Source of the DNA: Pseudovirgaria hyperparasitica
Taxonomy: Eukaryota
Assembly: GCA_010093815.1 (NCBI GenBank)
Contig: ML996579.1
Strand: one strand, 5' to 3'
Length of the DNA stretch: 64,000 nt
Shown here: positions 1-64,000 of the stretch, piece by piece
How the letters are laid out: each line of letters opens with the position of its first letter
Numbering within the stretch: the stretch's first letter is position 1
Position numbers and translations under genes: made by a program
Notes under the pieces: generated by a model
What the model was told of the DNA's origin: nothing
The model's database searches: none
What the model saw: the letters and a program-made list of their open reading frames with translations, nothing else

Positions 1-1477
1 AACTTGACGACAAACGCGCCTCTTTCGATAGTATTCACAAGCACAAAGCCAGACGGGAAGAGAAAGTGGCTCCAGGTGCCAGCAAACTGCACAATTCCAC
101 CCACCGCATCGTCCTCAGGGTAGATATCGAAGAAGCCCTCGACACTGACCTTGCTTCCAGTCGGGTCCCTGCTGATGCTCCTGACATCATGCACCCACAG
201 TCCGGCGCCGTAGTTACTCTGATACGCGAGACCATCGACGATATACAGGTTATGATCAATCGTCTTATGGTCCGTCGCAAAGAACGTCCCTGTCCACTTT
301 GGATTGCGCAAGTCTGTAAAATCGATTATATGCGTGACTGGACGGCCGCTGGCAGCAGGCCCCTTGCCATCACGCTCATCGAGCTCGTCGTTAAGCAGTA
401 CGTACTGGTGCCAATTGCGCTCCGTCCACCAGCCCTGATGGCAGTACGTTGCGCCCGGGTAGCTGAGGCGCGAGAGCACTTCGGATGCAGGACGGCCGGA
501 TTTGCTGCTGGCATCGTAAACAGTGACGGTGTCCTCGTTGTATCCGACGCAGATGTTGCGGCCACGGAAGCTACGGTCAGGGCCGTTATAAGTCACGCAC
601 TGTGCGTCGTGCACGTATCCGTCCTGGCTGGCGCAGCCCGGAGACTTTGGCACGGATGGATCGGAGAGGTCTATGTACTGTAAACCAGAGGCACAGGATT
701 GATTGCGTGGCTGGGCGCCGACGGCGATGGCGTATTCGTTGTCCCAGTCCACAACGACGTTGTGCGTGCGGCCGATGGGAATGGTGTCAGAGAACAGGCC
801 GACGAGGTCCCTTTGTGGGTCGAATGTCACGGGCGAGCTAGGGTCGATATGGAGGAGTTTCTTCATGTCGAAGATCTGAACGTTGTGACCGACGGCTTCG
901 CTGCCGATGATCACAAAGTCGTTCAATACTCGGATCTCGCGCCATCTTGAGCCGACGCTTTGAGCGGGCAGGCGACCGAGATATATGATTTTGCCCTTGT
1001 TGGTGATTTCAACAAAGGCAGCACCTGAGAACTGGCCCACGATACCGAACTCCCGTCCATCCTTTGAGGTCCATCCCCAGGAAGATGAGCCGGCGGCTTC
1101 GGGACCGCCCAGGTCGGCATGGTTCTTGAAATCGTAAAAGTCCATATTCTTGCAACGGAAGGTTTGATTGGCGTTTCCGGGCTCGACGATGGCAAGACCA
1201 TCCTTGCATTTGACGCGGTCATTCTTGAAGTCAGGCTTCAGGCTGGACCATCTGTCCCAAGAGGGCCACTGATCAAGATCATGGAGGCCTACGGACTCGT
1301 CGTGGTCCCATTGTTCCTGAGTAGGTGTTAGAGCTGTATGAAGGCGCAGGACAGAGTCAGACGTACATTCTTCATGGTCATAAGCCGTTGATGAATGGCG
1401 CCGGAGGCGTACTCCTCAACAGCATATTCGGCAGCCTTGACCGCCAGCGGCGCCAATAGAACCAATGAGAGCTTCAT
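1..1477 (-). CDS. Secreted choice-of-anchor B / 'regulatory P domain'-type protein; 3' end runs off the window start
   Basis: ATG 1477 with signal peptide MKLSLVLLAPLAVKA. Intron 1366-1317 (GTACGT..CTAAC..CAG). Exon 2 is open as far as translated, with motifs GSSSWGWTSKDGREF, SRWREIR, GRTHNVVV, DGYVHDAQC, YCHQGWW and NDELDE. The + strand ORFs in the track are antisense shadows. Confidence 0.85.
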
Positions 1478-4400
1478 TGCAAATGCCCAACAGCAATAAA
1501 CTTCTGAAATGAGCAGGATTGAGCAAGTATTCGCTTCGTAGTGGTAGGTTTATATAAGAACTGTCATCGCTTTCCTCCGGTACAGGACATTTGCCTCTCT
1601 GCCATATCTTCTCGCTGTTCGTCATGATAGCAACCTTGGTTACATCTGGGCAAAGCCACATTTCTGGGCAGGTTAAACTCTTCCAGAAGGTAAGATCGGC
1701 ACCGCTCATCCGAAAGAAGAAGGTACCACACCTACTCTACGCGCAAGGCCTCCCTTCGCGGTCGGCTATCACTTGGCTCGACTTGGCTAGCGTGTGTTTA
1801 TGTTAACCTCACTTGGCAAATCGATTTGTAGCACAGTATCTTGATAACTCCCCGCTCTTCAAGACTTACTATGACCAATTAATGAAGTATCCACAGGTTC
1901 AGCTGTATGTTCAGGGAGGATATTGCAGAAATGGGACCAAGGTGAGCACCAAGATGGCGAGTTCGGACGATCGGCAGTGCGCTTGGCACCAAGCCTTTGC
2001 CTACGACGATCTGGAGGATCACACGGCATGCTCTGTATGAGACACAATCTGTGTAAGGCGATGTGGAACTTTAGAGAAGCATTGGAACTTGTCGGATATC
2101 TGTATCCTCCTGTACGACGCTGTCATCGTTCTCGTGATGCTCATCAACTAACTCCAGGAAAAGTGCACACTGCCAAGCATCGCGGCCTTGCTGACATGCA
2201 GGCGGAATCGCAAGTGCAATCTTACTTCGGCGGGGTACTCAAGATAGCAGGTAGGGCTTCACCGACAGTCATACGTTCAGATCTTACGTAGCTTGCAGGT
2301 ATTCGCCAAATTGTACTCAGATGTCTATGCTGTGTTCGACTCAAATTGGGCATTGTACTATGCGAGATCATCTACAAATCTCACAATGGTTAGCGCCAGT
2401 CCAACGAACAGAACGGTCATGGCGACCCTAAACTCGCGCCTGTGAAGACGATTGTAATTCTGTTCGAAGATCTGCGCACCGTAAATACGAGCGTTGTCGG
2501 CACTCATGATGACCCTGCGCCAGATGTAAGCATATATGTCAGACAGAAGGATCTGTGAGTTACATAGCTATAGCAATCGCTAGCGCCTCCAAAGCTGTAC
2601 AGATTAGGCTCCAGCTCCATCATGCGATAATCAGCTAGTGGCTGAATGTTCCCAATGTTTGTGTTCACATCACACGATGAACTTTACCCACCCTGCCGGC
2701 CAAGAATAAGGTTGATCAAATAACTCAGGAGATACGTACTCATACCTAGAGTAAGATAAGATGCCCTGACTTCATCGTGAGACAAATTATAGACTGGCGA
2801 AAGTGTATGTTCCGCTCGCCCAGTCCGCCTGATCCACCTGGAATTCCCTGTCACAGTAACAACATGCTACTTGGAACACGACACCTGCTTAGCTACGCCT
2901 TCACTGACATCGATATAGGCAGCTGTCCATTTTCGACGCGACACGAAGAATCTGCTCCTGAGCGACGCGACATATAGTTGTCAGGTCTGCTATCATTGAA
3001 GTATGCCGAAATGTGGAGATACGACAGTGTTGGAGTTTAGAATGGTACGAGAGTGTCGATTTCCAGACTGAGTATACAGGTCAAGGGATAGTATCATAGT
3101 CCTGTTTTGCGTTCTACCACACTGGGCAGTCATGCATATGCCACTTGGCTGTCGAGAGTGCGCTTGGTGGAAATGTCTAAGACGCAACATTTCCATGATC
3201 GCTTGATCGTTTTAGGTCCTGGAATAACACATCTTTGTCCGATCCGCTCTGGCACTCTCTGTGCTGGACGATTGGCCCGACACTCGATGTTTGGCTACGT
3301 CGGTATGTATGGCGTGCTCTCGCAGGTAATGCCCATTCGAACGTCGAAAAAAATAAGCTGGAGAATGTTCAAGGGGCCACTCTGGAAACCTTCACCGTTC
3401 GCTTTCGCCCTTTTGATTGACATATATCGAAAGACTGGAGCCCCTGCTCCTTGCCTACCATTTGCCATCGTAAGTGGTATGCAGACACGAACAGTATGTC
3501 AGTATCACCAGGCCGAAAAGGATTCGAGCTGTCAAGGCGTTGACAAATTACAGCGATAAACCAACGAGCGTTCCGAAGCTGTCGTTCGTGTCTGTGTCGA
3601 TGCTGGATCCGAGATGTAGGTTATAATCCGCCCTATAGATTTCCTTAATATAAGGAAAGCTCAGATTAGGCTGCTGAGATAGCAGTTCCTTCAGAGCTTC
3701 CAGATAGCTGAACCTATTGGAATGAGACATGTGTGGCTTGTAATGTTGGAAGAGATTGCCCAGACCTTGCTTGTGTAGCCACGGTCCGCATTTGACGACG
3801 GAGGCATAGATACCACTTGGAGTAATGACGATGATGTCCAAGAACTTCATGAGATGACTTTGACGCAGTACTGTTAGACTAATGATATATATAGGCTCTC
3901 TGTTGCAAGTCTAGTGATTGAGCTCCGCTGAGAGCGCTCTTGACGCGAATGCCCGCACGGCCACAATAGTGGACAGGTGAAGAATTGCCAGTGCGTTCTT
4001 TTCCATACGTGTTTCTAGCATCTGTATGAGGCTCGATAAGTCGCTCGCCTGTCTATAGCAAGTGCGATGTACTTTCAGGGTTGCTTATTTGGGGGATAAC
4101 TTGGCTTTCCTCTGGCTGCACTTTATAGAGCCCGTGCGGGATATAGGTAGTTTAGACATGGGCGTGTTGCTGCACGTCGACAATCGAATTGCGATCGATT
4201 TCATAATATTTGAAGTTCTGTTGCGCAAGATTCGATTACCAAATTTACCCAGTTAATCTTAGGGCGTTGTTGGTGACAGATCTGACGTCACTTTAGGCTT
4301 TCCGAAATGAGATAAGGGACAGCCTTTGTATTGAAATACTAAGGCTATAAATGAAATATGAATTTTGAGGGTGATAGGATCGATGTGCGGCTTCGTATAC

Positions 4401-6164
4401 CTGTCGCCAGGAGTCTCATCCTTTACGTGTTCGAACTCACATACCTGGATAAGATGTCTGTGAAATCTGAATAATAACTAGATCTATCTTACTCTTATGC
4501 AGCAGATAGACAAGAAAAGTTCACGGAGTCGATTTGATTGTGTCTTCTCGACGATAGCATCGATCGCAATCCAGCGTCAGTCCATGTAGGATCTTCTAGT
4601 TCGGCATGTCGCTTAGTGTTCCACGTCGTGTCTCGACTTTACGCTTCCTGTATGGATGGATAATTTCACAGAGCACGGGAGTCTGCCTTGGAAGTTGGCA
4701 CAAATCCTCGGCCGAGAAAGCATTAGGTAAGCAGACGGGATGCCAGCTTGGTATCCAGGGCAGCACCTGATGTACATATGATGATGCCTCAAAGTCTTGG
4801 ACGTGTGAGTGGGAATAAGCAACCCAGGCAGCGCTATCCGTGATGTTTCTGTGATGGCGAGGTCAGTCTCAGATCAGCATGGACTGTAGCAAGTATTCAC
4901 ATATTCCTGCTGGAGGTGTATTGATCTCAGAAAGCAGCTAGCATAATATTAGTGGTATTTCTCCATTCGGTGCAGATCTTTGAACAGGTGGTGATACATG
5001 GGTCGCCCCGGTGCTGTAATTCTTACGGATCAGCATAACTGCATACTCGATATCATTAGTCAGCGTTCTGGAAGCATAGCACTATGCAGGCTCCTGCAGG
5101 TACAGGAAGAAGCAAGACTGAGGTTGCGATCTGCCATAACTTCCTCTTCGTGAAACCCAGTCCTCCTCATACTGGAGCCGTTGCAGAGGCAATTCTGGTA
5201 GGCTGTCAAGTCGGTGACGATGTACAGAGACTGAGGAGCGGCATGGCCTGACCGATGGGCGAGTGGAATATCGGTGGCGGTGTAAATCGGCATGCAACCT
5301 ACTGCGTGAGCTTCTACATATTAGGACTTGCATGGTACGTCAAAGTGCTGCGCGCTGGCAGTCTGCGCCTTGTGCGTGGCCCCGTAACGTGCCTAGATCA
5401 GACGTAGTGCAGGCTTCATGCTGGCAAGTCATTCCCATCCTTGTCGTAGGGATTACAGTTTATGATATTAGCAACTTTTGTGTGAAATGTGACGCATCGG
5501 ATCCCACCGCGACACGGACAAGTCGACGCATGAAGAGTTTATCTGGGGAACGACGGCAGCGGAAGAAAAGGGCCCACGAGGCGGAGGAAAGGGCCTTGCC
5601 AGCGCCGGTTAGGACTTCCGAATATGCCATGGCGAGGTGGGCGAATCCGAAAATGATACGATGCAAAATGGCGCATTTGCAATTTCTCTGCGTGGGTGAG
5701 GCGTTCGTTGTAACTTGCTGGCATATTATTATTCATTGCTGTGCGAAGCCTAAACCCAAAACCCAGCTCGGGGCACTGAAGCCTGAAGAAGCCTTAGAAA
5801 GCCTGAGGCATCAACACTCTTTAAATTGCCATTGATCCCTCCCACACCACTTTTCTTGACCGCAATTCGTACACATTCACTTCTTACTGTTAGCCATACA
5901 AACAAAACATATCAGTACTTACTCTCACAGCCGGTTCGCAGTAGTAGTCGTTTGCCACTACGAATACCGGGACCAAGGTGCGTTCAGTGTCCAATGCTGG
6001 CACTAGAAGCTCGCTTAACGCAAATTCTGATGACGTTAGTTAAAACAACAAACTTCATCTCCTCGACTCTTCGCTCAACTCGGATCTTCGCTAACCCGCC
6101 AATTCCACTATCCAATGCTGTGCTAAGCCGTCTATACATCACTTCGTCTACTCAGATTTATTTT

Positions 6165-6302
6165 ATGAAATCGCAGAAGCTCGCGCGATTCCTCGTACAG
6201 CGTTCTAAGTGAGTCTGCTGTCCCACCGCCTCTCTGCCTGATCGCGCGACAGTCGACAACTTCCGAATGACACACAGCTAACTCAAGTACAGGCCCAGAT
6301 AA
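6165..6302 (+). promoter_or_regulatory. Candidate spliced upstream ORF in the SPE2 leader (MKSQKLARFLVQRSKPR*)
   Basis: ATG 6165; intron 6209-6292 (GTGAGT, branch GCTAAC 6277, CAG); TAA 6300-6302 after splicing. Confidence 0.45.
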
Positions 6303-6697
6303 CACGCACATTTTCACGTACTCAATCCCCATATACCTTCCCTAGCAGATCCCATCGTCTGCTGATCCCGGTACTTCGCCAAGGGTATCGGCTCAGTGCG
6401 ACGACAGTCACAGTCGCCAACATTTTAGGGCGTCGAGCCTTCTTCTTGCTCCTTTCCGTCCGACCTCCCTAACGTCCGCCAAGGTCGTTTCTAGTATAAG
6501 ATACATTGCTGCTGGCTTAAGCCAGCCTCCACTCTACACCCACCATCCGTGGGCCTTCTCTTCTCAGACGAGCACCGCACCGCTTGTCTGGGTGGCAGAT
6601 TGTGCTGCACCTCGCCTAAAGCCACTGCAAACTGTCAGCCTGTCAAGACTTAATTCAATACAATTCCGTCGGCACCGTTTGAGGCCTCCTGACGGCG

Positions 6698-8278
6698 ATG
6701 ATCAATACTGAGATCCCAAAACACTACACCGCCTCGCCGTCCTCTCATCAAGGGACGCCACATCTGACCATCAATCGCGATGCGACCTTGGACCTCGACT
6801 CCAGCACTGCCTTTGAAGGTCCGGAGAAACTCCTGGAGGTATGGTTCAGTGCTTCCCCTGAAACTCTCCCGAACACGGTGCCTGCCAACGGGCTCAAGGC
6901 AGTATCACCGGAGACATGGAAAGAAATGCTGGATTTGGTCAACTGCAAGGTGCTATCCATTGTTGAATCTGAACATGTGGATGCCTATCTTTTGTCTGAA
7001 TCCTCGATGTTTGTCTTCCCCCACAAGCTTGTCTTGAAGACCTGTGGAACCACCACTTTACTATGTGGTCTGCCCCGTATGCTTGAGATTGCTTCTCTCT
7101 CTGCGGGCTTCCCAGGCCTTGATTCCGACCTTCCGCAAGGCGTACCGGCTGCAGCAACCCCGTACCGTGTGTTTTACAGCCGCAAAAACTTCTTGTTTCC
7201 CACGAAGCAGCACGGTCCCCACCGTAGCTGGCGTGACGAAGTCCAATTCTTGGACCGAATGTTCCTGGGAGGAAGTGCGTACATGATCGGAAAAATGAAT
7301 GGTGAACATTGGTACCTCTACATTACTGGACCTGACACACGTTTGACGCCACCGGGCACACCTGATTCGGACAAGAGCTTGCTTCTCGGAACGGAGACCA
7401 AGTACTTGAGCCCCCCTCAGCGTATGATACCTTCATTGAGCTCCGACGAAGCGCAGGACGAGACTCTGGAAATTCTCATGACCGACCTTGATGAGGAGAA
7501 TGCTCGGCAATTCTATCTCGAGGACGCGAGTGCGGTCGCGGAGGGCAAGTTTTTCCAGAAGACTCGCGATGCGCGAAAGGCTGCGATTTCCAGCCTCGGG
7601 ACTATTGAGGAGGAACATGGGATTAATTCACCAGCATCATGTACTAATGGACTGGGGACCTCAGATGACTTTGACGTGTTCGAGCAGACCTCGTCCGACC
7701 ACTCGGGATTCTCCTCGGACGAAGACGACTTAACGTTTCCAGAGGAGCTTACAACTGAAGGACACACGCTTGGGACTGTCGTGTCTGAAGCCTGCGGGTT
7801 GTCTGATGTTTACCCGACAAACAAGTACCCCGATGCCAAGGTCGATGCGTACCTCTTTACACCATGTGGCTTTTCTGCGAATGGAGTCGTGCCGTCTCCT
7901 GAAGGACCTAAGAGCGGCCACTACTTTACTGTTCACGTCACTCCAGAACCCCAGTGTTCGTACGCGTCGTTCGAGACCAACGTTCCAGCACGCCAGACGG
8001 GTCGCGAAACTGCCGATATTGTCGAGCAGGTTGTCAAGATCTTCCAGCCAGGCCGTTTCAGTGTCACTCTATTCGAAGCGAAGGACGATGACAGCCCGGA
8101 AGGCACGCTCGGCTTCGGTCCCGCAGCCAAAAGCTCGCGACGCATGGAAACAATCCCTGGTTACAAGCGCATTGATCGTATTGTCCATGACCTTGACGGA
8201 TATGATCTTGTCTTCAGGTACTATGAACGCTGGGATTGGAAGGGAGGTGCACCACGTATTGGCGAGGTCGGGGCCTGA
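6698..8278 (+). CDS. SPE2: S-adenosylmethionine decarboxylase proenzyme
   Basis: 526 aa ORF with FEGPEKLLEVWF, self-cleavage motif YLLSE/SSMFV, LKTCGTT, FTPCGFSANG and TVHVTPEPQCSYASFETN. Confidence 0.97.
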   Translation: MINTEIPKHYTASPSSHQGTPHLTINRDATLDLDSSTAFEGPEKLLEVWFSASPETLPNTVPANGLKAVSPETWKEMLDLVNCKVLSIVESEHVDAYLLSESSMFVFPHKLVLKTCGTTTLLCGLPRMLEIASLSAGFPGLDSDLPQGVPAAATPYRVFYSRKNFLFPTKQHGPHRSWRDEVQFLDRMFLGGSAYMIGKMNGEHWYLYITGPDTRLTPPGTPDSDKSLLLGTETKYLSPPQRMIPSLSSDEAQDETLEILMTDLDEENARQFYLEDASAVAEGKFFQKTRDARKAAISSLGTIEEEHGINSPASCTNGLGTSDDFDVFEQTSSDHSGFSSDEDDLTFPEELTTEGHTLGTVVSEACGLSDVYPTNKYPDAKVDAYLFTPCGFSANGVVPSPEGPKSGHYFTVHVTPEPQCSYASFETNVPARQTGRETADIVEQVVKIFQPGRFSVTLFEAKDDDSPEGTLGFGPAAKSSRRMETIPGYKRIDRIVHDLDGYDLVFRYYERWDWKGGAPRIGEVGA

Positions 8279-9324
8279 GCCCTGCATTCTGTATGCCTGG
8301 TAAAGCAAGTAGTCGCGAAGGACAGCTGAGACCACTCTTTGGACCTACTGTTGTATAGCAAGTCAATCTTGCTTGCGACTCTGTACGTACCACAGCAACC
8401 TGCGAGCCCTGTAGTTGTGCCACATGTACGTCTTCCCAATCAAGATTACCTGTCATTTCCTTACATCATTCACTCATAGCTATTGAATTCAAGGTCGCTC
8501 GTTCTTAACTTTACTTTGCCTGCGTGCACGCTCTCGCGACATCTCATCTTTCATCCTCGAACCGTGCTCTTTTGGATGCAGCCCTCGCTGCACATTCATT
8601 GTTATTGCATGTTGATCTGAGGACATTGGGGTGATAGCTGCCGTGCATGCGCGAGTCATTGTGCTTGTATGCGTGTGTGAGTGAGATAACGATGAGACTA
8701 GGAAGGATACTGAGGGATCAGTGTGGTTTTTGTTACGGCTCGTTGGGCTTCCACTCGACTTACTCAAGCACGTATGATACTGTTGTCAGATCATCTTGCA
8801 ACATTTTTACGCCATGTGTGGCAGTGTTAATCAGAGGACTAATTAACCTGTTTGCCAGCTTGCGGCAATATGCCATTACTGCGGTCTTGTTGGACCGTAA
8901 CAGCTTTCGAGAAACTTGATCGTAGCGTCAATCGCGAGTTGACCCAAGACCAATCCGTGACAGCACTACCGTGGAATTTTCACGTTCCTAATCAATGACC
9001 CGACTGAAAACATACTATCTTGCGACATTCCGCCACGCACTTATCCGCCAAATTGTTCCAACGATTCTGATGCCTCATGAGCTGCCATGGAAAGAGAGAA
9101 ACCTTAGCCAGTAAAGGGCAATTAATCTTGATGTACGTTTCCGCCTGCAACCGCCGTGTGGACGGGGTTCCATGGATTTGAAGGGCCAAGAATTTATGTT
9201 AGCGCGGTACTTTTAATGTGCTCTACATGTGAGGGTATATAAAGAGGTGCTTGCCCCAGGGTTCTCTTGGTTGTGATAACAGTCATATATATCGACCATA
9301 CATACTACCAAATACGACACCATT

Positions 9325-9348
9325 CAACAACAACAACAACAACAACAA
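9325..9348 (+). repeat. (CAA)8 microsatellite just upstream of ATG 9351
   Basis: caacaacaacaacaacaacaacaa read directly. Confidence 0.9.
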
Positions 9349-9350
9349 GG

Positions 9351-10602
9351 ATGAAGAACAGCAGAGAGATCCTCATGCAACGCGTCAGACGCGAATGTGA
9401 CGACCTCAGTGCACCGTAGGTACTCATTCAATCATCACTACTCACCCCAAATTCATCGTTCCTCACAATCCCTCCTCACCACCCCTATTTTATCTGTCAC
9501 CCCTGGCCTGCCACCCTAACATTCCTCCCTCAGCACCGGCAACATCTTCGTCCGGTCCTTCAAATCACAATCCGCCAGCACCGCCGACCCCCTAACAGCC
9601 CCTTCCTCTCCCTCCTCGGCTAATCCCCCTCCCCAACTCCCATGTCTCCTCCAAATCCCCCGCGAGATCCGCGACACCATCTATGCCCTCGTCCTTGCCG
9701 AGCCTGGGTCAAACGACCTATGGCGACAAGCACGAACTCCCTCCGCCGCCGATGACCGAACAAGCACCTTGATCTGGCTCTCACGCGGCCCCCCTTCCGC
9801 CGTCAAAGTAGCCAAAAAACCCACCGACGACCGCAATGTGCAGTCGCGCTCATCCCGCGGCTTCCTCGCCCGCAACATCCCAACGGCGCTCTTCGGCACA
9901 TGCAAGCAGACCCGCGCTGAAGCAACGGCCACCCTCCTCCGCATGCGGCGCATCGTCGAGATATGCGCCCCCACATCCCCCAATTACCCCTTTGCTTCCA
10001 CTTTCACTCCTCCCAGCCGCCCATCACTCCAACAGTCGCCACCGCGGCAGAGTGACCACGGCGGCTTCAGTCATGTGGGTGCACTGTCGAGCGTGATATT
10101 CGGCTGGACGGCCGGATGTGCGGTTGTGCAGTGCCTGCGCAATGTGCGCATTGTGGTGCGGGTGGGTGGTGGTGATTGTGATGATGTGGATGGGTTGCGT
10201 GGGACAGGTGGATTCCTGGGGTTGGTACAGGCGGCCGGGCATTATGCGGAGGACTACGCGCCCGGAGTGCACGTGGAGGTTGTGCTGCAGATTGGGGTCG
10301 GGGTGGAGGATGATTTCGATTTTGATATTGGGTTTGCGGATGGTGAGGAGGGGGATGGCGTTAGGCATGGAGCTGAGGAGCATAAGGGGAATGATGCGCA
10401 GGAGAAGTGCATTGCACTGCTAGAGGGCCTGGTAGAGGCTGCGCGGAAGGGGCTGTGGACGCGGGAATTGAAGCCCGTGTTGTGTGTTTATGGATCTGGT
10501 GCGCGGATAATGGAGTGGGCGGCGCGGTATCCGGGGTGGGAAATCGAGGCGGTGGTGGAGAGGATTAGGTGGCATGTTGAAAAGGTAGCGAAAGAGGGAT
10601 GA
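9351..10602 (+). CDS. Hypothetical protein with F-box-like motif
   Basis: TATATAAA ~9236; ATG 9351; intron 9416-9533 (GTAGGT..CTAAC..CAG) joins in frame to track ORF 9769-10602; contains LLQIPREIRDTIYALVL. Confidence 0.7.
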
Positions 10603-13527
10603 TTATCAGGGGCGTGGTGCTGGGGAAGGTATGTATATATTCAGATTCGATTTTGTTGAAAAGCCTTACCACTTCAACACGTGTGTATATGGATGTCCTT
10701 GCCTCACAGGACTTTCTTCATGTCTTACTTTAATTCGTGTCTATCAAATGGTGATCTATTCTGGTTGACGTTGGACACAGGGTATATTCTACTCTTGTTT
10801 CATATTGTTGTTTATAGTCCGAAGTTAGTTTGATCTCACTCGCCTTGTCTCGAGATCTCAACTACATTCTTCTCTCTAGTGAAGAAGCTTTACGCGAAGG
10901 AAGGTGATGTTGGGCCTGATATTTCCTGTAGACGGAGAGCTGGGCAGTGAGCCATGCGATACACTTGGAACCCACTCAACACACTCGGCAATAACGTGGT
11001 AGAGGCAATGCCCGCTATATTATGATTCAATGTCTCTCTCGAATGCCAAAATTTGTAATCGCTTGAGGTTGTACAACAAGACCGGTATAACTCCTAGCAT
11101 CACGCCAATTAGCAGGTCCGGCAGCCAATCACAGAAGACGTTCCCTTTGGCTAATTATTGCATTATTAGCGCAGCCCAAAACAGAGTCACTTCAGCACCC
11201 CCAAACGCCGCAAAGTAGCGACACAAGTCCTCTCCACTCACTCTCACGATCTTCCAACCAAACCAGTCTAGGCAGCTTAAGCCAGAATGATCAAATTTTC
11301 AATCGACACCGCCCCCAAGGCTGATTCAGTCAAGGAACATCAAGCCGGGCGACAACTGCCAAGCCGCCAGCGCCATTCCTCGCGCCAGCCTCGCATCGCT
11401 TACTTGACGCATCGCCAGGTATAGCTGCAGCTTATTACACCAACCGTATATAACGTTATGCCGATCGGAAGCGCCTACTAGCCGCGCTTATTGGAGCCCC
11501 CAAAGCCATCCTGCGGGCGGGAGGACGCAGACGCCGCCTCATGGCATCCTCGGGTTCCATGTGAACGGGTATTACAACGGTCGTGGTGTGGCGTTCGGGA
11601 TGTGTGCTTGTGTAGAGAGAAATGCGGGGGGCTGAAGTCTGGACAATGTTCTTGGGATCAGGCTAAGAGATTCCGCCTGTTCGGCGGTGGTTATGTGGTG
11701 GGCTCTTTGACGAGCGTATAGCATAGCCCCTGGCTTGATTAGCATGTTTGGAGAACGCGTGGACTGTTGGTGGCAAGACATTCAATGTGTTTTGGTGTAG
11801 GACTTGTCTTGTAAAAGGCGTCAGAAAAATCTTGTCGTGGAAGAATGGATCATGCTAGGCAGAAGGAGGATCTGTTGGTTAAAGATAGGTAGTCCGAATG
11901 GAAACGTTGTAGATCATGGCATGGAAGCTGTAATTTACAGGTGGGAACATCACAATCTTTGATGTATAAGGGCGTTGGACGAATTAGGCTTTTGAGCAGG
12001 CCAATTCAGCTTAAGGTGCGTTAAAGTACGTCCATATCAGAGGCATCATAATATGTGCCATGGTACTGGCCCCCAGCCAAGAGGCGTCTTGCACTTGGAC
12101 AACAGACTGTTGATTAGAAATGCAGACTCAAGTCTTGATCTGGTCCATCATATCCTGATCATACTAAGACATATTTAGAACAGAAGCTAATACTGCTATA
12201 GACGACAAGACGAGTCAAATCATGCGCCACCAGTGGCTTGTTACAATGCCATCACGCAAAGCTTGCGGATAAGTATATGCAGAAACTGGGGCTCAGGTTT
12301 TATCCTACATTCCTCGGATGGTAGAACTTGTGTTGATGGACTCTCAGTATAAGCGCCGTCTCTGATACGACTACAAGCTCTGATTAAACCTATGTTGCTA
12401 TTCATGTATATGAGATCATCCACTGGTTGGCAGAGTTTCAGCCGCGACTAAATTGAACAGGGACCGTCCCTGCCTTGGAGACCTGTAGCAAGCCAGTCTT
12501 GGCGTCGCTTGCAAGGGTGGTGTAGCCAGAAGAGACGCATTGGGGGCTTTGACTGCGAAGAATTTATACTGCTTCTTTGAGCTCAGATGTTATAGCCACA
12601 GCATCGGACGTCAATCAAAGTTATTACATAGACAACAGCATCTCATTGTAGGATCAACGTGGCTGTAGACAATATACTATACGGCGGAGACATAGCGATT
12701 ATAGTGAACAAGTACAGCGTCACTAGGCTAACGGCGAGTTCACAATTCTTGTATGATGGATCATCCGCATGATTCGATTGAATAGCGCCCGCGTCCAAGG
12801 ACATACCAAAAGACATAGGAAGTACAGTGCATAAGTTGCAGCTGTGTTGTCGCATTCGGAACGAAAGCCAATTACATGCCAGATGTAAAGCTAGTGCAGC
12901 AGGGGCAATGTGCTGTTAAACGCGGCCGGGTTACGATTGATGATTGCTGTGTATATGTCCAGGTGCATCGAGCTGACATATACACACTCGGCATGGTCGA
13001 GGACTGTTTCCGGAGGACAAGAAGATTGGCTTGGCAATTCGGCTTCATCTTTGCTAATTTGCTACTAGGTAGGCTAGATGCATATATATGATTGGATAGG
13101 AGCAGCATACTCCGTTAGCCCAAAGGAGCTAGCTTTCCGTGCTTAGGTTTACTCTATCTTGACTAAAGATGCTAGTGAGGTGCGCTCGGTTAATCCTTCG
13201 AAGACGCCTTGCGGATTGGTTCGATGCTATCCTCTTCTGATCAGTTGTAGTACTTGAGCTGATCTACGGGCTGAACTGTACCTTATGCATCCTAAAGGCT
13301 TGATTTTATGGCTTCGTGCGGCGTGGTCCTTGGTATGGTACGCAATTTGGACAGTGCAATGGACTCTGGGCACACTATCATCACAGACTCCCAGAAGGGC
13401 CAGGCCCTCGCATTCTGTTCAATCTCATACTTATAGGCTCAGTTTCTCATTCGAGTCAAAGTTAGAAGCCCGCATACTACCAATACCGGATTAAATTTGA
13501 AGCATTCCAAATCAACTACAAATTGCA

Positions 13528-15040
13528 ATGACAAAGCCTCGTCTAGGCCATAAAAAGTCTCGAAATGGATGCATGCAATGCAAAAAGCGCCGAGTCAAGG
13601 TAGGTCTAGAGAAATGCATGTACGTGTAGAGTCTGACTGACCTTGTCACAGTGTGATGAGCAAAAGCCCTGTGGTCACTGACACAACGCCGATTGTTCAT
13701 TGCTGTACCATGATCCAAGGAAGAGTAGTGATGGAGGCAGCCCGCGACGCAGATCTCAAGTACGTATCACGATTATAGTCAGTAACTTGAGTTTGACTGG
13801 TATGATACAGGTCCGCATTCTACCAAGTATCGCAAGATCTCCAGCTTCATCCAGTGAAACATGTGTGAGTGAGACGAGTTCACTGTCTCCTCCACAACAC
13901 CCATATCAAATGATCGATTCTCAAGCAATATCGAGTCCGCTATTCTCAAGTCCCTTCATAGACTTCGACAACCTCACATTCGATCACAACCCTACAGGCT
14001 GGATTGATGACCTCGAACTTCTGCACCATTACACAGCATTCACTAGTGCAACTCTTGTACAGAGCACAAGTCGATTGCATGTCTTCCAAGTAGCACTTCC
14101 ACAGCTTGCATTTTCGCACGAATATTTGATGCATGGTCTGTACAAGTAACACCCCTTGCTCTCGTAGGGAATTATTTAAGACTCACAACTCCAGGTATCC
14201 TTGCGCTTTCGGCTCTTCATCTAGCATACAGATGTCCTGGAAGACGCAACGAATACACCCTGATGGCCACTTACCACGAGCAGATTGCACTTGGAGAGTT
14301 CCGTGCAGCGCTATCTCAAGTCACGTAAGAACATGTCTTACGAATGAAAACATGCAGAGGATCAGTACTGAATTCCTCATAGCCAAGATAACTGCCACGC
14401 CCTTCTTGCCCTCGGTGCTCTCCTCGCCATCATGCCTTTCGCAAGCACGGCCTCCCAACGCTCCCTAATCCCAATAATCCCAAGCATGGACGAAATCGCG
14501 CAATCGTTTCACCTCATCCAAGGGATCAAGAACATCCTGCAATCACCATCAGCCATTGGCATCGTACAAAATGGACCCCTAGGTCCGCTACTTCGATGCG
14601 GGTCGCCTGTTGCGCCAGGCACGCTAGGCGGCGCCTTCGCAGAATCACTAGACAAACTCGAACATCTGAACAACGGAGGTATTGTCTGTAAGTCAATGCC
14701 GGCAGACCACATCGCTTGCAAAGGTGCGATAGCGGGTCTGAGGCAGACATACGCGTTGATCCGTGCAGAAGACGTGGTGAGGGAGTTTGCCGTCTGGACT
14801 TGGCCGTCACTCGTGCCAGCGCGATTCCTTGATTTGATCAGGCAGAGGCATCCGATGGCACTGGTTATTCTGGCTCATTTTGGCGTTCTGTCGAATCTGT
14901 TTGTGAACTCCTGGTTTCTTCGGGGCTGGGGTGCGTGTGTGCTTCAAGGGGTGGTAGGAGAATTGGATGCAGCGGGACTAGGGATGAGAAGATGGGTCGA
15001 TGAACCAATAAGGTGGCTCAGACAGGGTGTATCATTGTGA
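13528..15040 (+). pseudogene. UPC2-like Zn(II)2Cys6 transcription factor with premature TGA in the zinc cluster
   Basis: MTKPRLGHKKSRNGCMQCKKRRVK, intron 13600-13651, then CDEQKPCGH*HNADCSLL (TGA 13679-13681). Further introns 13760-13810, 14136-14194, 14325-14382. Downstream DLELLHHY, HEYLMHGILALSALHL and ALVILAHF are intact. Confidence 0.8.
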
Positions 15041-15806
15041 AAGTTCCAGCTTCTTTGTCCTGTGTGTTAGCGTTGTTGGAGGTTGTCTAAGGGTGGTCTG
15101 CAAGTTCTTCGTCTTGAGCGTGGCATTGGAGGCGTTGTACTGAGCAATAGATCTGTGGACAACTCACAGCTATTACGAAGAATCTCATATATGCTTGTAT
15201 GTCCTCGATGTCTGAGCTGGCACCCAGGCGAATCAAAGCCGTATCCAGACATCAAGCAGCTCGGACCTTCTGCCCCTATTCGCCCATGATCAAAATACGC
15301 GAAAACATACTTTCCAGCATATACATACCATTTCTTCCACTCCTTAACATCCAGAATCCTGAATTCCCTCTCAACCGCCTCACCTATAACTTCCATCTAG
15401 CAGAACCCCGCACACTGTCCACCAACCACGAGTCCCATCAGACCGCCCACCAAGCATAGCCCTGCCCAGCTTCCTGCCAAGCTCATAAGATCCTTCCGCC
15501 CCCAAGTCCCACTTCGAAGACGTCCGGCAACGACCGCCCCTGCTCTCCGGCATCCGTGGACACCGGCACCGTCCATTTCCAAGATATTCAAAGCCCGCGC
15601 AAAGCATCTCTTCCACAAACTCCGAGTCTGGCCAGTCTGCTGACCAATACCCCTCTGCATCACAGGCTTCACAGCTCTTACGCACAAAAAAAACCACCAC
15701 TTTCCTATATCAGAATCAGTGATACGATCTTAAAACAATAGCCAGTAATTCCGTAAGCATCAGACACACACCAACAACACCAGAGCTACAAACGCATGGC
15801 CAATGC

Positions 15807-15837
15807 CATACATACATACGTACATACATACATACAT
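15807..15837 (+). repeat. Imperfect (CATA)n microsatellite
   Basis: catacatacatacgtacatacatacatacat. Confidence 0.8.
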
Positions 15838-16624
15838 ATCATGCACGCCCTCAGCGGCCCGCCGCCAGCTAGCTAGCTCAGGCCTCCCAGTCCCCACTTA
15901 GTCCATCCACCCCATGTAAAGGCCAATTTTCAATAGAACGATTGGTCCAATCGTCTAAGAGCCTATACTGAGTAAGGCCAGATATATATATGCATGGCCA
16001 TGTCAGACGCGGCTATATATAGAACATCTCGGCAGATCTGCTACTACTGTAGTAGCCAAGGGGAGATTGAAAAGGTGGACATTAGTTAGTTGGTGCTTGG
16101 GCTGAGTTCTACTTCTCTCATTTTTTGTTTTCGTAAGGGTGTACCGGTTATGAGCAATCCCCCTTGTTGACATGTGGCTGGGATTTTTCGTTATCGTACA
16201 TTGGCTTGTATGTTGCTATTAAACTAGTACAGATGGCTGTCTTTGGACCATGGAGATTGTTGAGAGCCAAGATTTCTCACCCACATTCGTTTGATACATA
16301 GTTGACCTCCAGACTTGTACGGCATTGAATTCACTATGCACACGAAAATTGCAAGGCTTCGAAATAACGAACTGAATTAAATGGATGACATTCTGCTAGA
16401 TATTTCAATGCCTTTCATTGAAACCTTTAGTGGTTCGCTATACATCATCTCGATGCGCTGCTTGATTTGCGCCCCGTCCCAACTCGTTGATATATGGCAC
16501 CGTGGCACCACAATATTCCACATGCAAATACAATACTCCAGACACCCTGCATATTCGAGTCCCTCTTACATGTTTTCATCACTCAGACACACACAAATAC
16601 TTCCATACAGTTCAGAGCGTTCTA

Positions 16625-19600
16625 TCACCCACTCTCCCACTCTGCGAAAACACACCACCTTGCACTCCGATCAGCAAGCACTAGGCCTCTCCATGTGCCC
16701 TTCTCTCCAATCTTAATCACAGTCTCCCATACACTTCCATCGCCACTCTCATGGCTACTGACCATATGCTCGCCCTTTCTGATAAAGCGAATAATCTTGC
16801 CCGTCGGACTCTGGATCGCCAATTTAGCAGGCTTTTGCTGACCAGGCACTGCATTGCCACTTGAAGAACCAGAGGAGTTGCTTGGATGCGAATACTGGCT
16901 CGTTGATGCCGATGTCATTGATAATGCTGAAGTAGGGCGCGCGAAAGGATTCGGCGAAGCGGCGCGCGAATGTGATGTCGCTTGTATGACTTCTGCTCCT
17001 GCGTAGGGTGCAGACGGGTGTTGGCGAACCTGAAACACGAACGTATTATTCAGCGCCAACCTCGCGCATTGCGGTTGCGCAACATAGAGATCGTGGCGCT
17101 GAGCATGAGGGGTCGGATGAATTGTCACAAATTCAAAAGCCGGATTTTGGCCCACATGCGTGAGCGGTAGAGCAAATGCCAGAGAGTGCGGATTTGATTT
17201 GATTGAATGCTGCGGAGTGATGTCAGCCTACGTCCTTCGGTATAGAATCAGAATTGTAGCTACGTACCATTAAGCCTCGCTTTCCGGCGTACACCTTTAG
17301 CACGCCCTGGCCCGCATCACTGGGAAGTAGTGCTTTGATGGTGTATCGCTTCTGACCGCCGACCCAATCTGATTGGGCGAGGGCGCGCTTCTTAACTGTA
17401 TTTCCGTTCTCGAAGTAGTCGCCATCGTTGTCTTGGGAGTAAGCACCGGCTTCGACCTCTGCGACAAATTCAACGTCCTGAGGTACGAAACAATGGATAT
17501 GTGCGAGCTCGAGGTTGTCAAGACTGAGAAGACTTGTGTCAAAGTCGAAGATCTGGAGACTATTCTTGAAGTACGGTGGACAAGCCGCTGGCAGGGCAAG
17601 AAGGACCTCGTGAGATAGAGGTGGGCATATGTGCTGTTGTTCTGGTATAATTGGAATGTGCGTATAGCATATCTCGATGGGTCGAGCGAGGAACCAGAAT
17701 GTTTCTGCCACCTGGGTACTCGCGCTTGAGTATAGGTGTCGTTTCGGGTTTGATGGATTAGCAAGACAACAGTCCATTATGCGCCATTGGCCATCGACGA
17801 TAACAGCATTCCACCAGTGATTAGGTCGCATTGCAGCAGTCATGTCAAGCTCTTCACCCGGTGTTTTGAGGTATCCATTGACTACTTCGGCATGTAGTCC
17901 AACGGCGGAGCACATTTCCATGACCAAAACGGCGGATTCTTCAGCGCATGCCCTCCTAGACTGAATGACACGACGTGAGTCGATGTCACCCACGAAGTCT
18001 TCCTCCCATCCTATCCTCTCACTTACCCAGGTGAATATGGCGCGTAATCGTTGAACGTCACTTCGATAGGGCCTGCATACATGACCTTGTGCAAGACTTC
18101 CAGGATTAGTCATCGGCGGCAGTGATTTAATAAAGCGCACGCTTTTATCAACTAAGCTGAAGTTGACACCTGAGAAGTCAATGGGATCCGATACTGGCAG
18201 ACCATCCAATCCTTCGTCTCCTTCAGCATTCTCGAGGAGTATGTCGACTGGGTTGATGACTGGAACGTCCATCATCTGACATCGTTCAGCCCTTTCTTGT
18301 CTCTCGTTTTTGCTCAGTGAGTTGGAGCGATTCACGTCTCGTCGGACTTGGACCCAATCAGAAGCCCCGCCCAATCCCATGTCGCGTGCTGGGCTTGACA
18401 TACCCGAGGGAATAGAACCGGAGATTCCCTCCAGCCCTCCCAGAATTGACATCGACTTTCCGAGGCGGGATTGTGACCGAGACTGCGATCGAGACTGCGG
18501 TCTACTCGAAGACCCTACAGCAATGGTACTCCTTGCGTTTGCTGCACCAGTCTTTGCAGACTCCACCATTCTTTTGAAAAAGCCACTTCTCTTCTGCTTT
18601 GGCGTTGTAAGACCACCGAACGGACTGCCCGATCCTTGAACATTGGTCTGCCACTGGTCCTGGTTCCCAGATGCATGACTTGAGTGATAGGTGATGCCAG
18701 TAAAAGGGGTCTCAGGCCTACCATCATCAAAAGTCGCTCCACTTCGAGTCTCCATGACGCTCATAGGTCTACCAGTTGCCCACTTTCTACGAGCGAGGCT
18801 ACCAGCACTCGTTGCGCTGAAACCGCCAGCACTCATAATACTTTGCCCTGTCATTTGAGTGCTACTGCTGTTCTGTGTGCTCTTAGAAGCCTCGGTCGAA
18901 CTAGACTTGGTTGTGAATGTCCTACCAAGAACCTCTTTACCAATTTCAACAGCGGACTTGCGATGTCTGAGACGTTTGGACAGACTGCGCGCGAGCCCAC
19001 TTGAGTTTTCCCTTTCCATGGGGCTCACAGGCCTTGCATAAGCTCCACCTTTCGGTGGTGGCTTTGGCGGCTTATCATTTTCCGTACACTGTGTCCCAGA
19101 AGCCTCAGATTGAGCTTCTTCGGCTTGCATCCTGCGTAAACGACTTTCCATACGTCGAACGTAGCTGCTTACATTCCCATCACCTTGGAAATCATTGTTC
19201 ACATAGCGTCCCTCAATCTCCTCGTCTTCCCGTTCTCCAATCCCAAGTGAAGTCTGAGCTCTGAACTTCTGTGGTCTCGTTGTGTGTAAGTCTTCGAAGG
19301 CTTCTGGAGACCAAATGCCAGGCGCAGGTTTGGCACTGTCGCGAGAAGTTGTCTCTCTAGGCATTTCCATACCATCAAGTGATGCCATGACGTCGTTCAT
19401 CGCGTTTGTGAGCGGCGAAGGTGTCATATTCGTTGGACGAGGAGATGGAGGCTCTGGGGTGTGGTAACCGTTTGTGGAGGCGTTGTGCTCCGGGTGCATT
19501 GGAGATGGTGCTCGACTGGTCGTATTTAAAACTCGGTGCGGTGGAGGAGGCGGCGGTGGAGGAGAGGCTTCAATGTCTTCGCGGCTATTATATGGAGCTG

Positions 19601-20458
19601 GTGAAGGTCCTCGTGAGTATGCTTGATATTGCGATTGGGGTGCGGGCGAGGGGCCTCGCGAGTAAGCTATGTATTGTGATGGTGGAGCCGGTGATGGGCC
19701 GCGAGAGTAGTCGAAGTGCTCAACTGGGGGAGCTGGTGATGGGCCCCGAGAGTAGTTGAGATGTTGAACTAGAGGTGCCGGAGAGGACACTCTTGAATAT
19801 GAATTGTTGCGAAGAGGAGTAGGGGAATGTGCCCTGGTTCTTGACCCTCTATATGCGAGATTTGCGGGAGATCTTGTAGAATTATTGCTATTGGAATGAG
19901 CGAGTGGGCTGGGAGATATATTGCGGCCTTCATTTGATATCCGCTTCATGGCAGAGTATGGACGGTGCGTGTTTATGCTGCCCGTAGGGGTCAAATTGGG
20001 TGAGCCTCCGCTATCCCTTGATATCTTCCTTGCTGCAGCCTCCGGGTTCGGTTGGCTAGCTGCGTGATATGCTTGAAACGGTTTCCTGAATACGCTCTTA
20101 GACTTTTGTGGCGATGGCTTGGTCAAACTTCCAGCAGGGCTTTGCATGGGCGGTAGGGGACTTGGGCTTCGGTTCACAGGATCATAATTCTCGAGGACCT
20201 GGACAAAGTTCGATGGGAATAGGCCAACCATGCGCTTATCTCGTTTCAGCCTCCCCATCCACCATGATCCATCACCTGCATTGAGGCACTCTATCATGTC
20301 TCCTTCGATGAAGCCTAGGTCGCGCTTGGTCTACGGAGAGTTCAAATTAGCATGGGCTCAGCTTTCGTGTACCGGGCGCATACTTCTCCTCCCCACGAAT
20401 ATACCGCTTTACACCAGCAAGGGAATTTTGTCGGAAGACCAGGCGCAGGTGGCGCCAT
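16625..20458 (-). CDS. CYK3: Cytokinesis protein 3 (SH3 plus transglutaminase-like domain)
   Basis: ATG 20458 MAPPAPGLPTKFPCWCKAVYSWGGE, intron ~20383-20331, SH3 (DLGFIEGDMIECLNAGDGSWW..GLFPSNFV), YSRGPSPAP repeats, RLRAIFTWV..NHWWNAVIVDGQWRIMD. A last intron near 17268 joins HSIKSNPH..WCVFAEWESG*. Confidence 0.93.
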
Positions 20459-21079
20459 GGCTGTATAGAGATGTGGAAAACGAGTGTGAACGTCTGAAGG
20501 CGCGCGTAAACACGCGATGGGGCGTGCAGGTCGAGTTCATACAAATGCGAAGCGTAAAGTTAACGTAGAGATGTTGCGATAGGATATGACGAAAAGAGAA
20601 AGTGAGCGACGACAAGTACGATGCGTGAATGATCGAGTCTAGCAAGATGCTCTGAGGTCACCAACCCTGACGATGAAATTCCAGGGCCCGGAATGTTTGG
20701 CGCGCAACGCCACGTTGGGTTGGCTTAGCAACTGCCGCCAAGCAATTCGTTATCGATAACAACTAACAGCCGGGGCGGCATCGTGTCGTCGTGCCTGCCA
20801 ACAATTGATATACATATACCTAGTAGGTGCGTACGTCTAGGGCATTAGCATGCTGTCAAGTAGTGGAAATTCCACAGTTCATTCAATCGAAACCTCGAGA
20901 CGCACCTGAGAGACGGAGGTATATGTACCGTGATAGGAGACCCACCGCCAAGACGCCTTCACACATCGGATCTGCCCCACCATATTCCGACGTCCTATCA
21001 CCTCCGGAACATTCTGTCCGCCCACGGGAATGCACTCCGCGAGGCACGACCCATCTCCAAAACCCTTTCAGATTGTACT

Positions 21080-22893
21080 ATGACGTCGACGAAGAGAAAG
21101 ACTAGCAAGCCGAAGAGGCCATGGCAAGACGTTGCGCATGAGGCGCAGCAATACCGTGACAGGACTGTTGCGGCTGTCAGGCCAGAACTCCCTGCACTCC
21201 CTAGCCCCTTACCCAGGAATGTCATGGCCATTCCCGGACAGATCTTGAGTCAACGTGAACTGTATATCACGTCTTTGTCTGTATCCTGTCTTCTTGATGC
21301 GCTCGCTGGTCGAGGAGTTGAACGTATCACGGCTGTGGATGTCATTAATGCATTCCTGAGGCGCGCAGCCCTAGCACAAAGACTGGTGGGTTTGCCTCAA
21401 TCTCCCACTGTTCATTGGACTTTCACAATTTGTGGAATACCACTGTCTCCTCTTACTGAAGCTTGATGTGAAAGACGAATTGTGTCACTGAATTGTTGAC
21501 CACCCGTGCCTTGGGCCGCGCCAAAGAGCTTGATGACTATTTCGAGAAGCACGGCAAAACAGTTGGCCCGCTCCATGGCTTACCCATCTCCGTGAAAGAG
21601 CAGATCGGGATGGCAGGTCTCGGGCTCAATGCATCCTTCGTAGCTCTCTGGGATAAAGTAGCAACTGAGGATGCACACGTCCTCCAGATCCTGCACAATG
21701 CTGGTGCCATCTTTCATGCTCGAACAGCCGAACCTCAAACGATGATGCATTTAGAGACAAGCTCGAACCTCTACGGTCGCACTGTAAATCCGTACAATAG
21801 TGATCTTTCATCTGGGGGAAGTTCTGGTGGTGAAGGTGCATTAGGCGGTCTTGGAGGCACTGTCCTCGGTCTTGGTTCCGATGTAGGAGGTGATTGTGCA
21901 GCTCTACTATGAATTAGCACCGTGAGATCTGACATCCTCTTAGGGAGCATCCGATCCCCAGCGGCCAACAATGGCATCTATGGCCTGCGCCCAAGCGCTT
22001 TTCGCGTTCCCACCGACGGCTGGTCCTCTGTTGCTTGTGGCGTCGATGAAATTGCCACCGTCATTGGCCCGCTCTCATCATCCCTCTCTGGCATTGAAAT
22101 TCTCATGCAGACTGTCCTCTCCGCTCGGCCCTGGCTTACTGAGCCGGCACTTATCCCCATGCCCTGGACGCCATTCGCCATTACCGGCCCCCTTAAGATC
22201 GCAATCATGTGGCACGACGACGTCGTCCTGCCACACCCACCGATCACACGCGTCCTCAAAAGCATGGCCTCTGCGATGCAAGCCTTAGAGAACGTGACAG
22301 TGGTCGACTGGAAACCGTACCTACATGACGAAGCATGGGCAATCGTATCAACGCTATACTACCCGGACGGTGGCGTTGAAGACATCGATATGCTTGAGTC
22401 TGCCGACGAGCCCATACTACCCCTCACGAGATGGATCATCCAGGATAATCCCTGTGTCAGGGAGCTCTCAATGCAAGAGCTGAACTATTGGAAAGAGGAG
22501 CGCGAAGCATACCGCAAAGAATATGCACAGTATTGGCACGCCACATCACAATCAGACAGCGGCGAGGTCGATGTCATACTCTGCCCCGTCGGCCCTGGAT
22601 GTGCGCCAAAACATGAGACTGCGAAGTACTGGGGATATACAAGTCAGTGGAACTTACTGGATTATCCTGCAGTGGTGTTTCCGGTTGGGAAAGCAAATAG
22701 AGAGGCTGATGAGAAGAAAAGGGATGCGCAATGGCTCTCCGGGCAGGATAAGATGAATTGGGACCTGTACGAGCCGGAGACGTTTGATGGGGTGCCAATT
22801 AGTCTACAGCTTGTAGCGAGAAGATGTGAAGATGAGAAGCTACTAGCGGTTGCAAAGTGGTTGCAAGAGAAGTTGGAATTTCCGTTCAGATGA
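21080..22893 (+). CDS. Amidase-signature family enzyme (acetamidase-like)
   Basis: Introns 21386-21474 and 21890-21943 join three track ORFs. Motifs GPLHGLPISVKE, GGSSGGEG, GSDVGGSIRSP and YTSQWNLLDYP. Confidence 0.93.
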
Positions 22894-23336
22894 TTATGTA
22901 ACTATCGCTTAAGAGTCTACCATGACCAGAGAGAAACCAGTAATCCCATATCTGATCATAGGGGATCTGCTATTTATTGAAAGACGATCATTGTAAAGCT
23001 ATATTCCGATCTGTTGGTTTAGTCTCCACATGTGGAGAAAAGCACCCCATGTCAAACTCCGTAATAGATCATTATTAGTATGTTCCAAGCTGCGTCTGCT
23101 CAATGTCTATCGGAAGCCGCTAGAGATTGTGTGGTGAAAAGACCGATCCCTCACACGAGTCAAGATCACTGTAGCTTCTACGGTAGTCTAGGTTATGTAG
23201 ATTATTTAACACTAAACATATATATATAGCAGTGAGAAGAATGATGGTACAGGATAATTAGAAGAATTTGAGACTGTCGCAAATTTTCCAGTGGCATAAC
23301 GGTGGTGGATTATGCGGAGTTGGAAATACATATTCT

Positions 23337-23640
23337 AGTAAGAACAGTAGAGACAAAAGATAACAGGTAAAAAACGAGAATAATATAGACGTTTCGATTG
23401 TATTATGTATGTATATTATCTAGACTTAGGAGTCTATACTATAGTAACAAGGGTCGAGATAGAAGAGAATAGACGAAAGTCGAGATTTATGTGGAATCTT
23501 CTAATAGTTTGAGACATATACATCACAGAGATAGGAACATATATTATAGTAATAAGGGTAGAGATGAAAGAGAAGAGGAGAAAGTCAGGATTATTACGGA
23601 ATACTTAGATGCTTCAAATATACAGATCAATATTACTACA
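23337..23640 (+). repeat. Degenerate ~105 bp tandem repeat (about 3 units), TpA-rich
   Basis: Units start near 23337, 23443 and 23548; e.g. agtaacaagggtcgagatagaagagaa vs agtaataagggtagagatgaaagagaa. Confidence 0.55.
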
Positions 23641-23803
23641 AACGTGCTGTTAAAGCTCAACGGGCTTTGATTCTGCACAACGCCCTGCCTCTCTAGGCTT
23701 GCTTAGTGCTCGCTGTATTACATGAACGAAAGAATTACAAAGAGGCCCCTCCCATGCATTACAAGCCCGTCTAAAGTGATACTGAGAACTTTGATTCCCA
23801 GCA

Positions 23804-24898
23804 TCATCCTCTCCGCCTGGCCACTCCACTCCCTTCTGATCCTTCTTCCTCCTCCTCTCCTCCAAAGGCCTCCTCGTTCCTCCTCTTTCGAATGGCCAAG
23901 GTGGCCATCCGCCGCCTCACCAACCCAACCTCCAACTTGGCTGTCGCCATGTCGGCACGCTTCCTGTACATTTCGGCCCTGTGGGCCTTGAACGAAACCG
24001 ACCCTGGCGCAAACGTCTCTGCCTTGAGGCCAGCTGACAGGCCGAGGTTCTTGTCTGCCTCTGCCTGCCAGGAGAACTGTTCCTCTTCCAACTTGAGGAT
24101 TCTGTCCATGTCTAAGATGTCATCCTCATCCATGTATTCGTCCAAGCCAGGGAATTCTCGCTCGTGTGTGCCATATTTTCCAGCGCAGTATGTTGGTCCT
24201 AAGGGAAGCGTTGTGGACTGGGATTGACGTATATTGGCGTGGCTGTTTCCCTGTGATGTGTTCCCATATTCCAGGGCTTGGTCATTGTTTTCTTCGTTGT
24301 CATCATCGCCGTCATGGATGGCTATCGTTCCGTCTCCCCTATCGACGCCTCCCTGATCAGCTTCAGTATGGTCCTCCTCATCGCTCTCCTCTTTCTGCTC
24401 ATTATCACTCGACTCCGGAATCGTATCCGGATCATCCTCAGAGTCTTCGCTATGCACCTCTAGCTCTTCATTGGGACCAATACTCGCGTAAATACGATAT
24501 CCCGCTCGTACATCCTCCGGAGAAACGGCGAATTCTCTTGTCTGGATACGTTGGATACCCGCGGGACTGTTCAGTCTGCCCTCATGTTCGAGGCGCTCAA
24601 TTGCGCGTCGAGTAGACCATTGAGCCAAGATCTCTTTCTGTGCGTCATGAGGGACTTCGCATTCTCGTGCAAACTCTAAAAGTGCGTCGAGGAGGACCTT
24701 CGTCCAGTCAGAAGGCGCTAGCACTGGCTTATTTAGCCATTCCTGCTCCGTTCCACTGTAAAGAAGCATTCGATGAGCTTTTCGGGGGGCGGCCTCGTAC
24801 GGGAAGAAATCATGCATGGTGTCGAGATCCCATAGTACGCATAGTCTGTCAATTTGCGCCTGTCGTTCGTCTCTCCTGCGATGCATATATAGAGGCAT
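23804..24898 (-). CDS. Orphan protein A (~364 aa; acidic middle, basic helical C-terminus), paralogue of 25812-26924
   Basis: Long open ORF; first ATG at 24898 (MPLYMH), true start uncertain; colinear motif similarity to the neighbouring divergent gene. Confidence 0.7.
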   Translation of the reverse strand: MPLYMHRRRDERQAQIDRLCVLWDLDTMHDFFPYEAAPRKAHRMLLYSGTEQEWLNKPVLAPSDWTKVLLDALLEFARECEVPHDAQKEILAQWSTRRAIERLEHEGRLNSPAGIQRIQTREFAVSPEDVRAGYRIYASIGPNEELEVHSEDSEDDPDTIPESSDNEQKEESDEEDHTEADQGGVDRGDGTIAIHDGDDDNEENNDQALEYGNTSQGNSHANIRQSQSTTLPLGPTYCAGKYGTHEREFPGLDEYMDEDDILDMDRILKLEEEQFSWQAEADKNLGLSAGLKAETFAPGSVSFKAHRAEMYRKRADMATAKLEVGLVRRRMATLAIRKRRNEEAFGGEEEEEGSEGSGVARRRG

Positions 24899-25811
24899 TT
24901 CAAGAGCTGGATTTGAATGGTGTAGAAGCAGAGCTGAATATACATGTAAGTATCTATGGAACACAAGTTCTCGAAGGAATCGGACACTTAGACTTTCTCA
25001 AAGGAAAATGTTGTTAAAAGACCAGAGCAATGGTAAAGTCTCGGTGATGGCACAGTAATGATGATAATCTATGTTTGATTTAGCAGTGTCGCAGATGAAT
25101 GCATGCTTGAATGGAGCTACCTTACCCGTCTAACAGACTTTTACGGGCGAAAGACAAATTCTAGCACTAGAATTAAGTCGATAGTAACGTGTAGTAGTTG
25201 GCGTTAGCTTAGAGACTATGGACGTCTAGCTGTTAATGTCGAGATATAGATCGTCAAAGTGTCGTTTAAAAGGGCATCTAGACGCGGTTGTAGTCGTGCT
25301 ATAAGGTAACCAGGCCCCTGTTCTGTACACACGTAGATTCAGTTCTCAACACTCGGCTATGCTAGCTTTTCACTCCTTGTTTTCACTGCGCTAGAACTCC
25401 GGATAACTATCCAAGGCACATCATCTGTCACGGTAACCGGGGACATATATTGCCGAGACAGGCTTGCACATATAGAGCTCCATAGCTAGAAATACTCTGC
25501 CTTCCCTCTCTTCTTTTTCCTTGTCTTCAACACTCGTCTGAAACTCTTAGTATCAATAAGTGGACTTCTTTGTTTACTTAAGAGGAATACTTCTTCTCCT
25601 TGTCTTTCTTTCCCACTCTATGCCTTCACGGCATACCTGAGTTCCTGAGGTTGCGAATACATATACTTTCCCCTCTGTTTACTGGTGCTCTTCATAACAT
25701 ACCTGGTGCTCCCATTGTGGATATAGTGCTACCAGTTACCATATTATCCTCCGAAAGTCACTGCTCGATCTCACACAGCAAAACACTTTGTAACGTATTC
25801 ACGGCTTCGAA

Positions 25812-26924
25812 ATGGTATCCACACGATCAGTAAGTGACTAAGAACAGCCTAATATTTTATCACCACTAACAGGCATCAACAAGAAGATCCTTGAAGCCTC
25901 CGGATCGGATCGAAATGCCACCAAGGCCGAGACTTCGGAGAAGAGGACCGTCGAAGACGGCCGAGCAAGCAAGTCTAGCGAAGCAGAAAAGGAGGGCTTG
26001 ATCCAGCAGATCTTGGACTCTTGGAGCTACTCTATCGATGACCTAGAAGCATGGCTTCCACAGTACGAAGCTCCCAAAAGAGCCCACCAGTGGGAAACAA
26101 AGCTCCTACACGAACTAGTCTACATCGCTAGTCTTCACAACCCTGTGGTCGCCCGAGAACACATCATCACCCAGCGGAAACTGCGAATTTGCCGACGCCG
26201 CACAGCCTCAGGTCAAACAAGACCATATGACAACGAGCAAGTCACCGAAACCGATGTTGTCGATGCTTGCTTAGCCATCGCACAAGCGCCCGGTGCTGCC
26301 AGGCCCGATCCAGAAGACCTCGAGCAACTCGCCGGCTTCGACGAGACCCGTTCGAGCTCTGAGCTTTACGATGATGGAGACGTAGACGCCGAAGAAGCCA
26401 ACGCCATAGGTCACAGCGGCATCAACCAAAACCCAGTACTTGCCACCACCGAGAACAATTCTCCCCCTCACCGACCCGCCCGTCATCCCGCGCGGCTCCC
26501 TGTGTTTCGCCGCCCGGTCAATACCGTATCTCGGTCTCGTGCCAGCTCCCCACAGACCTACGTGGCGGGCCAAGTCATGACCAAGGCACGCCGTCTCAGT
26601 GATATCACGCTGGACGAAACCATCTCGCAGCTCGACCTCATGGAGCTGGAGCACCACCTGGACGCGGTTGAGGCTGACGAGGTCGACAAAGGCATGGTGC
26701 AATGCTATAAGGTGCAGTGCCACCGGTCGGAGCGCAATGCCATCGCGGCGGTGAGAGCTGGGCAAGTACCAAACGCGCACATGTCTAGGTCGCTGGAGTA
26801 TACCGCTCGTGCTGAGGAGAGGGAAGCTTACCGTCGCCAGAGGCGGGTTGATCACTATAGGCGGATTTTGGAGATTAGGAAGAGGAAGCAGGCAGATGAG
26901 GTTGCGCGCCAGAGAAGGAGATAG
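25812..26924 (+). CDS. Orphan protein B (~352 aa), paralogue of 23804-24898
   Basis: MVSTRS exon 25812-25829; intron 25830-25883 (GTAAGT, branch ACTAAC, AAG acceptor) is in frame with track ORF 25998-26924. Confidence 0.72.
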
Positions 26925-28694
26925 ACTGGTGGTTTCTCTACGGTATGATGACTGTCTCTTCCTGTATCGATAGAGCATTTCTAAGTTCATGGGTCTAGAT
27001 AGACCTTGATGTATCGTGTACCACTACAAGAGCTCAATAAACTTCATCCAAGGCGTTAGTATATAGTTTCTTCATGGTATAATGTTCTACTATTCGCGTA
27101 GCTATAAATGCGTAATATATCAATGGGTAAGAGAAGATATATAGATATCCTACTCTCATAGAATAACTTCTTAAAGATAAACATCTAATAAATGTAGCCA
27201 AGTTTAGAACTATAGTAGTTCTCTTACCTATATACCTTCTAGAGTTTATGACACGGTAATCACCGTGACACGACATAGCTGGCGATACCAAAGGAGACAG
27301 TTACGGCAGGAACTGCCAGATACTGTCTGTTTATCATATGAGAAGATAAGGAGATACCTAGCTTTACTCAATTAATACGATATCCATGACTTGACATAAT
27401 CTGACCTTAGCATCTTGGTAGCTAAAAGTAAACTAGGAGCTCGTCATTATTTGAAAAGACAGCACTAGTCAAGCACCGATACTAATAGCGCCTGAAACGT
27501 AATAGCCTACTAAAGTCTAAACCTCATCTGACCCGCGAGTAATACCTAAGACGCTTCTGTAACCTCAGCTTAAAAGGCTTACGGATATGTGGAAGAAGGG
27601 GAGACCCGAAGGACAGTAATCTACGGATCCTAGTAAATAGACGTCAAATAAGAGATAAACATGGTATCTCAATCGTGCCAGCCCATAAATAACGCCCAAG
27701 GAAAGGGAGTGGAGGCACTTGCACGCATAGCGCTACATACCTCTGCACCACTACCTAAAAGGGATCCAAACTCATGTCGATATAATTATCCTCCTATGAC
27801 ACGCCGCCAATAGGACTTCGTCCGGTGTTTAGGCATCGCGCTATATGTATGTACCATAAATCGTACCAGACCTCTCTATTGGCTGTAAGGAAGTCATCGC
27901 AGTTCACAGGCGTATATCTGAGCATAACGCGAGCTATGCACTCATACGCGGCCCTGGGTTGTGCACAAATAGCACGAGATAGCAGGGGTAAAAAAGGGAG
28001 ATTACGTTGTATTCCGGTGCGCTGTGCGCTGTGAGGCCTGCCAAGTAGGTACAGCTACTACAACGCCATAAAAGCACAACTTATTATTTACCATACAATG
28101 CCAGACAAAAAACCACCAGTCCCAGACCACATAAAGCAAACAAGCAAACCAGGAAAATTGAAAGATTCGTTTCACGTGACGTATGAGGAAATGGGACGCC
28201 GCCAGCACACACTACTCCACAGCCAACCTCTAGTTTCGTGATGCTCTGCAAGAGGATGTAACAGTGTTTCGGCAGACATATAAAGGCTCGGCGTGACACC
28301 ACGCTTCCATAGCAGGGAGACAGCATTGTGACATGCATGCGTGACCTTGTGCTACTCGTAATACGTGGCCCCGCCAGCCCGCACACACAGACCACCGGTC
28401 AGTACCCAGGACGAGCTGACTACAGCACAGTGGTGTAGAACTGGGCAAGGAAGAGACATATTCGACACCCTTCAAGTAACGAAGGAAGGTCCCTATTGCA
28501 GCTTCTCTAGCACCAACGGCGTCGAAAGCCCTTGCCAGGCACAAGAAAGGAGACTGTAGTGCAAGGTGAGGCAAGAGGCATGATTCCGGTGCAGTGTATG
28601 AGTCGCAAAGGGGAAAGTGCATATATGCTCATGACACGTGAGGCACACAAAACACAGACAAAATGCGCGGGACACAGAACCCCGCACGAGGCGC

Positions 28695-29965
28695 TCACAC
28701 TATAACAAAGTCCTTCTCGATAGGTGCTGGTTCCTCTTCGAATAACTCATCAGCAAGTATTCGCGATTGAGTTACCACAGGAGTAGGCTCTGCTTGGGCG
28801 TCCTCGGTCCAGATAGGGATGTCCTTTTTCTCTTTCTCGACAGGTTCGTTCTTCTTGGACGCTGGTGAATAGAAATCGAAATCCTTGAACTCCTTGGAGA
28901 GGCGGGATGGTTTAGGTGCATTCACAATGACATAGGACTGTGCGTCCAGGCCCGGACCATAGTAATCTGCGGCAGGAAGATCTCCAAGAGCTCTACGGTC
29001 TTCGTTCATTGCGTCGACGGAGGCGAAACGTTCCTTGGCGGGCACCTTAGCAGTAAAAGGGTCCTGAGCGGGAGTGTTAGGGTTGAATTCTGAAGAAGTT
29101 CTGGTGCTACTGGCTGCGGTGACAGAGGCAATGAAGTCCGGGGGTGGGATGTTTTCTTTTCCGCGATCTTTGGCTTCTTTCTGTAGCCTGGTCTCACAGT
29201 CATCGTCGGAGCTGATATCGAGGACACATGCTGAGTGCTCCATCATATTGGTAGCCTCCTCTTCTGCAGTGTCTTCATGAATCTCGAAAAACCAAGATTT
29301 TGGCATCGGCTCGTCCACGATAGGCTTTGGCTCGGGGGCTGCCTTGGGGGTATACGTGGGAATCGAACCAGAAAGAGCAGCATCGAGAGAGAATGGTAGT
29401 CCAGACTGTGCTTTACGACCAAAGGATGGCGGATCGACGCGGTGGAATGGAGACCCCCCAGTCTTACGACGGGAGAGCAGCCCAACACGTTTATGTTTTG
29501 GAGAGCCACGGCTCTGGCTGATTGGAGTGGTATTGGCAGTGACTGGAGAAGAGACGGCATTGCGTGCCATCGAGGACTTAAATTGGCTAGGGGCAGATCG
29601 GGCTGAAGATGGTACGGTGGTGAGGGAAAACTTGGAGACCTTCTGAGGAGTACCACCATATGCCTTTGACCGCTTTGAAGGGGAGTTGAAGATTGAAGGA
29701 TCAATGTTCTCCGAATCAAGATCATCCTCGAACTGCGTGGGGCACCGGCGTTTAGTGGAAGGCGAGAGAGTGACCTTGCCCGACTTGAGGGATGCAGTGA
29801 CAGCTGTGAAGACGCGAAGTTAGCACTGTCCTGACTCTGCCGTACGAGCTTGCTCTAGAGTCAAGTTTCATGCGTACCATTCTGTCTGTTCTTTGCACTC
29901 GCCAGAGAGTGCAACCTAGGGCTGTCAAGGGAGGCGAATGGCTGACGGGGCTGAAGCGTTGCCAT
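28695..29965 (-). CDS. Acm1-like APC/C pseudosubstrate inhibitor (~398 aa; ABBA-KEN-D box)
   Basis: ATG 29965 MATLQPRQPFASLDSPRL; intron 29877-29804; in frame with track ORF 28695-29570. FFEIHEDTAEEE, GKENIPP and RRALGDL occur in the same order as in yeast Acm1; many S/T-P sites. Confidence 0.75.
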
Positions 29966-30070
29966 TGTAGTAGCGAGTGGGTGAGGTCAAGAAGAAAGAA
30001 GATGCAGAGGAATGTCACAACACGCCTCGAGTCGTGTAGAGATCAAGTGGCGTCAATCGTAGCTGTGTCT

Positions 30071-30508
30071 ACGCGTTCAAAGCAGTAAACACGAAAGCGA
30101 ACGAAGAGGATCCCTAGCAGAGATGACGACAACGATGAAGACGATGAGTATCAAGAAGAAGTGATTGAGACGAGTCCTTGAAGGAATGGAGTAGATTTAA
30201 GGGGAGGAGGATATGAGACTCGGAGGACAAGCAAGCCTGGAGAGAGATAGGCGGGAGTAAGTGTGTATTGGTGAACTAGGAGATCCGACAGGGATTGGGC
30301 CGGTGAGTAGTGCGAATGAGTCGAAAATGGCTCGAACGCGTAAAGAAAGCGTGGAACCGAACGCGTGAAATAGAAGGGAGCCAAAACCGAAAGATAGAGA
30401 GGGACGGAGTGTATATGATGGGTGGAGGGTTGCGGAGAGCGGAAAGGGACCCACGCACCCTTTCGAGTCGCGCGCTGCCCCTCACGTCGTCTCACGTCGT
30501 CTCACGTC
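30071..30508. promoter_or_regulatory. Three MCB-like ACGCGT sites plus a CTCACGTCGT tandem repeat upstream of the Acm1-like gene
   Basis: ACGCGT at 30071, 30336 and 30361; ctcacgtcgt-ctcacgtcgt-ctcacgtc at 30481-30508. Confidence 0.5.
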
Positions 30509-32833
30509 AACGCGCTGCTCTTCTCTCCCTTGGAAACGATCGACAGTGCAAAGCTTGCGATTCCTGCAGGCTGCAGCGTCTACCTTGTAAATCGTCTGAA
30601 AGAAGCAGAAGACGGCGTCGCAAGTGAATGGCAGGTAATAATACCAGAGCTGATCAATTGGCTCTCGTGCACCGGGGGTAGCGTTTCTGCATACACAGGA
30701 TCGCTACGTGCCCCACCCATTCATCGCGCTAGAGACACGACCACCATACGCGACAACTTCGTGATGATTGGGACCTTGCTACCCTTATTGTTCTCTATCC
30801 CTCACCCTGATCCCAATAACCGCTCTATGTCAGCGCCTTCTCGAGTGCATCTTGCTGCCATCGTACAGCCGCGTCTCGCCATTCTAGGCACCACCATCTA
30901 CACGATCATGGTCCTTCGTTATAGCTGTCATATGGGACGTCCGGTGAGAAGCCTCGCTAGACTGGGCAACGAAGCACGAGTAACCGCCCGAGGCGTATTC
31001 TGTGCAGCAACTTGCCGTCTCGACGGACTTAAGCGTAGAATGAACTGTGAGGCAGATTCCCAGGAGCGGCTTTCGTAGTGCATTTAGACTCAGTCCCGTT
31101 CCAAGTCGTGTTTCTTCTGGTCGATTCGCTCACGTCCACCACTACGACTCCACGCATAATCTTCTCCCCTACCATCACACACAAGCACGTCTTTGAGATC
31201 GACACGGCCTGGCCATATCAGCTCGTCTAAGTAGGAACTGACGTGGTTCTCAGCAAGCCACAGTGCGTTGGCTCTGATGGTTGCCGAGCGAACGAGCGAG
31301 CAACAAGATCAGCCATTGGACACAGCCTGGACTACATGACGCGACACCATGATTTAGCATTATTCATACATCCTCAGGTCGGCGGTGGCATGATGTCTCG
31401 GCTTGAAGTTGTTTTTCCGTTGATCGCGCGACGAGAAATGTGAAGCCATGCGTTCAATACCATTCGTACCAGAGCGAATGATTCTTGCATGGCTGAAAAG
31501 AACTTGGAGCTCGAACTTCCCGCATTGTCTTGCGATGAAGTCGAGAGACCGAATCCGAGACCTCGAGGGGGGCCTAAATTGAGACCACCAGTCGGCAGTC
31601 CTGTGTTTCATTTTCAGATGTTTCAAAAGACCAAATTGGGTACCGCAAAGATTCATTTGCAGACCATATCAGCCGGACTTTTTCTCGTGATCAAACATCT
31701 CTGCCAATGCTCTCGTGATTGCCTACCAGTAAAGTACAGTTGTTGAGTTACCCCAGGCAAGATGTTAAGATCACACCAAGATCAAACATATACTCGCAAT
31801 ACCAAGCTATCAGGAGCTTGAAAAAGGGTTCAGAGGCCAAATGAGGTTCATTGGTGACGAGCCTATAGTATTTTCCATTTTGGACTCATCTGCCTAACAC
31901 TTGCACACTAATCGTGAGGTCAGTACAACGGTATTCTTACCTAGGTAGGTACATAGCACCTGATATTAACAACACCTTTAGAAAAAGGTAAATATCACCC
32001 TGCGACAGCGTCAAAGCCCATCACACAGACATGCGTCCACGAAATAATTTTTGAAATTTGAGACAAGCCACAGATATGGCGGCGAGACTCTATCGGGCAA
32101 ACGAAGATGCGACTAATGCCCAGCCAGCCGTGGAGAATAGATTACATACATTCGTGACTGACCGGGTAAGTACCTCTCCAAGATGAAGCTGTCATATCAT
32201 TGAGGCCTGGGAGTATGATCCAACAGATGGGTGGTGACCACCTACCCGACACTCGACACTCAACCTAGCATATCCATTCACAGCCCTAACACGCATATAT
32301 ATGTATACCAAAATCTCTACCCCATCCGTCTCTCCTAGCATCCTCGATCCAACCAAGCTCGCCAACTCCCTCTCTACTTATGTGCTATCCTATCACAGTA
32401 GCTTCATACCATGTCATGTGCCGTGTGCCATCCGTCAACTGGAACAAAGATAATGTCTCCGCCGTGTACCTCTCCACACATTCTTCATCGCCATAATATA
32501 ATGGCAGTGAGCTTCAGCACACCTTGATCATGCTGTTCATCGGGCAGTCGAGGATTCTTTCGGCGATGATGACCATGATGATACAATGTTGGTTTTTATC
32601 TTCATCGCAGACATGTTTCATAACAACGGAATGTGACATATATAGGACGGGCGAGGCATGTGTGAACAAACCTGGGTTCGATACGTTCTTATACTATTGA
32701 CCTCGTGACAGATGCTGCTATTCAATATGAGTATTTGCATACACATGGTACCATACACATCTCATCTCACAGGTACGCATGCGTGCCGGATACCCTTATA
32801 CAGAGGCAGTATGCTACATGTTCGTTCAACAGC

Positions 32834-33551
32834 TCACGGCGCTGAAAGCACGTTGCTGAGACCCTCCTGCATGAAGTTGCCACCAACAAGCTCAAGCTTG
32901 TTGTCAGCAGCATATTGCTGAAGATTGAAGGGCGCATGCGCCACAAGCGTGACAGGGTCGATAGGAGTCGGCGTGTAGTTCGGCGGCTGCCTGTACACAA
33001 GCAATATATAGCGGTGTTGAGAGACGGAAAGCGGAGTGAGTAGCATGTAGCTTGCCTGCACTTCGGGGTCCGGTCCGGGACAGTCTGGTTGCAAGTCGTA
33101 GATTTTGTAATGCAGAAAGTGGAGGAACAGAGGTAGTTCCATGTCTGGCGCGTCAGGGTCGACCATTATATGGGTGTATTTTGTCGTGGCTGGGTCCTGG
33201 TGTGCGACTGGCTTGCGGTTGGCTTGGGTGGAATTGTGCGCTTGTTGAGCGTTTCTGTATCAAGGCATCAGGATAGGCTTTGTGTCGCATCTCACTAGTG
33301 ACAGCAAACGTGTGACCCAGATTCTCTGCTTTACGGCCAAAATACAACACACAACTTTGTTTGCGGGTTGATTTCAGGTACCGTATTCGTGCTTAGCTTA
33401 CTAGTCTGGAAGGCACGCTTCACAACTCTACAGTGTTCGGGGAGATGCCTGAAGTTAGTCAGTTAACAGGATGGCGATCTGTAAGGCTGACCGCTGCAGA
33501 CTGGACGGTGGCCACCAGCGTGAGTATGGCGAGGTTAAGCGGGCTTTTCAT
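32834..33551 (-). pseudogene. Secreted PEBP-family gene, 5' half frameshifted
   Basis: Intact C-terminal YTHIMVDPDAP..FLHFL..HRYILLVYRQP..LVGGNFM. The signal peptide MKSPLNLAILTLVATVQS (ATG 33551), VKRAFQTSKL..PQTKLCVVF and FGRKAENLGHTF are not joined in one open frame. Confidence 0.65.
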
Positions 33552-33888
33552 GATTACGTATCTGCGATTGAGATACCACAGCCCAGACTTATTAACAAGA
33601 TGCCGCAGGTTGAGCCCCTTTCCCCTCCGTGTCCACAGCATAACACAATTATGTCTTATTCATACGTTCATCAAGCTATTTAGCATTAACTTCCAAGCAG
33701 AACATTCGAACCACTCATGACATAATGCATGCATTGAGGCCTTGCCAAAGATAAATCAGCTTGGCATAGCCCTAAATCATCTCCCAGGCGCAGAATTTCG
33801 CAATAGCCTCAGAGGATCAGCACAAATACCGTACGTACTTCGCATATGACATTAATTCTCTCTTCGATGACAATGAACAGGTATGCTG

Positions 33889-35823
33889 TGTCGAGCCTAT
33901 CGATAACGCTTTCTACACCAGTGCTATAGGTAGTCATATGAGGTCACATGAGTAGCTAAGTCACGTGGTCTAGTCACATGACGCTAGAAGCTTAGTATAT
34001 ATTACTTCTTCTTTCTATATTATTTATAGTTAGAGATAGAAGGAGAAAGATAAATAACTATATTAGTACCTAATTAAAGACTTATTAAGAGTATCTCTAT
34101 CTCCTTTACTCTATTATAGACCCTTTAGTAGATAATATAGTACCCTCTAAGTACTATACTTAGTATCTAGTAGCTAAAAATTTAAATAATCCACGTTCTC
34201 CACCGTATACTCTAGTAAATATTAACTAAGGCTCTTCTTAGAAGTCCCCTTATCTTCTAATTTTACTTATATCTTAAGAATATATAACTACTTAAACTTA
34301 TATCTAAAAGAGAGCTATAATCTTTAGACCTTAATTAAATTCTAATAAGCTTAAGATAATCATAGTCACGCTTATAATTATAATTAGTATCTACTCTAAC
34401 CGCTAAACTAACGGAATAAATCCCTTAAACCCTTGTCCTAGTTATCGAGAAGGAATTAATTAGGGCTAAAGCTTCTCTTTCTCCCGAAACGACTAATTTT
34501 AATATACTAGGAGGGTTTTCGCCGTTATCTAAATTATTAACCTCCTTCTAGTATACTATATAATCTTATTAATAACCCCCCCTCCGGGATACTATAGCGG
34601 GTATTATAGACCCCGTAGAAGGTTAAATAACTTATATAACTAAGGTTAAAGTAGAAAGACCTATCTCTCCCCTAGCTTCGTATTCACAATTAGTACTCTA
34701 TAAGAATACTTTCCTTATTCTTTATCTAGAAGCATTTATTAAGGAAAATAATCTTCTAGAGAGTATTACTTTCGAAATAGTATTACTAGAAGTAGTTATA
34801 ATTAAAGTAAGAACGATTTAAGAATATTTATAGTCTAACTTATAGATATAATATAAGAAAGGAGTTATAGAAGCTTTAGATAGGTTATTAAAGAATAATA
34901 GCTATCTTACTAACGCGATAAACTTTTAAGCCTTTATTTAGTATTTTAAGAATAGTTATAAGAATAGAGTTATTAGATAGTAGTATAGTTAGATAGAATA
35001 ATAGGGTGTATTCTATTATAGAACGAATTACTACCAAACCCTTTCGGTAGGAATCTGAGAGTATATATATAAAGAGATGCCGATCTATCTAGCACGTGAC
35101 TATTTACCGCCCTTTATATTACCTTCTAACTCTATTAGCTAAGGTATATATAGGTTAGGTCCTACCTAAGGCTAAGTTCTAATAATTATCCCTTCCCTCT
35201 AGGAAGCTACCCTTAGCGATCTAGATTATTATCTATCTCTATATCCCTATCCTAAGTCTTATAAGACCTTAGTTATTCTCTACGCTTCGTCTTAGATACT
35301 TACTAATATTTACTAATCTAAGATTTATATAAGCGTTTTCCTAATAAACTAGATTTTATCTATCTTAACTTCTTATATAGGTAAGATTACCTAATTAGGC
35401 CTAGCGTATCACGTAATATAATTAGGTAAGCCTAGGTACTACCTATATTAAAATCTTTTCTTAGAAATATTCCTTTCTTTAAAAAACTTCTTAACTCTTT
35501 ATAGAGTTTTTTAGATTATTAGATATATTACCCGATCCTTATAGATATAGATTTATATAGATTTACTATAATTTAGTACGATTTACGTAATTTACTAATT
35601 TTTATACCGTCCTTAGCTAGTAATAATATAATTTATAATAATCTATATAAATTAATAATAATTATAATATAGTTTCCTAAAATCTCGACGCTCTAAAGTA
35701 ATTAGTACGGAAATAGACGCCTTTAAATAATCCCTATCTCGTATATATTACTAATATATTAAAAGCTATTAATCTACCCTAACCTAGGCCGGGCTCTAAT
35801 AATCTAGCTATATATTATTATAG
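33889..35823 (-). mobile_element. Gypsy element X, 3' part: putative short or truncated 3' LTR (~33889-34000), PPT and extra-gene region
   Basis: Abrupt onset of TpA-rich RIP sequence. Minus-strand purine tract gaaagaagaag ~34004-34015 resembles the PPT of element Y. Sequence continues across the A1 target duplication. Confidence 0.55.
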
Positions 35824-36195
35824 TGTGGTGAGCCATCGCCACGTGTGTCCCTTTTATAAATGGCTATGTTCCTAGTATAGTAGTCGCGACGAACTTACAA
35901 GTATCTCTCCTAGGTATTATAAGTTCTCTTTAAACGCACGACTTCTTATTAGTTCTCTTTTATAATAGGACGGGTCTATATAATACTCTTAATTAATTCT
36001 TTAATAGCTAAGCCTAATAATTAATACCTATAGAGGCCCATGAACGTAAGAAAAGATTGAATAGTTAAATATTAGTAATAGGGGAAGCGCGCCGAGTAGA
36101 ATAACCAAGGAAAACGCCCTCCTTAAATATATAATAAAGCTATATAATCGAGCCAGGGACATATATATATAGGGCTATAGGAGCGGCCTTCTATA
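35824..36195 (-). repeat. 3' LTR of A1
   Basis: Direct repeat of 46890-47261 and reverse complement of 57546-57918. Confidence 0.95.
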
Positions 36196-36393
36196 TATAC
36201 CTCCCCGGCCTATAGAACTACTACCCTTAGTAGTATAGTAACCGTGTAAGAAACCGTATAAAGAACGCCTAAAAGAAAGACCTTAATATGAATAAAATGC
36301 GCCCCTAGTAAATCTCTCGGCGCGGGTAAACCTTAGCCCGGATTATTAGTTAAGGGCAGCCCTTAACTAATAATTAGGTAGGTTTTTAGGCGC

Positions 36394-39327
36394 CTAATCT
36401 TAGTACTCGAGGTCGCGAGCCAGCTCCTAAAGAATTATATCGCTTATCTTAGAGAGGTTAGATTCCTCCTCATCAGATAGTTCATTAGGCCTCTCCTATC
36501 TATAGAAGTTCTCTTTAATATTATCTAGGCCCGCGTCGGACTCGAATTTCTTAAAATTAATTAGCCGCTTAGCGGCGCGCGCCTTATTAAATTCCTTCTA
36601 GAATGACCTATCCCTATAGACTAGCCTTTCCTACCTTACTATTTTCTTAAAGGTCTCTACGAATACCCTCGAGCCCTCCTTAAACCAGGCGTCTACCTTA
36701 GCTTTAAGTTATTAAGGACTTACGTTAAGCTACGCAGCTACCTCTTCTTTTATCTCCTAGCTATCCTATCTTTTATAGCCGACTAATACGTTACTAACGG
36801 CGTTAAAACTCGGGAGTTAAACTACGGCTAGAAAGGTAAAAGGAATCGCGCCGTATTTATTAGAAAATCCCGATAGAGACGTAGGTCCCGGAGTTAAATT
36901 CCTATAAGCTACTATGAGTTATTCCCATGTACCCATTTTAGGCACTTCTATTATTATGTAATTAGGGCTAATCGTAATATACCATGGAAGCATCGTACGT
37001 CTTCTACCCTTTACGGGACCCTAGGCGCCGTGTATTATTAGTAGGCTAGAGATACGCACTTTAAGGGACTGGTAGGGGACCGGGATAAAGGGACTAAATC
37101 GTTTCTTATCGTCTATATTATAGATCTTATTATTAATAGCCGTAATTATACCGTTTCGATTAACCCCCTCGCGGAGCTTAGTCTTTAACTACTATTCGTT
37201 TAAGAACTTATAGGAGCGGGGAATAATTATAGTATAGTCGTTACTTCGTTCGTTATCGAGACTAATACTCCCCTAGATTATATTAAACCCATGTCTATTA
37301 CTAGGATCGAGGATTCGATTAATGGCGTTATTAAGATACTTAAAACCCGTCTTATCGCCCCTATCCTAGGACTTCGCATAGTACGGGTACGAGATTAGAT
37401 AGTAGTTAAGATCGGGCCGAAGAGCGATATAGGTAAGCTAGTAAAGTAGGTATTACCTAATAAACTATTAGATATAGGAGTGGTATATAGTTTATAGCTA
37501 GCCGTAGTTTAATTTCTTATTAAACATGCGCTAGTAGTACTTATATATATTAAATTCATCCCTCGCGAGTTCTAGAATACTCTTATTAAGTATAGAGGTC
37601 GTCTTTTTAAGTAGCTCGAAGAGCCCTTTAATATTAATACTTCCGGTATATTCCTACTCGTTAAAGAGTTACCTACCTATCCTACTATCCTCCTTCTAAA
37701 TCATAAATGCGATGCTAGTAAGAATGGTTTTAATATTAATAACTTACTTCGGGGTCTCTAGGGCCTAGTAATAATAGATACCTAATGCCTCTATTAGATA
37801 AGGTGGCCGCGTGTACTTCGCGAACTAGGTATAGCGGTCCTTATAAACTTTAAGGGCCCCTACGTTATCTCTAAACTTATATACTATTTTAAGTCTCGCT
37901 ACTAGGTTTAAGTAGAACACGCTAACGAGTATATTATTCTTTCTAGCCACGTCTTAGTAATGCTTATAGTAGACTTTATACGGAATAGCTATATTACCTA
38001 TCTATACTTTCTAGCGCACTAGTAGGGCCATTCCCTTAATGCTTATGAAATTCTTCTTTAATAATATAGCTACCTTAAAAGTCTTTATTACTAAAGGCGC
38101 GTATTAATACTTCTTAGGCTCGTCCTCTTCCTTAACCGATACTATTATCTTAGGGTATAAACTAAGAATAACCGGGGATTATTATATAGGCGCCCCTAGT
38201 AATTACTAAGGGCCGGTAGATAAGGCACGTCCGCGAGTGGGTTTTATCGGCGTAGCCATAATAGGTACTAAAGAGGTTCTTATATAGCCCGGTAAGGGAT
38301 GTACACTAGTAGTAGTAGGAGGAATACTTACTTTAAATAGACGACTAGCTTCGAAGAGACGACGTGCTACTAAACTAGAAGGCGTGCTTCGTGGAGGGGA
38401 CTTTACCGTAGGCGTTACCTACGCTGGTTTTAGCGACGGTAAGGTCTAAGGCGGAGGTAATATACTTATCTCTTTAATTTATAGGTAGTATTCGACGGGC
38501 CTATAAACTATTCTACTTATCCGTAACTATTAACTAGCGGGGATAATAAGTCCTATCTTATTATAGAACGTTAGTTTATTTTATCGGCTAGGGTAGTTCG
38601 AGAGTTACTAGAGAGATAGACCGTCCTCGTTACTATCGCTAGCTAGGGCGGCATTAATATTAGAGCTCTAAAGATATGCCTTAATTCCCCTTCCCTTCTA
38701 TCTCTAGCTAATTTAGAACTATAGGGATACGTTTAACTAGTTCCTTGCTCTCGCCCATGTCCGTATTCATAAGAGCGCTACTAGCTTTTCTATAAAGTTC
38801 TATATTTACTAGAGCTATCCGAGGGCGGATTAGAGTAACTAGCCGTCGTTATTAGGGAGGTCTTTTCGCTAGTTTTATAGGATTACATTTTTAGCTTTTA
38901 GGATACGGGAGTTAGTATCTCTTCTACGATAAATTATCTCGTAGACTTCTTTCGGAATAGAGGAGTTAATCTTTACCTTACTATACCCTATTACGGCTCC
39001 TACTTCCTAGAAGAGGTTAACTATACTACTTAAGAGCTATTCTATAAGGCTAGTAATATAAAGGAGATTATTAAACGTGTCTAGAATATAGTCCTATCGC
39101 TCTTACGGGTCCTAGATAGCGATAATTCGGTTAATAGTAGACTTATTTACTTCCGTAGCTTCTATAGTCTATCCGTACGGAGTAGTAGATGGCCTTAATA
39201 CCACGATAGCCGTTAATAGCCCTACTTTAGTACTCACGACTCTTAACTAGAACCGCGTCTATCTTATTAGTACTTAACGATCTTATAACTCTTTACGGGT
39301 AGGCGTTTTCTTTTTTAGCGGGGCCAT
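36394..39327 (-). pseudogene. Extra ORF of element A (~975 codons) with C-terminal 2OG-Fe(II) dioxygenase-like domain; inactivated by RIP stops
   Basis: One frame from ATG 39327 (MAPLKKKTP) with no frameshift; stops nearly all TAG/TAA. De-RIP reading: ALRPD..LISYPYYAKS..GDKTGFK[H]L[D]..I[Q]GS..LD..VP[C]..VRIS..HGA.GP..RRRTMLPWY..MGTWE..SGFSNKYG. Confidence 0.75.
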
Positions 39328-39659
39328 TATTATTATCGGTTCTATTAGCGAGTTACGTTCTAAGGAGAGATAGTTAAGCGAGGCGGAAGTAGAGAAGAAG
39401 GTTTTATTAATTAAGGAGGTATAGAGAGGTATAAGAGAGAAGAGTTATATACTATCTTAAGTTCTCTTTTATGCCTCCTCGAATACTAGGTATATAGTAA
39501 TTTTTATAAATAATCCTTACTAACGGCCGTAGGCCCGTATACGTGTCGAATCTATGAATAAATATATACTAGATATATAGGAAATCTATGAATAAATGTA
39601 TCTACCGGGTATATAGCGGAATCTATAAATAAATAGATACCGGGTATATTCTTATCCTT

Positions 39660-42600
39660 ATGAGACTTCCTATAAGTATCTTTTTCTTCTATACCTTCTC
39701 CTTCTTTTCTTTCTTATTAGTTTCTAATAGGGCCCGTTCTATAGTAACGAAATGGGCCTTTAATAGGTAGGCTTCGATTACACGACCGGCTTTAATATAT
39801 AGTAGGTAGAATTCGCGTAAACGCCATTATGTCTTCTTTCGAGCATTACTTACTTTAATAATAAGTTTTATCATTTTATAGTAATAATAGGGTTTATCAT
39901 CCTCTTTCGATAATAGAGTTCATCGTCCTTTTTCGATAATAGAGTTCATCGTTATAAGACTACTTTTATAAGTATCCCTTCCCTCCTTAAAAAAACTTCT
40001 ATCCCCTAGAAGAAGATGTTAATTCTAGGGAAACGTAAATATTCTTCTCTATTAAAGTCTTATAGAGTAGGAATTACTACTTCTACCCGGGTTCGTGTGG
40101 CGTCGTCGAGGTATTCTATAAGTTATTTATAATAGTTTTCCTTATCGCTACTCTCCTTATTTTCCTCGGTAATTCTTCTAATTAGTAGTCGCGAGAGCTC
40201 GTCGTGACTCTCGTTACTTATATTTCTTATAAAATATTTCTTTAATCTATGGCTAGGAAACGTCCCTCTAAGCATGGCTCTATTAAGCTCCGCGAGCTTA
40301 TAAGTATAATTAAACACGGACTAGATTCTATATGGCCCCCTCTAATACTACCTTAGCTTCCGCTCTATATCCTTCTATTACTACGAGTCGTATAGAAGGA
40401 TAATTATATTAACTAGTAACGACTCTTAACGAAGGTAATAGTCGTTATTCTATATCTCTCTCGATTCCTTACGCGTTTATATCGCGTGGGTATAGGCCTT
40501 CTTAAGATTCTCAGATCTTCTCTTAAGTTATCTAGCTCGAAGAGCGAGTAAGTCGGACGTTAATTATACCTCGTCCTAAGGGAGTATTTAGAGCGACTCG
40601 AATTCGACTTTAATAGGCATGATTAGTTTATGGCCGAGCACGAGGTATATGGTACTATACCCTATACTAGCACGTGTCGTTATTCTATCTACCTAGACGA
40701 CCGTATAGAGGTAGCCGGGCTAGTTCTTAAATCCGCTATTAGTTATCTTCGCGAGAGTATTAGCGAGTAGTATAAAACTTCTCTTAATAATTCTATTTAC
40801 TTAGGGATTATATATAGATATAACCTTCTAATAAATTCTATAGAGTTAGAGGAGCTCCTCTATAGCACCTATATTTTCTCTACCACCGTTATAGGTGATT
40901 TTAGGAATGATTCTATATCTATAGATTATGTTCTTAAAGAGGAACTTTACGATGACTATGGACGTGGCCGCCGTATATATCTCCACCTTAGTCTATCCGC
41001 TTAGCTATTCTTATATAGATACTACTTTACTATACCCTATAGAAGGTGGTAGCGTCGTTACGTCTAAGTATATTCTTTACTAAAGAATAGGCGTTATAAC
41101 GTAGTGGAGCCCTTTATTAAGACCTCCGAGGAGTTTACTTCATTGTTAATATTCGTTATAGGTTTTTATATACTATCGCATGTCTCTATGTATATCTATC
41201 TACTAATACTTATCCTTAATCCTTCCGAGGGTCCCTTTACTATCTCTATAATCTATCTCGTCGTGAGTGGTAGTAATTATACACGCCCTAGTATTCGAAT
41301 CCTTAATTACTCGTATATATTAGCGATACCTATCTCCTCTCTACTAGAGTATTCGGTCACGTATAAGGAACTTTAGGTAGTCGGTTATAAAGGCCTTATA
41401 TACTCGGTTGGTTAGGTCGGTTAGCCTCTCGAGTATAGTAAGGTACTTTATAATCCTCTACTATTTATCGCTATATTTATCTATTAAGGGAGACTTAATG
41501 GCGGTATAGTCGAGTATCTCTATTATATAATCTCTCCCGCTAACGGGCTTAATTAACGACGTCTCTAGCACGTCTATATATAGAGCTATATCTATAAACT
41601 CGTCTAGGTTAAAGGTAGAGATATCTAGTGGTTCTTCTCCTTCGTATATCTATAAGATACCGTTAGCGACTATATTACGCTTCCTAGGTACGTGCCTAAC
41701 TATAAAGTTCTATAGCTAAATCCACGCGAGCCACCTAGTAACGAGCGCCCCTAGTAAGTTAGTTATAGTATGGTTAATTTAAGCGACTAGAGTATTTATA
41801 TCTATTTCTATAATAAAGTATATACTATAGAGGTATTACTAGAACTTCTATAACGCGTAGAGGAGGGCTCGGTACTCTAGCTTCACGGTGTCGTAGTTTC
41901 TCTTAGCTTTTAACTATATTCCTCTATTATACCGCGATAGCTAACGTTTATAATTCTTATTCTTCTATATTAATATAGCTCTCTACCTAACGTTACTAGA
42001 GTCTACTACTAGAATTATATCTCCTATATCTATTCTATACCGTAACGTTATTAGTGCGGGAGTAGTAGTTAGAGCTATCTTTAGCGCGTCCATCGAGGTC
42101 TACTCCTTAGCTATCTACTACTAGACTAATTTATTCTTTAATAGTATAAATAGCGGCGATATAATAATAGCGTACCCGGGGATCTATATCCGGAAATATA
42201 TATAAACGCTAAGGAAGGCTCACACATTCGTCGTGTTTTTATAGGGTTTCTAGTCCCTAATAGTAGTAACCTTTTCATTACTCGGTCGCCTCCCTTTAAT
42301 ATCGTAGATATATCCTATAACGTTAGCGGCTTTAATATACTACTAAGTCTTCTTACTACTTAGGGCGTATCCGGCGCGCTCTATATCCGTAAGAACCTTA
42401 TCCACGTTAATTAAATGTTCTAGAATATACCTACGAATTCTAGGCAGGGCCTCCTTAGAGTTATATTTCGTCGTAGGTCCTTTAATACCTAAGTTATCTA
42501 GGAATAGTAGAGCTCTCTCCGGGATATATTCTTATATAATAGTTAATATAATCCTAACGAACTAAGCTACTAAATTAGTGGCCCCTTAAGGTAATATTAT

Positions 42601-45600
42601 TCTATATAGTAATCCTAGGGGCGTTATAAACCCCGTTAAGTCTCGGTAATACTCTACTAATAGAATCTAATCATATTCTAAGAAGAAGTCGGTAAATATT
42701 AAGACGGCTATCCCCGTAAAGTACTCCGAGAACTCTTTATACAAGGGCGGCGTGGCCGCATTACGAATAGTAACTCGGTTAATTTCTATCGCCGAATTAA
42801 TTAACCTATAATCTCGTTCCTTATTAGCTTCCTTCTTCTTTTCCACGAGAAAATAGATATTTTAATAAGGACTACTATAGGGCTCGAGCCTTCCGCTATT
42901 AAGACGCTCTTTTAGGATCGTGAGTACCTTCCTATAAAGGGCTCTAGAAATATTAAAGTTCTTAGCCTACTATACCTTATATTCTACCGTTCGGATCTCC
43001 TGCGGAGGTGCTACCTCTTTATTAAATTTACTAAGATATAAGAATTCCTATACTAGTACTTCCTCGTGATATAATAAGATTATATATAGTAACTTAAGTT
43101 CCGCGGGACGTAGCTCTATTCTAATCTTTAGCTAACTTATACGTAGAGGCGTTAGACGTGTTTCTAGCGGGATAGTTACCCTTTAAGGCTCTATTAGCCT
43201 ATTAAACGCGTTAAGGCCTAGATAGACGGCTAGAAGAAGTATCTACTATGCGATTACTCGTTCACGCTAGTCTAGATACCCTAATAGATTTCTAGGAACC
43301 TTTCGGTAGGCTTCGGAGTTATCCATAGGGTATACTTTAACTCCCTTTCTTTTATACATGGTAGCTATACTAAATCCCTTTAATACCCCGGATAAATACT
43401 ATCTTTAGAGGCCGGTAGAGCCTACTATAAGCCGTTCTATTATTATACCTTATTTATATATAAAGATAGTATACCTTACCGCCGTAACTAGGGCGGCTAA
43501 GTTATCTTTTCTCGATAACTAAGTAATATTTTCAGGCCGGATTTTCTTAGAAAGTAACTCTATATAACTTATTTCTATATCCGTATAAAAATATAGCCTA
43601 TCCCCTTCGTTAGTAGGTTTACCGGACCCTATTTAGTATGGATTATTAGTTAAGGGTAGCCCTTAACTAATAATCCGGCTTAACTCCGGCTTCTAGCGAT
43701 ATACTCTACTATATAGTTAGTCTCTAGCTACGGAGTTACCCTTCTTCTCTAAGACTAGAATATACTCGTTCGGACTAGTTTCGAAGATTATACGTTCTTA
43801 TCTATATATAGAGTAGACTATTAAGAGTACTTACCCGGAGGCTAACCTCTATACTATAAGTAAGGCCTATCTAGTATATAGCTCCCCTAGGATAAGGGTA
43901 TGATTAAGTTTACTATATACGAATATCGAAGTGGCTATAACGATCCGATCTATATAGATAGGGTATTACTATACTATTCCTATAAATAGAGTACTATACT
44001 AAGTAGCGCTAACTAAACTCGAGTTCTTTATATATAGTAGAAGCGAAGATATCGCTAGCCTAAGACGCCTTATAGCATCTAGTCGAATACTATTTACCTA
44101 TACGCCACTATTAAATAGTACTATACTAGTCGCCCTTTTAGGACTAACTTCTATAGGGTATCTCGGACACTTAGCTACTAGCCTTACTATCCCTTTCTTA
44201 AGCTAATTAATATCTCATTATATAATAGCCGTCCCCGTGGTATAGAGGGGTACTAATATATTAAGTTTATTTATCTCGGGAGCCATAGTATAGTCGTTTC
44301 TTCCTTTCTTCTTAGCTCTCTCTTCTTAAGTCTTATAGACCTCTCTAGCTATAAAGTCGGGGGCGCCCTTCTCGAATACCGTATGATATAAGTCGCTATT
44401 AAGGCTTAATAGTTCGCTAATAGTAATGTTTATAGTTATCCCTAGAACGCGTACTAGCTATGCTTCGCTAGCTTCTATACTTAGCCGCTATCCTTTGCGT
44501 AGATAGTTATTAAGCTTAACGTCTCGGATACGTGCCTTTTAACTAGGATTTAGGCTATCCCCTTTATCTATCTTATCCTCTAGCGCCGTTAGCTCTTATT
44601 TAGACGTTCCCTAGTCGCTACTCTTCTCGCTATCCTTCTATTCCTTAATAATCCTTATGTACTACCCTTTACGTATTCCGTAGAGACGGGCGATCTTTCT
44701 TTCCTTAGTATAATTAGGTATACTCTTTATAATCCCCCTTCTAGATATTATAAGTATAGTAGGCTCTTCCAGGGCTATCTCCTTATAGATATATCTATTA
44801 CTAGCCACGTTAAAGCGTTCGTGGAATTCTATATATCTATCTTTCTTACTCTCGGGCGACGTGACTTCTTCTTCCGAATTACTATCCGCCAAGGCCTAGT
44901 AGGGACCCTTTGTAGGTTTTATACTAATACTATATACTAGTACTCTCTATAAAGCGTTAATATTTACTACGGACGTAGAAACCTTTACTCCTCCTCCGTA
45001 CTAGCTTAGGCCGTTTTAAACTATTACTACGTAGTTCCGGATAGCTTATAGAGTAGCTTATAGCTCTACCGAGAAGGGTAGTAATGGGATTTCTTCTCCG
45101 TTCGCCCTAAAACGCCCTTAGAACACTCGTACCCTATTAATATTTAGTAATCCGTCTCTAATATATCCTACTATCTCCGGACATCTATATATTAGGTGAT
45201 CTCCTCTATATATAATATATATAATCGGTCTTCGAGGCCTATTCTAGGCTATAACGCCTCCTTAGGAGTCTCGGGTAGAGACGTATTCTCTATTCTATAT
45301 ATAATTCTATGGATAAACTTACGTTAGTTCTATAGGTATACCTTATACTTAGGGATATACTAAAAGATTTAGCCTTCGCGCCTACTAGTTAATAATAGCC
45401 GAAAGTAGCTTAGGTTCGTACTTCTTAAGGGATAGGAATAAGGGATTAGAGGTAAAGTAGGACTTTATCTTAATTAACGTAAGGTCTAGTTTACTAAATC
45501 TCTCTACTATCTCGTTAAACTTATCCGATTCTAGCGCGACGTGTACTATGACTAGAGAGGGGTAGTTAAATTCATTAGTTCTTCTTTCTTCATGTGACTA

Positions 45601-46500
45601 CTCTTCTAAGCCGGTCTTCTTACTCCCTATCTTTAATTTATAGTATATAGCTATAGCTAGCTCTTGTACGGCTAAGTACTTATTAATACGAGCTAGTTCC
45701 TTAAGTACTCTAGCCTTTCGTAATACGAAGCCATAGATAATTACCTAGTTATAACTATATGCTTCCATCGTAAGTTAACATTTCTCTATAGCCCGAGCCT
45801 TAAGACTATTAGGTAGCCCTTCTAGGAAGAGCTCTATTTATAAATACGAGCTTAGGCTTCCTTTAGCCATAAGTTTCTCTATAATAATACGATACTAGGA
45901 GTAGTATATAGAGAGAGAGTAGGATGGGTCTACTTTAACTATTTCCACGTATTTTCGGATAAAGTAGATGGTACCTTCCTCGAGGGCAGAGTTAAATAGA
46001 GAGAATTCCTTTAATAATTCTTCACGTAGCGTGGCCTACTACTATTTCTAAAACCTACTCATTCCTTTAATAGTAGGACGGAGATAGTCCTCGTAGTATA
46101 ACGGTAGGGAGGTTATCTTCTTATTAGGCGGAACTTTATAGTTTATATATATATCCTCGTACTTCCGAAGGAAGGCCGTGATATTTATTCCTTTAAAGCG
46201 CTCAGGGGCTAGGGTAGATAGAGATACTATCCTTCCTTATCGCGTAAATACTACGAAGAAGTTAAGTATCTCTCTACGAGTTACTAGGTCGTTATTTTAA
46301 GCTCCTATCGCACTATTACTAGTAGTAGGTATACTAGTAGAGACGCTGGGGGTAAGGTTATTAGTTAAGGGATTACCTTAACTAAAGGTTGGCCTAATGC
46401 GTCTACCTATAACACCTATTATCCCTTCTCTATATTAACTAATCCCTTTATAAGGTGAACTATTACTATCGTCTTTATCGATATAAGGTTTATAGTATCC
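39660..46500 (-). pseudogene. gag-pol of A1 (RIP-degenerate; ends approximate)
   Basis: Reverse complement of the A2 RT, RNase H and integrase motifs; track ORFs at 40123 and 44662 are fragments of it. Confidence 0.88.
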
Positions 46501-46889
46501 TACTTATATTATTATCTTCGTGTAAGGCGTTCCTAAAGTAGTATACTCGTATGGCCGTGTTTATAAATAACAGCTATAGTAGCACTAAATAGATTATATT
46601 TATCGTTTTTAAACTCTTCTTTACTACTTCATCTAGCCCTATTTTATATCCTATTCCCCTAAGACATTTTCAAGTCGCGCTATCACCCGTATTAGCATGC
46701 GTATACTTTTTATAGCTACTTTTAAGAGGCTAGCCCCTAGCGACTCCGGACTCCCTGTTTTCCGGACTCATAGCTTTAATCTAGTAAGTCTAGACTACCT
46801 TATTAGACACGCTATATACTTCCCCTAAGCTAGTTTCGGAGTCCTAATCTCCCCCTATAAGTTCGTAGTCCGGGTACGACCTCTAAAAT

Positions 46890-47261
46890 TATGGTAAGCT
46901 ATCGCCACGTGTGTCCCTTTTATAAATAGCTATGTTCCTAGTATAGTAGTCACGACGAACTTACAAGTATCTCTCCTAGGTATTATAAGTTCTCTTTGAA
47001 CGCACGACTTCTTATTAGTTCTCTTTTACGATAGGACGGGTCTATATAATACTCTTAATTAATTCTTTAATAGCTAAGCCTAATAATCAATATCTATAGA
47101 GGCCCATAAACGTAAGAAAAGGTCGAATAGTCGAATATTAGTAATGGGGGAAGCGCGCCGAGCAGAATAACCAAGGAAAACGCCCTCCTTAAATATATAA
47201 TGAAGCCATGTAATCGAGCCAGAGACACATACATATAGGGCTGCAGGAGCGGCCTTCCACA
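46890..47261 (-). repeat. 5' LTR of A1, followed by a tRNA-like PBS at 46885-46861
   Basis: Ends ..ggccttccaca on the + strand; adjacent gttcgtagtccgggtacgacctcta resembles a tRNA 3' end. Confidence 0.95.
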
Positions 47262-47265
47262 ATAG

Positions 47266-47919
47266 TTATTACTTTCTATTATATATTACTTACGGTAGTA
47301 CTAAATCTATAATATATAGTACTTATATAACTAAGAAGTATTATTACTTATAGATATTTAAGTAAGTTCGAATAACTTTACGTAGATTTACTTATATTAG
47401 TATAGATTACTACTAGGCCTCTAGTAACCCCTACTAATAAGGAGCGTAGTACTACTAATCGTAATACCTTAGAGAAGGCTTTCTATAAGCTATATATCTA
47501 AGGTAAGGATTACGCCTAGGAGTATAATTCTAATAAGATCCGTAAGGATTTATTAGAATCTACTATAGCTATTATTACCGCGATTACTAGATAATATCGT
47601 TTTTCTTAAATTATTATAGATTCTTACTAATATATATTAATCTCTATAATAGTACTAAAATCTCTACTACTTCGGACTTCTTTCTATATACTAGCGATAT
47701 TAAAATTCCTAGAAAAGGTTCTAGTAAAAAGGCTAAGGTTCCTTCCTCACGCGTACTAAAGAGCTATAAATTTAGGGAAGATAGCTCTAATCTAGAAGTT
47801 TCTATACTAAAGGTATATAGTTCTATACTAATTATTAAATCTTTTTACTAATTTATATAATTCTTAGCGTGCCCGCGCTAGTCCATCCCTCTCTATCCCG
47901 GGTCCCGCTACTCTATAGG
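47266..47919 (+). pseudogene. Middle exons of the antisense spliced gene of element X
   Basis: RIPed + strand frame with gtaagt ~47362, a second intron ~47590-47653 and gtatat..tactaat..ttag ~47813-47867. The frame resumes after element Y at 55949. Confidence 0.55.
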
Positions 47920-48174
47920 TGTTAGGACGGGAACCCTAACGGACCTATATGGACCATTCTAATCTATGTAGCCACGTAGCGGCCAGAGCTAGGATGAGTT
48001 AGCTAGGTTAAGCGAGGTTACTATATAAGTGGACCGTATAAACCGATTCCTACTCGTTAGAAATCAACCTCGTATAAGAGTAAGACTACTCTATAAATAT
48101 ATTCCTATGTCTCTCTATGAACTATTAGACTACTATCCTACGTCTTTACTTATTATATTTTAATTTCTCCCTAT

Positions 48175-51100
48175 ATAGCACGACGGCAGCTTATAGAGAT
48201 AGCTCCTACTATACGCTATAATACCCGTAGCACGACCTCCTACGAGAGACTCTCCCTAAATCTAAATAAGGAGAATAGTCTCCCTACGACCACCTCCACC
48301 GATAAGTATACCCTATAAGCTATCGCACTAATAACTAGTACGGTATTCCGTGCAACCGTGGAAGACTACCTAGATAATAAGGAAGGAGTCTATTATACTC
48401 CATCGCGGTCTAGTTTACACTATACTAGACCTATCCTTACTATAAGACTAGACCCTATTAACGTTAACGAACTAATTCGTTAGAACCGACTAACGTTAAC
48501 CACGCCTTACGATAACGTATATACTAGGCTATACGCGGAGAGGTAGTATTAGGCTTAGCTCGAATAGTAACTTCGCGAACTTAACGAAGTATAAGGACAA
48601 ACCGCTAGACTCGAAGCCGCACTACGCGCTTTAGTACTAGTAGCAACTAACCTATACTAATATGGACTAACTTAAGCCGAAATAGTCTAACTAAGTCTAT
48701 TACTATCCTAGTTACCTCGGCCTAAGAAACTACCTTACTTCGACGGTAAAACCAGGAAGAGCTTTTACGAATGGGCTTACTAGTATAGCCGATTCTTCCA
48801 TCTATTCACGAACGATAGTAATAAGATTAGGTTCGTATAGAACTACCTAGACCTAACGCCATCTAAACGTTAGATGGTATATCGGATCGAACACCCTAAG
48901 GATATATATAACTAGGACACGTTCACCGAATTCCTTCTTTAATACTTTAGCGATAGAGCCGAGCGACGCGAATAGGCTTAGAGCCATATCTTTAAGACTT
49001 AATAGCGAGAAAGATAATCCCCGTTATAACTCCTCGAATACCTCCGACCTCTCTAGAGAGAAGCCGAGGAAGATTATATGGTTCGATAATACGACGACTT
49101 TAAAAGGTCCCTTAATCCGAGCGTAAAAGAACGCATCGACCTTATAACGTCTATCCCTACCGACCTTTAGGTACTCGCGAATCTTATAGAATAATACTAG
49201 CGTACAATAAATAACCAACGCCGTATAGGCGCACGACTATCCCTACTAATCTAATCCGATACGAAATCGTCTAAAGAGGACCGGTTTAGTAATAGATCGC
49301 GCGGAATACCTCATGGGCACTACCACTCTACGAACTCGAGAGGATAAGGCCCGTACCGCGGATCTTCCCACCGGTTAATATATTAAGACACGAGAAACGA
49401 CTCGCATAAACGACCTAAAGTCACCTACTATACTTATAGTAGGATAGGCCATATAGTACCCAAGTACCGCTCTAGGAAACCACCGAATACTAATATAGAT
49501 ACTAAGTTAGTTATATACTATAAGTGCTAGTAGCTAGGACACATCGCGCCTAACTACCCGGTATATAATATAAAAAACTAACTACCTACGAGAAACCCTC
49601 GCGACTTATAGACGTAACTAAAATAGAGGGATAACTAGCTAACTAGTATATCGAACTATAGGCTAGGCCTATCGAGGTCCCCTATGGATAACATTAGACC
49701 GTAATACTTAATAGCGGTTTAGCTACTAACGTTATATCGACTTAATAAGCACGAGAACTTAACGTCGATATTTAAGTACTAATAGGTGCCACCTTCTATG
49801 GTATCGATGGTCCTATTAAATCGTAGGGTACCTATACTATTAAATACAGTATCTAGGATAGCGGGGGGAAGTGGAAACCCTACTACTTAACCTTTATTAT
49901 AGTAGACAGCCCCTTCGATATGATCCTCGGTATACCGTAGCTCGAAAAATATAACCCGAAACTAGACTTTATCTAGAAAATAGCTGGCTGGCGTATATAC
50001 CTACTATAATAGAATCTAGTATAGCTAGTCGACGACGAATAATTCCAGAAGGACTACGAAAAGGCAATCTCTACTATCTACATCCTCTCACTTACTTAAA
50101 ATAGAGAACTTAGTATTAAAGTAGATGAAAACCTACTATATTAGTATAAAATATACTAACATGTCGCGTTAGCGATCGACTCGTCCGAATTACCTTAATA
50201 CTAACCTACTAATCTTACTATTAACCTCGAGGACGGTTAATAACCCCTATACGGACCCATCTACCCTCTATTAGAACCTAAGCTATAGGTCCTCCGAGAA
50301 TACATCGAAAAGAACCTTACGCGAGGATAGATTAGGCCTAGTATATCCCTAGCCGGAGCTCTAATCCTCTTTATAAAGAAGAAGGATAGGAGTCTCCGTC
50401 TATGTATCGACTACCGTAGCCTAAATAATATTACACGAAAGAATCGTTACCTACTACCTCTTATCTCCGAGTCTATTAATAGACTAGAGCGCGCGAAGAT
50501 CTTTACTAAGCTTAATCTACGCGACATCTACTACCGCCTACGTATTAAGAAGGGCGATAAGTAGAAAACGGCGTTTAGGACCCGTTATAGATACTTTAAG
50601 TACATAGTAGTCCCTTTTAGACTAACTAACGCGCTAGGGACCTTCCAAGCATACATTAATAACGCGCTAGTAGGCCTACTTAACACGACGTGCATCGTAT
50701 ACCTCGACGATATCCTTATCTTCTCTAATAACGAAGAAGAACACATCTAGTACGTACGCGTAGTCCTAGATAGACTAGAAAAACATAAGCTATATATTAA
50801 GCTATCTAAATACGAGTTCCACTAGGACCACGTTAACTTCCTTAGCTTCGTTATTACTAATTAAGGTATAACTATAGAAAGGGATAGGGTCGCTACTATC
50901 GTAGACTGGCCTAAACTAAAATCGGTTTGAGACATACGTGTCTTTATCGGATTCGCTAATTACTACCGAAAATTCGTTAAGTACTTCTCCCGGCTAGCAG
51001 CACCGCTTAACGCGTGTACTACCACTATAGATTCGTCTATTACGGTCCGCGGTAGATAGAAACAGCGTAATATTAAATCGTAGCCTATAGAATTATCGGA

Positions 51101-53350
51101 AGGCGAAAGGGCCTCCTTTAAGAAAATCAAAGAGGCATTTACTACTACTCTATTACTAGTGCACTTCGACCTAACTAAACCTATCCACGTCGAAACCGAC
51201 GCGTTAGGATTTATAATCTTAGGCATTCTCTTCTAGTCTAGACCAACTAAGTCTAAAAAGGTCTAATAGCATCTAGTTACGTTCTTCTCGCGTAAAATAG
51301 TCGATGTTAAGACTAGATATACTATCCATGACCAAGAGCTACTAGTAATAGTAGAGTCGTTTAAATAGTGGCGATATTATCTTAAAGATGCTATATATAA
51401 CGTCGAGTTACTAACTAATTACTATAACTTAAAGGGGTTTATAAGCACGACGGTTTTAAACCGTTAATAGGTTTAATAGGCTAAGTAGCTTACGAACTTT
51501 CACTTTATAATCTACCATCGACCTAGAAGTATAAACCTAGCTAATGGGATATTAAGAAGACCTAACTATAAAGAAGGCGCCTAGGATCATAGTGGCCATA
51601 GGGTTCTAGAGTAGCTATAGGCCTAACTCTTAAGGACGAGGTTGGATTTTAAGTTATTAGGCGATTAGCGAGATGCTAACGTCGATACCGGTAATCGAAT
51701 CTCTAAGACCGAAGCCGGTAACTAAAGACGCGGTACCGAAGTCCCTAGTAGGCCGTTTATTAGCGCTATCGGGAAGGGCGATAATGCCTAGCGTGAATAT
51801 CTAATTAACCTCGCCTAGTTAATAGTAGATCTATAGAAGATAGACCCGATAGTTTTAAAGTTATATAAAATATAGTAAGATAGGTTATTATAGACTAAAG
51901 TAGACTATAAGTAGACCTTCGTGGACGGCTTACTTTACTATAATAGAAAGTACTATATGCTAACGGGTAACGCGCGATTTAACGTAGTTAGCCGATACCA
52001 TGACGCTAACCTAGTAGGATACTTTAGGTATATACGTACCCTAAGCTTAATTCGTTAGTACTATTTTTAGGAAGATATACCTAAGTACATTAAAGAATGG
52101 ATAGCTACTTATCCGATTTATTAAAGAACGAAGGCCCCTAGGCATAAGCCATATAGGAATTTATAGCCTCTTTTAGTCCCCCTCTTTATATAGGAAGATG
52201 TTACTATAGATTTCATAGTTAACTTACCTCCAAGCGAGATGCTTCGAATAAGTTATAATTCTATTCTTATTATCGTGGATAGACTTATAAAGATATCTAG
52301 GTATATCCTAGTGTAGAAGACGATTACATCCAAAGAACTAGCGTAGGTGTTCTAGAACGAGATTATTAAGGTCTATAGTATACTAAAAAGGATCGTTACG
52401 GACCGAGGAAGTACCTTCACGTCCAAATTCTAGACGTTATTCTATGAAATAGTAAGTATAAATAGGAACATATCTATAGTATTTTATCCTTAGACGGATA
52501 GCTAGATAGAGCGATAGAACTAGACGCTCGAAGTCTACCTACGCGTATTCTATAATTTCGAGTAGGATGACTAGGCCTCCCTACTAAGTATAGTAGAGTT
52601 TATATATAATAATAGTCGTTATAGCACGACTAGTATTATACCTTTCTAGGCGAACCTCGGACGCAGTCTAAGGATAGGTTTTGAGCCTTATACGGTCTAA
52701 TTTGATCGAATAATAGACGTGAACGTCCACGCTTAGGAATTAGCGATTAAAATCTTCGAAACCGCACGTAACTATCGCGCTATAATCTAATAAGTAAACG
52801 ACTCGTATACGAAGTACTATAATAGGTTAGCTAAGGATTAGACGTATAAGGAGGGCGACGAGGTCCTTCTTAACGTCTGTAATATACGAACGTCGCGAGT
52901 AAATAAGAAGCTCGATTATAAAATGGCTGGTCCCTTCCGAATCAAACGTCGTATCGGTATAAGAGTCTACGAGCTCGACTTAGGAAGCGATATAAGAATC
53001 TATAACGTGTTCCACGTCTTACTACTCGAAAGATTTCGACCTAACGTGTATAACCGTACGAACGTGTAGTTACACTCTATTATACTCTAAGATAGACTAG
53101 ACGTGTTCGAAGTGGACTATATTATCGAATATAGGATTAATAAAGACGGTATTTAGAAATATAGAATCCGTTAGAAGGACTATACTAAGGACGAGGACAC
53201 CTAGGAACCAGCGGTGTATATCTTAAGTTCTATAATGGCTATATATAAGTAAAAGATGTAGAATAGCGCATTATTAATGTAAATATAGCGACGTTGCGGT
53301 CGTTATAAAAAGAAGAAGGATACTATAGAGAACGAAGTGCTTAATTAGGA
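48175..53350 (+). pseudogene. gag-pol of Y (RIP-degenerate; ends approximate)
   Basis: [41 protein letters not shown] and EDT[W]EP. Confidence 0.9.
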
Positions 53351-53910
53351 AATCTAGACGCGCACTAGGAAAACTCTATAAGGTAGCCCTACAATTTAAG
53401 TATCGCACGGTTACTAGACGTGAAGAAAGCGTAAGTAACCATTTTAGAAACGTGACGCGACATACCATAATAGAAGAGTCTAGAATAGACTAACATAGAC
53501 CATTACACACGAGAAAAATATAGGACTAAGAACCTAAAAAAGGTACCCTACCATAGAATTAAACTCTTAACACGAAATATAAAAGGTTAGAGTACCCGAA
53601 CCGATAACTACTAGGCCACTAGTTCGGGTACTCTAATGGAATTTATAGAGATAAACTAATTAATATACGGTGCCCATACTTAGGTGACTTAAGGAAAATC
53701 AGAATATAGAAACCGATAGTTATAAGCTAAGCGAGCGCACATATAATATCGTTAAGTTAAGAATTAAATTACTAGAAACTAGCCGACGGGTATCTAAACG
53801 GTCTAAAAAAGGACTAAAACGGATAAAAGCTAGGCAAATAGAGCCGGCGCGCACCACCTATAGTAGATCTAGAATATATAGAGCTAATATATAGAGCTAG
53901 AACCATAGAG

Positions 53911-55415
53911 CTACTCCTCCATCTTATCATCCGTTATAACCTCTAGTATAGTCCTCTCTAACCGCACGACATAGCGGCGGAGGGTAACGACCTTAGCCTC
54001 TAGAGTAATAACCCGATCTATTAGAGCCTAGAGAGAAGAGCCTTAAGCGCCGGAGCGTAGCGACTAGGTCTAAAGTTAGCTAACATGATCTAGAATAATC
54101 TAGAAGGGAATATATACCCTCTTACGAGGCGACTTAGAGGGAGAAATAGTAGACCTCTTACGAGATCCGTTAGTAGCGCGAGACGGATAAGGGGGGATAG
54201 AGTGAATCCTCTCTACGGCCTCTATAGCTAGGATAGACTCCCTAGAATGGGTAGCCTAGGCGCTAGGGATCTCGCGGCGGCTAGAAATATTAATAGGTGT
54301 TAAAAATAATTAACGTGTTCGTAACTTACACTTTAATAACCTCTAGAAAGAGCTTATAGCGCTCCCTAAACTCCCTCTATATAGTAGGTAGGTAGCTATA
54401 AGGACCCCCGAGGGTCTCGCGAACGCGAAGGTCGTTATATATATCTTATATACGCATAGGAACCTAAGAATATATTAGCGCGAATAACTTTAGATTATAC
54501 TAGACTAAGATAGCCTATTATACTTACCTATAGATAAGTCTTACTAGTTACGGTATAGTGGTAGTAGCGGGTAGATAGAGTAAAGATAGGGCGTATAGGC
54601 CCGTCGCGGTTAGTAGAGTAGTAGCTAATACTAGAGTTAGAGCGAAAGAGATATTTAGAGCCGGCCGTATAGCCCTTAATATACTTATAGCATATTAAAC
54701 CGTAGTTCGCCGTTTTCCTATAGCGTAAACCGCGACCACGTTTAGTATCCTCGGCGACCTAGGCCTTATTATTAGTAGGCTAGGGTTTAGAGTAAATATT
54801 AAGGTCCTAAAAGGACCTAGAGCGACTAAATCAATCTATATTAGACCGGAAGGGAGAGCGGTAAGGCGGCGGCGCGGGTAAGCGCGAGGGCTCGCGATTA
54901 TCGTCTATAATAAGATCTTCTTTATCCTCTAGAGAAGATAGAGTAGGCGGCGTACGCGTTAGAGTAAGGGGAGAACTTACGACTACTTTATCCATAAATT
55001 CAGTACTAAGATTACCTAGATTAGAGCGACTAGTAGCTATATTAGTAGTAGAGGTAGAAGTAGTAGTAGTAGCCCTAGCTACCCTCTTCTCTAACTTAGA
55101 GCGCGCCTTCGTGCTACCTTAATAGGTAGGCTTCTTAGCCGGCGTAGCCGGGGAGAAGGTAATACCTTTAGAGCGAGTCTTACGAGAGGAGGAGGTAGGC
55201 TTAGAGATAGGACTAGTATTAGATATCTATATACACACGTTAGCTAGAGATCTAAGGAAGGAATATTCGTCCACCCTTAACGATAATTAATAAAGCTAAA
55301 TTAGTAACCGTAATAACGCGAATGGGTCATATAGGACCGGTTCTAATAAGAATAGACTATAATAGACCCTTCTAAACCTAAACTAGGGAAGATAGTATAT
55401 GAATTAACGACTTAC
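53911..55415 (-). pseudogene. Antisense four-intron gene inside Y (~384 aa; Cys cluster and C-terminal coiled coil)
   Basis: Introns 55415-55227, 54527-54464, 54329-54281 and 54117-54070 have GT..(C)TAA[C/T]..TAG signals. Coding exon lengths 699/134/163/159 keep one frame, from ATA (inferred RIPed ATG) 55226 to TAG 53911. Confidence 0.72.
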
Positions 55416-55948
55416 CTTAAGAGCGAGGTAGATGTACTAGAGAATAAAATCAAAGGCGAGCGAAGCTAAATATATACTCGACTAAAGTGGCGATTACGTG
55501 TCCTAGGTAGTAGCCACGAAGCAAGGGATAAGCGCGTGCATAAACTGGTAAAAGTGAACTAGAATCTCGAGTTTACCTATATTAAGGATGGTTATAACGT
55601 TATAGGAACTTAGTTACGGATATATAGATATACGGTGGATTATAGAGACTTAGGATTATATATACTTAAGTACTTTGGGGCGAAGTATAAAAAGAAGAAG
55701 AATATTATTAGGACGGGAACCCTAACGGACCTATATAGACCATTCTAATCCATGTAGCCACGTAGCGGCTAGAGCTAGGATGAGTCAGCTAGGTTAAGCG
55801 AGGTTACTATATAAGTAGACCGTATAAACCGATTCCTGCTCGTTAGGAATCAACCTCGTATAAGAGTGAGACTACTCTATAAATACATTCCTATGTCTCT
55901 CTATAAACTGTTAGACTACTATCCTACGTCTTCACTCATTACAATAGG

Positions 55949-57545
55949 TTTCTATAGAGGAGTTTATAGCTATAAGGCGTACTATATAGAATTTATAGCG
56001 TTAGAACAAAAGGCTAGAGACTTATATTATAAAGCTCTATACTATACTAAATAAGAACTAGCGGAAGGAATTAGATGTAACTATCGCGGTAATTAGTACT
56101 TCTACTTCTACTCCGACTTAATCGGTTTAGATCTATACTAATTAGTACTAATATATCTCTTTTATCTGGCGTTTTTAGTTTTTTAGTTTTAATTTTAAAG
56201 CGACCTTACTTCTTCTAGATAGATTAGTACAAGTTTATATAGATCTATATAGATCTTTATATTTTCTTTTAGCTTTCTTAATTTTATCTTTCTTTAATAA
56301 TAACTTCTTTAATCTCTTTAGTAATCTATACTAATCTATACCGATCGGCACCGATTTTTAATGTCTATTTCTCTTAGTAAATTATTTTTCTAAGTCTCTT
56401 TTTTAGTTAAATTTTTAAAGTTCTAAGTTCGAACTTTCTAAGGAAGTTCCTTAATTCCTTAGAATATTTTAAAGATCTATATCTCTTTTACCTTCTTCCT
56501 TTTAGGCGGCCGTTCTTAGCGCCGAACTATACTAAAAAACGTTAAATTACTATACTTTAGTATAATTCTCTACGATTCCGTAGCTTCCTTTACTAATTAC
56601 TACTTATATACTAATATCGCTACTTTACTAATATTTATTATAGGTTTCTAAGTATCTTTATTAGAATTATATCCTTTCTAATAAATTTTATATAGCTATG
56701 TACTATCTTTAGCGTGTTACTAGCTAAGTATCTACTTAACTTCGTAGATATCTATACCTTCTTACGTAACTACTTTATATAGTATCTATTCGGAACGATC
56801 TGGTAATAATAAGGTATAAAATGGCTCGAGAAGCGTAATATGGAATATATTATATATCTTTAATATAGAAGGGAGTTATAACTTATATACCTAGTTATTA
56901 ATTACACGAGTAATCTTATATAGACCTATTATTATATAGTTAAGCTTCTTCTTTAGCCTAATACTATGAATATTCTTACTATTTAGTAAAACTTTATCCC
57001 TAATATTAAAGATCATGGGTTTTCTACCCTTATTATAGTGCGATTTACTATAATTCATAGTATCTTATAGTAACTTTATAACGCTTCTTTACGTTTAGAA
57101 TAGTTCTATAGTAATTTCTATTACTTTAACGTTAGGTCGTTCTACTTTAAACTAAGTCCCTAAGAACTACGTATTATAGTTCTAACCGAAGTTTACTTTA
57201 AATAGACTTACGTAGGTTAACGTATATCGGCTATTATTATATACGAATTCCGCGATATAGACTAACCTTATCTAGTTATCGTACTTATAGTTATAATATA
57301 CGCGTAAATACGCCTCGACTATCTAATTCTACTACTCTATCTATCTATCTATTTATAGATAGAACGTAGTACTAAGTTTCCGCTTAATTCCTAGTATATA
57401 GTAGAAATCCTTCTAAAATTTAGATATTATCTATAGATCTCTATCTAAAACTATACCGTTTAGTATACTATAGAGCCGGACTACGTTACGGAGTAGTATA
57501 TCTATAAGATCTAGTACTTAGATTATCTTCCTTATAGGGATATAG
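55949..57545 (-). mobile_element. Gypsy element X: integrase core, GPY motif and chromodomain (minus), plus last exon of its antisense gene (+, ~55949-56120)
   Basis: De-RIP minus reading: IVSDRD..RKLSTAFHPQTDGQS, GPYKITRVI..HNVFHITLLEP, DIYEVEQIL..WKGY..DTWEP. Interrupted at 57545 by A2. Confidence 0.85.
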
Positions 57546-60500
57546 TATAGAAGGCCGCTCCTACAGCCCCACATGTATGTATCCCTAGCTCGATTACATG
57601 GCTTCATTGTATATTTAAGGAGGGCGTTTTCCTCGGTCATTCTACTCGGCACGCTTCCCCCATCACTAATATTCGACGATTCGACCTTTCCTTACGTTCA
57701 TGGGCCTCTATGGGTATTGATTATTAGGCTTAGCTATTAAAGAATTAATTAAGAGTATTATATAGACCCGTCCTATCGTAAAAGAGAACTAATAAGAAGT
57801 CGTACGTTCAAAGAGAACTTATAATACCTAGGAGAGATACTTGTAAGTTCGTCGCGACTACTATACTAAGAATATAGCTATTTATAAAAAGGGACACACG
57901 TAGCGATAGCTTACCATAATTTTAGAGGTCGTACCCGGACTACGAACTTATAGGGGGAGATTAGAACTCCGAAACTAGCTTAGGGGAAGTATATGGCGTG
58001 CCTAATAAGGTAGTCTAGACTTACTAGATCGAAGCTACGAGTCCGGAAAATAGGGAGTCCGGAGTCGCTAGGGGCTAGCCTCTTAAAAGTAGCCGTAAAA
58101 AGCATATGTATGCTAATATAGGTGATAGCGCGACTCGAAAATGTCTTAGGGGAATGGGATATAAAACAGGGCTAGATAAAGCAGCAAAGAAGAGTTTAAA
58201 AACGACAAATATAACCTGTTTAGTACTACTATAGCTGTTATTCATAAACACGGCCATACGAGTATACCACTTTAGGAACGCCTTACACGAAGATAATAAT
58301 ATAAGTAGGATACCGTGAACCTTATATCGATGAAGACGATAGTAATAGTTCACCTTATAAAGGGATTAATTAACATAGAGAAGGGATGATAGATGTTATG
58401 GGTAGACGCATTAGGCTAATCTTTAGTTAAGGTAATCCCTTAACTAATAACCTTACCCCCAGCGTCTCTACTAGTATACCTACTACTAGTAATAGTACGA
58501 TAGGAGCTTAAAACAACGACCTAGTAACTCGTAGAGAGATACTTAACTTCTTCGCAGCATTTACGCGATAAGAAAGGATAGTACCTCTATCTACCCTAGC
58601 CCCTAAGCGCTTTAAAGGAATAAATATCACGGCCTTCCTTCGGAAGTACGAGGACATATATATAAACTATAAAGTTCCGCCTAATAAGAAGATAACCTCC
58701 CTACCGTTATACTACGAGGACTATCTCCGTCCTACTATTAAAGGAATAAGTAGGTTTTAGAAATAGTAGTAGGCCACGCTACGTAAAGAATTATTAAAGG
58801 AATTCTCTCTATTTAACTCCGCCCTTAAGGAAGGTACCATCTACTTTGTCCGAAAATACGTGGAAATAGTTAAAGTAGACCCATCCTACTCTCTCCCTAT
58901 ATACTACTCCCGGGATCGTATTATTATAGAGAAACTTACGGCTAAAGGAAGCCTAAGCTCGTATTCGTAAATAGAGCTCTTCCTAGAAGGGCTGCCTAAT
59001 AGTCTTAAGGCTCGGGCTATAGAGAAATATTAACTTACGATGGAAGCACACAGTTACGACTAGGTAATTATCTATGGCTTCGTATCACGAAAGGCTAGAG
59101 CACTTAAGGAACTGGCTTATATTAATAAGTACTTAGCCGCACAAGAGCTAGCCATAGCCATATACTATAAATTAAAGATAGGGAGTAAGAAGACTAGCTT
59201 AGAAGAGTAGTTACATGAAGAAAGAAGAACTAATGAATTTAGCCACCCCTCTCTAGTCGAAGTATACGTCGCGCTAGAATCGGATAAGTTTAACGAGATA
59301 GTAGAGAGATTTAGTAAACTAGACCTTACGTTAATTAAGATAAAGTCCTACTTTACCTCTAATCCCTTATTCCCATCCCTTAAGAAGTACGAACCTAAGC
59401 TACTTTCGGCTATTATTAACTAGTAGGCGCGAAGGCTAAATCTTTTAACACACCCCTAAGTACGAGGCATGCCTATAGAACTAATATAAGTTTATCTATA
59501 GAATTATATATAGAATAGAGAATATATCTCTACCCGAGACTCCTAAGGAGGTATTATAGCCTATGATAGGCCTCGAAGACTAATCGTATGCATTACGTAC
59601 GGAGGGGATTACCTAATATATAGATATCCGGAGATAGTAGGATATATTAGAGACGGATTACTAAATATTAACGGGGTACGAGTATTCTAAGGGCGTTTCG
59701 GGGCGAACGGAGAAGAAATCCTATTACTACCCTCCTCGGTAGGGCTATAAGCTACTCTATAAGCTATCCGGAACTACATAGTAACGGTTTAAAACGGCCT
59801 AAGCTAGTACGGAGGGGGAGTGAAGGTTTCTACGTCTATAGTAAATATTAACGCTTCATAGGGAGTGCTAGTATATAGTATTAGTGCAAAATCTATAAAG
59901 GGTCTCTACTAGGCCTCGGCGGATAGCGATTCGGAAGAAGAAGTTACGTCGCCTAAGAGTAAGAAAGATAGATATATAGAATTCCACGAACGCTTTAACG
60001 TGGCTAGTAATAGATATATCCACGAGGAGATAGCCCTAGAAGAGCCCGCTATACTTATAATATCTAGAAGGGGGATTACGAAGAGTATACCTAATCGTAC
60101 TAAGAAAAGAAAGATCGCCTATCTCCGCGGAATGCGTGAAGGGTAGTATATAAGAATTATTAAGGAATAGAAGGACGGCGAGAAGAGTAGTAACTAGAGA
60201 ACGTCTAAATAAGAGCCAACGGCGCCTAAGGATAAGATAGATAAAGGGGATGGCCTAAATCCTAGTTAAAAGACACGTATCCGAGGCGTTAAGCTTAATA
60301 ACTATCTACGCGAGGGATAGCGGCTAAGCATAGAAGCTAGCGAAGCATGGCTGGTACGCGTTCTAGGGATAACTATAAATATTACTATTAGTAAACTATT
60401 AAGCCTTAATAGCGACTTACGTCGTGCGGTATTCGAGAAGGGCGCCCCCGACTTTATAGCTAGAGAGGTCTATAAGGCTTAAGAGGAGAGAGCCGAGAAG

Positions 60501-63500
60501 AAAGGAAGAAACGACTATGCTATAGCTCCCGAGATAAATAAACTTAATATATTAGTACCCCTCTATGCCACGGGGACGGCTATCACGTAATAAGATATTA
60601 ATTAGCTTAAGAAAGGGATAGTAAGGCTAGTGGCCGAGTATCCGAGGTACCCCGTGGAAGTTAGTCCTAAAAGGGCGACTAGTATAGTACTATTCGATAG
60701 TAGCGCGTAGGTAAATAGTATTCGACTAGATACTACGAGGCGTCTTAGGCTAGCGATATCTTCGCTTCCACTATATATAAAGAACTCGAGTTTAGTTAGT
60801 ACTACTTAGTATAGTACTCTATTTATAGGAATAGTATAGTAATACCCTATCCGTATAGGTTAGATTATTACGGCTACTTTAATATTCGTATATAGTAAAC
60901 TTAATTATAACCTTATCCTAGGGGAGCTATATACTAGGCAGGCCTTACTTACGGTATAGAGGTTAGCCTCCGGGTAAGTACTCTTAATAGTCTACTCTAT
61001 ATATAGATAAGAATATATAACCTTCGAAACTAGTCCGGATAAGTATATTCTAGTCTTAGAGAAGGAGGGTAACTCCATAGCTAGAGACTAACTATATAGC
61101 GGAGTATATCGCTAGAAGCCGGAGTTAAGCCGGATTATTAGTTAAGGACTACCCTTAACTAATAGTCCGTACTAAATAGGGTCCGGTAAACCCACTAATA
61201 AAGGGGATAGGATATATTTTTATACGGATATAGAAATAAGTTATATAGAGTTGCTTTCCGAGAAAATCCGGCCTAAAAATATTACTCGGTTATCGAGAAA
61301 AGATAACTTAGCCGCCCTAGTTACGGCGGCGAGGTACGCTACCTTCATATATAAATAAGGCACGATAATAGAACGGCTTATAGTAGGCTCTACCGGCCTC
61401 TAAAGACGGTATTCTTCTAGGGTATTAAAGGGATTTAGTATGGCCACTATATATAAAAGAAAGGGAGTTAAAGTATACCCTATAGATGACTCCGAAGCCT
61501 ATTAAAAGGTCCCTAGGAATCTATTAGGGTATCTAGACTAGCGTAAACGAGTAATCGCACGGTAGGCACTTCTTCCGGCCGTCTACCTAGGCCTTAACGC
61601 GCTTAATAGACTAATAGAGCCTCGAAGGGTAACTATCCCGCTAGGAATATATCTAACGCCTCTACGTATAAGTTAGCTAAAGATTAGAATAGAGCTACGT
61701 CCCGCGGAACTTAAGTTACTATATATAATCTTATTATATCGCGAGGAAGCACTAGTATAGGAATTCTTATACCTTAGTAAATTTAACGAAGAGGTGGTAC
61801 CTCCGTAGGAGATCCGAACGGTAGAACATAAGATATAGTAGGCTAAGAACTTTAATATTCCTAGAGCCCTTTATAGGAAGGTACTTACGATCCTAAAAGA
61901 GTGTCTTAATAGCGGAAGGCTCGAGCCCTATAGTAGTCCTTATTAAAACGCCTATTTTCTTATGGAAAAGAAGAAGGAAGCTAATAAGGAACGAGATTAT
62001 AGGTTAATTAATTCGGCGATAGAAATTAACTAAGTTACCATTTATAATGCGGCTACGCCGCCCTCGTGTAAAGAATTCTCGGAGTACTTTACGGGGATGG
62101 CCGTCTTAACGTTTACCGACTTCTTCTTAGAATATAATTAGATTCCATTAGTAGAGTATTACCGAGACTTAACGGGGTTTATAACGCCCCTAGGATTACT
62201 ACGCGGGATAATATTACCTTAAGGGGCTACTAATTTAGTAGCTTAGTTCGTTAGGATCATATTAACTATTATATAAGAACATATCCCGGAGAGGGCTCTA
62301 CTATTCCTAGATAACTTAGGTATTAAAGGATCTACGACGAAATATAACTCTAAGGAGGCCCTGCCTAGAATTCGTAGATATATCCTGGAATATTTAATTA
62401 ACGTGGATAAGGTTCTCGCGGATATAGAGCGCGCTAGATGCGCCCTAAGTAGCAAGAAGACTTAGTAGTATATTAAAGCCGCTAACGTTATAGGATACGT
62501 CTACGGCATTAAAGGGAGGCGACCGAGTAATAAAAAGGTTACTACTATTAGGGACTAGAAACCCTATAAAAACACGACGAATATACGAGCCTTCCTTAGC
62601 GTTTATATATATTTCCGGATATAGATCCCCGGGTACGCTATTATCGCATCGCCGCTATTTATACTATTAAAGAATAAATCGGCCTAGTAGTAGATAGCTA
62701 AGGAGTAGACCTTAATGGACGCGCTAAAGATAGCTCTAACTACTACTCCCGTACTAATAACGTTACGGTACGGGATAGATATAGAAGATATAATCCTAGT
62801 AGTAGACTCTAGTAACGTTAGGTGAGGGGCTATATTAATATAGGAGAACGAGGATTATAAACGTTAGCCATCGCGGTATAATAGAGGAATATAGTTAAAA
62901 GCTAAGAGAAACTACGACACCGTGAAACTAGAGTACTAAGCCCTCCTCCACGCGTTATAGAAGTTCCGGTAATACCTCTATGGCACGTACTTTATTATAG
63001 AAATAGACGCGAATACTCTAGTCGCTTAAATTAACCGCACCGTAACTAACTTACTAGGGGCGCTTATTACTAGGTGGCTCGCGTGGATTTAGCTATAGAA
63101 CTTTATAGTTAGGCACGTACCTAGAAAGCGTAACGTAGTCGCCGATAGCATCTTACGGATATATAAAGGAGAAGAACTACCAGACGTCTCTACCTTTAAC
63201 CTAGACGAGTTCGTGGATATGGCTCTATATATAGACGTGCTAGAGATATTATTAATCAAGCCTATTAGCGGGAGAGATTACACGATAGGGATACTTAACT
63301 ATACCGCCATTAAGTCTCCCTTAATAGATAAATATAGTAATAAATAGTAGAGGATTACGAAGTACCTTACTACACTTAAGAGGCTAACTAATCTAACCGA
63401 CCGAGCGTATGAGGCCTTTATAACTAACTACCTAAAGTTCCTCGTGTGTAACCGAATACTCTAGTGGAGAGAAGATAGGTATCGCTAATATACACGAGTA

Positions 63501-64000
63501 ATTAAGGATCCGAATACTAGGGCGTGTATAATTACTACCACTCACGACGAGATAGATCATAGAGGTAGCGAAGGGACCCTTAGAAGGATTAAGGATACGT
63601 ATTAGTAGGTAGGTATGCGTAGAGACGTGCGATAGCACGTGAAAACCTATAATAAATATTAACGATGAAGTAAGCTCCTTAGAGGTCTTAATAAAGGGCT
63701 CTACCACGTTATAACGTCTATTCTTTAGTAAAGAATACACTTAGACATAATAATACTACCACCTTCTATAGGGTATAGTAAAGTAGTATCTATATAAGAA
63801 TAGCTAAGCGGATAGACTAAGGCGGAGGCATGTACGGCGGCTACGGCCATAGTCGTCGTAAAGTTCCTCTTTAAGAACGTGATCTATAGATACGGAATCA
63901 TTCCTAAAATCACCTATAACGGTGGTAGAGAAAATATAGGTGCCATAGAGGAGCTTCTCTAACTCTATAGAATTTATTAGAAGGTTATATCTACGTATAA
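57546..64000 (+). mobile_element. Element A copy 2 (5' LTR 57546-57918, PBS, gag, PR, RT, RH, start of IN); runs off the window
   Basis: Reverse complement of ~40808-47261 with mostly transition differences. RT GATN[S]VA[Q]F ~62223 and FLD[D] 62304. Confidence 0.95.

Follow-up and report, generated by a model that had tools for sequence, protein, structure and literature searches.

The locus analysed here raises the question of whether an intron-bearing gene can be carried in antisense orientation inside an LTR retrotransposon and, if so, whether it belongs to the element. It lies in a window of 64,000 nucleotides from contig ML996579.1 of Pseudovirgaria hyperparasitica (the whole stretch that was analysed, to which all positions refer), in which the original prediction had placed a minus-strand gene with four introns, at 53911 to 55415, between the chromodomain and the 3' LTR of an element called Y. 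Our analysis suggests that this is probably an accessory gene of one clade of fungal Ty3/gypsy chromoviruses, present here in a copy that repeat-induced point mutation (RIP) has inactivated.

Element Y (47920-55944, 8.0 kb) is a RIP-mutated Ty3/gypsy chromovirus. Its 5' LTR (47920-48158, plus strand, ending in (C/T)A) and its 3' LTR (55706-55944, plus strand), identified by comparison with each other, are TG..CA repeats of 239 nt, and alignment of their edges places the 5-bp target duplication ATAGG on both sides of the element, at 47915-47919 and 55945-55949. A purine run at 55689-55702 precedes the 3' LTR. The pol frame (48162-53320, plus strand) contains RT, RNase H, integrase and chromodomain in this order within one frame, as is characteristic of chromoviruses. 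Pfam matches to its read-through translation, in which X was set in place of stops, were RVT_1 (3.7e-24), RT_RNaseH_2 (1.4e-17), Integrase_H2C2 (3.1e-6) and SH3_Tf2-1 (1.7e-13), the match to Chromo (53106-53222, 0.0021) being under the Pfam cut-off. Among 8000 scored candidates, 1200 relatives of this pol were found at E <= 1e-10. The gag of Y is located upstream of pol in a different frame.

The traces of RIP in Y are an excess of transitions and of TpA together with a depletion of CpA and TpG. Of the 16 differences between the two LTRs 15 are transitions, TpA/ApT is 1.78 in Y versus 0.74 in the host part of the window, and (CpA+TpG)/(ApC+GpT) is 0.27 versus 1.24. Nearly all differences between Y and other contigs, among the 40 of 595 that were listed, are C>T, G>A, T>C or A>G. 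At the positions which we take to be the known zinc motifs of Y, Cys is now Tyr in five of six cases in the gag knuckle and in two of two in the integrase. The copy of the antisense gene in Y is likewise dead, having acquired 12 RIP-type stops and Cys to Tyr changes.

The gene model, all of which is on the minus strand, starts with a presumed promoter and first-exon region (55416-55688), placed there by position, and a candidate 5'UTR intron of 189 nt (55227-55415, GTAAGT..GCTAAC..ATAG), which is suggested by these signals and by like-placed candidates in two relatives (134 nt in L001, 196 nt in L002). Exon A (54528-55226) encodes a basic, Ser/Thr/Pro-rich N-terminal part, close to the basic Ser/Thr-rich N-terminus that had been predicted, and then a Cys-rich motif (54692-54528). 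It is followed by coding intron 1 (54464-54527, 64 nt, phase 0, GTAAGT..CGCTAAT..TTAG), exon B (54330-54463), coding intron 2 (54281-54329, 49 nt, phase 2, GTAAGT..TTAAC..CTAG), exon C (54118-54280), which includes a basic stretch similar to an NLS, coding intron 3 (54070-54117, 48 nt, phase 0, GTATAT..GCTAAC..TTTAG) and exon D (53911-54069), which consists of a coding part (54069-53914) and the stop codon TAG (53913-53911). Exons B and C are supported by purine periodicity and phase scan. Coding intron 3 is in frame and contains three stops in its 16 in-frame codons.

The outer limits of the original prediction thus correspond to the TAG at 53913-53911 and to the GTAAGT donor at 55415, and exons A to D, when joined as modelled, do give the claimed single frame, with 384 codons. 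As to the four introns, the three coding ones stand, with phases that agree with the periodicity, but the fourth is better read as a 5'UTR intron. The start codon of Y is uncertain: it may be the ATA at 55226 or at 55232, either possibly an ATG before RIP; alternatively, translation would begin at an intact ATG of the same frame at 54995 and yield 307 aa. A fifth GTAAGT module (54980-54929, 52 nt) was considered as a coding intron and rejected, since the phase runs on through it; in the coding form it should therefore remain unspliced. About 300 nt past the antisense stop there is a perfect inverted repeat (53587-53636; arms of 15 nt, 100% complementary, with a 20-nt loop).

Purine/pyrimidine periodicity is a RIP-proof test for coding, because transitions leave the purine/pyrimidine class unchanged. 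In the spliced frame of Y the purine content at codon positions 1, 2 and 3 is 0.556, 0.460 and 0.345 (chi2 34.5, p 3e-8), a value higher than that of every one of 96 unspliced windows of 1155 nt from the AT-rich half (maximum 26.1), while the flanks at 53262-53910 and 55227-55700 give a chi2 of at most 0.7. A sliding phase scan runs from phase 2 to 0 to 1, switching at the 64-nt and the 49-nt intron, and the phase 1 signal of exon D disappears past about 53905, at the stop codon; the track agrees with every exon border of the model. In addition, the difference in purine content between positions 1 and 3 was reached by none of 5000 Markov simulations, for which every simulated sequence was read in its least-stopped frame; the lowest number of stops among them was 12 (mean 25), the same as the 12 internal stops of the Y frame. 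Stop density by itself is a weak test here: in pol, where the frame is not in doubt, it amounts to 7.6%, and the other pol frames are no worse. A purine/pyrimidine codon-usage score trained on pol did not distinguish the strands. Taken as sequence evidence, these results, together with those from the relatives below, confirm that the antisense gene and its introns are real features of element Y and not a product of chance.

Relatives were sought in 494 kb of metagenomic sequence comprising 69 chromovirus loci. In this set the pattern C..C.{4,8}C[LIVMAF]x followed by a GT donor gave three matches in the 69 loci, all of them opposite to the pol strand and downstream of pol, and no match on the pol strand of the same 494 kb. 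The three loci, L001, L002 and L019, are un-mutated and carry an antisense gene at the location it has in Y. Joining the predicted exons leaves an open antisense frame in both L001 (296 aa) and L002 (257 aa), and all three exons of the L019 gene are open too. Splice sites and frame are conserved in these elements, as expected from the original prediction: the first coding intron lies one residue past the last Cys in all four genes, and all three coding intron phases (0, 2, 0) agree in the three genes of the Y/L001/L002 clade, L001 and L002 possessing a phase-0 intron where Y has its coding intron 3 and a phase-2 match for intron 2. The likeness of L019 is limited to the Cys-rich exon and its intron, and the remainder of its gene differs.

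In a pol tree of 24 rows Y, L001 and L002 group together with a support of 98, and with L019, L003 and L005 added the support is 100. The antisense gene is thus present in three of the five other rows of this clade of six and absent from L003 and L005, which implies that it is either dispensable or was gained twice. The pol genes of the gene-bearing elements have diverged widely, every branch being at least about 0.65 changes per site long. BLASTP among the antisense proteins of Y, L001 and L002 gave nothing significant, and a comparison of the Y gene with the 69 loci yielded a best E of 1.7 with tblastn and no match with tblastx. The case for homology of the four genes is built on their shared position and strand, on where their introns lie and in which phase, and on the Cys motif.

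Closer copies are found in the contigs of X1 and X2, which come from one sample, probably the window's own, and are therefore not independent of it. They cover all 30 bins of 47000-57000 at a likeness of at least 80%, and two sites inside the coding region are covered by 30 and 34 distinct contigs. Among the differences listed, indels relative to these contigs comprise one of 3 nt in the coding region and two of 1 nt in the non-coding part at 53262-53910. In one contig 53787 is followed directly by the start of the LTR, and copies lacking the coding region may therefore exist in the same genome, but just 29 letters match on the shorter side of this joint. With tens of contig variants and three intact relatives, the gene belongs to a lineage of elements and not to a single copy, in line with what had been proposed, and as an opposite-strand coding region between pol and 3' LTR that is present across a lineage it resembles the aORF-3R genes (antisense additional ORFs at this place, PMC7264820), which are in addition transcribed in antisense, as would be presumed for Y.

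The Cys motif of L001, L002 and L019 has the form C-x2-C ... C-x2-C-x5-8-C-[LV]-x, with the phase-0 intron directly after it. In the corresponding region of Y 12 of 55 residues are Tyr, Cys or His, compared to 3.6% across the remaining protein, and when the 64-kb window was scanned in six frames with a RIP-tolerant version of motif plus donor, the one match was that in exon A. The idea that TAT and TAC codons of Y represent former Cys codons is supported, as such codons of Y lie opposite the relatives' cysteines in the first C-x2-C, in the last C-x2-C and at the final Cys: the Tyr residues at -3, -10 and -13 from the intron occupy exactly the Cys positions of L001, and C-Y-K-Y-I-K-G-Y of Y aligns with C-V-K-C-A-K-G-Y of L002. 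The C-terminal coiled coil that had been proposed is also supported by a heptad repeat, L-x6-L-x6-L-x6-L-x6-V, in exon D of Y (53914-54027), and the C-terminal exons of L001 and L002 are helix-like as judged by eye.

The suggestion of a Zn-cluster fold, in turn, found no support from profiles or structures, since there was no match in Pfam or PDB and the predicted fold was poor. Zn2Cys6 clusters have the spacing C-x2-C-x6-C-x5-12-C-x2-C-x6-8-C. The last triad of the antisense proteins fits this (x2, x5-8), but the third Cys follows 5-17 residues past the first pair and the two halves are 39-53 residues apart, and the Zn2Cys6 cluster (PF00172) was rejected, no Pfam family matching the exon-1 peptides of L001, L002 and L019 at E <= 1. 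A bZIP was rejected as well, as there is no Pfam match and the basic stretch of Y lies about 25 residues upstream of the heptads, across an intron. The same applies to Retand TRP28 (PF04195), whose profile matched neither the read-through exons of Y nor the relatives' exon-1 peptides. For the read-through exons of Y Pfam gave sub-threshold hits only (DUF6581 0.17, Lzipper-MIP1 0.028). RIP-damaged exon A of Y had no HMMER match among 1.84 billion representative proteins, and word-based searches returned 507 candidates for it and 91 candidates for RIP-damaged exons C-D against longer proteins, none of which scored. The Atlas gave nothing usable for a 76-aa open stretch of Y, and its best score for exon 1 of L001 was 0.85, under the meaningful level. 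For the latter exon a PDB sequence search gave a best E of 0.35, and AlphaFold2 with an alignment of three rows reached a mean pLDDT of 39.5, too poor for a fold search.

The gene occupies a passenger module of 2368 nt (53321-55688, minus strand) that is flanked by two polypurine tracts. The outer one (55689-55702, plus strand) was recognised at the functional position by repeat comparison within Y and its relatives, and the internal copy (53307-53320, plus strand) forms the last codons of pol, 21 of 23 bases at 53304-53326 being identical to 55686-55708. The tract is also doubled in L001 and L002, and its sequence is element-specific in Y, L001 and L002, so that the two copies change together from element to element. 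For L002 a purine run at 7167 was rejected as its polypurine tract, which is at 7580. In the module-less relatives L013 and L006 pol stop, polypurine run and LTR are contiguous, and the inner tract of Y, L001 and L002 lies at the pol stop, which is the site of the sole tract in module-less relatives. This inner copy may have been left behind by the insertion instead of serving for priming. In a self-comparison the window contained the module only once.

Introns that are antisense to an element are not spliced from its genomic RNA and survive reverse transcription. In Y and its relatives the gene is positioned tail-to-tail with pol, in a module of 1.9-2.4 kb apparently inserted exactly between polypurine tract and 3' LTR, and its introns, three coding and probably one in the 5'UTR, go unrecognised in the genomic RNA of the element and are therefore copied through reverse transcription. 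We propose that an own promoter would drive transcription of the gene from a site in the interval that separates the 3' polypurine tract from the first donor, and that the mRNA would then be spliced. The encoded protein, with a module of at least six Cys, basic NLS-like stretches and, in the Y/L001/L002 clade, a C-terminal heptad repeat, might be nuclear, bind metal, associate with itself and influence the cycle of the element in trans, as suggested by analogy with plant aORF-3R proteins and HBZ. Its likeliest target would be transcription or chromatin at the LTR, or alternatively the integration complex. Metal binding and nuclear action are guesses from composition. The original interpretation is thus supported in part, the proposed role as a regulator of the element or of host silencing being hypothetical. 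A more far-reaching version, which we consider doubtful, is that a clade of fungal chromoviruses has acquired an accessory gene like those of retroviruses, that the Cys-rich, self-associating nuclear protein of this spliced gene with its own promoter controls the LTR or blunts host defence in the manner of HBZ, that the doubled polypurine tract is a working second plus-strand primer allowing the extra 2 kb, and that the tract duplication is the first clear footprint of the entry of an antisense gene at the junction of polypurine tract and U3.

Other explanations have to be weighed against an accessory gene. A cellular gene may have been located antisense beside an ancestral insertion and have been taken up at the junction of polypurine tract and LTR, to hitch-hike since then without use to the element. 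Spliceosomal introns and an own promoter are indeed typical of cellular genes, the duplicated tract around the module resembles the footprint of an insertion, and two members of the clade as well as, seemingly, one contig variant do without the coding region. However, a useless passenger would decay over the pol distance stated above, and yet frame and intron phases have been kept; moreover, no cellular relative was found in the 1.84 billion proteins, the query being RIP-damaged exon A only. We therefore consider this origin improbable, although it is the strongest of the competing explanations. It appears less probable still that the unit acts mainly as RNA, with an antisense transcript that pairs with genomic RNA and controls copy number via dsRNA, the frame being secondary. 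Such roles of antisense transcripts are among those discussed for LTR elements (PMC7264820), and a protein that evolves so fast that BLAST detects nothing among relatives would agree with this. Nevertheless, selection on the protein is indicated by codon periodicity, open spliced frames and a conserved Cys pattern whose end coincides with a conserved intron, and the transcript as modelled stops short of pol and would pair only with 3' untranslated genomic RNA.

That the module, a discrete insert with defined ends, is an unrelated nested transposon with a gene of its own is very unlikely, as neither terminal inverted repeats nor a second LTR pair are found in 53200-55720, the module has no similarity to the rest of the window, and three diverged elements all have this module at this one junction. 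The last explanation, a chance pattern in RIP-mutated non-coding DNA, could appeal to the frequency of GTAAGT in the AT-rich region, whose minus strand has 24 copies of it in 30 kb, four of them within the antisense gene, and to the stop density, which barely tells frames apart even in pol. It is contradicted by purine periodicity, phase scan, simulations and the motif and intron phases of the relatives, and hardly deserves consideration. An accessory gene of the element clade, inactivated by RIP in Y, is thus the reading that we prefer.

Origin and function of the antisense extra genes of LTR retrotransposons are described as open questions (PMC7264820, PMC11963269). The Y family offers an intact and comparable exon-intron structure across several diverged elements, a short Cys motif by which further members can be found, and a polypurine tract at both ends of the module that points to the site of entry. 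Protein function and priming at the inner tract thus become testable in transformable fungi. Furthermore, purine/pyrimidine periodicity proves to be a means of recognising coding regions even where RIP has mutated the DNA heavily.

The kind of gene is already known from the antisense extra ORFs of plants, from brtn in Boty and from HBZ in HTLV-1. In the literature searched, the original description of brtn being outside this search, we came across no account of antisense genes with introns in LTR elements of fungi, nor of the Y gene family, the conservation of its introns or the doubling of the polypurine tract. Boty is described as a fungal chromodomain gypsy element that has, like Y, an extra gene in antisense orientation in the interval between pol and 3' LTR (summarised in PMC7264820, PMC8365987, PMC4227169 and PMC5987419). 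Copies of Boty (BcGypsy1) are given as about 6.43 kb (PMC8365987) as opposed to 8.0 kb for Y and repeat units of 7.1-7.6 kb for L001 and L002, and because of these lengths the room behind pol differs.

The plant aORF-3R genes, exemplified by Grande gene23, RIRE2, PvRetro13 and Retand with its TRP28 domain, resemble the Y gene in place, strand, lineage-wide presence and lack of a clear origin, and the nuclear or DNA-binding regulatory role proposed for them (PMC7264820, PMC11963269) is similar to the one that we propose for Y. An own promoter is reported for the antisense gene of Grande (PMC7264820, PMC11963269), and an antisense promoter of HTLV is mentioned too (PMC7264820). Neither of these papers uses the word "intron" (PMC7264820, PMC11963269), whereas conserved spliceosomal introns are a striking feature of the Y family. 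In addition, the plant genes belong to the Tat/Retand lineage, as opposed to a chromovirus of fungi, and the Y gene and its relatives have no Pfam match at E <= 1 to the plant aORF-3R domains TRP28 and Smc.

HBZ, encoded in antisense by the 3' end of the retrovirus HTLV-1, is a regulator with a leucine zipper whose mRNA is spliced. By analogy only, the Y gene shares with it the antisense 3' position, a presumably spliced mRNA, C-terminal leucine heptads and basic stretches. However, the basic stretch of Y is not contiguous with the zipper and there is no bZIP match in Pfam, the promoter of Y seems to be inside the element instead of in the LTR, and the Cys-rich module is absent from HBZ. Central polypurine tracts are known from HIV-1 and Ty1, and Y similarly contains a second, near-identical copy of its 3' tract inside the element, although this copy is located at the pol stop and priming there is putative. 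Finally, engineered indicator cassettes score retrotransposition by an intron in the same orientation as the element but opposite to that of the marker. They share with Y the principle that an intron opposite to an RNA stays in that RNA, but it is the Y family that naturally keeps introns antisense to the element.

The gene-bearing half of the window has about 50% G+C, and the AT-rich half, which begins at about 34 kb, shows the signature of repeat-induced point mutation (RIP), with a TpA/ApT ratio of 1.71 as compared with 0.74 in the host half and a (CpA+TpG)/(ApC+GpT) ratio of 0.23 as compared with 1.24. The element Y (47920–55944) is bounded by two LTRs of 239 nt each, which start with TG (TA in the mutated 3' copy), end with CA and differ at 16 positions, 15 of them by transitions. 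The pentamer ATAGG is found on either flank, and one contig from the organism's own reads contains the Y-free junction of both flanks. A single plus-strand frame, read with X at stops, gave profile matches to RVT_1, two RNase H models, Integrase_H2C2 and SH3_Tf2-1 as well as a weak Chromo match (53106–53222), which identifies Y as a Ty3/gypsy chromovirus. The end of pol and the polypurine tract (55689–55702) are about 2.4 kb apart.

On its right, Y is adjoined by a second, truncated chromovirus (56603–57544, minus strand), an integrase C-terminus and chromodomain 35% identical to Y pol, in which no sign of an antisense module was seen. A repeat of about 260–300 nt occurs in three copies that are 93–95% alike (35826–36191, 46892–47257 and, inverted, 57550–57806); these are probably LTRs or termini of a different element family, which Y would have entered by insertion. 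Downstream of the 5' LTR, in the leader (48337–48386, plus strand), 48 nt with GT..AG ends are skipped in one contig of each of two runs; such contigs may come from a deletion variant, or from an element copied from spliced sense RNA.

The original prediction had placed an intron-bearing minus-strand gene between pol and the 3' LTR, and this model could be traced exactly in the Y sequence. Exon A (55226–54528), readable in frame 2, is followed by an intron of 64 nt (GTAAGT..CGCTAAT..TTAG), exon B (54463–54330, frame 0) by one of 49 nt (GTAAGT..TTAAC..CTAG) and exon C (54280–54118, frame 1) by a third coding intron of 48 nt (GTATAT..GCTAAC..TTTAG), which is in frame and has three stops inside; exon D (54069–53914) then resumes frame 1 up to the TAG at 53913–53911. 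The spliced model comprises 384 codons with 12 internal stops, namely 11 TAA or TAG and one TGA. Inside exon A lies a fifth well-formed module of 52 nt (54929–54980, minus strand; GTAAGT..CTCTAAC..CTAG), which starts 13 nt past an intact in-frame ATG at 54995; the frame would break if it were spliced, and it may serve as an alternative site or as a decoy. Some 300 nt past the antisense stop codon there is an inverted repeat (53587–53636) with perfectly matched 15-nt arms and a 20-nt loop; it is unusually intact for RIP-mutated DNA and could be a terminator-like or protein-binding site.

In the certain pol frame 7.6% of codons are stops, and two of the wrong frames of pol have no more. As stop density is thus a poor guide to coding in RIP-mutated DNA, the purine/pyrimidine pattern, which transitions cannot alter, was used instead, measured as the purine share by codon position. 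In the spliced Y model this share falls from 55.6% at codon position 1 to 46.0% at position 2 and 34.5% at position 3 (chi2 34.5, p 3e-8), with the same position order in all four exons. Among 96 unspliced windows of 1155 nt across the AT-rich half, the highest chi2 was 26.1; the unspliced window over the gene itself gave 12.1, and both flanks of the coding region within the module (53321–55688) at most 0.7. A 150-nt sliding scan of purine periodicity yielded phase 2 from about 55225 to 54505, a weak phase 0 at 54445–54355 (tied at 54415), phase 1 at 54325–53935 and nothing consistent beyond 53905, so that the phase shifts at the two frame-shifting introns, does not shift at the in-frame one and ends at the stop codon. 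Since picking the least-stopped frame could bias the measure, the same choice was made in 5000 simulated sequences of the same dinucleotide make-up. The purine difference of 0.214 in the Y gene (simulated mean 0.016, maximum 0.125) was reached by none of them, nor was the observed value reached when all pyrimidine-purine-purine codons were left out; the simulated sequences had 12 stops at minimum and 25 on average. Purine periodicity is alike on both strands, and the gene was assigned to the minus strand because only there splice signals exist at both phase changes and because of the lower stop count.

Pfam and protein-library searches found no relatives of the damaged exons. The Y pol frame has many relatives, ten of which were aligned, and 69 chromovirus loci (494 kb) were taken from metagenome contigs with pol turned to the plus strand. 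BLAST of the Y gene against these loci found nothing; reading of the closest loci revealed minus-strand frames behind pol with a Cys pattern resembling the predicted one. The pattern C-x2-C, 4–8 residues, C, an aliphatic and one further residue, GT donor was then sought in all six frames of the 69 loci and was found at three places (L001, L002 and L019), each time opposite to the pol strand and downstream of pol, and never on the pol strand. When Tyr is accepted in place of Cys, the pattern occurs once in the six frames of the 64-kb window, at 54692–54528.

The genes of L001 (minus strand, 4748–4482, 4432–4206, 4133–3923 and 3864–3679; 296 aa) and L002 (minus strand, 6844–6551, 6479–6343, 6295–6154 and 6102–5902; 257 aa) have canonical GT..AG introns of 47–72 nt and open spliced frames. 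Exon sizes are similar in Y, L001 and L002 and the intron phases 0, 2, 0 are identical, which bears out the predicted introns. Upstream of the start, L001 (134 nt), L002 (196 nt) and Y (189 nt; 55415–55227, minus strand) each have a candidate 5'UTR intron. The antisense gene of L019 (6575–7529, minus strand) likewise has a Cys-rich first exon and a phase-0 intron one residue past C-V; downstream of this intron it is unlike the others, with two introns and no heptad tail. Its other two exons are unrelated to theirs and end in an acidic tail rich in Pro and Thr, which looks as though recombination had joined the Cys-rich exon to a different 3' half. In seven contigs (L001, L002, L003, L014, L015, L018 and L041) the first 107–184 nt recur at the contig end; apparently the assembler closed these elements on the LTR, in which case the unit length equals the element length minus one LTR.

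The first Cys pair reads C-Y-K-Y-I-K-G-Y in Y, C-V-K-C-A-K-G-Y in L002 and C-Q-R-C-L-Q-G-F in L001. Tyr residues at -3, -10 and -13 from the intron in Y coincide with the Cys positions of L001, and L002 has Cys at -3, -9 and -12. Under RIP, TGY codons become TAY. At what we take to be the motif positions, five of the six Cys of the Y gag knuckles and both Cys of the integrase motif are now Tyr. Tyr, Cys and His account for 12 of 55 residues in the Cys-rich stretch against 3.6% in the remaining protein, and for 11 of 55 in the integrase zinc region, which is much the same. The alignment thus supports both C-x2-C pairs and the final Cys as they had been reconstructed from Tyr codons; the reconstruction is less certain for the middle positions. 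A Zn2Cys6 cluster was rejected, as both spacing and profile fail. The Cys module of the intact relatives had no matches in Pfam, PDB or Atlas and the structure predicted for the Cys-rich exon was of poor quality, hence metal binding is rated as plausible only.

The N-terminal part of the Y protein is basic, rich in Ser, Thr and Pro and of uncertain length, and NLS-like basic runs flank the third intron. In the last 38 residues Leu or Val recurs with a period of seven (L-x6-L-x6-L-x6-L-x6-V), and each is followed four residues later by Val or Ile. The C-termini of L001 and L002, by reading, contain charged, helix-like heptad stretches, and the last exon of L001 gave coiled-coil Pfam matches below threshold. 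The protein is not a bZIP, since the basic run is separate from the zipper and no bZIP profile matched.

In Y, the purine run with its flanks in the last pol codons (53304–53326) and the segment before the 3' LTR (55686–55708) are equal at 21 of 23 bases. L001 has one 12-base purine run both at 3340 (pol stop) and at 5211 (before the LTR), and L002 an 11-base run plus TA at the pol end and again at 7580; the sequence of the run differs among the three. In L013 and L006, which lack the module, pol stop, purine run and LTR start are contiguous. The modules (2368 nt in Y, 1859 in L001, 1909 in L002) are therefore placed precisely where polypurine tract and LTR meet, each flanked by two copies of the tract. 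We read the doubled tract as the footprint of one old insertion, and the likeness of its copies within any one element suggests either use of both or copying from one to the other during replication.

For the pol tree, the window and those 23 of the 69 loci with an unbroken pol frame of at least 850 aa were included (24 rows; 46 loci excluded). Y, L001 and L002 group together (support 98), and the addition of L019, L003 and L005 gives a clade with support 100. The motif was not seen in the other 18 rows, some of which have too little sequence behind pol. The repeat unit of L003 (5970 nt) leaves no room for the module, and in L005 the 1.3 kb downstream of pol show no frame of this kind. One gain with losses and two gains both fit.

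Self-comparison detected no second copy of the module within the 64-kb window. Contigs of four runs were aligned to 47000–57000 at 80% likeness, and all 30 bins were covered by each of two runs from a single sample, which is probably that of the window. Within the coding region, 30 distinct contigs carry another letter at one site and 34 at a second, and the module therefore exists in many diverged copies. Differences from the window are nearly all transitions; the only indel listed within the coding region is of 3 nt, and two 1-nt indels fall in the non-coding stretch behind the stop codon. In the organism's own reads, one contig joint (53787/55708, the LTR start; 29 letters on the shorter side) points to a variant without 53788–55707, most of the module, so copies without the coding region may exist in the same genome. 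Another (54553/54866; fitting side of 29–30 letters) points to a variant without 312 nt inside exon A.

The best reading is that the Y gene is a lineage-specific accessory gene of the element. The observation behind the original prediction is confirmed and its interpretation supported in part, in that gene, introns, Cys cluster (through the relatives) and element-level conservation hold. The module would have been inserted once at the junction of polypurine tract and LTR, and over long divergence the gene would have stayed open and retained its exon structure, with introns that are preserved because they lie on the strand opposite to the genomic RNA; in the window, RIP has killed it along with the rest of Y. 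The rival explanations are that the pattern arose by chance, that the module is a nested transposon, that a host gene useless to the element was captured, or that the function resides in the RNA. For the accessory gene, the product looks, judging from its composition, like a nuclear, metal-binding, self-associating protein. A putative trans-acting role in the transcription or chromatin state of the element is most likely, followed by a putative role with the integration complex.

In the literature searched, we found neither conserved spliceosomal introns in an antisense gene of any LTR element nor a Y-type Cys motif nor a doubled polypurine tract around an antisense gene, points on which the brtn paper and PDF supplements may bear. 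Plant elements are described as carrying extra antisense ORFs between pol and the 3' LTR, and so is the fungal element Boty, with brtn (PMC7264820, PMC11963269). The antisense genes of HTLV are a retroviral parallel to the Y-type gene, and together with the plant ORFs and brtn they make the antisense extra gene, as a kind, one that is already known.
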